Source: Halomicronema hongdechloris C2206 (GTDB lineage Bacteria; Cyanobacteriota; Cyanobacteriia; Phormidesmidales; Phormidesmidaceae). Taken from it: a stretch of 32,000 nucleotides of DNA. Positions 1-32,000 of this stretch are shown here, piece by piece. How positions within the stretch are numbered: position 1 is the stretch's first letter; every line of letters begins with the position of its first letter. Position numbers and translations under genes: made by a program. Location: contig NZ_CP021983.2 in assembly GCF_002075285.3 (NCBI RefSeq), positions 330,001 through 362,000 on the forward strand, in the 5' to 3' direction. A model generated the notes under the pieces. The model made no database searches, had not been told where the DNA came from, and was given only the letters and a program-made list of their open reading frames with translations.

Positions 1-1
1 G

Positions 2-373
2 TCCTATGTGCAGCGCTCCTTGCTCACCATCCTGCGCATCTTTGTCACCTATCGGCCCCTACAATTTTTCACGATTCTGGGGGCGATTCCATTTTCGGCC
101 GGCTTTTTATTGGGCCTCCGTTGGCTCTATTTCTTTTTAATCGTGGGCTCGGATCGCACCCGCGTTCCCAGCTTGATCTTGACGGCCATTTTGATCTTGA
201 TTGGTGTCCAGCTCTGGGTCTTTGGCCTGGTGGCCGATCTGCTATCGGTGAACCGCAAGTTGTTGGAAGACATTCAGCTGCGGCTGCGCCGTAACGACAT
301 CGAAACGGAACGACAGCGACGGCTGTTGCAGCAGCAATCTTCGTCCCTGAAGGTAGGGCGTTCTGGTCGCTAG
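2..373 (+). CDS. C-terminal part of a family-2 (GtrB/DPM1-like) glycosyltransferase; 5' end lies outside the window
   Basis: The frame is open from base 2, so the GTG at 8 in the ORF track is internal. The tail has two hydrophobic helices (FFTILGAIPFSAGFLLGL, LILTAILILIGVQLWVFGLVADLL) followed by a basic coiled end. This resembles the C-terminal membrane anchor of polyprenol-phosphate GT2 enzymes. The catalytic domain is not visible, so the family call is tentative. Confidence 0.5.
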   Translation, partial: SYVQRSLLTILRIFVTYRPLQFFTILGAIPFSAGFLLGLRWLYFFLIVGSDRTRVPSLILTAILILIGVQLWVFGLVADLLSVNRKLLEDIQLRLRRNDIETERQRRLLQQQSSSLKVGRSGR

Positions 374-400
374 CGTTGGCGGTGTTGATTGGAGTGCTTC

Positions 401-1990
401 ATGCGAGATCTCTTTGCCCGGGAAGCCTTAGCTCACATTCCTAAGCTCCTCACCCTTCAGGACCGCAATCCCCACAGTCCTACCTATGGCTGCTTCGATC
501 GCAATTTCTGGCAGTACAAGATCATCGATTTTCCCAGTGGCATGGCCCAGGAGTTTGTCTGGCCCTTGGCCCTGGCCTATGACACGGACTTAGCGGGGAA
601 TGAGTTCTACCGGCAACCGCGGCTACGGGACTGGGTGGAGGCGGGGATCCGCTATGCGGCGTCTAGTGCCCATCGGGATGGCTCCTGTGATGATTATTTT
701 CCCTTTGAGCGAGCCAGCGGCGCGGCGGCCTTCTCGTTGCTGGCCTGTTTGCAGAGCTATCGGTTGCTGGATCTCGATGATCCCAAGTTGCTGCGGTTCT
801 TTGAGAAACGGGCTGACTGGCTAGCTCACCACCTGGAGAGCGGTCGCCTGACTAACCACCAGGCATTGATTGCGCTGTGTTTGGAGTTGGCGTCTCGGTT
901 GCTGGGCACCGATAAATGGGCGGCTGCCATTCAGAACCGGTTGGAGCTGGTGTTTTCCTGGCAAAATCCGGAGGGATGGTTTCAGGAGTATGAGGGCTGT
1001 GATCCGGGCTATCACACCCTGACGCTGGGCTGTTTGGCCTGGCTCTATGATCTACGGCCCAGCTCCCGCCTCAAGGATGCGATCGCAAAGGGGGTCAACC
1101 TCACCGCCTACTTTGTCCATCCCGATGGTTCCTACGGCGGCGAATATACCAGCCGCAACACCTACAATTTCTTCCCCCATGGCTTTGAGCGCATCGGCCG
1201 CTGGTTTCCGCCAGCCCTCAGTATCAACGACTGCATCCTGGAAGGGCTGGCCCAGGGGAAAGGAGCCTGCTATGCCGATGACCATATCGTGGGGCACCAC
1301 AGCTGGAGTTATCTACTGGCTTGGCGCGACTTCGTGGCCGAGCGACCGCCACTGAAGCCGCCCTCGATGGGGCGCCTATGGCTGCCCGAGGCCCGTATCT
1401 TGATCGACCAGCGGGCCGATACCCGTCTCTACCTGGCCCTGAATAAGGGGGGCGCCTTTAAGGTCTTTCGTGACGAGCGGCTACTGCTCTCCGATACTCA
1501 ATTTTCCCTGGTGGTGCGTCAGGGCCGCAAGGTGAAAAACGCCGTCGGCCATCTGGTGGGTCCCTATCGCTATCACCTGGGCGAGGACGAGGTCGTGGTG
1601 GAAGGGTCCCTGGGCTGGGCCAAGCAGAAGCAGATGACGCCGCTGAATCTGATCATCCTACGATTGGTGATGCTGACGGTGGGTCGCTTCTTCCCCAACC
1701 TGATTCGCAAGCTGCTGCAGACCCTGCTGATTACTGGCAAGACGCCAGCACCGTTTCGCTTTCGCCGCCAGTTGCGCTGGCAGCAGGGGCGCTGGCAACT
1801 GCGGGACGAACTGCGGGCTGATTCCTGGAGTCAGGTGATGGCCGTTGGCATCGGCCCCGACCAGACCTCTATCTATGTGGTCATGAGTCGCACCTTTCAA
1901 ACCGGACAGTTGCACCCCTGGCTGGATCTGACCCCCCAGGTACGGCAGTTGTCGCCTGGAGAGCCCCTGATCGTGGAGCGTACCCTATGA
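401..1990 (+). CDS. Conserved hypothetical protein, possibly an alpha/alpha-toroid repeat fold
   Basis: Long ORF with an ATG at 401 preceded by GGAG (391-394). The TTG at 389 in the track is less likely as the start. It has recurring DG/EG-aromatic motifs (HRDGSCDDYFP, WQNPEGWFQEY, FVHPDGSYGGEY) reminiscent of QW-type repeats. Its stop overlaps the next gene's start (ATGA at 1987-1990). Function is unknown. Confidence 0.65.
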   Translation: MRDLFAREALAHIPKLLTLQDRNPHSPTYGCFDRNFWQYKIIDFPSGMAQEFVWPLALAYDTDLAGNEFYRQPRLRDWVEAGIRYAASSAHRDGSCDDYFPFERASGAAAFSLLACLQSYRLLDLDDPKLLRFFEKRADWLAHHLESGRLTNHQALIALCLELASRLLGTDKWAAAIQNRLELVFSWQNPEGWFQEYEGCDPGYHTLTLGCLAWLYDLRPSSRLKDAIAKGVNLTAYFVHPDGSYGGEYTSRNTYNFFPHGFERIGRWFPPALSINDCILEGLAQGKGACYADDHIVGHHSWSYLLAWRDFVAERPPLKPPSMGRLWLPEARILIDQRADTRLYLALNKGGAFKVFRDERLLLSDTQFSLVVRQGRKVKNAVGHLVGPYRYHLGEDEVVVEGSLGWAKQKQMTPLNLIILRLVMLTVGRFFPNLIRKLLQTLLITGKTPAPFRFRRQLRWQQGRWQLRDELRADSWSQVMAVGIGPDQTSIYVVMSRTFQTGQLHPWLDLTPQVRQLSPGEPLIVERTL

Positions 1991-2964
1991 AACGATTCGT
2001 CTCGATTCTGGTCAGCCTTGGCATCCTGGCCCTGCTCTATCGCCGCATCGACCTGGCGGGGCTATTGCAGGTGTTTCAGACCTGCGATCGCACCTGGATG
2101 GCCATCAGCCTGGCCATGGTGATCCCCATCACCGGGGTCACCGCCTGGCGGCTGCAACAGTTGATGCCGCCCAAGGCGGCCCTGGGCGTGGGGGAGGCCA
2201 ATCGCCTGATCCTGGCCGCCAGCACCCTGAATATGGTATTGCCCTCCAAGATGGGGGATATCATCAAGGCCTACTTCATGCGGGATCGGGGCCATCTCAG
2301 CGGCTCCCTGTCCCTGTCTATCGTGGTGTTCGAGAAGACCTGCGATATGCTCTCGCTGCTGCTGTGGTGCGCCTTTGGCCTGCTGCTGTATCCCTACAAG
2401 GATGCCTGGTTTGTGCTCATGACTGCCGGCATCATCGGCGGCTTGGCCCTGGGGCTGCTGTTGTTGGGCTCTAAGGGCTTCGCCAAGCTGTTTTTCGGTA
2501 CGGCTCGCCGCCTGGCACCGGGCAAAGTGGCCGAGAAAGTGCACCGCCTGCAGGCCTCCTGGGGCGAGATGCATGATTACATCTGGTGCGATCGCACCCA
2601 GCTGCTCAGAGTCAGCTTCACCTCCGTCTTCATCTGGTTCCTGCATCTGCTGCAGATCTGGTTCTTCATCCTGGCCCTGAAAGCCTGGACCCCATTCCTC
2701 ACTAACTTGGCCCTCTCCCCCCTGGCGATTCTGGCCGGGCTGCTGCCCCTCACCTTTGCCGGGGTCGGCACCCGCGACGCCGCCCTAGTCTTTCTCTACA
2801 GTTCCTACTTCGACGAGGCCACCGGGGCGGCCCTGGGGCTGTTGTGCACTTCTCGCTACTTTCTACCTGCCATCGGCGGCCTGCCCTTCCTGAGCCAATA
2901 TATGACTGCGGTCAACGCTTTCCGCAAGGGACCCCCTCGCCTCAACCTGGGCCAGCGCCGCTGA
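1987..2964 (+). CDS. Flippase-like / lysylphosphatidylglycerol-synthase TM-region family (UPF0104) membrane protein
   Basis: 325-aa polytopic membrane protein. Its N-terminus (MKRFVSILVSLGILALLYRRIDLAGLL) and the motif LPSKMGDIIKAYF are typical of the family. It is translationally coupled to the upstream ORF. Confidence 0.65.
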   Translation: MKRFVSILVSLGILALLYRRIDLAGLLQVFQTCDRTWMAISLAMVIPITGVTAWRLQQLMPPKAALGVGEANRLILAASTLNMVLPSKMGDIIKAYFMRDRGHLSGSLSLSIVVFEKTCDMLSLLLWCAFGLLLYPYKDAWFVLMTAGIIGGLALGLLLLGSKGFAKLFFGTARRLAPGKVAEKVHRLQASWGEMHDYIWCDRTQLLRVSFTSVFIWFLHLLQIWFFILALKAWTPFLTNLALSPLAILAGLLPLTFAGVGTRDAALVFLYSSYFDEATGAALGLLCTSRYFLPAIGGLPFLSQYMTAVNAFRKGPPRLNLGQRR

Positions 2965-3051
2965 TGATGAAAGCTAGTCCAAAGGCCGCCCAGTAATAGG
3001 GCCGACTACTTTAGCTACCCACAATCAAATTGTGTCAGTTAACCAGCCTAA

Positions 3052-3711
3052 CTACTCTTCCAACTCGCTGGGGTCGATGCCGAGTTGCCGCAATTTTTCC
3101 ATAGCCCGATTTAACTTGCGCTGGGTCTGGTTACGCTCTTGGTATAGCTCCTCAGGGTCTTTAAATCGCTCTCCATGGGGATAGAACAACGCCAGTCCAT
3201 CCTCAAACATGTCAAATTTCACACCTAGGGTCGGGGAGGTCCAGGGCAGGTTGAGGCAAGTTAGCAGTACAGGCCGATCATCTGGAGCCTGTCGCGTTAG
3301 TCCCCAAAACTCGAGATTATCGGGATCATAGAAGACCATTTCCAGCACCCCATACCGGTCGTAAAACGCTTGCTTCTGAGAAATTTCAGTGGCCGTATTA
3401 CTGGGAGAGATGATCTCAAAGACCACCTGGGGCGGAATGTTGTCCTCTTCCCACTGCTTGTAGCTACCACGATCGCCATCTGGCCGACCCAGCACCACCA
3501 TGGCATCGGGGGCCTGGGAGGGAACGGGGGGAGCCTCCACCTGAACCGGATACCAGAGCAGATCCCCTGCGACAAAAGCCGTTTGGTCTTGCAAGAGGTT
3601 GCTCAGATTGCTGACCAAACGCACGATCCAACGGTACTGCTTCGTGTTATCAGCCATAGGCTGACCATCGGAGTCGGGGTAGAGATCCGTGGTTACCGTT
3701 GCTTGGGTCAT
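3052..3711 (-). CDS. Uma2-family (DUF820) putative restriction-type endonuclease
   Basis: 219 aa with the family pattern YPDSDGQPMADNT ... VAGDLLWYP ... PDAMVV ... PPQVVFEIISPSNT ... K...Y...GV.E. Confidence 0.8.
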   Translation of the reverse strand: MTQATVTTDLYPDSDGQPMADNTKQYRWIVRLVSNLSNLLQDQTAFVAGDLLWYPVQVEAPPVPSQAPDAMVVLGRPDGDRGSYKQWEEDNIPPQVVFEIISPSNTATEISQKQAFYDRYGVLEMVFYDPDNLEFWGLTRQAPDDRPVLLTCLNLPWTSPTLGVKFDMFEDGLALFYPHGERFKDPEELYQERNQTQRKLNRAMEKLRQLGIDPSELEE

Positions 3712-4019
3712 GGTCGGATGGCCCCATCATCATACTGCTGGCTAATGCTGGCCCTCATGGGTAACCCCTATTTTGGCAGCCTATCTCAATTCTGGCATTG
3801 AAGTCATAGGATAGGATTCTCTAGGCCGATGCTTGGAGCTGATTTTTGGGGAATCCGACATGTGGCCAGTCAAACATGGACAGCGTCACGCCACTGAAAT
3901 CGAACGGTGGATATACGCCAATCTGCTGGCTAAACTCTTTGAACGGGTTGGACAGAGCCTGTATAAGTTCAGGGTAGTCAGATATAGGGGATAGTAGACC
4001 CTACTGAGACATTGAGTTT

Positions 4020-6215
4020 ATGCGACCCCTATTCTCTGGCCTCCTGTTAACTGGATTGACCCTGTCAGCCCTATCGATGCTGCCCCCGCGGGCTCCTGGG
4101 GGAGATTTGACCGGCTCTGTTTCTGTGGCTCCGGCCCAGGCTCAGACCCGCGAAGATGAGCTTTACTATACCTTCTATGGTCAGCGCGTCCCCCTCACCT
4201 TGCGGCAAGATCAGATCGCCGTGGCTCTGAAATCTCAACCCAGTGGGGCCCGGGGAGGACCTTCGCCCTTTCAACAGCTGCAGCACAACTTGCTGGGTCG
4301 GCCTGCCGGGGGGCGTGCCGGTCGTGGCGGTGAGGCGGGGCCAGCCCTAGAGGTAACCCTGCGGCCCTTGGGAAATCGCTACGCGGTGATCGAACTGCCT
4401 GAGGTGTCTGCCGAGTTGAGGGCAGCGGTGCAGCAGCGGTTGCAACGGCCCTATGTGGAAGCTACCCTGCCGGTGCTCAGCCGCAGCGGCGAGGAGGACA
4501 CAATCATTCTGCCCAATGAAATTGTGGTCAGTTTCGAGCCCGATGCCCCTGCCAGCCAGGTGCAGCTGACCCTGAGTCGTTATGGCCTGGAAGAGGTGCG
4601 GCCCTTGCGCTTTAGCCAAAACCGCTATCTGGTCAGCCGTCGCGATGGGGCTGGGCTACAGGTGCTGAACGTAGCCAATCAACTGAATGGAGTAGCGGGG
4701 ATTCAGTCGGCTACCCCCAATTTTGTGCAGACGCTGCCCTACCGAGCCGTGCCCCAGAGTCTGGAGCAGCTTGCGATCGCATCTTCCCGGCCCAACCCCC
4801 CCTTAGATAATCTCTTGGCCCGGCTATCTGGCCCTCGGGACTGGCCCGTAGCCACCGATTTATTCCCCCTGCACTGGCACCTCGACAGCACCGCCTTTCG
4901 CGGCACCCGCCAACCCCGCACTGACATTCGGGTGACTGAGGCCTGGTCCCAAGGCAGCCAAGGAGAGGGCGTCGTCGTCGCCGTCATCGACAGCCTGATC
5001 CAGTGGGACCATCCTGATCTGGCCGATAACCTCTATGCCATTGCCGAAGACCAAGCCGGTCGTCTGCCCGGCGAAGTCCATGGCTGGGATTTCTCGAACC
5101 GGGACACCACCTGCCAGGCCGACCGTTGCGCTGTCGGTGACCCCGACACTCGCATCAGTGATGCCGAGTTAGACTTGGTGCGCACCGACTTTCAAAATAC
5201 CTTTACCCTCTCCGATGGCGAGCTGCTACAAACTTACCGGGGATTGGCCAATCGCATTGCTAATGCCCGTCCAAAGTGGTCACAGCGGCAGATTGCCAAT
5301 GTCATCCGTGGCTACATTCAGGGAGACATTATGGCCGAATTCCACGGCACCTGGTCTAGCGGGGTAGTGGCGGCCAACCCCGGTAGTGCTCGCGGTGCTG
5401 TCGGCGTGGCTCCAGAGGCCGAGATCTTGCCGGTACGGGTGTTTGGCCTCGGTGGCGAAATCACCGTGGCTGCCCTGGTGGAAGCCATTGGCTATGCTGC
5501 TGAGCGGGGGGTCGATGTGATCAACCTGAGCCTAGGGGGATTGCTACCGGATCGGGAGCTGACCGACCAGATTATGGCCGTGTTGGATGCCCACCCTGAC
5601 CTAGTGATTGTGGCCTCAGCTGGTAATGACAGCCTGGATGGTGTCGGGTTCCCGGCGGCGATTCCAGCGGTGATTTCCGTGGGGGCCACCACCCTCGAGG
5701 GCGAGCGTACCGTCTATAGCAGTTACGGAGGCGGCCTGGATGTGGTTGCTCCTGGCGGTGACATTAGCCAGGTGCCCATGTATGGCATTCTCACCACTGG
5801 CGGCACCTGGGTGCCTGGCTTCTGGCAAGGGATCGAGCAGCCTATCCACCCTTGGAGTTTAGGGTTGGATCCCTTGGGGCATTACGTACAGGTGCAGGGC
5901 ACCTCCTTCTCGGCTCCTGCCACTACTGGGACGGTAGCGCTGATGCTGGCAGCCAATGGCGATCTGACCCGAGCCCAGGTCAGCCAGATTTTACAGACCA
6001 CTGCCGATTACGAGGGATTGGCCCTGACCCAGTCAGAGATGAATCAGTATCGCCTGCAGGCAGCGGTGGGCCTAGGTACGGTGGTGGAGAACCAGGTGTT
6101 GCGACCCACGGGCATTTTTAGCTTTCCGGAGCCGATTTCCCCGGAGCAGTATTACTTCGGTGGGGGACTAGTGAATGCCGCCGCCGCTGTGGAGCAAGCC
6201 CGGAAACTACGCTGA
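4020..6215 (+). CDS. Secreted S8 (subtilisin-family) serine peptidase
   Basis: It has an N-terminal signal-like segment (MRPLFSGLLLTGLTLSALSML). The catalytic triad motifs are VVVAVIDSLI (Asp), EFHGTWSSGVVAA (His) and GTSFSAPATTGTVALM (Ser). Confidence 0.9.
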   Translation: MRPLFSGLLLTGLTLSALSMLPPRAPGGDLTGSVSVAPAQAQTREDELYYTFYGQRVPLTLRQDQIAVALKSQPSGARGGPSPFQQLQHNLLGRPAGGRAGRGGEAGPALEVTLRPLGNRYAVIELPEVSAELRAAVQQRLQRPYVEATLPVLSRSGEEDTIILPNEIVVSFEPDAPASQVQLTLSRYGLEEVRPLRFSQNRYLVSRRDGAGLQVLNVANQLNGVAGIQSATPNFVQTLPYRAVPQSLEQLAIASSRPNPPLDNLLARLSGPRDWPVATDLFPLHWHLDSTAFRGTRQPRTDIRVTEAWSQGSQGEGVVVAVIDSLIQWDHPDLADNLYAIAEDQAGRLPGEVHGWDFSNRDTTCQADRCAVGDPDTRISDAELDLVRTDFQNTFTLSDGELLQTYRGLANRIANARPKWSQRQIANVIRGYIQGDIMAEFHGTWSSGVVAANPGSARGAVGVAPEAEILPVRVFGLGGEITVAALVEAIGYAAERGVDVINLSLGGLLPDRELTDQIMAVLDAHPDLVIVASAGNDSLDGVGFPAAIPAVISVGATTLEGERTVYSSYGGGLDVVAPGGDISQVPMYGILTTGGTWVPGFWQGIEQPIHPWSLGLDPLGHYVQVQGTSFSAPATTGTVALMLAANGDLTRAQVSQILQTTADYEGLALTQSEMNQYRLQAAVGLGTVVENQVLRPTGIFSFPEPISPEQYYFGGGLVNAAAAVEQARKLR

Positions 6216-6468
6216 GTGGGCAGATAAAGTGACCATGGCCGCAGCCTCGGCGATGGATGATGCCTAGTCTGCGGCGATGAACGCCCAGGGCGATGGGGGC
6301 AATGGCGGGTAGGTGCTCAGTTGCGATCGCATGCCCCCCAGTCAGATCAACCCATACTCCCAGCCATCGACAGGATGACCGGCTCCTGCAACACCATCGC
6401 TCTCCAAGCATCGCCAACAGACAGGGGAATCAAATTGGTTATCGTGGGCGCCCTGGGCAATTTATCGA

Positions 6469-7950
6469 TTATTGTGAAATTGGCACAAAATCGTAGCCAG
6501 TGCCAGAACGCGATGGATTAGCCGGCTGCACCTCAACCAGCTGCAAACCCCCTCTGCGGTCACCGGCAGGAGTAAAGCGGATCGGCCCTTGCACCCCCTC
6601 AGCCTCAAAGGTGTCACTGGCCAAGGCTTGCTGAATACCGGTGCGGGAAGGGGCTTGAGCAATCGCCTCAATCAAAGCTTGGGACGCATCATAGGCCATT
6701 GCCGTGGCCCAATTGACATCGGCTCCCCAAAGTTGTCGGGACGCCTGGACAAAGGGGGCATTGGGATCGCCCTGAATATGCCACGGGATCGGCAGCACCA
6801 TACCAACCGCATTTTGCCCACTCACTTCTAACGTCTTGAGACCATATAGATTGCCGATATCCCCCACCAACTGCAACCGACGCTGATTGACGGTGACCAG
6901 CTGTAAGGCCCGATCGACAGTATCGGGCGAGGGGATTAAGGTCAACGCGCCAGCAGCTTGATCTAGGGCATCCTGAATCAAGCGCTGGGGTCTAAAGCCA
7001 GAGGTACTCAAATCCCATTCCCCCACCACTTGCCCACCTCGAGCAGAAACCGCCGACACAAACTCGGTTTTCAGAGACTGGCTGTATTGACTGGTGGGAT
7101 CGTGGGCAACAATCATATTCCTAATAGATGCTTGGCTCAGCAGATAATCAGCCATTGTTCTACCGACAATGGCATTATTGGGAATAATGCGAAAGACATA
7201 ATCGCTAATCCCTGAAATGTCAGGGCTGGTGCTGACTGGACTAATTAATACCAGCTGATTGTCTGCATAAATTGGTGCCACTGCCAGAGTAACTTGACTG
7301 CTCCAGTGTCCCATTACCGCCAATATGTCTGAATTAGTAGCCAATTCGGAGATCACTTGGCGGGCAATATTGGGATCATCATTATCATCCGCGACAATCA
7401 GCTTCAAAGGTTCACCATTAATCCCTCCCCTTTGATTGACTTCATGCTGAGCCTGGGCAAAGCCTCGCAGCATTTCGAGGGAAAAGGGAGCCGTATTGAC
7501 GTCAACAGGCACTAAAACAGCCACCTGATGAGCGGAGCCATCGCCAATCTCGGCATTATTCAGATAGATAAGCGTTTCAGGATCATTGCGATAGAGCTGT
7601 CTTGCCGATCTAAAAGCCTGCGCTGCCTGCTCAAACTCGCCATTGGCTAATGCTCGTACCCCCTGCTGTTTGGCGGAACCAAAGGCAGGATTTTCGATGC
7701 CCAACGCGTCGGTAGAAATGAGAATATGCTCACCAGCGCTAATCCGTGATTCTTCGGTAACCGCTGGGTCAGGAGTAGACCCTGAACTGGTAATAGACTC
7801 TGTGTCAGTCTCTCCTTGCCGATTAAAGAACCAATACCCACCCCCAACGATAGCTAAACCAATCAGAATATAAACAATGGGAGGGGGACCCTTTGAACGC
7901 CGAACCATAAATAAAAATTGTAATACTCTAAATCCTGCCTTAGCTGGCAA
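6469..7950 (-). CDS. Type-1 periplasmic binding fold (LivK-like) ABC substrate-binding protein with an N-terminal membrane anchor
   Basis: It has a TM anchor (PPIVYILIGLAIVGGGYWFF) and a short TPR-like segment. The body is Leu/Ile/Val-binding-type (VAVLVPV..., GINGEPLKLIVADDNDDP, ILAVMGHWSSQVTLAVAPIYADNQLVLISPVSTS). No cognate permease or ATPase is adjacent. The start may instead be the internal ATG at 7908. Confidence 0.7.
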   Translation of the reverse strand: MPAKAGFRVLQFLFMVRRSKGPPPIVYILIGLAIVGGGYWFFNRQGETDTESITSSGSTPDPAVTEESRISAGEHILISTDALGIENPAFGSAKQQGVRALANGEFEQAAQAFRSARQLYRNDPETLIYLNNAEIGDGSAHQVAVLVPVDVNTAPFSLEMLRGFAQAQHEVNQRGGINGEPLKLIVADDNDDPNIARQVISELATNSDILAVMGHWSSQVTLAVAPIYADNQLVLISPVSTSPDISGISDYVFRIIPNNAIVGRTMADYLLSQASIRNMIVAHDPTSQYSQSLKTEFVSAVSARGGQVVGEWDLSTSGFRPQRLIQDALDQAAGALTLIPSPDTVDRALQLVTVNQRRLQLVGDIGNLYGLKTLEVSGQNAVGMVLPIPWHIQGDPNAPFVQASRQLWGADVNWATAMAYDASQALIEAIAQAPSRTGIQQALASDTFEAEGVQGPIRFTPAGDRRGGLQLVEVQPANPSRSGTGYDFVPISQ

Positions 7951-8057
7951 TGATCATATGGCCGTTTGGTTGATCATGCAAATGCTTATCAGCTTGATAA
8001 GATCATAAGTCAGTGGTATTGCCAGCAAAATATAGTTGTTTTCCTGGAGTATAGCCA

Positions 8058-8080
8058 CTGCAACAGAAACGTTGTTGCAG
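8058..8080 (-). terminator. Hairpin immediately after the stop codon of the PspA-like gene
   Basis: CTGCAACA (8058-8065) pairs with TGTTGCAG (8073-8080) around a 7-nt loop. It abuts the stop codon at 8081-8083. There is no clear U-tract on the minus strand, so this is weak. Confidence 0.3.
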
Positions 8081-8848
8081 TTATTGACTCGAAGATTCGG
8101 GATCGATAAATGGCTTGTCATTCATGGCATTGGTCCTCTGCGGCGACTCAGTTAGCTCAGAATTTCGAAGTTTTTTTAACCGTTTTTCAACCTGATCATT
8201 CAATGTCATTTTTTCAATGTCAGCTTGCAACTGGTCCTGGGGATCCTCTGACAGCTCGGCATACGCCTCTTCATAAAATGACCGATCTTCAACGACCGCT
8301 TTGGCCGCTTCAAACTGTGATTGCGATGACTGGATGTTGAGACTGTCATTGGTCTCTGCTACCAGTCGCAACGCTTCATTGATTTCAGCCATATCCTTCA
8401 TATGCTGGAATTCAAATTTATAGGCCTCCAGCCGCATGCGTTCGCGATCGAGTTTTTCTTTAGACTGGTTGACTAATGCTTCAACTTGCCGCACTCGTTG
8501 CTCTAGCTGGGGTAGGAATCGCTCGATTTGTAAGGCACGGGTCATGGCCAGACGGGCTGCTTCTATATTACCTAACTGCTGCGCCAGAACGGCTTCATGC
8601 TCAGCATCTTGCAGTTCTTTGACTTTGATTTCGTATTTTTTCTTGGCCCGCTCGTAACTAGCTGCTTGGGTAGATACAGCCTGTGAGAGCTGCTGAACAG
8701 ACGTCTGCATGGAGCGTAGAGATTCTTCGGCCGCATTAACAGCACCTTGACTATCCGCTTCTATTGGTCTGCCCCACAACCAGTTCCAGCTAATGACTAC
8801 GACTCGACCCGCTCGCTCTCCCATCAGCCAGTAGACAAATTTCTTCAT
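8081..8848 (-). CDS. PspA/IM30-like coiled-coil protein
   Basis: 255 aa, almost entirely heptad-like helix. The segment ELQDAEHEAVLAQQLGNIEAARLAMTRALQ resembles the conserved PspA/IM30 helix (E.A..AL..G.EDLAR.AL). The N-terminus is atypically hydrophobic. Confidence 0.45.
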   Translation of the reverse strand: MKKFVYWLMGERAGRVVVISWNWLWGRPIEADSQGAVNAAEESLRSMQTSVQQLSQAVSTQAASYERAKKKYEIKVKELQDAEHEAVLAQQLGNIEAARLAMTRALQIERFLPQLEQRVRQVEALVNQSKEKLDRERMRLEAYKFEFQHMKDMAEINEALRLVAETNDSLNIQSSQSQFEAAKAVVEDRSFYEEAYAELSEDPQDQLQADIEKMTLNDQVEKRLKKLRNSELTESPQRTNAMNDKPFIDPESSSQ

Positions 8849-8944
8849 GGAGTTGCTCCTTATATTGTTTAAGTCGCTGAAGTTGTCGGCTGTTATTGTC
8901 TACTGTCGAGTTCCAGGTCAGAAGCTAACCAGCCTCACCCCAGG

Positions 8945-11467
8945 CTAAGCAGAAGGCTTTGCGGCTAAGGCCGCCTTGGGATAGGCGATACGCTTGTGGT
9001 TGTATTGCTGCCACACTTGCACGAAGATGTCGGCAATGATGCGCATATGCTCCCGGGTTAAGCCTGAATCCACCAGCTGATCATCTTTCCAACGAGCTCG
9101 CAAGATTCGGTTGACCATGGTTAGAGCCTCTTCAGGCGTCGCCTCCTTCAGAGAGCGCAACGCCGCTTCGCAAGAGTCGGCCAGCATGACAATCCCCGTT
9201 TCCGGTGATTGGGGAATGGGACCGTCATAGCGGAAGTCTTCTTCCCGCACCACCAAGGTAGCGTCCTCAGCCGCCCGTTCTTTAGCCTGATGATAGAAAT
9301 AGCTGATCAGCATGGTGCCCTGGTGTTCTGGGATAAAGGCCCGCAGTGCCTTGGGCAGGCGGCACTTGCGGGCCATGACAATGCCTTCGGTGACATGCTT
9401 CTTAATGATGGTGGCACTCAGCCAGGGATCGGCAATTTGATCGTGCTTATTGGGGCCTCCCATCTGATTTTCGATGAATCCCTGGGGATCATGCATCTTG
9501 CCGATGTCGTGGTAGAGGGTGCCAGCTCGGACCAGCTCCACATTGCAGCCCAGCACCCGGGCGGCTGCCTCGGCCAGGCTGGCCACGAACATGGTGTGTT
9601 GAAATGTGCCCGGCGCTTCTGATGACAATCGCTTCAGCAAGGGGCGGTTAGGGTTGGACAACTCCGCCAGGCGAATTGGGGTGACTAAATCGAAGACATG
9701 CTCTAAGTAGGGACTGAGGCCCAGGGCTAAGATACTGGACACCAGACCATAGGCCCCCTGTAGGGCAGAGCCAGTCAGAATGCCATACCAAGCCGATGGC
9801 GACACTGGATTGACAATCAGAGTCAGGATTAGGTAGACCCCACCCTGAGTTAAGCCAATGCCACCCCCTAATAGGGCCAGCTCCTCGCGCGATCGCAACC
9901 GAGACGCCACCACACTACCGACCAGGGCACCGACCACGCTAGCTACCAGCGGCACGCTACTGACATTAGTGCCGATAGGAACCAATATTCCCAGCAGAGC
10001 GATCACTGTAGCCCCTAGGGCCGACCCATAAAAGCTACCGACCAGTAAGCCCACTGCCGGCAGGCCATAGGCGGCACTACCAAACACCAACAGCCCGGCC
10101 GTTGTCATCACCATCAGGGTGATCAACACATAATCCCGTCGCCGTAATCCCCCATGGTAGATATGCTCTACCAGCAGAAATATAGAGACTCCCCCGGCCA
10201 CCAGAACGCCATAGCCCACAAACCCAAGCCAGTTAAACCGTCGCTGACTGAGATTGAAGTGGTCCAGCAGCACGAAGTCAGCCTGGCTGATGGTTTCACC
10301 GGCAGCTACGATGACTTCACCCTGTTGTACAGAGACGGTGACCGGCTCCACCGCTTCAGCAGCTTTTTCTGCTTGCAGGCGAGTGCGCTCAGGATCCTCG
10401 ATCAGATTTGGAGTAAGCACCGACGTCAGCATCTGAGTAGCCAGGGGGGTGGCCACTGACGGCACAGTCTCCTGAAGCTGTGTCCCAATGGCATCCTTCA
10501 ATACATCGGACGGTAATCCTGGGGAAATCCCCTGGGTGATCATGCGGTCAGTGACCTGGCGTAAGCCCGTCTTGGTAGCCTGCCATTCCTCTTCGCTGAG
10601 CTGTAGCAGGCGAGGACCGAACGGCTGATCCATCTGCTCGATGTCGGTCAAGGTGCGCTGATAACGGCGGCGAACAGACTCAAGTTGATCGCCAAGGGTT
10701 GCAAATGCCACTGACGACTCTTGTTGTCGTAGGGTAATCAGCTCTCGGGCCACCTGTTTAGGTTGTGGCGATAGGCTTTGAAATTCCTCATGCTGACGCT
10801 GATTACCCTCAGATGGCGAGGATGAGCCCGGTGCCTGCTCTAGCGGCCAAGACTGCACTAAGGACCAAATTGATTGCCACTCCTCTTGGTCAGCGGATTG
10901 GATATAGCGTTGCGCCGCTGTGGATAAGCGATGGGTGGGTAGAAAGGGAAGGGTTCCGGCTTGCTGTCTCAGCCGTTCCCCTTGCTGAAGGAGCTGGTCA
11001 AGCGACTGCAGCATTGCCTCATTAACGGCTGGATCCAGCATCAGCACCCGCAGTACCCCATTCCGGGCTGCCATTTGCTGGGCCTCTGTAGACTCCGTAT
11101 CGACGACGGTGGCATCCTTGGGAGCAATGATGGTTTCCGGAGCCTGACTGTCCACCTGCAGCCCAGGTTGGTTGTAGAAGCGCTGCCCCAGTCCTGCTGT
11201 CAGGGATAACACTGCCACGGCAAAAATCAGCCGGGGTTGCTTGAGGCGACCTGACTGCCGTCTTGCCCGTCGCGGCGGTGGCGGGGAAGAGGTGTCTGAT
11301 GGACTAATGGGCACGGCAGGAGAAAACCGATGTAACATGCGGTGAGTGAAGCGAGAAGTGGCAGATCTGGACCCCAAGGACCTCCGGAATGAAACGCGGA
11401 GAGAGTTGGTAGATGGCTTCCACCGCTGTTCCACTTGGCCGATTAAGAGCCGGAGTAACTTCATCAT
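8945..11467 (-). CDS. 7TM-receptor HD-domain phosphohydrolase (7TMR-HDED / PgpH-like)
   Basis: It has a large extracytoplasmic N-domain and then about 7 TM helices. The C-terminal HD domain shows LYHDIGKMHDPQGFIENQ and HQGTMLISYFYHQA. The true start could be an internal Met (for example MLHRFSP). Confidence 0.85.
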   Translation of the reverse strand: MMKLLRLLIGQVEQRWKPSTNSLRVSFRRSLGSRSATSRFTHRMLHRFSPAVPISPSDTSSPPPPRRARRQSGRLKQPRLIFAVAVLSLTAGLGQRFYNQPGLQVDSQAPETIIAPKDATVVDTESTEAQQMAARNGVLRVLMLDPAVNEAMLQSLDQLLQQGERLRQQAGTLPFLPTHRLSTAAQRYIQSADQEEWQSIWSLVQSWPLEQAPGSSSPSEGNQRQHEEFQSLSPQPKQVARELITLRQQESSVAFATLGDQLESVRRRYQRTLTDIEQMDQPFGPRLLQLSEEEWQATKTGLRQVTDRMITQGISPGLPSDVLKDAIGTQLQETVPSVATPLATQMLTSVLTPNLIEDPERTRLQAEKAAEAVEPVTVSVQQGEVIVAAGETISQADFVLLDHFNLSQRRFNWLGFVGYGVLVAGGVSIFLLVEHIYHGGLRRRDYVLITLMVMTTAGLLVFGSAAYGLPAVGLLVGSFYGSALGATVIALLGILVPIGTNVSSVPLVASVVGALVGSVVASRLRSREELALLGGGIGLTQGGVYLILTLIVNPVSPSAWYGILTGSALQGAYGLVSSILALGLSPYLEHVFDLVTPIRLAELSNPNRPLLKRLSSEAPGTFQHTMFVASLAEAAARVLGCNVELVRAGTLYHDIGKMHDPQGFIENQMGGPNKHDQIADPWLSATIIKKHVTEGIVMARKCRLPKALRAFIPEHQGTMLISYFYHQAKERAAEDATLVVREEDFRYDGPIPQSPETGIVMLADSCEAALRSLKEATPEEALTMVNRILRARWKDDQLVDSGLTREHMRIIADIFVQVWQQYNHKRIAYPKAALAAKPSA

Positions 11468-11809
11468 GGTTGTCCAGTCTTACGTCCGTAGAGCCTGCAC
11501 CACAGAGTGGTTAGCAGTGGCAAGTTATATAGAGTGATAGCACTCCGGAGTGAAAGGATGAGAATGTAGCAGTTACCGCGGCTGACTGGTGTTCTCTGGT
11601 AGCTGGTCCTTAACACACTGAGTATCGATTAAGCAGCGCCTAGAAAACCCAGTCGAGGCTCTAACGAAACGATACCTCAGTGCAAGCTATGGACCCTGAC
11701 GGTTGCGAGGTACTTGCCTCAGTTAGAGTGCATAGGCTATAGATTGCCCCCTCGATCACCCGCTGCTAAAGTAGATTGCTCAAATTATTATAGTTCTCCT
11801 GCCTGAGAC

Positions 11810-12667
11810 TCACAGGTAGGGCATACCCATCACCGGGATGTTGCTATCGGGATCTGGGGGCAGTTGAGTCATGCGAACCCCAGCCCAACTGGCCAAGAGA
11901 GACTCTGCTAGCTGCCAAAGATCTGTTTCGCGGCATCCCCATATCCGTTGTAAAGGGCTGATGGTGGACCTAGATGATGTCATGGCTAGCCGCCAGGATA
12001 GGGGAATGATGGACAGCCCTGCGGTGGCAGTTGCCAGCAACCCGATCAACCCGCAAGTCGCGACTGTATCGTTGGCTTCTAGGCCTCGACCCATGGCCAA
12101 GCGATAGTCTCCACCACTGCTGTCCAGGTAATGCAGAGCTAGGGCTAGGGGCTGCAGCAGAGGAGAGAGCCGACAGTAGGCGGCAGAGGTCGTCAGGCAA
12201 TGGCGGAGGTCAGCGATGGGAGCACTAATAGCCACGGGGGGGGCTCGATCGAGCCCCCTAGTTATGTTGGGGACAGCAAACGCAGGGGAGGAGAGACTGG
12301 CTTGGCTTAAGTGCTGCCGCAGGTATTCGTGAACAACCCAGACAGCGGCTAAGGCTGCAGGCTCGTAGGCATGGCTTAGGGTCTGCAGCAATCGGTCGCA
12401 AGCGTGCTGAGGGTAGCGCAGTCGCCAAGGTAACAGCACTAGGGGCAGGGCTGCTGGGGGGGCAATGGCCAAGGACGTCAGCCGGGGCGTGATTTCTTGA
12501 GCTAGGGAGTGACCCAAATGCAGCATTGCTGGGGGCCAAGGCACCGCTTTCATAGGTGGAGACTGTGGTGAAGGCGGTCGGGGCTTGAGGGCATTGCTGG
12601 CGGCCAGGGTGACGGCGATGGCCATACCACTGACGAGACTGCGATAGCTATAGATGAGGGGCTGCAT
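11810..12667 (-). CDS. Hypothetical protein with a weak, degenerate ADP-ribosylglycohydrolase-like C-terminal motif
   Basis: 285-aa ORF. EANDTVATCGLIGLLATATAGLSIIPLSWR faintly resembles the GGDTDT..AI.G.L.GA..G...IP..W motif of the ARH family, but the metal-binding acidic residues are not conserved. The functional call is speculative. Confidence 0.4.
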   Translation of the reverse strand: MQPLIYSYRSLVSGMAIAVTLAASNALKPRPPSPQSPPMKAVPWPPAMLHLGHSLAQEITPRLTSLAIAPPAALPLVLLPWRLRYPQHACDRLLQTLSHAYEPAALAAVWVVHEYLRQHLSQASLSSPAFAVPNITRGLDRAPPVAISAPIADLRHCLTTSAAYCRLSPLLQPLALALHYLDSSGGDYRLAMGRGLEANDTVATCGLIGLLATATAGLSIIPLSWRLAMTSSRSTISPLQRIWGCRETDLWQLAESLLASWAGVRMTQLPPDPDSNIPVMGMPYL

Positions 12668-12784
12668 CGTGGCAGTCTACCTACTCCGAATAAACGACGG
12701 CGTGCTTAAATGGGGGGATGACGCTGGGACTGTCGGTAACTCCCTGGGCAACCCAGGCTGACCTCTAGCCGCTTTGATGTTCCT

Positions 12785-13693
12785 ATGATACGTGCCTGTT
12801 CAACTGACGTGCGATGGCCCCAAGCCGGTCGAAAGCCATCGCATCATTGCCACGCCTCCATCGATCGGCGTCAAATCTGGCCCATGCTTCTGGCTACGCT
12901 AGTTGGGGTTGCCGGTGGCGATCTATTCACGGCGCAGGCTAGCCAAGCCATAGAGATGGCACCAGCAGGTTCCGTAACTGGCGAGCCACAGCTAACTGCC
13001 CTGGGCCAAAATAAAGACCTATCACTGCGATTAGCTCGGATCACTCGGCCCACCCTACAACTTGGTAGCACTGGGGAGACGGTGCAAGAGTTGCAAACTG
13101 TTTTACTCTTTCTGGGCTACTATTCAGGTCCTGTAGATGGTCAATATCTGGATGCCACCGAAGAGGCTGTGCGTCAGTTTCAGGCGGCAGCGGGTCTGAA
13201 TCCTGACGGTGTCGTCGGTCCAGCTACTTGGAATCAGCTCTTTCCATCCCCACCCCGGCAAGCCAATCCACCTAGTACGACAACCTCAGCCTCGACTGTC
13301 CCTGAGACTAGTTCAGTGACTCCGGTAGCACCGGCAGAAGCTACCAATCCGACCGCCGCATCGGAAGCCTCATCAACTGCGGCAGAGCCTACCGTTGCCC
13401 AGACAACATCAGAGGATTCGGAAGAGGTTGCGGAACCTGCAGGGTCGGAAAAGCCGCCAGAGTCATCCGGTCAGGGTCCTGTGGAGTTGCCTGTGTTGAG
13501 ATCAGGGTTAGCTGGTCCAGCCGTTGCTCGATTGCAGGAGCGCCTTAGGGTATTGGGAGTCTATGCCGGAGTTATCGATGGCATCTTTGGTCGCCAAACC
13601 GAAGCAGCGGTTCGACAAATTCAGCGTCGCTATCAGCTACAGGTAGACGGCATTGTCGGTCCAGCGACTTGGCAAGCCCTATTAGCCAATTAA
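12785..13693 (+). CDS. Protein with two peptidoglycan-binding (PG_binding_1) domains joined by a Pro/Ser/Thr/Ala-rich linker
   Basis: Two copies of the motif are present. The first is LQLGSTGETVQELQTVLLFLGYYSGPVDGQYLDATEEAVRQFQAAAGLNPDGVVGPATWNQL. The second is LRSGLAGPAVARLQERLRVLGVYAGVIDGIFGRQTEAAVRQIQRRYQLQVDGIVGPATWQALL. The start is uncertain, with an alternative ATG at 12884. Confidence 0.8.
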   Translation: MIRACSTDVRWPQAGRKPSHHCHASIDRRQIWPMLLATLVGVAGGDLFTAQASQAIEMAPAGSVTGEPQLTALGQNKDLSLRLARITRPTLQLGSTGETVQELQTVLLFLGYYSGPVDGQYLDATEEAVRQFQAAAGLNPDGVVGPATWNQLFPSPPRQANPPSTTTSASTVPETSSVTPVAPAEATNPTAASEASSTAAEPTVAQTTSEDSEEVAEPAGSEKPPESSGQGPVELPVLRSGLAGPAVARLQERLRVLGVYAGVIDGIFGRQTEAAVRQIQRRYQLQVDGIVGPATWQALLAN

Positions 13694-13739
13694 AGTGGTT
13701 CAGGCCTGAGGGCACGATTGGAGCGGGTCGATGCTTCCT

Positions 13740-14006
13740 CTACTCAGCTTGAACCAACCAAGGCGGCACCGGATCTGCCCACTCTGTTTTGGAGGATTCG
13801 AGCTGTTGCGGGGCAGACACTCCATGTTGGACATAGAGCATATAGTTGCCCATCAAAAAATAAACGCCCATCATGGCCGCTGCCGATGACGCCACTAGGA
13901 AGCCAGCCAACATCAGAGAAAACTCCTGATCTGCAATGGCTCGCTCCATCAGGCGCAATGCCCAGGCAACTAGGGCAATGACAATGACCAAAATAAGGAG
14001 CATCAT
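13740..14006 (-). CDS. Small hypothetical membrane protein
   Basis: 88 aa with 2-3 hydrophobic helices (MMLLILVIVIALVAWAL, LMLAGFLVASSAAAMMGVYFLMG). I prefer it over the antisense ORF 13718..13981, which has no such structure. Confidence 0.4.
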   Translation of the reverse strand: MMLLILVIVIALVAWALRLMERAIADQEFSLMLAGFLVASSAAAMMGVYFLMGNYMLYVQHGVSAPQQLESSKTEWADPVPPWLVQAE

Positions 14007-14250
14007 AAAAGGATTACACTAGGTCGCTGTCGCTGTCGTTCCCTCAGCCACTTCGTCCGATGCCTCTATGGGGGAAAGCACCTAAGCTGAGGAAAGTTTA
14101 TAAAAGTCTACTTTACGTATTGTAACAGAGACTCATGAAAACGGGAGGGTATTTCTACGCGCTTTGGGCAGATTGGTCTAGCCTGCAACCCTCTTGGGAT
14201 ACAGGGATTAGTCTAGGGGGGCAGGTGGGAATCTACCCAGCCCAATTTCT

Positions 14251-15018
14251 TCAGCTCTGCCGCACCGTCACTTGATGGTGGGCTAGATAGGCTTTGATCT
14301 CACCTACCGAGAGCTGTCCGTAGTGCAGTAGGGAGGCCAGTAGAGCGGCTTCGGCCCCGCCCGCGGTCAAGGCCGCGTGAATGTGTTGGCAAGTCCCGGC
14401 GCCTCCAGAGGCAATGATTGGCACGGCTACGGCCTCGGCGATGGTGTGGGTCAGTTCTAAGTCATAGCCAGCCTGGGTACCATCGGCGTCCATACTGGTC
14501 AGCAAGATCTCCCCGGCCCCTCGTTCTACGACTTCCTGAGCCCAGGCAACGGCATCTAGGCCGGTGTTGTCGCGTCCACCCCGTACGTAAACATCCCACT
14601 CGGGGCGATCTGGAAAGCGACGGCGGGCGTCGATGGCCACAACGATGCACTGACAGCCAAACCGCTCACTAGCTTGGTTAATAAAGTCAGGATTGCGGAC
14701 GGCGGTTGAGTTAATGCTGATCTTGTCGGCCCCGGCTCTTAACAATTTTTTAATTGTTTCTAAGGATTGAATGCCCCCCCCTACGGTAAGGGGAATAAAA
14801 ACTTGTTCGGCCGTGCGATAGACCACATCGAAGATGATGTCGCGATCTTCGTGGGTGGCGGTGATGTCTAAGAAAACCAATTCATCGGCACCGGCGTCGT
14901 TGTAGGCCTGAGCTAGCTCTACTGGATCGCCCGCATCTCTGAGATTAACAAAGTTGATGCCTTTCACCACGCGACCGGCTTTGACGTCGAGACAAGGGAG
15001 AATCCGTTTTGCCAGCAT
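14251..15018 (-). CDS. hisF: Imidazole glycerol phosphate synthase, cyclase subunit
   Basis: [54 protein letters not shown] plus the downstream GGGI and SGGAG motifs. The start is placed at the ATG ending at 15018 rather than the upstream ATG at 15048. Confidence 0.95.
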
Positions 15019-15141
15019 GGGAGTCGATGTCCTGTATTGAGATCTCACTATGACTTTAAAGCAGCCTCTGAGTCAGGACGCTGATACACTGTGGAATGGT
15101 TTAACTCGTTGTAATCATTGAAGAGGAGTCCTGGGACCGGA

Positions 15142-15342
15142 ATGGGCTTAGAGATCGGACAAAAGGTAAAGGTGACACGGCTGCGGGATCGAGTGTCTAG
15201 GGATTTGGCCAATCGTTTGGGCCAAAGCGGCGTGGTTAGCCAGTATAAAATGGTTGATGGCAGCGATGTGGGCGTTGTGGTGGAGTTTCCCGATAAGTTC
15301 TCGAGCTGGTTTTTTGAGGACGAATTAAGCTCTGAGTCATAA
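15142..15342 (+). CDS. petP: PetP-like small protein (DUF2862, cytochrome b6f-associated)
   Basis: MGLEIGQKVKVTRLRDRVSRDLANRLGQSGVVSQYKMVDGSDVGVVVEFPDKFSSWFFEDEL matches my recollection of the PetP pattern (GQKV.V.RL.DRV ... DGSG.GVVV.F ... WFFEDEL). The start is taken at the internal ATG at 15142. Confidence 0.5.
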   Translation: MGLEIGQKVKVTRLRDRVSRDLANRLGQSGVVSQYKMVDGSDVGVVVEFPDKFSSWFFEDELSSES

Positions 15343-15366
15343 AGACAGCCAGATTGTAAGCGTTTC

Positions 15367-16461
15367 ATGGCATTTATTCTTACCTTTCTCGGCAAGGGCG
15401 GCAGTGGGCGTAGCACCCTTGCGATCGCAACTGCCCAGAAATTTGCCCGGCAGGGCAAGGCAGTCTTGTTAGCAACTCAGGACGCTGGACCTGTCGTGGG
15501 AACTCAGTTGGGGCAATCGCTAACCGCCACGCCCCAGTCGGTCGAAACCAACCTATGGGCCATGCAATTGCGATCGGCTACCCTGCTGGAGCAGAGTTGG
15601 GATGCTGTCAAGGCTCTAGAAGCCCAATACCTGCGCACCCCCTTTTTCAAAGAGGTCTACGGCCAGGAGCTCGGGGTCTTACCCGGCATGGACGAGGCCT
15701 TAGCCCTAGATGCTCTGCGACGCTATGATGCCAGCGGTGACTACGACGTCATTGTCTACGATGGCGCTGGGGATCAAACCACCCTGCGCATGTTTGGGTT
15801 ACCTGAGATCCTGGATTGGTATCTGCGCCGCTTTCGCCAGGTCTTCGAAGCCTCAGATTTAGGCAAAGCCTTATCGCCCTTTATTCAGCCCATCGCCAAC
15901 GCTGTCCTAGCCGGGGATTGGGCAGGGCGACTAGAACAACCCAGCCAACAGGCTGCCGATCTCTTAGGACAGGGCCGCACTGCCATCAACGATCCCACCC
16001 GGGTATTGGCTTGCCTAGTCACGACTCCCGAGGCTGCCGCCGTGGCTACGGCCCGTCACCTGTGGGGAGGGGCTCAACAAATCGGCTTGGCCGTAGGGGC
16101 GGTCTTGGTTAACCAGACTACGGCTGGAACCCTCGAACCAGAGGTCTTTGCTCCCTTGTCGAACCATGCCATCCCGGCCCTAGCTACCCAGGATTGGGCA
16201 GCCTTAATCGACGCTCTGCCTGACTTTAACCAATTGGCTCAATCAGCCCCTCGTCCTATAGTTATTGATGTCCCGGCCAGACGGGTCAGTTTGTTCTTGC
16301 CGAGTTTCGATAAGACCCAGGTGACCTTGACCCAATATGGTCCAGAGGTCACGGTAGAAGCGGGCGATCAACGGCGCAATCTGCTGCTGCCAGAAGAATT
16401 ACGAGGTCGACCGGTGCAGGGCGCTAAATTTCAAGATCGTTCCCTAGTGATTTCGTTCTAG
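15367..16461 (+). CDS. ArsA/Get3-family P-loop ATPase
   Basis: It has a deviant Walker A (FLGKGGSGRSTLAIATA) and a DTAP-like switch region (VIVYDGAGDQTTLR). The C-terminal beta-rich domain looks HSP20-like. Confidence 0.75.
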   Translation: MAFILTFLGKGGSGRSTLAIATAQKFARQGKAVLLATQDAGPVVGTQLGQSLTATPQSVETNLWAMQLRSATLLEQSWDAVKALEAQYLRTPFFKEVYGQELGVLPGMDEALALDALRRYDASGDYDVIVYDGAGDQTTLRMFGLPEILDWYLRRFRQVFEASDLGKALSPFIQPIANAVLAGDWAGRLEQPSQQAADLLGQGRTAINDPTRVLACLVTTPEAAAVATARHLWGGAQQIGLAVGAVLVNQTTAGTLEPEVFAPLSNHAIPALATQDWAALIDALPDFNQLAQSAPRPIVIDVPARRVSLFLPSFDKTQVTLTQYGPEVTVEAGDQRRNLLLPEELRGRPVQGAKFQDRSLVISF

Positions 16462-16583
16462 TGCCTACCCTTAGGGCTAACCACCAAGCCCAAAGAACTA
16501 ATCTTAGGCGATGACCAGTGCTGACGGCCATTGCTGTCATGCGTCATCATAATCCTGGTAAACCTACGTGGTGCGTTTCCGTC

Positions 16584-17579
16584 ATGGCTGACCCTCAGCT
16601 ACCCACAGATTCACAGCAGGCCGCGTCTAACCGCAGCGGCCAGACTCGCCAACTACTCGGCATGAGAGGGGCCCAAGCAGGTGAGACCTCCATCTGGAAG
16701 ATTCGTCTGCAGTTGATGAAACCCATCACCTGGATTCCTCTGATTTGGGGAGTTGTCTGTGGATCGGCTTCCTCCGGTAACTTTAGCTGGACAGTAGACA
16801 ATGTGCTGGTCGCCCTGGCCTGTATGCTGCTGTCAGGCCCGTTACTGGCAGGCTATACCCAGACCCTCAACGACTTCTACGATCGAGAGATCGATGCCAT
16901 CAATGAGCCCTACCGCCCCATCCCCTCAGGAGCGATCTCTGTCCCTCAAGTAGTCGCCCAAATCTTGATATTACTTGGTGCTGGCATCGCCCTAGCCTAT
17001 GGCCTCGATCAGTGGGCTGGCAATACATTTCCGACCATTACGGCAACTGCCGTCGGTGGCTCCCTGCTGTCATATATCTATTCGGCTCCTCCCCTGAAGC
17101 TGAAGAAAAACGGTTGGCTGGGAAACTATGCGTTGGGAGCTAGCTACATCGCTCTGCCTTGGTGGGCTGGTCATGCCCTCTTTGGCGATCTCAACCTGAC
17201 CATCATCGGGCTGACCCTGTTTTATAGCCTAGCCGGGTTGGGCATCGCCGTTGTGAATGACTTCAAGAGCGTAGAGGGTGATCGGCAGTTAGGACTGCAA
17301 TCCCTACCCGTCATGTTTGGGGTCACCGCAGCCGCCTGGATTTGCGTGCTGATGATCGATGTCTTTCAGGGGGGAATCGCCGCCTATCTGATCGGAGTGC
17401 ACCAGAATGCCTATGCTGTGCTCCTGATTCTGCTAATCATTCCCCAAATCACCTTTCAAGACATGTACTTTCTCAGGGCTCCCCTAGAGAATGATGTGAA
17501 ATATCAAGCCAGTGCCCAACCATTTCTGGTGTTGGGCATGTTGGTTACGGCCCTGGCCCTAGGAAATGCTGGTGTTTGA
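16584..17579 (+). CDS. chlG: Chlorophyll synthase
   Basis: UbiA-family prenyltransferase with WKIRLQLMKPITWIPLIWGVVCG and the NDFYDREIDAINEPYRPIPSGAIS motif typical of ChlG. The start is placed at the ATG at 16584. Confidence 0.92.
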   Translation: MADPQLPTDSQQAASNRSGQTRQLLGMRGAQAGETSIWKIRLQLMKPITWIPLIWGVVCGSASSGNFSWTVDNVLVALACMLLSGPLLAGYTQTLNDFYDREIDAINEPYRPIPSGAISVPQVVAQILILLGAGIALAYGLDQWAGNTFPTITATAVGGSLLSYIYSAPPLKLKKNGWLGNYALGASYIALPWWAGHALFGDLNLTIIGLTLFYSLAGLGIAVVNDFKSVEGDRQLGLQSLPVMFGVTAAAWICVLMIDVFQGGIAAYLIGVHQNAYAVLLILLIIPQITFQDMYFLRAPLENDVKYQASAQPFLVLGMLVTALALGNAGV

Positions 17580-17670
17580 TTCTAGAGACCCCATCGAGAT
17601 AGACTCCTCGATGCAGTGGTGCGACGATGATGACCGTGATACTTGGGGTTATGGGGACCTTGGATAGCTT

Positions 17671-20070
17671 ATGTCATTATGGGATGCCCTGATCAAATAT
17701 CCTCTGGGACACCTGATTGAGCGCATGGGGCCGACTAAACTCCATCATGCCGCCGAGAATCACATGCGTCGCGTCACTCAGGCGAGTGCTTCCACCCCAC
17801 CCGCCTCTCATCATGCCCGACGACGGCGACGCTCCCCTCACCCTCCGCAGCGACGTCCTCTATATCGGCGTCCTCTATTTTGGGGGGTGTTATTAGTCGC
17901 GGCAGGCGTCGCCGGGGGAACAACCCGAGCCTATCGTTTCTGGGTCGCTGCCAACGCCACCCTGCCCGATGATATTTCCCGAGTGCTGACCTACCAACGG
18001 GGCGGCACCCTCACCATTGAGGCATCGGATGGCCGTATTTTGCAGAAGTTGGGACCGGCCACCCGAGAGAATATCCAATACGAACAGCTGCCGACTAATT
18101 TAGTGCAGGCCTTCATCGCCTCCGAAGATCGCCGCTTTTACGCCCACAATGGCATTGACTTCCAAGCCATCGCCCGGGCAGCTATGGCCAACCTGCGCCA
18201 GCGGGAAGTCGTTGAGGGGGCTAGCACCATCACCCAACAGCTGGCCCGCATCGTCTTTCTGAATCAGGAACTGACCTTCCAACGCAAGGTACGGGAGGCA
18301 CTACTGGCGCTGAAGCTAGAGCAAAATCTCAGCAAGCAGCAAATTCTCGAACGTTACCTCAACCTGGTCTATCTCGGCTCCGGGGCCTACGGAGTTGCCG
18401 ATGCCGCTTGGGTCTATTTTGGCAAAACGGTCGATCAGCTGACGGTGGCTGAGTCGGCACTGATTGCCGGTATGGCGCCAGCTCCCAGCCTCTACTCGCC
18501 TTTGAGTCAACCGGAAGCTGCTCGCCGCCAGCGCAATCGAGTCATTCGCCGCATGCAGGAAATTGGTGCCATTTCTGACCTAGAAGCCGAGGCGGCTCTT
18601 GCTACCGCTGTTACCACAACTCCCAATCAACCCAAGTATCTCTACAGCGAATTTCCCTATTTCACCATCCATGTTCAAAACCAGTTGGCTCAAATACTCA
18701 GCCCCGAGCAACTAGAAGCGGGCGGATTGGTGGTCGAAACCACGCTGAATATCGATTGGCAGCGCCAAGCTGAATCAGCTGTCACAACGGCCCTAGAACG
18801 GCTCGGGCCGCGGCAGCGATTTCGTCAGGGAGCCCTGGTCGCGATTGATCCCCGCAGTGGTGAAATCAAAGCCATGGTTGGGGGAACTGATTTTGACGAA
18901 AGCCAGTTTAACCGGGTTACTCAGGCACAACGGCAACCAGGCTCTACGTTCAAAACCTTTGTTTACACCACAGCGATTGCGGCTGGCTTTTCTCCGTATA
19001 AGCCCTATGTTGATGCCAAATTTGTAGTCGATGGCTATGAACCCAAGAACTATTCTGGAGACTACAGGGGAACCGTTCCGTTGCGGGACGCGCTGGCATC
19101 CTCTATCAATATCGTGGCAGTTAAGCTGCTGCTCGACGTAGGGTTCGATCCAGTCATCCAGATGGCCCAACGTATGGGGATTGAATCGGAACTACTGCCG
19201 ACCTATTCCCTTAGCCTTGGGGCCTCGGAGGTGACTCTGCTGGAACTGACAAGCGCCTATGGCACCCTGGCTAATCAGGGCAAGCATATGCCTACCCACG
19301 CCATTCGACGGGTGTTGAACAGCCAGGGAGAGGTTCTCTACGAGTCAGGGGTTGAGCCTCAGCAGGCAGTAGATGCTGACACTGCTGCCATCATGACTTG
19401 GATGTTACAAAGAGGTGGTGCGAGGCGGGCCACAGGTGGTAATGCAACCTTGGTCGTCCCGTGGCAGGTAAGACGGGCACATCCGAAAAAATCGGGATCT
19501 GTGGTTTGTTGGTTATATTCCCAGTTGGTAGCCGGGGTGTGGTTGGGGAATGACAATAACCAACCCGACTTGGGGGGCGAGTAAGTTCTGCTGCCTATAC
19601 CTGGCGCCTGTTTATGGAGGAGCTGGTCGAGTCTTTTGAAGAGGAGCATTTCCTGATCTGCCTAATCTTTCCAACCGCAAGGGCACCATCGAAGCGGAAC
19701 CGGTCAAGCCTAAGCGGGTACGGGCGGCTAAACCCAACCGTGGTGAGGAGAATGAAGGCACCAATAGGCAGGAGGCCCCGGCTGCTGCCCCCCCGCAGAC
19801 GAAGACAACGAAGGTACCGGGTCTGGAGAATCGGAACAACCTGCCAGGGAAGCCACTAATCAGGAGCAGGGTGAAGGTGGGGCTGCCGATGAAACGGCTG
19901 ATCCATCGGTAAGCCCGTCTCCGGCTGGTTCGGAGCAGCCAGTTGATGATGGCGGCAGTGCGCCTCCGGCTCCGGCTCCGGCTCCAGCTCCGGCTCCAGC
20001 CCCAACGTCTCCTCCGGCTGGTGATGCCACCTCGAGTGGCAGTTCCCCTGCGGGTGATGGGGAGGGATAA
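17671..20070 (+). pseudogene. Class A (bifunctional transglycosylase/transpeptidase) penicillin-binding protein, interrupted by about 9 single-base frameshifts between 19409 and 19849
   Basis: Glycosyltransferase motifs are present (EDRRFYAHNGID, GASTITQQLAR, RKVREALLALKLE). Transpeptidase motifs STFK (PGSTFKTFVY) and SxN (SSIN) are in the main frame. The KTG motif (GRPVAGKTGTSEKNRDLWFVGYIP) and the rest of the C-terminus can only be read by hopping frames. The last segment returns to the initial frame and stops at 20068-20070. The intact ORF as computed is 17671..19584. Confidence 0.85.
19962..20003 (+). repeat. Hexanucleotide coding repeat, (GGCTCC)-like x7, encoding (PA)n
   Basis: gcctcc ggctcc ggctcc ggctcc agctcc ggctcc agcccc, read directly. 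It translates as APPAPAPAPAPAPAP in the reconstructed PBP tail frame. Confidence 0.8.
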
Positions 20071-20117
20071 CCAGAGATTCGATATAATCTGAGAGCTGTT
20101 ATCGGAGAAAGGAACTG

Positions 20118-20321
20118 ATGGGTTTTTGCTTGGGTGCAACCACCGGTGAAGCTGGATTTCCTATCGCGTTTACAGCGGTGTATGTAGTGGGGTTCATTGC
20201 TGCCGTAGTGATTGGCTCCATTGCCTGGTACAACTCCAAGCGACCGGCCGGTTGGGAAGGCAAGGATCGTCCTGATTTCATTCCTGATATCGAAAAAGAC
20301 AATGCCGAAAAAGAGTCTTGA
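20118..20321 (+). CDS. Small single-pass membrane protein, function unknown
   Basis: The ATG is preceded by GGAGAAAGG. It is 67 aa with one TM helix (FPIAFTAVYVVGFIAAVVIGSIAWY) and a charged tail. Confidence 0.5.
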   Translation: MGFCLGATTGEAGFPIAFTAVYVVGFIAAVVIGSIAWYNSKRPAGWEGKDRPDFIPDIEKDNAEKES

Positions 20322-20394
20322 GGACCAGAAGGTGAGTCTTATTGGTATGCCCTCGATTGATTCTCCTGCATCCTTGGACCGTATAGGGGGCCTA

Positions 20395-20817
20395 TCAGGG
20401 CTGTTGTTGTAGCCAGCCTTGGTAAAGTCGGCGTAGCGCGCGGATGACTTGCGAGTGCAAGTGGTGGCCATTGGTGGAGGTGGGCTGTAAGTTTTGTAGG
20501 CGATTCAATAGAGTGGCTTCTTCTGCAGCGACTTCTCCATCGCTGTAGATCAGCCCGCTGATGGCTTCAATCAGAGCCTCACAGTCTTGAGGGGTGGGAG
20601 TATCCCCCAGATAGTCTCGAATCCACTGATAACACTGCTCTGGGTTAACGGCGACGAGTTCTTTGAGCAGGGGCCGTACCATGGGATGCTGCTCTAAGTG
20701 GTAGCGTGCTGCCAGCTGATGCAAGTACTGCCGTTCTTCAGACTGAACAGCGCCGTCGATCCAAGCAACGCCGATAAGGATGCGCAGGAGTTGTGGAGTA
20801 TGGGTAGCCGTTGACAT
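20395..20817 (-). CDS. TerB-family (tellurite-resistance-like) protein
   Basis: 140 aa. ILIGVAWIDGAVQSEERQYL and LIYSDGEVAAEEATLLNRL form the paired D-G-x-x-x-x-E-E helices typical of TerB-like domains. Confidence 0.55.
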   Translation of the reverse strand: MSTATHTPQLLRILIGVAWIDGAVQSEERQYLHQLAARYHLEQHPMVRPLLKELVAVNPEQCYQWIRDYLGDTPTPQDCEALIEAISGLIYSDGEVAAEEATLLNRLQNLQPTSTNGHHLHSQVIRALRRLYQGWLQQQP

Positions 20818-20922
20818 GGCTGGGAAGAGAGATGGGCTACGGTCGCGATAGGGTTATCCTAGCGTCTGTTGCTGCAGCTGGCGGATTCTCGTGACATATT
20901 GCAAGCCTGGGGCCACCCTGGC

Positions 20923-21735
20923 TTAAGGCGGTGGAGCCTGTTGCTGTTGGCTACGAAAGCGCAGATATTCCGCGATGGCGGCAATCAAACCGGAGGCCAA
21001 GATCAAGAGGACGCTGAGGGCATTGATGTCGGGTTTGACGCCGGTGCGGACTCGGCTAAAGATCTCTAGGGGCAAGGGATTGGCTCCGCCCCCGGCGGTG
21101 AAGCTGGAAATGAGCAGGTCGTCCATGCTGAGGACGAAGGCCAGCAGGCATCCGGAAATAATGCCAGGGGTCAGTTGCGGCAGTAGTACCTTGAGCAGGG
21201 CTTGGGCTGGGGTTGCCCCCAGGTCGAGGGCTGCTTCTTCTAAGTGGGGATTGAGGCCCTGCAGACGACTGGAGACAACCACGGCAATATAGGCCAGGCA
21301 GAACACCATATGGGCGGCAATGATGGTCCAAATACTCAGGGGAATGGCCAGAGAAGCTAGAAATACCAGGGTGGCAACGGCAATGGCGATGTCGGGCACA
21401 ATCAAGGGCAGGTAGGAAATGCCTCGGTAGAGGGCTTTGCCAGGGAAATAATATTTGCTCAGACCAATGGCCATGAGGGTACCTAGAACGGCAGAGATGC
21501 CGACGGCCCCGGTGGCGACGATGAGGCTGTCTTGCAGGGCCGAGAAGATGCGGGCATCGTCGAATAGCAAGCGGTACCAGCGCCAGCTCAGGCCCTGCCA
21601 ACTAGCACTGTAACGAGAGTCGTTGAGGCTATAGACGGCTAGCACCAAGATTGGCAGGTACATGCCCCCGAACATGAGCAAGGCAAATAGGCCGAGCCAG
21701 GGAATGCGGTGGCGTAGGCAGGAGAGAGACGGCAT
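20923..21735 (-). CDS. potC: Spermidine/putrescine-type ABC transporter permease
   Basis: 270-aa polytopic protein with the EAA loop EEAALDLGATPAQALLKVLLPQLTPGI. It is the last gene of the potA-D-B-C cluster. Confidence 0.8.
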   Translation of the reverse strand: MPSLSCLRHRIPWLGLFALLMFGGMYLPILVLAVYSLNDSRYSASWQGLSWRWYRLLFDDARIFSALQDSLIVATGAVGISAVLGTLMAIGLSKYYFPGKALYRGISYLPLIVPDIAIAVATLVFLASLAIPLSIWTIIAAHMVFCLAYIAVVVSSRLQGLNPHLEEAALDLGATPAQALLKVLLPQLTPGIISGCLLAFVLSMDDLLISSFTAGGGANPLPLEIFSRVRTGVKPDINALSVLLILASGLIAAIAEYLRFRSQQQQAPPP

Positions 21736-21856
21736 AGATAGGTAGATTTCAGGCTAGTAAACGGCGGCATAAATTTGACTCCCGTAGCCGGGGAGCTGGT
21801 GGAATAGGGTGCTGGGGGCTAAGAGTCTGCACCTGTCATCCTTGCCTGGGGCAGAG

Positions 21857-22678
21857 CTAGGTTTCGGAGACTGAAGATCGATCGCCGTAGCGCAGCAATA
21901 ATGCGATCGCAACACTGACGGCCAGAATCATGACCATGCTCAGGGCCGAGCCAAAGCCCCAATTGCGGGTCGGTCCTAGAAACTGGTTATAGATCAAACG
22001 GGCGATATTCATGCTAGAGGCTCCCCCCAGCAGCGTCGGCACCACGAAATCGCCGACGCTGGTGATGAACACCAGCAGACAGCCAGCGGCGATGCCAGCC
22101 AGAGTCTGGGGCACCGTCACCTGCCAGAACCCCTGCAGAGGGGTGGCCCCTAGATCCGCGGCGGCTTCCAATAGCCGGGTATCCAGCTTCTCCAGAGATG
22201 CGTAGAGAATGAGCACCATATAGGGCAGAAAGCTGTAGCTCAGGCCAATGAAGACCGCCGCCGTCGTATGTAGCCAGGCCTGGGTGGGCAACCCCAGATG
22301 CGCCAACACTAGGTTCAACAGTCCCGTGGGGCGCAAAATGCTGATCCAAGCATAGGCTCGCAGCAGAGAGGAGGTCCACAGGGGCAACACAAAGGCCACT
22401 AGCAGCAGATTGCGCCAGCGGCGCGGGGCCTTCAGGGCTAGCCAATAGGCCACCGGGAAGCCCAAGAGGAGACAGATCGAGGTGGTACCGGCAGCGAAAT
22501 ACAAGGAGCGGGCGATCACCCGCAGGTACACCGGCTGCAGAATCTGCAGGTAGTTATCCAGGCCATAGCCCGCCGCCGGCTCCCCTGGCCGCAACCCTGG
22601 CACCAGGCTGATATCCAGAATCAACAGGGTGGGTATCACCAGCAGTAGTCCTAGCCAGAGGCCGGCGGGGCCTAACAA
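21857..22678 (-). CDS. potB: Spermidine/putrescine-type ABC transporter permease (5' end uncertain, see findings)
   Basis: It has the EAA loop LEAAADLGATPLQGFWQVTVPQTLAGI. The listed start is a TTG. The in-frame upstream stretch (…RGSIWLRQRLRRLLGPIA) has no ATG or GTG. An SD+ATG at 22781 is out of frame by one base across a G7 run. Confidence 0.8.
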   Translation of the reverse strand: MLGPAGLWLGLLLVIPTLLILDISLVPGLRPGEPAAGYGLDNYLQILQPVYLRVIARSLYFAAGTTSICLLLGFPVAYWLALKAPRRWRNLLLVAFVLPLWTSSLLRAYAWISILRPTGLLNLVLAHLGLPTQAWLHTTAAVFIGLSYSFLPYMVLILYASLEKLDTRLLEAAADLGATPLQGFWQVTVPQTLAGIAAGCLLVFITSVGDFVVPTLLGGASSMNIARLIYNQFLGPTRNWGFGSALSMVMILAVSVAIALLLRYGDRSSVSET

Positions 22679-22830
22679 GGCAATTGGCCCCAGCAGTCGC
22701 CTCAGGCGCTGCCGCAGCCAGATGCTGCCGCGATGTAGCCCCCCCGGTGCCTTGCTCAGAGACAGGAACTGTCATCGCCATGCATCCTCCCGCACGATTC
22801 CTCTCCCCTTTATTCTCCTTATATTCCCCT

Positions 22831-23994
22831 TTAGGCGCTGGTAATTTCAGTCCAATAGCGGTCGTAGGTCTCGAGCACCTCGTTCGGCAGGGGGGCGATG
22901 CCTTCACACTTGTCTACCACCTCGGCCGGGGGAAATAGGTCTTGATTGTTTTTCAGCTCAGGACTCAACTGATCGTAAGCGCTCTGGTTGGCGGTGGCGA
23001 AAAAGAGCCGCTCCACGGCGTCTTTACACACCTGGGGCTGCAGGATGAAATTAATCCACTCATAGGCGGCATCCACATTGGGGGCCGTGGTGGGAATGGC
23101 CATGGTGTCGGTCCAGACCGAGGAGCCGCTGGCGGGGACGATATATTCGAACCGCTCGTCTTCTAGGGTGGCTGCGATCGCATCGGACGAGTAGCTCATC
23201 ACCATCAATAGATCGCCCCCCAGCAACTCCGTTTCAAAGCCAGAGGTTTTGAAAGAGGCGATGTGGGGTTTTAGTTCCATCAACCGATTAAACGCCGCTT
23301 CCAGCTCCGCCGAATCCGTAGAGTTATAGGAATACCCCAGGGACTTCAGCACCGCACCCAGCGTTTCCCGCACGTCCTCCAGCAACGTCAGCCGTCGAGA
23401 CAGAACATCCTGTTGTTGCCACAGATACTCCCAATCTTGAGGAACCGTTGGCAGGGCCTCCCGGTTGAATAACAGCCCCGTAGTGCCCCAGCAAAAGGGC
23501 ACACTGTAGCGATTGCCGCGGTCATAGACCGGATCTTGCCACTTGGCTAACAGCGCGTTAGTGCCTGCGAGCCGGTCCTGGTCTAAGGCGGTCAGCAACT
23601 CCAGGTTCCGCATCTTGATCACCATGTAATCGGAGGGATAGACGATGCTGTAATTACTGCCGCCTCCTGCTTGCAGCTTGGCCAACATCGCCTCATTGGA
23701 CTCATAAGTATTAACCACCACCTCGATGCCGGTGGCCTCTGTAAACTGGTCCATCAAGGCTTGGTCCGTATAATTGGCCCAGGTATAGACATAGAGCTTG
23801 CCATCGTTACCATTGCCAGTGCCGGTGGGCGTCGCAGAGGGGGGGGCCTCAGACTGCACATTCGTGATGTTCTGCCGACAGTTGGCCAGGGCTAAACTAG
23901 CCACCGTTGCAGCGGATCCGTATAAAAATCGTCGCCGCGTAGTGCTAGACAGCCGGCGAGAACCATGAAAGGAAAGGCGTGGTCTGCGGGGCAT
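22831..23994 (-). CDS. potD: Spermidine/putrescine-type ABC substrate-binding protein with a twin-arginine-like leader
   Basis: The leader is TRRRFLYGSAATVASLALANC. The body (LYVYTWANYTDQALMDQFTEATGIEVVVNTYESNEAMLAKLQAGG..YSIVYPSDYMV) is characteristic of PotD/PotF. Confidence 0.8.
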   Translation of the reverse strand: MPRRPRLSFHGSRRLSSTTRRRFLYGSAATVASLALANCRQNITNVQSEAPPSATPTGTGNGNDGKLYVYTWANYTDQALMDQFTEATGIEVVVNTYESNEAMLAKLQAGGGSNYSIVYPSDYMVIKMRNLELLTALDQDRLAGTNALLAKWQDPVYDRGNRYSVPFCWGTTGLLFNREALPTVPQDWEYLWQQQDVLSRRLTLLEDVRETLGAVLKSLGYSYNSTDSAELEAAFNRLMELKPHIASFKTSGFETELLGGDLLMVMSYSSDAIAATLEDERFEYIVPASGSSVWTDTMAIPTTAPNVDAAYEWINFILQPQVCKDAVERLFFATANQSAYDQLSPELKNNQDLFPPAEVVDKCEGIAPLPNEVLETYDRYWTEITSA

Positions 23995-24104
23995 CGTTAG
24001 TCGCTCCTTGCTGAAACTAGAACGCTGAGACTAGAGCAGATAACTCAATCAGACAAGGCATCAGACAGGTTACGGGGCCGGACATTCGGTCTACACACAA
24101 TCAA

Positions 24105-25238
24105 TCATGTCCCAAGCACCAGGCAGTCTGCCGGAGACCAACGGACATAAACCGGAGTTTGGGGGCGTAACCATCGCCCTGACCGATTTGGCTGCAGTGC
24201 CATCAGCTGCGCGCCATTGGTTAACTGCACGATGCAATGGACATGGGTGCCCAAATACATGACATGACTCACCTGGCCCGGATAGCAGTTATGGTCAGTG
24301 TCAGGGGGCGATGGGCTGAGATGAATATTTTCGGGACGCACACTGAGAAACACAGCGGCCCCCATGGCCGGTAGCGGCACCGACGTGGGTGGGTGCTGAA
24401 CCAGCACCCGCAATCCCTGCTGGGTCAACACCCGCAGATGAGTGCCCTGATGCTGCTGGATCTGCCCTGACAGCAAGTTGGTTTCACCGATAAAATCTGC
24501 CACAAAGGGCGTTTTCGGGTATTCGTAGATCTCACTGGGGCTGCCCACCTGCTCGATCCGGCCCGCTTGCATGACGGCGATGCGGTCTGACAGGGACAGG
24601 GCCTCTTCCTGGTCATGGGTCACCATGATGAAGGTGATGCCCAGGGTCCGCTGCAGATTAGACAGCTCCACCTGCATCTGTTTACGCAACTTCAGATCCA
24701 GGGCCCCCAGGGGTTCATCTAGCAGCATCACTGCCGGCCGATTGACCAAGGCCCTGGCCAGGGCTACCCGCTGTTGCTGGCCCCCCGATAGATAAGACGG
24801 AAACCGCTGGGCGAAGTTCTCCATCTTCACCAGGTGCAGGGCCTGCTGTACCCGTTGGGCCAGCTGGGCCCGCCCCACCCGTTGCAACCGCAACCCAAAG
24901 GCCACGTTATCCCATACCGACAGGTGGTCAAACAGGGCATAGTTCTGAAACACCATATTGACCGGACGCCGGTAGGCTGGCACCCGGCCCATGGGACGCC
25001 CCCGAATGATAATCTCACCGGCAGACGGCACCTCGAAACCGGCAATCATCCGTAATACCGTGGTCTTACCGCAGCCAGACGGTCCCAGAATACTGAAGAA
25101 TTCTCCCTGGTGGATGGCTAAATTGGCTGCCCGCACTGCCGGTTCGCCATCAAAGCTCTTAGACACCTGCCGTAGCTCAACATCCAAAGCGGCTTCTGCC
25201 TGAGCGATCGCAGACGGAGGCAAACTGGTTTGAGCCAT
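24105..25238 (-). CDS. potA: Spermidine/putrescine-type ABC transporter ATP-binding protein
   Basis: It has Walker A (GPSGCGKTT), Q-loop ([12 protein letters not shown]), signature ([15 protein letters not shown]) and Walker B (MLLDEP). A C-terminal TOBE-like regulatory domain is present. Confidence 0.9.
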
Positions 25239-25365
25239 GGCAGCTGTCTCCTAGAGAAATACCCGGCCCAGGGGCTCAAAGGGGCGAAAATTGGCCATTG
25301 ATTCCCATTGGCGTTGGCCCTATTGTATCCAGCTCTTGCCGTGGCACCAAATGGCTGGAACGGGT

Positions 25366-25512
25366 GAGCAAGTAAGTGGGCGAGTAACGAGTAACGAGTA
25401 ACGAGTAACGAGTAGTGACTTACTTTTCACTCTTCACTCTGCTTCGCACGGGCTAAGCCCTCCGGGCAGGCTACGCCAACGCCCTACACTCTTCACTCTT
25501 CACCCTTCACTT
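25366..25512. repeat. Heptanucleotide tandem-repeat block, (GAGTAAC)n then (TTCACTC)n flanking a GC-rich core
   Basis: GAGTAAC x4 is perfect at 25382-25409, with degenerate flanks. TTCACTC x2 lies at 25426-25439. A 45-nt core containing the hairpin GGGCT-A-AGCCC lies at 25440-25484. TACACTC/TTCACTC/TTCACCC/TTCACTT lie at 25485-25512. Confidence 0.9.
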
Positions 25513-25544
25513 CCCCAGCCGGTGAGGGCGATACACTAAGATGG

Positions 25545-27359
25545 GTGCTGTTTCTTCCTACCCGACTCTGGTTGGCTATGGCTCTGATACCGTTTTCTGC
25601 TCCGGTCTCTACCCGCGACACGACACGTACGGTGGGTCGCGACTATCAAGCCGTGGTGCTAATGGCCATCTTGTCGTTGTTGTTGCTGGGAGGCTTTGGC
25701 AGCCGCCTGGCCTACCTGCAGCTGATGCAAGGAGACGCGAATCGCCAATTGGCGGAGAATAACCGGATTCGGTTGTTGCCAAAGCGGCCAGCCCGGGGGA
25801 GTCTGCTTGACCGCGAGGGGCGACTGCTAGCGGGCAATCGCCTGTCTCACTCGGTGACCCTATGGCCGATTGCGCTACCGAAGTCCCAGTGGCCCGAAGT
25901 TATCCGTCGTCTCTCGACCTTGCTCAATATTCCGACTGAGGACATTCAGACCAAACTGGAGCAAGCCGGCTATTCCTCCCTAGAAGCAGTCTCCATCGCC
26001 CGGGGCATCAGCCCGGCCCAGGCCACGGCTCTGGCCGAATACAGTGCTGAGCTACCAGCTGTACGGCTGGAGGCGGAAGCGGTACGCAGCTATCCCAATG
26101 GCGACCTGGCGGCCCATGTGCTGGGCTATACCGGCGAACTCACCCAGGAAGAGCTGCAAGAGCGCCAGGATGCTGGCTATCGCCTCGGGGATGTAGTGGG
26201 TCGCATGGGAGCTGAGGCTGCCTTCGAGGCCGACCTGCGGGGGGAATGGGGTGGTCAACAAGTCGAAATTGATAGCTCTGGCCGAGTGCTGCGGGTGCTG
26301 GGCGATAAGCCCGCCATCTCCGGGGAGGATGTGCAGCTGACCCTAGATATAGAGATTCAAAAGGTGGCGGAGGCGGCCTTGGGCGATCAAGTTGGGGCCA
26401 TCGTTGCCCTCGACCCTAACAATGGAGCCGTGCTGGCCATGGTCAGCCGTCCCGCCTTCGATCCTAATATTTTCTCCACCCAGATTACTCAGGCCCAGTG
26501 GCAACAGTTGCAGAGTGCCAGTTACCCCTTCCTGAATCGGGCTTTGCGGGCCTATCCACCAGCTAGCACCTTTAAGATCGTGACGACTTCAGCAGCCTTG
26601 GAGTCGGGGCGCTATAGTCCTGGTACCGTGCTGCCCACCTATCCCTATGTGCAGGTGGGCGGAATTCAGTTCTGGGACTGGAATAAGGCAGGCTTCGGAC
26701 CGCTGGGCTTTACCGGGGCCATGGCCATGAGTAGTGATACGTTCTTCTATCAAATTGCCATGGGCATCAAGCGAGCCCCCTTGATTGAATGGACGCGCCG
26801 TTATGGATTCGGTCAGAAAACGGGCATCGAGATCGGGGCCGATGAGAGTGCGGGACTGGTTCCTGACAATGCGTGGAAGATAGAAAACGTCGGCCATGAA
26901 TGGACCATTGGTGACACCATCAACATGTCCATCGGCCAGGGATTTCTGCAGGCAACGCCACTACAGGTGGCAGGCATGTTTGCGATCGCAGCTAATGGCG
27001 GCTATCGGGTCACCCCCCATCTCCTCCACGATCAGGAAGACACCGAAGACTGGCGGGAGCCTATTGGCCTCAGCCCTACCACCATTGACATCTTACAGAA
27101 AGGCCTGCGCCGGGTGATCACCAGCGGCACGGCCCGGGCGCTCAACGATGCCAATCTGCCTCCCATCGCTGGTAAGACTGGCACCGCCGAAGCCCCACCG
27201 GGTAAATCCCATGCCTGGTTTGGCGGCTATATACCCGCCGCCGACCCCGAGATTCTGGTAGTGGCCTTTGCCGAGCATTCCGGTGGCGGCGGTAGTGCCG
27301 TGACCGCGCCCATGGTGAAGCAAGTGCTAGCAGCCTACGTCAACGGCCAATCGCAGTAA
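25545..27359 (+). CDS. mrdA: Penicillin-binding protein 2 (elongation transpeptidase)
   Basis: It has an N-terminal TM anchor and a class B PBP dimerisation region. The motifs are STFK (PPASTFKIVTT), SxD/N (MSSDTFFYQ) and KTGTAE. The start is GTG at 25545 or ATG at 25578. Confidence 0.9.
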   Translation: MLFLPTRLWLAMALIPFSAPVSTRDTTRTVGRDYQAVVLMAILSLLLLGGFGSRLAYLQLMQGDANRQLAENNRIRLLPKRPARGSLLDREGRLLAGNRLSHSVTLWPIALPKSQWPEVIRRLSTLLNIPTEDIQTKLEQAGYSSLEAVSIARGISPAQATALAEYSAELPAVRLEAEAVRSYPNGDLAAHVLGYTGELTQEELQERQDAGYRLGDVVGRMGAEAAFEADLRGEWGGQQVEIDSSGRVLRVLGDKPAISGEDVQLTLDIEIQKVAEAALGDQVGAIVALDPNNGAVLAMVSRPAFDPNIFSTQITQAQWQQLQSASYPFLNRALRAYPPASTFKIVTTSAALESGRYSPGTVLPTYPYVQVGGIQFWDWNKAGFGPLGFTGAMAMSSDTFFYQIAMGIKRAPLIEWTRRYGFGQKTGIEIGADESAGLVPDNAWKIENVGHEWTIGDTINMSIGQGFLQATPLQVAGMFAIAANGGYRVTPHLLHDQEDTEDWREPIGLSPTTIDILQKGLRRVITSGTARALNDANLPPIAGKTGTAEAPPGKSHAWFGGYIPAADPEILVVAFAEHSGGGGSAVTAPMVKQVLAAYVNGQSQ

Positions 27360-27488
27360 GAGGATATTTGGAAAGTACTCTGCGACCTTGCTCCAGACTG
27401 GAGTCTGGCCAACGGAACCATACGCTCTAAAACGCCTGCCTTACAGGCCTTTCAGCCGATTTTCAAATGTCCTCTAAGCCCTGTCGGC

Positions 27489-28322
27489 ATGTCCCCAGAG
27501 CCTCCAGAACTAATTATCGAAGCCGGCCGCACCGAAGCCCAGTACTGGCGAGACCTCTGGCGCTATCGCGAGCTATTTTACTTTCTGGCCTGGCGGGATA
27601 TCTTGGTGCGCTACAAGCAAACCGCCGTCGGCGTCGCCTGGGCACTGCTGCGGCCCTTTCTGACCATGGTGGTGTTTACGGTGGTCTTCGGCCGCCTGGC
27701 CAAGTTGCCCACAGAGGGAGATGCCCCTTACCCGATTCTGGTGTTTGCGGCCATGTTGCCCTGGCAATTTTTCGCCAATGCCCTAACCGAGTGCAGCAAC
27801 AGCCTGATTCAAAATGCCAACCTGATTGCAAAGGTCTATTTCCCTCGATTGGTGGTGCCTACCAGTGCCGTCATCGTCAGCTTCGTCGACTTTTTGATCT
27901 CGGGGATCATTTTGCTAGGGCTGATGGCCTGGTACGCAGCCGTGCCCTCCTGGCGGATTATCACCTTGCCGGGGTTCATCGCCATCGCCTTCGCGGCGGC
28001 CATGGGGGCTGGCCTCTGGTTAGCGGCCCTAAACGTGCAGTATCGCGACTTTCGCTACGTGGTGCCGTTTCTGGTGCAGTTTGGCCTCTACATCTCGCCG
28101 GTGGGCTTCAGCAGCAGCATCGTGCCCCAACAGTGGCGGCTGTTGTATTCTCTCAATCCCATGGTGGGGGTGATTGACGGCTTTCGCTGGGCCATCATCG
28201 GCGGTGATGTGCAGCTCTACTGGCCCGGCTTCTTGCTGTCCTTGCTGCTGGTGGCCGCATTGCTCTTCAGCGGCATCCTCTATTTTCGCCACATGGAGCG
28301 CACCTTTGCCGATATCATTTGA
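27489..28322 (+). CDS. ABC-2 type (Wzm/TagG-like) polysaccharide export permease
   Basis: 277 aa with six TM segments. The N-terminus is typical of the family (YWRDLWRYRELFYFLAWRDILVRYKQTAVGVAWALLRPFLTM) and is followed by KVYFPR. No partner ATPase gene follows. Confidence 0.85.
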   Translation: MSPEPPELIIEAGRTEAQYWRDLWRYRELFYFLAWRDILVRYKQTAVGVAWALLRPFLTMVVFTVVFGRLAKLPTEGDAPYPILVFAAMLPWQFFANALTECSNSLIQNANLIAKVYFPRLVVPTSAVIVSFVDFLISGIILLGLMAWYAAVPSWRIITLPGFIAIAFAAAMGAGLWLAALNVQYRDFRYVVPFLVQFGLYISPVGFSSSIVPQQWRLLYSLNPMVGVIDGFRWAIIGGDVQLYWPGFLLSLLLVAALLFSGILYFRHMERTFADII

Positions 28323-28351
28323 TGCCTTAGAAGATTGATGCCTTAGAAGAT
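28320..28351. repeat. Perfect 16-bp tandem duplication (TGATGCCTTAGAAGAT x2) starting at the permease stop codon
   Basis: Read directly. Copy 1 is at 28320-28335 and copy 2 at 28336-28351. Confidence 0.95.
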
Positions 28352-28584
28352 TCCAAGCTACAGGGTCACTCAGAAACGAGGTTAGCCCTCACCCCTGATG
28401 AATGATGGGGATGCGATCGCATCTTACAGCATTGGTCAGTCAGCTTAGGACGTGGATGATCGCCCAATCGCCCAGTCTAGGAAGGTTAGCTGCCTCGCCA
28501 ATGCACAAAGCATTGTTTAGCCTAAACCTGGAAGGGCTTGAGTCGGAGCCAAAGTTGCTAGTGACATATCCCTGTGCCTAAAGA

Positions 28585-29550
28585 CTAGCAATCCAGGGGA
28601 CTTCTTACCCCACGGCCACCCCGATTCAGAACGTGGGTGTAGATCATGGTGGTTTTTACATCCTTATGCCCCAGCAGCTCCTGCACGGTGCGAATGTCGT
28701 AACCATCTTCCAGCAGATGAGTGGCAAAACTGTGACGAAACGTGTGGCAACTGACGTGTTTGGACACTTTTGCCTGGCGAACTGCTCGCTTGATCGCCCG
28801 CTGCAAGCCACTTTCGTGCAGATGGTGACGTCTTGTGACACCACTGCGAGGATCTTGAGAGAATCGTTCTGCCGGAAAGACAAATTGCCAGATCCACTCA
28901 CGGTCGGCATGAGGATACTTGCGCTCCAGCGCAAAGGGTAGATACACCGAGCCATGTCCTTGTGCCAAATCTTGATGGTGCAATTGTCGAACACCATGCA
29001 GATGGTCTTTGAGATCTGCGCTCACACTGGTAGGCAGCATTGTTCGGCGGCTCTCTCCACCTTTTGTATCTCTGACCGTTATCTGTTGTTGGGCAAAGTC
29101 GAGATCTTTGACCCGTAGCCGTAGGGCTTCGTTTAACCGCAAGCCACTGCCATAAAGCAGCTTGGCAACTAGCTGATAACTGCCGCTCAGATTTTGCAGC
29201 ACTGAGTTGACTTCATCAGGGGTGAGCACGGTCGGTAAATGGCGCGATCGCTTTGCCCGCACGGCATTGATATCCACCCCTAGATCTTGCTTCAACACCT
29301 GACGATAGAGAAACACGACCGCATTCAGCGCCTGATTCTGCGTTGAAGCCGAGACCTTACCCACCACTGCTAGATGGGTCAAAAACGCCTCTAACTCAGC
29401 TTCTCCCATCTCAGCGGGATGCCGCTTTTGATGGAACAAGATGTAGCGGCGAATCCAATAAACGTAGGTTTGCTCGGTGCGATAGGAATAGTGCTTTAGC
29501 CGGATTTGGTCTCGGACTTGGTCCAGTAGTTTGCGAGGTTGAGTTTCCAT
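28585..29550 (-). CDS. intI: Integron integrase (tyrosine recombinase, IntI family)
   Basis: Catalytic residues are in context: [16 protein letters not shown] (Arg), [12 protein letters not shown] (His-x-x-Arg), [14 protein letters not shown] (His, Tyr). The IntI-specific insertion [50 protein letters not shown] is also present. The start is placed at METQPRK (ATG ending at 29550). The ORF track extends to 29601. Confidence 0.92.
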
Positions 29551-29619
29551 CAGTGGTAGATGCAGTACATACGTATTTACTTTGACGTATGTTTGGCGCA
29601 ATATCCTGAGAAAACGCGG

Positions 29620-29781
29620 CAGCTATACTGAAGCTTTCAATATATCTACCCAATATAAACGTACTATATGGACAGCTTGCAGCCTATCCGCCGAATTGGG
29701 CGAGATATACTGCGATTAATCCATATATCTGCCCCAAACGGGGTAGATATACTGAAGGAGTCGATCTAATAAGAGTTGGAC
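29620..29781 (+). other. Candidate attI recombination region with crossover core GTTGGAC (29775-29781)
   Basis: It lies between the intI start and the first cassette. Five copies of a ~10-12 bp motif alternate in orientation and precede a GTTRRRY match. TTGGAC is the exact complement of the R'' core of cassette 1. Confidence 0.55.
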
Positions 29782-30630
29782 AGCGCTCGAACACGATCGT
29801 GAAACGCACAGTGCCCGATGAGAGAAGTGCTATCTGAACACCTAGCCACGTTCATCCGGTCCCTCCCGGAGAAGCGCGAGTACGCCCGCGACGATCTTCT
29901 CGTTCCTGCGCTGAAGGTCGCCGAGGATGCCGACAAGGGGCTTGCCGTGTACGACGCTCCGTTCGGCTGGGGCAACCAAGAAGCGCGTGTGGCCCTGATT
30001 GGCGTGACGCCGGGTTTCACCCAGATGCAGATTCTCTATCGCGTAGTGCGGAGGCACCTCCTGTTGGGTGCGAGCCCCGAAGACGCTTGCAGGTTGGCCA
30101 AGTACGAAGCCAGCTTTGGTGGCACCATGCGCGGGAATCTCGTTCGGATGCTGGACGAGCTCGGGGTGCCGGAACTCCTCGAGGTCGCATCCACCGCCGA
30201 TCTCTTTGGTTCCAGTTCCCATCTTCTGCACACCACTTCGGCTGTTCGGTACCCGACGTTCCTCCACGGGCAGAACTACACTGGCAGTCAGCCGCGGCTC
30301 GTGAGGTCCGCCTTCTTGATGCGATACGTTCGGGACGTTCTTGCGCCGGAGCTGTCCCGGCTCCATGCTGCAGTCTTCGTTCCACTCGGCAAGAGCGTCG
30401 CCGAGGCCTTGGAGCTACTGGAGACCGAGCAGCGCATCCCGGCTGGTCGAACGCTACATGGATTCCCACATCCATCGGGCGCGAACGGTCACCGCGCGCG
30501 GCAATTCGAGAAGGGGAAGCCCGCGATGAGGCGGCGGTTCGAGGAGATCTTGTGTGGAGGTGCCTCGGCGGGCGCTGTCCAACAACAGCATGCAGCGGAC
30601 GGCGCTGCGCGCCGCCGCTGATGCCACACG
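29776..30630 (+). mobile_element. Integron gene cassette 1 (855 bp)
   Basis: It starts with TTGGAC after the attI G and ends with the G of GTTAGGC. Its own R'' (GTCCAAC, 30577-30583) is the reverse complement of G+TTGGAC. Confidence 0.75.
29818..30621 (+). CDS. Protein with a uracil-DNA glycosylase superfamily-like fold, specificity unknown
   Basis: 267 aa with GC-rich codon usage. VALIGVTPGFTQ resembles UDG motif A (G-x-x-PG, compare GINPG and GEAPG). LHGFPHPSGANG resembles motif B (HPS). The stop codon lies inside attC. There is no obvious SD. Confidence 0.5.
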   Translation: MREVLSEHLATFIRSLPEKREYARDDLLVPALKVAEDADKGLAVYDAPFGWGNQEARVALIGVTPGFTQMQILYRVVRRHLLLGASPEDACRLAKYEASFGGTMRGNLVRMLDELGVPELLEVASTADLFGSSSHLLHTTSAVRYPTFLHGQNYTGSQPRLVRSAFLMRYVRDVLAPELSRLHAAVFVPLGKSVAEALELLETEQRIPAGRTLHGFPHPSGANGHRARQFEKGKPAMRRRFEEILCGGASAGAVQQQHAADGAARRR

Positions 30631-30636
30631 TTAGGC
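30577..30636 (+). other. attC site of cassette 1 (60 bp)
   Basis: R'' is GTCCAAC (30577-83) and R' is GTTAGGC (30630-36). An inner stem pairs 30588-30605 with 30609-30624. G30592 and A30599 are unpaired on the R'' side, and there is an unpaired spacer between the R and L boxes. Confidence 0.8.
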
Positions 30637-31139
30637 GGCGCTCCGCGCACTCGGAGGTACGACCATGGAGCTCGTATTCGCCCTACTCGTTGTCGCGATT
30701 CTCGCTAGCCTGCCTGCAGCCGTGCTCGTTGTTGGCGTCTTCACAGCTCACGCCAGGCCCGACTCGCCTCTGCTTCGGCACTGGCGGCTCGTTGCCACCG
30801 TCGGTTTCTCGGCCTGGGCCTTGCTCACCCTGGTCTCGCACCTCTCCGACGCCCCTGGCTACACGGGCATCGGTTCCGGTCTTGGCATTCTCCTTTTGGT
30901 GTTCGTCTTTATCGCCCGCTCCAGAGCTTCCACTCTCTCCTCGGGCACGGCATAGCCGCCCAGGGTGCATCGCGCCGCCTAACAAGGCGCTGCAGCTGAC
31001 GAGCGCCACGGGAGTCGAATCGGTCCAACGCCGCCCAAAGCGCGCTCCGCGCGCAGGGCGGCTCGTGCCAGCTGGCGGCCACCTCCTGTGGCACAATCGG
31101 GGCTCCACCAGCGGCGCTCGCAGCTGAGCGCCTGATCCG
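30631..31139 (+). mobile_element. Integron gene cassette 2 (509 bp)
   Basis: It starts with TTAGGC. Its own R'' (GCCTAAC, 30977-83) is the reverse complement of G+TTAGGC. It ends with the G of GTTAGCT. Confidence 0.7.
30665..30955 (+). CDS. Small hypothetical membrane protein (3 predicted TM helices)
   Basis: GGAGG at 30653-57 lies 7 nt upstream of the ATG. The 96-aa product has hydrophobic stretches LVFALLVVAILASLPAAVLVVGVF, LVATVGFSAWALLTLV and GIGSGLGILLLVFVFIA. Confidence 0.55.
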   Translation: MELVFALLVVAILASLPAAVLVVGVFTAHARPDSPLLRHWRLVATVGFSAWALLTLVSHLSDAPGYTGIGSGLGILLLVFVFIARSRASTLSSGTA

Positions 31140-31145
31140 TTAGCT
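30977..31145 (+). other. attC site of cassette 2 (169 bp, long variable centre)
   Basis: R'' is GCCTAAC (30977-83) and R' is GTTAGCT (31139-45). A 21-bp stem pairs 30986-31007 with 31113-31132, with G30992 and A30999 unpaired. The bulges have the same identity and 6-bp spacing as in attC1. Confidence 0.7.
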
Positions 31146-31246
31146 GTCTGCCTACAGCAAGCATCTACCTGTGGACGCTCCTGGAAGTTTGGGGCATCTT
31201 AGACTTATGCCTTAATCAGTTACCGCTGGAATGGAGTAGCTAGAGA

Positions 31247-32000
31247 ATGAGTAGCTCTGCTTACGAAGGGTTCAACGAAGAGAGCTTCTTCGACCGTGTT
31301 GAAGCTCAGTTTGTTAAGAAAGCCCCTAATTTGTCTCAGACGCTTAACATTGCCGTCATTGGAAAAGTCAGTGCGGGGAAAAGTTCCTTAATTAATGCCT
31401 TGCTTAAGCTGAGTCGTCGGCAAGCGTTAGAAATTGCTAAAGTTGGTGCCACATCAGGAGTAACTACTGATCTAACAATCCTCAAGCTAGATGAAAAAGT
31501 ACATCTTGTCGATTCCCCTGGGCTTGATGATGTTCGTACTGAGAATAGCGAGCTAACAAAGAAGTTTCTTAAGCATATAGATGTTGGTATATTTGTAGTA
31601 ACTGGCTCCTCAGATTCCTCACAAAAGAAAAACTTAGATGATTTGCGACAGCATTGCGATGCTATTTTTGTCGTCCTAAATAAAATCGATGAATGGGATG
31701 ACTTAGATCCATCTGTCTTAGAAGATATTATTCAACAGTGGAAGACTGATCTTGAAGTAGAGAAAATATACCCAACTTGTGCAAAGGGTTACGATCCTAA
31801 AAGTCGTCTCCCTACAATGGATATCAGAGGTGTTGCAAAACTCCGGAATGACATTGGGGATTTCCTTGAAAAAAAAGGTAAAGACCTATTGTTAGCTAGG
31901 CACATGGCCCAGAAACAATCTCATGCGGTTAAAATTATTGCAGTAGCTTTAGCCGCTGTAGCTGGAGAAGCTTTTATACCTGGTAGTGCCATTTATATTA
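31247..32000 (+). CDS. P-loop GTPase (50S-ribosome-binding-GTPase/HSR1-like domain) with a hydrophobic DUF697-like C-terminal region; 3' end outside the window
   Basis: The frame is open from the ATG at 31247 to the window end, so it is absent from the ORF track because no stop is reached. GTPase motifs are G1 GKVSAGKS, G3 DSPG and G4 NKID. It is followed by AVKIIAVALAAVAGEAFIPGSAIYI. GGAG lies 10 nt upstream. A counted line is about 37% G+C. Confidence 0.8.
   Translation, partial: MSSSAYEGFNEESFFDRVEAQFVKKAPNLSQTLNIAVIGKVSAGKSSLINALLKLSRRQALEIAKVGATSGVTTDLTILKLDEKVHLVDSPGLDDVRTENSELTKKFLKHIDVGIFVVTGSSDSSQKKNLDDLRQHCDAIFVVLNKIDEWDDLDPSVLEDIIQQWKTDLEVEKIYPTCAKGYDPKSRLPTMDIRGVAKLRNDIGDFLEKKGKDLLLARHMAQKQSHAVKIIAVALAAVAGEAFIPGSAIYI

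Follow-up and report, generated by a model that had tools for sequence, protein, structure and literature searches.

The closest described counterparts of the locus considered here are the chromosomal superintegron of Vibrio cholerae, the class 1 mobile integrons and the chromosomal integrons of cyanobacteria. The attC sites of the Vibrio array (VCRs) are highly uniform. The attC of the class 1 integrons follows the plan R''-spacer-L''...L'-spacer-R', and that of aadA7 has two extrahelical bases on the '' arm, 6 nt apart, with the second being A followed by C. For cyanobacteria, published surveys list integrons together with a Cyanobacteria-specific attC model (Cury et al. 2016, PMC4889954; Ghaly et al. 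2021, PMC8352920).

The window, i.e., the whole 32,000-nt stretch of DNA analysed, originates from Halomicronema hongdechloris C2206, and its integron part (28585–32000) is the proximal end of an array. It is almost certain that the locus is a genuine, intact chromosomal integron, a known gene-capture system, with the integrase gene intI, the attachment site attI and at least three captured cassettes. The following features were located (a slash marks the crossover point):

28585–29550, minus strand: intI, integron integrase of 321 aa; likely start ATG at 29550, alternative TTG start at 29601 (ORF 28585–29601)
29551–29781, plus strand: intI–attI intergenic region; the attI core ends TCTAATAAGAG/TTGGAC
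29623–29651, 29698–29735 and 29740–29775, no strand assigned: three repeated units of ~30–38 nt within attI, from an inverted-repeat search
G29775/T29776, plus strand: attI crossover, with GTTGGAC at 29775–29781, from comparison with 22 related integrons
29776–30630, plus strand: cassette 1, 855 bp; ORF 29818–30621, 267 aa
30577–30636, plus strand: attC1, 60 nt; R'' GTCCAAC, R' GTTAGGC, two extrahelical bases on the '' arm
30631–31139, plus strand: cassette 2, 509 bp; ORF 30665–30955, 96 aa
30977–31145, plus strand: attC2, 169 nt; R'' GCCTAAC, R' GTTAGCT, 20-bp L stem, two extrahelical bases
31140–32000, plus strand: start of cassette 3, which continues past the window; the ORF from 31247 through 32000 covers the first 251 of the 382 aa of a GTPase

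The locus resembles the cyanobacterial chromosomal integrons in the clade of its IntI, the attI motif and the intI–attI spacing, and the 86-nt attC of cassette 3 is of the type dominant in these relatives. It differs from them in its first two cassettes, which have attC sites of 60 and 169 nt, the former near-identical to one in a Steroidobacteraceae array. With the V. cholerae superintegron it shares the chromosomal location, the extra helix of IntI that contacts extrahelical bases and toxin–antitoxin-like pairs (here UPF0175 and DUF3368, in cassette 3 as found in the related locus L110), whereas its attC sites are heterogeneous. The attC plan is common to this locus and the class 1 mobile integrons, and heterogeneous attC sites with mixed G+C are likewise found as in a mobile array. 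In contrast to class 1, attI here has three inverted-repeat units instead of DR1/DR2 and a simple site, and neither a Tn402/Tn21 context nor a 3' conserved segment or resistance genes were found in the part of the locus examined.

The product of the minus-strand ORF scored 485.1 bits with the integron-specific integrase profile TIGR02249, well above the cutoff of 265, and contained the Pfam domains PF00589 and PF13495. The IntI subfamily comprises tyrosine recombinases with an extra segment of ~35–40 aa between patches II and III. Over its full length, the protein aligned with VchIntIA (PDB 2A3V; 311 residues, E = 4e-97); the integron-specific insertion is present without gaps, and the catalytic motifs, including MIYTHV, match their VchIntIA counterparts. 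The tyrosine-recombinase residues and the extra segment noticed in this ORF by the first-pass annotation were confirmed. The sequence is an exact match to ASC69404.1/WP_080814162.1, named "integron integrase" in RefSeq. If there were no integron, the gene would encode a Xer-like recombinase whose neighbours happen to be GC-rich palindromes, for instance terminators or REP-like elements; with the XerC and XerD models it scored 134–138 bits, far under their cutoffs of 330–335 and far below the score of the integron model.

In species-representative genomes, more than 543 relatives of intI were found, and about 50 of the best 80 came from cyanobacterial species. Together with the published surveys, this contradicts the earlier statement that integrons are uncommon in cyanobacteria; it turns out that they are common in the filamentous ones. 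The nearest IntI clade includes proteins of Leptolyngbya, Nodosilinea, Pseudanabaena, Phormidesmis and others, with 64–79% amino acid identity. A HIP1 site is present within intI (29244–29251), as had been reported, and the 12 others in the window are all in host DNA. The long residence deduced from the site in intI is plausible but weakly founded, being based on a single site that is not present in the four closest intI genes.

The region between intI and the first cassette has the properties of attI: it adjoins intI, which is divergent, and ends in a GTTRRRY sequence with the crossover at G/TT. An anchored comparison of 22 related integrons revealed the conserved motif ...GGAAAnTTTC..TCTAATAAnnnG/TT, with conservation being lost ~7 nt past G/TT. 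The crossover lies 225 nt from the start of intI in this locus, compared with 221–236 nt in many relatives. The same point is marked from the other side by the similarity to a cassette of a Steroidobacteraceae locus (L107), which begins at G/TTGGACAGCG, i.e., G/TTGGAC. Each of the three repeated units of attI is an imperfect inverted repeat (TATACTG...ATATATCT), and similar units with a periodicity of ~40 nt were found in the relatives. By analogy with DR1/DR2 of attI1, we infer that they are candidate accessory IntI-binding sites.

A sigma-70-type consensus promoter facing the cassettes was not detected on the plus strand between 29300 and 29800 by a scan that covers cyanobacterial promoters poorly. 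TATACT hexamers resembling a -10 box can be read from the sequence at 29624, 29707 and 29749. The LexA box gave seven matches in the window against 6.95 expected, which is the chance level. It is solely in the relatives that the LexA signal is suggestive, through an enrichment of the boxes by position.

Both palindromes noted between the cassettes by the first-pass annotation proved to be attC sites with the R''/L''/L'/R' boxes, a folded bottom strand, extrahelical bases and a covariance model match. The RYYYAAC and GTTRRRY cores assigned to them are present, except that the R' box of attC2 (GTTAGCT) differs from GTTRRRY at one base, which is part of cassette 3. As single-stranded DNA, the bottom strands fold with energies of -19.7 kcal/mol (attC1, z = -2.8) and -55.7 kcal/mol (attC2, z = -4.0). 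In each, an R-box helix is followed by an unpaired spacer and then an L stem, whose '' arm carries the extrahelical bases at a spacing of 6 nt. The second of these is a top-strand A followed by C (...GCNGAC...), which is the aadA7 pattern. The long variable terminal structure is carried by attC2.

Two covariance models were built solely from attC sites of related intI loci in other genomes. R1 was derived from trimmed arms, since MAFFT misaligned the 3' arms of full-length sites, and R2 was rebuilt from R1 matches including long sites. The seed sites were chosen by rules similar to those of the first-pass annotation, a partial circularity that is offset by an upstream/downstream control: R1 gave 66 matches across 1 Mb of related loci, every one of them within the 305 kb upstream of intI, while the 620 kb downstream yielded none, and 65 of the 66 were on the cassette strand. 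On attC1, R1 scored 64.4 bits (E = 7e-15) and R2 60.6 bits (E = 1e-13), with only 12.7–19.9 bits on the opposite strand; the match is therefore strand-specific. On attC2, R2 scored 39.1 bits (E = 3.5e-8), with ends exactly at 30977 and 31145. R1 did not find attC2, most likely because a 169-nt site exceeds its hit-length limit. In the host DNA of the window (28.5 kb), R2 gave nothing significant (best 15 bits, E = 0.055). Although attC sites generally resemble hairpins, which would suit a Xer-like recombinase next to palindromes, the strand specificity of the matches, the breakpoints lying exactly at G/TT and the low Xer scores make this explanation virtually inconceivable. The TIGR02249 match, the acceptance of both attC sites and the conservation of attI in 22 relatives instead support a complete integron platform with a cassette array, as initially proposed.

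The cassettes are all in one orientation, promoterless and each end in an attC. Every cassette boundary lies at G/TT, as expected for discrete mobile units. The 5' ends of the first two cassettes (TTGGAC and TTAGGC) are exact complements of their own R'' boxes (GTCCAAC and GCCTAAC, respectively).

The cassette 1 protein has 1426 homologues and is encoded in three identical copies in the same genome (ASC69405, ASC69414 and ASC72403). Membership in the uracil-DNA-glycosylase (UDG) superfamily was judged by the fold, motif A (GxxPG) and motif B (HPS...). An AlphaFold2 model (pLDDT 91.7) was used in a PDB fold search, in which the top 27 matches were all to UDG-superfamily enzymes, albeit weak ones (E 4e-3 to 0.5, TM 0.3–0.58). 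PF03167 was matched with E = 0.005, under the Pfam cutoff, and a PDB sequence search returned nothing useful. The G(V/I)TPG and HPSGANGH motifs are invariant or nearly so among the homologues. Based on model and motifs, the protein is predicted to be a divergent member of the superfamily. A homologue with 69% amino acid identity sits in the cassette array of L107, a gammaproteobacterial locus whose host family was assigned through GyrB. The attC of this homologue is 90% identical to attC1, while the coding sequences are 73% identical.

The ORF of cassette 2 is preceded by GGAGG, read 7 nt before the ATG, and its product has three hydrophobic segments. It is predicted to be a small membrane protein. 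Among 5.8 billion proteins, no relative was found except itself (ASC69406.1). PADLOC gave no match for cassettes 1 and 2.

Cassette 3 carries a record of movement. It is 98.5–99.4% identical in two contexts besides that of the window, and the stretch in the window is 99.2–99.4% identical to L081/L082 and L110/L111. Here it follows attC2; in L082 it comes after the attI of another integron, and in L110 it is preceded by another attC. The junction is the same G/TTAGCT in all three. The start TTAGCT led us to forecast an AGCTAAC R'' box, which was then found in L110 at 13502–13587, in the terminal 86-nt attC of the full cassette (3,688 bp, five genes). No attC was found in L081/L082, where the contigs end before the attC of the cassette. 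The genes of cassette 3 encode a LeoA-like GTPase with MMR_HSR1 and Dynamin_N domains, a trypsin-like protease with a double zinc ribbon, a YbjN-like protein and a UPF0175/DUF3368 pair. The PADLOC match of the GTPase to LeoA is weak (E = 6e-17); the pair matches the PADLOC candidate system PDC-S70. The 99.4% identity in other contexts points to recent movement. The same cassettes occur in different contexts at related loci, with breakpoints at the predicted crossover, which likewise supports a platform with its array. Sequence comparison establishes which parts make up the locus, how they are ordered and how the sites are structured, and that cassettes moved in the past at exactly these points.

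The composition of the array is mixed. The G+C content is 0.566 in the host segment, 0.523 in intI, 0.633 in cassette 1, 0.670 in cassette 2 and 0.415 in the available part of cassette 3, and the hand counts made previously (34/60, 45/60 and 22/60) were exactly right. In the cyanobacterial relatives, 34 of 35 attC sites are 84–92 nt long and the median G+C is 0.52; attC1 and attC2 (G+C 0.68–0.70) are outside this range in length. An origin "cross-phylum from Chloroflexi" had been considered from attC length alone and was dropped as overly specific, since arm identities barely differ between groups. The sharp G+C differences, the 60- and 169-nt attC sites and the homologue of cassette 1 in a gammaproteobacterial array support the idea of a mosaic of foreign DNA. 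The cassette proteins had no tblastn match in 80 intI loci, and Rfam gave no match above the gathering threshold across the whole window. Judged from the order of protein accessions, the array, which continues beyond 32000, comprises at least 10 genes.

This heterogeneity could also indicate a mobile integron that entered the chromosome with a transposon, plasmid or ICE. Sedentary chromosomal integrons are characterized by a large array whose attC sites are homogeneous and typical of the host; such uniformity is not seen here (60, 169 and ~86 nt; G+C 0.58–0.70), and the relatives lack shared synteny downstream of intI. In particular, the neighbours on the intI side, a PBP2-like protein and the ABC-2 permease ASC69403, are absent from the loci of the relatives in the synteny comparison. 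On the other hand, the integron lies on a 5.58-Mb contig, in a chromosomal location like that of sedentary integrons, which are defined by the lack of an associated transposon or plasmid. The neighbours are host-like in G+C and HIP1 density, no transposase ORF was seen between them and intI, intI itself has a HIP1 site, and the closest intI relatives (among the best 80 of more than 543) are all chromosomal genes of other cyanobacteria. Consequently, an inserted mobile element is very improbable, and a resident chromosomal integron is preferred.

Based on knowledge of the family, we suggest the following mechanism for this resident integron. IntI, transcribed divergently from attI, would bind the folded bottom strand of attC via the extrahelical bases and would cleave it between A and C of AAC, corresponding to G/TT in the top strand. 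Recombination of attC with attI would insert a cassette, and recombination between two attC sites would excise one as a circle. The attI-proximal cassettes would be expressed from a promoter of the platform. We infer that the H. hongdechloris integron may have present-day activity, a Pc promoter and regulation of Pc.

It is also conceivable that the platform and cassettes are real but fossil, with recombination lost and the cassettes now fixed as chromosomal genes. The sigma-70 scan found no Pc promoter, and intI of the related L082 platform is divergent beyond HSFATHL and has no catalytic Tyr. That attC sites of this kind can decay is evident from the L107 homologue, whose site has a degenerate R' box, GCTAGGC. 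In H. hongdechloris, however, intI is complete and has every catalytic motif, both attC sites retain R boxes and extrahelical bases, cassette 3 is found elsewhere at 99.4% identity, and the cassette 1 protein occurs three times in identical form. We therefore regard a fossil integron as unlikely. The most far-reaching reading joins an active integron, a cross-phylum cassette pool, cassette 3 as an undescribed anti-phage module moving singly between cyanobacterial integrons and intI perhaps under a cyanobacterial-type LexA operator; taken jointly, these proposals are doubtful.

The general knowledge of integrons is unchanged by these results, as RefSeq already annotates the integrase and cyanobacterial integrons are already catalogued. 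What is gained is a cleanly delimited integron with exact attI and attC coordinates in a chlorophyll f producer of interest, and comparative proof of cassette movement; among the cassettes concerned are one of 3.7 kb with five genes and one that is also found in Gammaproteobacteria. The locus offers a natural system well suited to studying how cassettes pass into cyanobacteria, and it supplies candidate genes for defence or DNA repair.

The minus-strand gene at 28585-29550 is, on sequence evidence, an integron integrase. It was analysed together with two palindromes at higher coordinates of the window:

28585-29601, minus strand, intI open reading frame (likely start ATG at 29550, product of 321 aa)
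30577-30636, plus strand, attC1 palindrome GTCCAAC...GTTAGGC, 60 nt, read by eye
30977-31145, plus strand, attC2 palindrome GCCTAAC...GTTAGCT, 169 nt, read by eye

The product of intI is identical to GenBank ASC69404.1 (RefSeq WP_080814162.1); its RefSeq name is "integron integrase [Halomicronema hongdechloris]". It contains the domains PF00589 and PF13495 and scores 485.1 bits against TIGR02249 "integron integrase" (cutoff 265), compared with only 134-138 bits against the XerC/XerD models (cutoffs about 330). Residues 9-319 align with VchIntIA, the Vibrio cholerae integrase (PDB 2A3V), with an E value of 4e-97. The alignment is gap-free over the 40-aa extra segment of integron integrases, and the catalytic motifs GSGLRL, KGG, HTFRHSF, LGH and IYTHV are matched. 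Thus, both the tyrosine-recombinase residues and the integron-specific segment recognized in the first-pass annotation were borne out. In the gap that separates the ABC-2 permease gene from the 3′ end of intI, a 16-nt sequence is duplicated exactly and in tandem (TGATGCCTTAGAAGAT twice, 28320-28351), starting at the permease stop codon.

The bottom strands of attC1 and attC2, folded as single-stranded DNA, follow the canonical plan, in which the 7-bp R helix is followed by an unpaired spacer and then the L stem. This stem has two extrahelical bases, spaced 6 nt apart and both belonging to the '' arm. The fold energies were -19.7 kcal/mol for attC1 (z = -2.8) and -55.7 kcal/mol for attC2 (z = -4.0). 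When all of the window was scanned for structure by a crude method, the two sites reached -0.33 kcal/mol per nt versus -0.18 or weaker for all other candidates. Since an Rfam search of the window gave no match, we built our own attC models with the window left out. Seed sites were taken by structural scan from 80 loci related by IntI (about 1 Mb in total), and 17 trimmed seeds were aligned to give the model R1. In this alignment, 88.5% of positions were paired versus 25-40% with a shifted pairing register, indicating strong covariation. At E < 0.01, the 80 loci contained 66 R1 matches. Every one of them was upstream of intI, a portion of 305 kb in total, and the 620 kb downstream had none; 65 were on the strand divergent from intI. 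This distribution argues that the model is specific for cassette arrays. R1 gave attC1 64.4 bits (E 7e-15). The model R2, rebuilt from the 66 matches, gave 60.6 bits (E 1e-13) for attC1 and 39.1 bits (E 3.5e-8) for attC2, the latter with ends exactly as read by eye, and less than 20 bits on the opposite strands. Hence, the earlier reading of the two imperfect palindromes as attC sites, for which a covariance model had been proposed as a check, is upheld by both the folds and an independently built model. R2 found nothing significant in the host DNA of the window, the best match being a bare 24-nt palindrome (15 bits, E 0.055). Outside the array, this palindrome (17514-17537, GCCCAAC...GTTGGGC) was the sole weak match to the attC models (15-16 bits, E 0.04-0.06); its ends resemble R boxes, but it has no L stem and is probably due to chance.

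To place attI, the window and 22 related integrons were anchored at the first TAATA...GTT after intI. The motif ...GGAAAnTTTC..TCTAATAAnnnG|TTAG.. is conserved among them, and conservation drops sharply about 7 nt past G|TT. The crossover lies 225 nt from the start of intI in the window and 221-236 nt in many of the relatives. The boundaries were set accordingly:

G29775|T29776, attI crossover
29776-30630, plus strand, cassette 1
30631-31139, plus strand, cassette 2
31140 onward, plus strand, cassette 3

The first bases of cassettes 1 (TTGGAC) and 2 (TTAGGC) are perfect complements of their own R'' boxes, GTCCAAC and GCCTAAC, a signature of circular cassettes that is read directly from the sequence. 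It also explains why attC2 has GTTAGCT as its R' box, TTAGCT being part of cassette 3. Altogether, the intI profile, attI, attC models and cassette breakpoints support the earlier interpretation of a complete integron platform with a cassette array. The parts of the integron, their geometry, strand polarity and exact historical breakpoints are seen in the DNA itself. For the mechanism, we rely on established integron biology as covered by the family literature (e.g. PMC2727003, PMC5027507). IntI would recognize the folded attC bottom strand through the extrahelical bases and cleave this strand at AA|C; recombination of attC with attI would insert a cassette, and that of attC with attC would excise one.

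The spacer between intI and attI (29623-29775) contains three repeated units with a period of about 40 nt, with more units in some of the related loci L001-L042. All units are imperfect inverted repeats, the last one including the crossover. The repeat motif varies by integron: TATACTG/ATATATCT in the window, TATACGGAAAnTTTCCGTATA in the related loci L009 and L015, and GGATAAY in the metagenomic contig L082. These units probably form arrays of IntI-binding sites. A consensus promoter scan found no Pc; the TATACT hexamers within the attI repeats are candidate Pc promoter elements. A candidate LexA box of the cyanobacterial type, AATACGTATGTACT, is located on the minus strand at 29564-29577, 14-27 nt upstream of the intI ATG, within the 18-nt palindrome AGTACATACGTATTTACT; it has one mismatch to the consensus RGTACNNNDGTWCB. 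Across the window, LexA-box matches occur at chance level (7 versus 6.95 expected). Matches with at most one mismatch were found within 90 nt upstream of intI in 9 of 75 relatives, versus 1.2% of random 100-nt segments, several of them at 32-38 nt. Cyanobacterial integrases could therefore be under SOS control.

That cassettes have moved is seen directly by comparison with other contigs. A metagenome scan with a fragment of the GTPase gene of cassette 3 revealed two contigs, L081 and L082, 99.2% identical to 31139-32000 of the window. The identity starts with the G of G|TTAGCT. Upstream of this point, L082 has a different attI and a different, truncated intI (about 66% nucleotide identity). 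This intI (4-936, minus strand) no longer follows the family sequence past HSFATHL and lacks the catalytic tyrosine at its end, and the L082 platform is probably inactivated. In two further contigs, L110 and L111, the cassette 3 unit was found at 99.4% identity after the attC of a 1706-aa helicase cassette. L110 is a cyanobacterial-looking MAG contig with 17 HIP1 sites in 21 kb. From the first bases TTAGCT, the R'' box AGCTAAC was predicted for cassette 3, and an attC of L110 (13502-13587, 57.3 bits) begins with AGCTAAC; cassette 3 there is thus 3,688 bp long with five genes, encoding a GTPase, a Trypsin_2 protease with a double zinc ribbon, a YbjN-like protein, UPF0175 and DUF3368. In PADLOC, the helicase encoded directly upstream (L110 4678-9899) strongly matches TmtA (E 3e-53) and MkoA (E 3e-39). 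With an 87-nt attC after it, its gene seems to make up a single-gene cassette larger than 5 kb. In another locus, L088, three tandem attC (1375-1460, 1554-1640 and 1734-1819), about 90 nt apart, directly follow a GTPase homologue and may be empty or ORF-less cassettes. Of the 80 related loci, 35 have a contig end at most 900 nt from intI in the direction of the cassettes, versus 7 in the other direction, as we would expect with arrays varying in populations or repeats breaking assemblies.

The cassette 1 protein has 1426 homologues; the closest with an organism name is from Gemmatimonadaceae (74% identity). One of them, P0012 (contigs L107-L109, 69% identity), lies between attC matches of 22.9, 48.8 and 53.6 bits. 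Its 60-nt attC is 90% identical to attC1 and its coding sequence 73%, and the homology between cassette 1 and L107 starts, at the 5′ end, at G|TTGGACAGCG. GyrB on the P0012 contig is 85-91% identical to that of MAGs labelled Steroidobacteraceae, a family of Gammaproteobacteria. The attC of this homologue (L107 6757-6816) has GCTAGGC where the R' box should have GTT, and the L107 copy may no longer be excisable.

The G+C content is 0.566 in the host part, 0.523 in intI, 0.422 in the attI region, 0.633 in cassette 1, 0.670 in cassette 2 and 0.415 in the part of cassette 3 within the window. The hand counts of G+C made earlier (34/60, 45/60 and 22/60) and the HIP1 site placed in intI at 29244-29251 proved exact. 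Outside intI, all 12 HIP1 sites belong to the host part. The 2.4 kb of attI and cassettes has none, versus about one expected at the host rate, making this absence only weakly informative. The attC of cyanobacterial relatives are 84-92 nt long in 34 of 35 matches (median 87; G+C 0.52), and those of non-cyanobacterial relatives 59-131 nt (median G+C 0.64). attC1 and attC2 are therefore atypical for cyanobacteria, and the 86-nt attC of cassette 3 is typical. Along with the homologue from Steroidobacteraceae, these differences support a probable import of cassettes 1 and 2 from a high-G+C, non-cyanobacterial cassette pool. The earlier claim, made from composition, that the array is a mosaic of foreign DNA is supported.

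The product of cassette 1 is a predicted, divergent protein of the UDG superfamily. Its Pfam UDG match is below the cutoff. For its confident AlphaFold2 model (pLDDT 91.7), all of the top 27 PDB fold matches were UdgX, SMUG1, TDG, UNG or MUG, although weak (E >= 4e-3, TM 0.3-0.58). Among 39 homologues, G(V/I)TPG and HPSGANGH are conserved motifs. Cassette 2, with a GGAGG ribosome-binding site, encodes a 96-aa protein with three hydrophobic segments that has no relatives except itself among 5.8 billion proteins. The likeness of cassette 3 to defence families is partial and weak for the GTPase domain (LeoA) and the protease domain (RT-Protease); the DUF3368 protein strongly matches the candidate system PDC-S70. 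Phage-defence genes have already been reported from integron cassettes (bioRxiv 10.1101/2024.07.02.601719; PMC12614218).

H. hongdechloris C2206 (order Nodosilineales; contig of 5.58 Mb) has a protein that matches the one of cassette 1 at 100% identity. Gene order, also past 32000, was taken from the GenBank accessions: ASC69403 (ABC permease), ASC69404 (IntI), ASC69405 (cassette 1), ASC69406 (cassette 2), ASC69407 (GTPase, 382 aa) and ASC69409 (YbjN-like protein). From this order, we infer that cassette 3 of C2206 is the same multi-gene unit as in L110 and that the array holds at least 10 genes. The UDG-like protein of cassette 1 has three identical copies in the genome: ASC69405 in the window; ASC69414, 9 accessions further and presumably in the same array; and ASC72403, about 3000 accessions away. 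Cassette 1 would thus recur in the array and once elsewhere, which suggests that the cassette was duplicated and that the genome has a second attC cluster or integron at another place.

The first-pass annotation had considered integrons uncommon in cyanobacteria, which does not hold. More than 543 stretches from species-representative genomes contain relatives of IntI, and among the best 80 of them, about 50 (64-79% identity; counted from record titles) are cyanobacterial, including Leptolyngbya, Nodosilinea, Pseudanabaena, Phormidesmis, Thermosynechococcaceae, Gloeobacterales and others, with Chloroflexota next. Cyanobacteria are also among the phyla with integrons in Cury et al. 2016 (PMC4889954), and Ghaly et al. 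2021 (PMC8352920) made an attC model specific to this phylum. In the literature library searched, no paper names H. hongdechloris together with integrons, so the array appears to be undescribed, with its integrase already correctly named in RefSeq. The most interesting aspects of this integron are a multi-gene cassette documented in three contexts and another cassette that it has in common with a gammaproteobacterium.

What the first reader, a model, noticed from the sequence alone, without database searches (positions are those of the whole stretch)
29818..30621. Cassette 1 encodes a stand-alone UDG-fold protein, a candidate modified-base glycosylase or defence gene
The 267-aa product has two motifs in the right order and spacing for the uracil-DNA-glycosylase superfamily. 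ALIGVTPGFTQ matches motif A (G-x-x-PG) and HGFPHPSGANG matches motif B (HPS). The rest of the protein and its basic, Ala/Gln-rich tail do not match any UDG family I can recognise.

It is a single-gene, promoterless, high-GC cassette in an integron. Established knowledge is that chromosomal integron cassettes have been shown to be enriched in small anti-phage systems. Glycosylases of this superfamily that excise modified phage bases (for example Brig1) act as single-gene defences.

Inference: this may be a glycosylase aimed at non-canonical (phage or plasmid) DNA bases rather than a repair enzyme. A housekeeping UDG would not be expected on a mobile cassette of foreign composition.
Basis: partly seen in the sequence, partly recalled or inferred. 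Interest (0 to 1): 0.75.

Follow-up and report, generated by a model that had tools for sequence, protein, structure and literature searches.

The report
Mobile integron cassette encoding divergent UDG-fold enzyme

Summary
ORF 29818-30621 (+) encodes a 267-aa protein identical to Halomicronema hongdechloris XM38_033600. It is the attI-proximal cassette (29776-30630, 63% GC against 57% host) of a two-cassette integron with an intact IntI. AlphaFold2 (pLDDT 92) plus Foldseek return UDG-superfamily structures as all the best-scoring matches (UdgX, SMUG1, TDG, MUG), all distant. 40 of 56 relatives hit Pfam UDG. The odd Ala/Gln/Arg tail is encoded by the 60-nt attC, which overlaps the stop codon. 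Relatives at 51-83% identity carry the same cassette boundaries in other arrays, and dN/dS is 0.13-0.28.

The family is discrete (about 1,900 clusters at 50% identity, 493 of 185,579 species). It is absent from phages and present on 29 plasmids. It fits none of UDG families 1, 2 or 4, nor UdgX: an invariant Thr replaces the catalytic Asp/Asn, the motif-B His is retained, and Ala replaces UNG's Leu wedge. It is not a Brig1 homologue and probably not a Brig2 homologue. PADLOC finds nothing, and neighbourhood evidence for defence is equivocal. In Bacillota the gene sits in ordinary, syntenic chromosomal contexts.

The defence interpretation is plausible but untested, and integron-borne UDG-like defence glycosylases were already reported (Brig2, 2025). 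Moderate interest.

The parts
28585..29601 (-). intI, integron integrase. The ORF runs from TTG at 29601; the likely true start is ATG at 29550.
   Evidence: TIGR02249 integron integrase 485 bits over profile 1-313 of 315; Pfam Phage_integrase plus Phage_int_SAM_4
29602..29781 (+). attI region (42.5% GC). It holds four copies of GGG[GC]NAGATATA (two direct, two inverted) and the recombination core GTTGGAC at 29775-29781.
   Evidence: The same GTTGGAC/GTTGGGC core lies about 36 nt upstream of the start codon in relatives, where it closes a preceding attC.
29776..30630 (+). Cassette 1 (855 nt, 63.3% GC), a single-gene cassette
   Evidence: Boundaries are conserved in L097, L098, L001 and L009; analogous attC-flanked cassettes occur in L015 and L014
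29818..30621 (+). ORF for the 267-aa divergent UDG-superfamily protein (identical to H. hongdechloris XM38_033600, WP_080814143.1)
   Evidence: AF2 pLDDT 92.3; Foldseek best matches all UDG superfamily; dN/dS 0.13-0.28
30001..30030 (+). Motif A: G62-V-T64-P-G66-F-T-Q69-M70-Q71. Thr64 sits at the catalytic Asp/Asn position. Q69 is invariant. Position 71 is E in 93 of 107 relatives and Q here.
   Evidence: hhalign to E. coli MUG aligns G62-V-T64-P-G66 with G16-I-N18-P-G20; column counts
30229..30285 (+). Conserved core block: L-L-H138-T-T-S141 (strand beta-2) through N153-Y-T-G156. These are candidate base-reading residues.
   Evidence: H138 106/107, S141 106/107, N153 107/107, G156 107/107; strand assignment from the AF2 model. 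The functional role is inferred.
30463..30495 (+). Motif B: F216-P-H218-P-S-G-A222-N-G-H-R226, invariant across the family
   Evidence: hhalign to E. coli UNG aligns H218 with H187, A222 with the L191 wedge, and H225-R226 with H194-R195.
30577..30636 (+). attC1 (60 nt; R'' GTCCAAC, R' GTTAGGC). It overlaps the last 15 codons and the stop codon, and encodes the tail VQQQHAADGAARRR.
   Evidence: Bottom-strand hairpin with two single-base bulges, -24.1 kcal/mol, z = -2.3; it is the only strong candidate found by the attC pattern-plus-fold scan in this region; conserved in L098, L097, L001 and L004
30665..30955 (+). Cassette 2 ORF: a 96-aa hydrophobic protein with no known family. It is a separate cassette and not part of the UDG unit.
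30977..31145 (+). Probable attC2 (169 nt; R'' GCCTAAC, non-canonical R' GTTAGCT). GC falls from 67% to 41.5% just after it.

Best explanation
Cassette 1 is a bona fide mobile integron gene cassette. [quoted passage not shown]

The protein most likely works as a monofunctional DNA glycosylase. It would flip a pyrimidine-type base into a pocket formed by motif A (G-V-T64-P-G...Q69), the beta-2 block (H138...N153) and motif B. It would then cleave the N-glycosidic bond mainly by stabilising the leaving group through the invariant motif-B His218. This is how family-4 UDGs work, which also lack the motif-A Asp/Asn. A residue of the invariant G-A-N-G-H-R loop would fill the gap left in the duplex.

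The gene spreads as a promoterless single-gene cassette, on plasmids and next to toxin-antitoxin or Abi genes. It is rare among species and absent from phages. Its most likely biological role here is therefore excision of a non-canonical base from invading (phage or plasmid) DNA, creating abasic sites that block replication. That is the mode of action of Brig1, Brig2 and Brig3.

Shown: the fold, family membership at superfamily level, cassette anatomy and mobility, and purifying selection.
Inferred: catalytic activity, residue roles, substrate class, and the defence role.

The confidence given (0.45) is for the full statement including the defence role. The shown parts alone merit more than 0.9, and 'active DNA glycosylase of some specificity' about 0.75.
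For: Fold and family:
- AF2 pLDDT 92.3.
- The best Foldseek PDB matches are all UDG-superfamily structures; the best viral match is a phage UDG.
- Pfam UDG is hit by 40 of 56 relatives.
- Motif A aligns to MUG and motif B to UNG.

Active-enzyme signature:
- About 35 invariant or near-invariant positions cluster in motifs A and B and the beta-2 block across 107 sequences at 45-83% identity.
- dN/dS is 0.13-0.28 among cassette copies.

Mobility:
- The same cassette boundaries (5' GTTGGRC core, attC over the stop codon) occur in different arrays: L097, L098, L001 and L009.
- A 51%-identity homologue lies inside a four-attC array next to an IntI fragment in L015. L014 has an attC over the stop codon.
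- IntI homologues lie within 8 kb in 3 of 80 genome loci.
- 29 plasmid records carry the family.

Accessory or defence-like neighbours:
- PD-T4-5/Abi gene adjacent on Caballeronia p2, and a PDC-S65 candidate in L007.
- Phd/YoeB and ParE/RelB toxin-antitoxin pairs adjacent.

Distribution:
- Present in 493 of 185,579 species genomes.
- 1,938 clusters at 50% identity among 1.84 billion representatives.
- None in INPHARED, IMG/VR or PHROGs.

Precedent:
- Brig1 (PMC11078745), integron-borne Brig2 (10.1101/2025.10.29.685425) and Brig3 (10.64898/2026.02.25.707755).
- Family-4 and DR0022 catalysis without a motif-A Asp/Asn (PMC9796141).
Against: - No experiment on any member of this family was found.
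- There is no PADLOC model hit.
- There is no homology to Brig1, and Brig2 homologues are of a different size.
- The PADLOC scan of 112 neighbours showed no clear enrichment compared with a matched set of 112.
- Among the 80 best-matching genome loci, 55 are from Bacillota, and the recurrent neighbours there are ordinary chromosomal genes with genus-level synteny. That is more typical of a repair or housekeeping accessory gene.
- The pocket is invariant across phyla, whereas defence specificity determinants often diversify.
- Only 1 of 7 integron UDG-like proteins tested by Getz et al. protected against their phage panel.
- The window subclade carries Q71 where 87% of the family has E71. If E71 is catalytic, this copy could be impaired.
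Confidence: 0.45

Rival explanations
1. It is an accessory base-excision-repair glycosylase: a 'backup UDG' for deaminated or oxidised bases such as uracil, 5-hydroxymethyluracil, hypoxanthine or xanthine. Integrons and plasmids carry it as adaptive cargo for DNA-damaging environments, and it has no role against phages.
For: - Motif B keeps the UNG-type H-P-S...H-R arrangement. It includes the His that stabilises the uracil O2 in characterised UDGs (PMC9796141).
- The pocket residues are invariant from Bacillota to Proteobacteria, as expected for a universal lesion.
- Bacillota members sit in syntenic, ordinary chromosomal neighbourhoods.
- Neighbour scans show no clear defence-island enrichment.
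- Several UDG families lacking the motif-A Asp/Asn (families 4 and 5, DR0022) are repair enzymes.
Against: - The family is very sparse (0.27% of species), which is unlike a needed repair function.
- It is repeatedly captured as an integron cassette and carried on plasmids next to TA or Abi genes.
- The identical gene is present about three times in one genome.
Confidence: 0.3
2. It is a UDG-fold protein that no longer acts as a turnover glycosylase. It could bind a particular base or lesion in DNA, form a covalent DNA-protein crosslink like UdgX, or serve a plasmid or integron maintenance function.
For: - The canonical catalytic residue of motif A is Thr.
- The Leu wedge of UNG is Ala.
- The best-scoring solved structures are UdgX entries.
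- The window subclade has Q in place of the family's E71.
- A few members are fused to HTH or zinc-finger DNA-binding modules.
Against: - UdgX's defining R-loop (KRRIH) is not present in the sequence (motif from PMC10359453).
- The motif-B His and about 35 other positions are invariant under strong purifying selection, as in active enzymes.
- Families 4 and 5 and DR0022 are active without a motif-A Asp/Asn.
- Foldseek similarity to UdgX is weak (TM 0.38/0.47).
Confidence: 0.12
3. The ORF is not a functional gene in this genome. It would be a silent or decaying passenger cassette whose UDG-like motifs are relics.
For: - No sigma-70-type promoter was detected in attI or the cassette.
- There is no obvious Shine-Dalgarno sequence.
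- Fossilised copies with degraded att sites exist elsewhere (L095, L010-L012).
Against: - The reading frame is intact and every family-invariant residue is retained.
- dN/dS is 0.13-0.28 against six relatives.
- It occupies the attI-proximal position, which is the best-expressed one in integrons (established knowledge).
- The simple promoter scan does not cover cyanobacterial promoter types.
Confidence: 0.05

Closest known systems
Brig2 (integron-encoded UDG-like anti-phage glycosylase; Getz et al., bioRxiv 10.1101/2025.10.29.685425)
   Same: Both are UDG-superfamily, single-gene integron cassettes with homologues spread across phyla and often near mobile elements. The phylum list of Brig2 homologues resembles the one seen here; it includes Bacillota, Gemmatimonadota, Nitrospirota and one cyanobacterium.
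   Different: Gene lengths implied by the windows in Table S7 put Brig2 homologues at 154-210 aa. This family is uniformly about 240-267 aa. No contig or accession overlap was found. Brig2's targets (5-(2-aminoethyl)uridine and 5-acetylaminomethyl-dU phages) are untested here.
Brig1 and Brig3 (UDG-superfamily glycosylases excising glucosyl-hmC or hmC from T-even phages; PMC11078745, 10.64898/2026.02.25.707755)
   Same: They share the superfamily and the stand-alone enzyme format. The proposed mode of action is the same: abasic sites in phage DNA. Brig3 uses an Asn as the duplex-filling residue, and this family has an invariant Asn223 in the equivalent loop.
   Different: There is no detectable sequence relationship to Brig1 (hhalign probability 0.25%, BLASTP E 0.92). 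Brig1's motif A is GLNPG with Asn, and its closest solved structural homologue is a family-4 UDG that contains an Fe-S cluster (PDB 4ZBY). Brig3 is encoded in an operon with BapA, whereas this gene is alone in its cassette.
Family 4 UDGa, UdgX and DR0022-like UDGs
   Same: UdgX entries are the closest solved structures by Foldseek. These enzymes also lack a motif-A Asp/Asn, so catalysis is expected to rely on the motif-B His (PMC9796141).
   Different: This protein has no GE(A/G)PG motif, and Val63 replaces the Glu. It has only two Cys, so there is no 4Fe-4S cluster. It has no KRRIH loop. It carries a helical insertion of about 65 residues between motif A and strand beta-2, plus an N-terminal extension of about 50 residues. 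TM-scores are only 0.36-0.47.
Family 2 MUG/TDG and family 1 UNG
   Same: Motif A aligns with MUG's GINPG. Motif B has the same length and H-P-S...H-R frame as UNG's HPSPLSAHR.
   Different: Thr64 replaces MUG Asn18 and UNG Asp64. His218 replaces MUG's Asn. Ala222 replaces UNG's Leu191 wedge. A profile search of PDB sequences finds no UDG at E <= 10.

Membership tests
UDG superfamily (Pfam PF03167 / UDG fold) | Alpha/beta fold with a central parallel sheet, detectable by structure comparison | tested here: met
   AF2 pLDDT 92.3. The 23 best-scoring Foldseek PDB matches are all UDG-superfamily proteins: UdgX at probability 1.0, then SMUG1 and TDG, with MUG at rank 26 and target TM up to 0.57.
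UDG superfamily (Pfam PF03167 / UDG fold) | Motif A (G-x-x-P-G after strand beta-1) and motif B (H/N-P-S after strand beta-4) in order | tested here: met
   G62-V-T-P-G66 follows strand 58-62, and H218-P-S220 follows the strand at about 212. They align to MUG motif A and UNG motif B.
UDG superfamily (Pfam PF03167 / UDG fold) | Pfam gathering score (24.3 bits) | tested here: not met
   This protein scores 17.2 bits, E 0.0054. However, 40 of 56 relatives match at E <= 0.01 (best 1.5e-7), and some exceed 24.3 bits.
UDG family 1 (UNG) | Motif A GQDPY with catalytic Asp; motif B HPSPLS with Leu wedge | tested here: not met
   Motif A is GVTPG (Thr64). Motif B is HPSGAN, with Ala222 at the Leu191 position.
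UDG family 2 (MUG/TDG) | Motif A GINPG with catalytic Asn; motif B N-P-S-G/S | tested here: not met
   Thr64 aligns with MUG Asn18. Motif B starts with His, not Asn.
UDG family 4 (UDGa) / UdgX | Motif A GE(A/G/Q)PG; four-Cys Fe-S cluster; for UdgX, the KRRIH R-loop | tested here: not met
   Val63 replaces the Glu. The protein has only two Cys (C91, C245) and no KRRIH (sequence; motif definitions).
Brig1/Brig3 family | Detectable sequence homology to Brig1 | tested here: not met
   hhalign of A1 against Brig1 gives probability 0.25%, and BLASTP gives E 0.92. The Brig1 sequence came from the paper's supplement and was machine-read.
Brig2 family | Sequence homology to Brig2 (PSI-BLAST family of Getz et al.) | tested here: inconclusive
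   The Brig2 sequence is not in the held supplements. Indirectly, 32 listed Brig2 homologues have genes of 465-633 nt against 720-804 nt here, and share no accession with this family.
Brig-type defence glycosylase (function) | Protects cells against phages with a modified base, and excises that base in vitro | not testable with these tools
   This needs expression and phage challenge plus oligonucleotide assays.
Integron gene cassette | Bounded by a GTTRRRY core at attI or the preceding attC, and by its own attC (R''...R' imperfect palindrome folding as a bulged hairpin), next to intI | tested here: met
   GTTGGAC at 29775-81; attC1 at 30577-30636; IntI TIGR02249 at 485 bits; the same boundaries occur in other arrays.
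Known anti-phage defence systems (PADLOC-DB v2.0.0) | Match to a defence-protein HMM | tested here: not met
   0 families at E <= 1.

The most novel reading that the evidence does not exclude
This may be the founding, mobile member of a new UDG-superfamily family, defined by motif A G-[IV]-T-P-G-[WF]-T-Q-M-E and motif B F-P-H-P-S-G-A-N-G-H-R. It would be a single-gene anti-phage or anti-plasmid glycosylase with a base specificity different from Brig1, Brig2 and Brig3. Candidate substrates are uracil- or 5-hmU-derived thymidine replacements, as found in phages of Bacillota and soil Proteobacteria. With Ala in place of UNG's Leu wedge, it might also escape Ugi-type phage inhibitors of the host UNG.
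Probability: 0.25. Interest if true: 0.7.

Novelty: new member of a known kind. Interest (0 to 1): 0.5.

Why it matters
If the enzyme is a defence glycosylase, it would add a fourth sequence family, with a different active-site make-up, to the Brig-type 'base-excision immunity' described in 2024-2026. It would also extend that mechanism from Vibrio integrons to the environmental integrons of cyanobacteria, Acidobacteriota and soil Proteobacteria.

If it is a repair enzyme, it would define a new UDG family with Thr in motif A, and would show that integrons move DNA-repair functions.

Either way, the family is compact, highly conserved, single-gene and about 250 aa, so it is easy to test. The conserved cassette with its attC overlapping the stop codon is also a clear example of an attC site constraining a protein's C-terminus.

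Tried and rejected
- Sequence searches gave nothing: PDB with the single protein and with the family profile, NCBIfam, PADLOC and PHROGs.
- I looked for Brig2's sequence or accessions in the Getz et al. supplements, and tried to fetch two Brig2-homologue replicons. Neither was available, so only an indirect length comparison was possible.
- A 'short subfamily' of about 195 aa, suggested by partial plasmid alignments, was rejected. The annotated proteins are 255-267 aa with divergent N-termini.
- An exact look-up of the window protein's contigs, to find its two other genomic copies, failed.
- Neighbour clustering found no gene conserved across the family, so it is not a two-gene system.
- The PADLOC scan of 2 x 112 neighbours showed no clear enrichment.
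- The C-terminal extensions of longer homologues share no common domain.
- The UdgX-like crosslinker idea was rejected because the protein has no KRRIH loop.
- The family-4 Fe-S idea was rejected because the protein has only two Cys.
Full report
**1. Observation**

The ORF at 29818-30621 (+) is present and encodes 267 aa. It is 100% identical to the hypothetical protein XM38_033600 / WP_080814143.1 of the cyanobacterium Halomicronema hongdechloris C2206. They turn out to be the most conserved blocks of a large family.

Directly upstream on the minus strand (28585-29601) is an intact integron integrase, TIGR02249 at 485 bits.

Between the two lies an AT-rich attI region (42.5% GC). It ends in a GTTGGAC core at 29775-29781.

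The gene's 3' end overlaps a 60-nt attC (30577-30636; R'' GTCCAAC, R' GTTAGGC). Its bottom strand folds into a hairpin with two single-base bulges. My pattern-plus-fold scan finds no other strong attC-like candidate in this region.

Cassette 1 is therefore 29776-30630: 855 nt, one gene, 63.3% GC against 56.6% for the rest of the window. No sigma-70-type promoter or terminator was detected.

A second cassette follows. It holds a 96-aa hydrophobic ORF at 30665-30955 and a probable attC at 30977-31145. After that, GC drops to 41.5% and a dynamin/MMR_HSR1-type GTPase gene begins.

**2. What the protein is**

- Pfam UDG (PF03167) aligns residues 49-232 to almost the whole profile, but below threshold (17.2 against 24.3 bits).
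- 40 of 56 relatives hit the same model, best E 1.5e-7.
- An AlphaFold2 model built on the family alignment is confident (pLDDT 92.3, pTM 0.87). Only the last ~17 residues are poor.
- The 23 best-scoring Foldseek matches in the PDB are all UDG-superfamily structures: UdgX, SMUG1 and TDG, with MUG at rank 26. UdgX scores probability 1.0. All are distant, with TM 0.36-0.57 and 13-21% identity.
- The best viral match is a phage UDG.
- Neither the protein nor the family profile finds any solved structure by sequence. NCBIfam, PADLOC and PHROGs have no model for it.

**3. The tail**

The 'basic, Ala/Gln-rich tail' (VQQQHAADGAARRR) is encoded by attC1. The R'' box starts at codon 254 and the stop codon lies inside the attC. 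Close relatives keep the same tail because they keep the same attC. More distant relatives end about 20 residues earlier. The tail is a by-product of the recombination site and not part of the enzyme.

**4. The cassette is mobile**

Seven metagenomic or MAG relatives at 70-83% identity were compared at the DNA level.

- L097, L098, L001 and L009 have the same GTTGGAC/GTTGGGC core about 36 nt upstream of the start codon. In those loci the core closes a preceding attC rather than an attI.
- L097, L098, L001 and L004 have recognisably the same attC across the stop codon. In L009 the R'' box and the attC body are conserved, but no R' core was seen.
- In L095 and L010-L012 (Gammaproteobacteria MAGs) the same unit sits between an acyl-CoA dehydrogenase gene and SDR/carboxyltransferase genes. 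Both sites are degraded there, so this is a fossilised insertion.
- In L015 (Vicinamibacterales), a homologue at 51% identity lies inside an array of four attC sites next to an IntI fragment, again with an attC across its stop codon. L014 (52% identity) shows the same attC-over-stop arrangement.
- In L018 an intact IntI homologue lies about 750 bp upstream.

Pairwise dN/dS among the cassette copies is 0.13-0.28. The gene is therefore maintained by selection wherever it travels.

**5. The family**

An exhaustive profile search finds 1,938 clusters at 50% identity at E <= 1e-3 (731 at E <= 1e-30) among 1.84 billion representatives. The profile does not spill into the canonical UDG families.

In one-genome-per-species data the family occurs in 493 of 185,579 species. 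Of the 80 best-matching loci, 55 are from Bacillota (Paenibacillus, Exiguobacterium, Bacillaceae and others). The rest are from Gammaproteobacteria and Betaproteobacteria MAGs, Bacteroidota, Acidobacteriota, Gemmatimonadota and Chloroflexota.

It is absent from INPHARED phages, IMG/VR and PHROGs. It is present on 29 plasmid records, all as proteins of 255-267 aa.

Contexts outside Bacillota are often mobile or accessory:
- Phd/YoeB, ParE/RelB or PIN toxin-antitoxin pairs;
- tyrosine recombinases;
- an adjacent Abi gene that matches the PD-T4-5 defence model.

In Bacillota, the recurrent neighbour genes I read are ordinary: an ABC transporter, HtpG, an SDR, a LysR regulator and a response regulator. 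Synteny is conserved within genera.

I scanned 112 neighbour proteins from non-Bacillota loci and 112 from Bacillota loci against PADLOC. The two sets matched similar numbers of families (91 and 99), mostly generic ATPases, with only a few genuine defence genes in each. This gives no clear defence-island signal.

No neighbour is conserved across the family, so it is a stand-alone gene. Rare fusions are to HTH_3, a zinc-finger DNA-binding domain and DUF7674. Other C-terminal extensions share nothing.

**6. Active site**

Profile alignment to E. coli MUG (sequence validated against 1MUG) places G62-V-T64-P-G66 on G16-I-N18-P-G20. The catalytic Asn of MUG, equivalent to Asp64 of UNG, is therefore an invariant Thr here.

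Alignment to E. coli UNG (validated) places H218-P-S-G-A222-N-G-H225-R226 on H187-P-S-P-L191-S-A-H194-R195. The leaving-group His is kept, and the Leu wedge is Ala. Both alignments are short and of low statistical weight (E 0.005 and 0.045). They agree with the positions of the strands in the model.

By simple offset from the motif-A Gly, the invariant Q69 falls at the position of Tth UDGa E47, DR0022 A50 and UDGb G64. That residue gates 5-substituted pyrimidines (PMC9796141). This correspondence is an inference.

Other invariant residues (R75, K95, F100, R105, H138, S141, N153, Y154, G156, E178) have no assigned role.

The window protein keeps all of these. It differs from the consensus at position 71, which is Q here and in 12 of 107 sequences, and E in 93 of 107. 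Among the relatives whose residues I read, Q71 is in the window protein and P0004, P0007 and P0014, while P0011 and P0017 carry E.

Families 4 and 5 and DR0022 are active without a motif-A Asp/Asn, and rely on the motif-B His and a motif-3 Asn. The Thr therefore does not argue against catalysis.

**7. Comparison with known defence glycosylases**

Brig1's sequence, taken from the Nature supplement, has no detectable similarity to this family: hhalign probability 0.25%, BLASTP E 0.92.

Brig2 is the closest concept. Getz et al. found 27 UDG-like proteins in 11 clusters in Vibrionaceae integrons and tested seven. One of them (Brig2) protected against phages with modified thymidines.

Brig2's sequence is not in the held files. 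Table S7 lists 32 homologues whose window sizes imply genes of 465-633 nt (154-210 aa). Members of the present family are 240-267 aa wherever I could read them. No accession or contig overlaps. I therefore consider Brig2 membership unlikely but not excluded.

Brig3 is described as a Brig1 homologue.

**8. Interpretation**

What is shown:
- this is a real, mobile, single-gene integron cassette;
- it encodes a UDG-fold protein of a distinct family;
- the family is under strong purifying selection, with an enzyme-like conservation pattern.

What is inferred:
- it is an active monofunctional glycosylase that uses His218 for leaving-group stabilisation;
- its substrate is a pyrimidine-type base;
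- in this context, it acts on foreign DNA.

I put about 0.45 on the defence-glycosylase reading, about 0.3 on an accessory repair enzyme, about 0.12 on a non-turnover binder or crosslinker, and about 0.05 on a silent passenger.

This is a new, untested family of a known kind.

**9. Limits**

- No residue-level structural superposition was possible.
- The attC calls rest on core motifs, folding and cross-locus conservation, not on a dedicated attC model.
- ORFs in the fetched loci were called crudely.
- The PADLOC comparison is only semi-quantitative.
- The Brig1 sequence was machine-read from a PDF.

Noticed in passing
window 29818-30621 (whole H. hongdechloris genome): The identical 267-aa protein carries three GenBank protein accessions from the same genome (ASC69405.1, ASC69414.1, ASC72403.1). 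This implies about three identical gene copies. Two of them lie roughly nine genes apart elsewhere in the chromosome, possibly in a second array or a duplicated cassette.
   Followed up: partly
window 29602-29781: The attI region contains four copies (two direct, two inverted) of a GGG[GC]NAGATATA unit at 29638-51, 29698-712, 29721-35 and 29740-54. It also contains a second copy of TGGACAGC at 29669, matching the recombination core at 29777. These are plausible IntI accessory binding sites, and the TATACT parts could be -10 boxes for cassette expression.
   Followed up: partly
window 30665-31145: Cassette 2 encodes a 96-aa, very hydrophobic protein with no match in Pfam, NCBIfam, PADLOC or PHROGs. 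Its attC is long (169 nt) and has a non-canonical R' (GTTAGCT).
   Followed up: partly
window 31150-32000: Immediately after the array, GC drops to 41.5%, far below the host's 57%. An ORF starting at 31247 encodes a dynamin/MMR_HSR1-type GTPase and runs off the window. It could be another foreign insertion or a third cassette.
   Followed up: partly
L095 3800-4750; L010, L011, L012 around 8000: In Gammaproteobacteria MAGs, the same cassette sits between an acyl-CoA dehydrogenase gene and SDR/carboxyltransferase genes. Its attC and 5' core are degraded. This is an example of a cassette fixed outside an integron.
   Followed up: partly
window 19165-19320 (+): A 156-nt candidate attC-like imperfect palindrome (GCCCAAC...GTTGAAC, 7 of 7 core positions paired) lies about 10 kb from the integron. 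It may be chance or an orphan attC.
   Followed up: no
L052 10762-11814 (-) and equivalent positions in L053, L061, L068, L085: Exiguobacterium loci share a conserved 350-aa neighbour one to three genes from the UDG-like gene. It contains the motif LTVATNPSAG, which looks like a UDG motif-B variant. It was not examined.
   Followed up: no
L018 6139-8786: In a Binatia MAG, an intact IntI homologue (61% identical to the window's) lies on the same strand as the UDG-like gene and about 750 bp upstream of it. No canonical attC was found by my scan. This may be an integron of the inverted-integrase type.
   Followed up: partly
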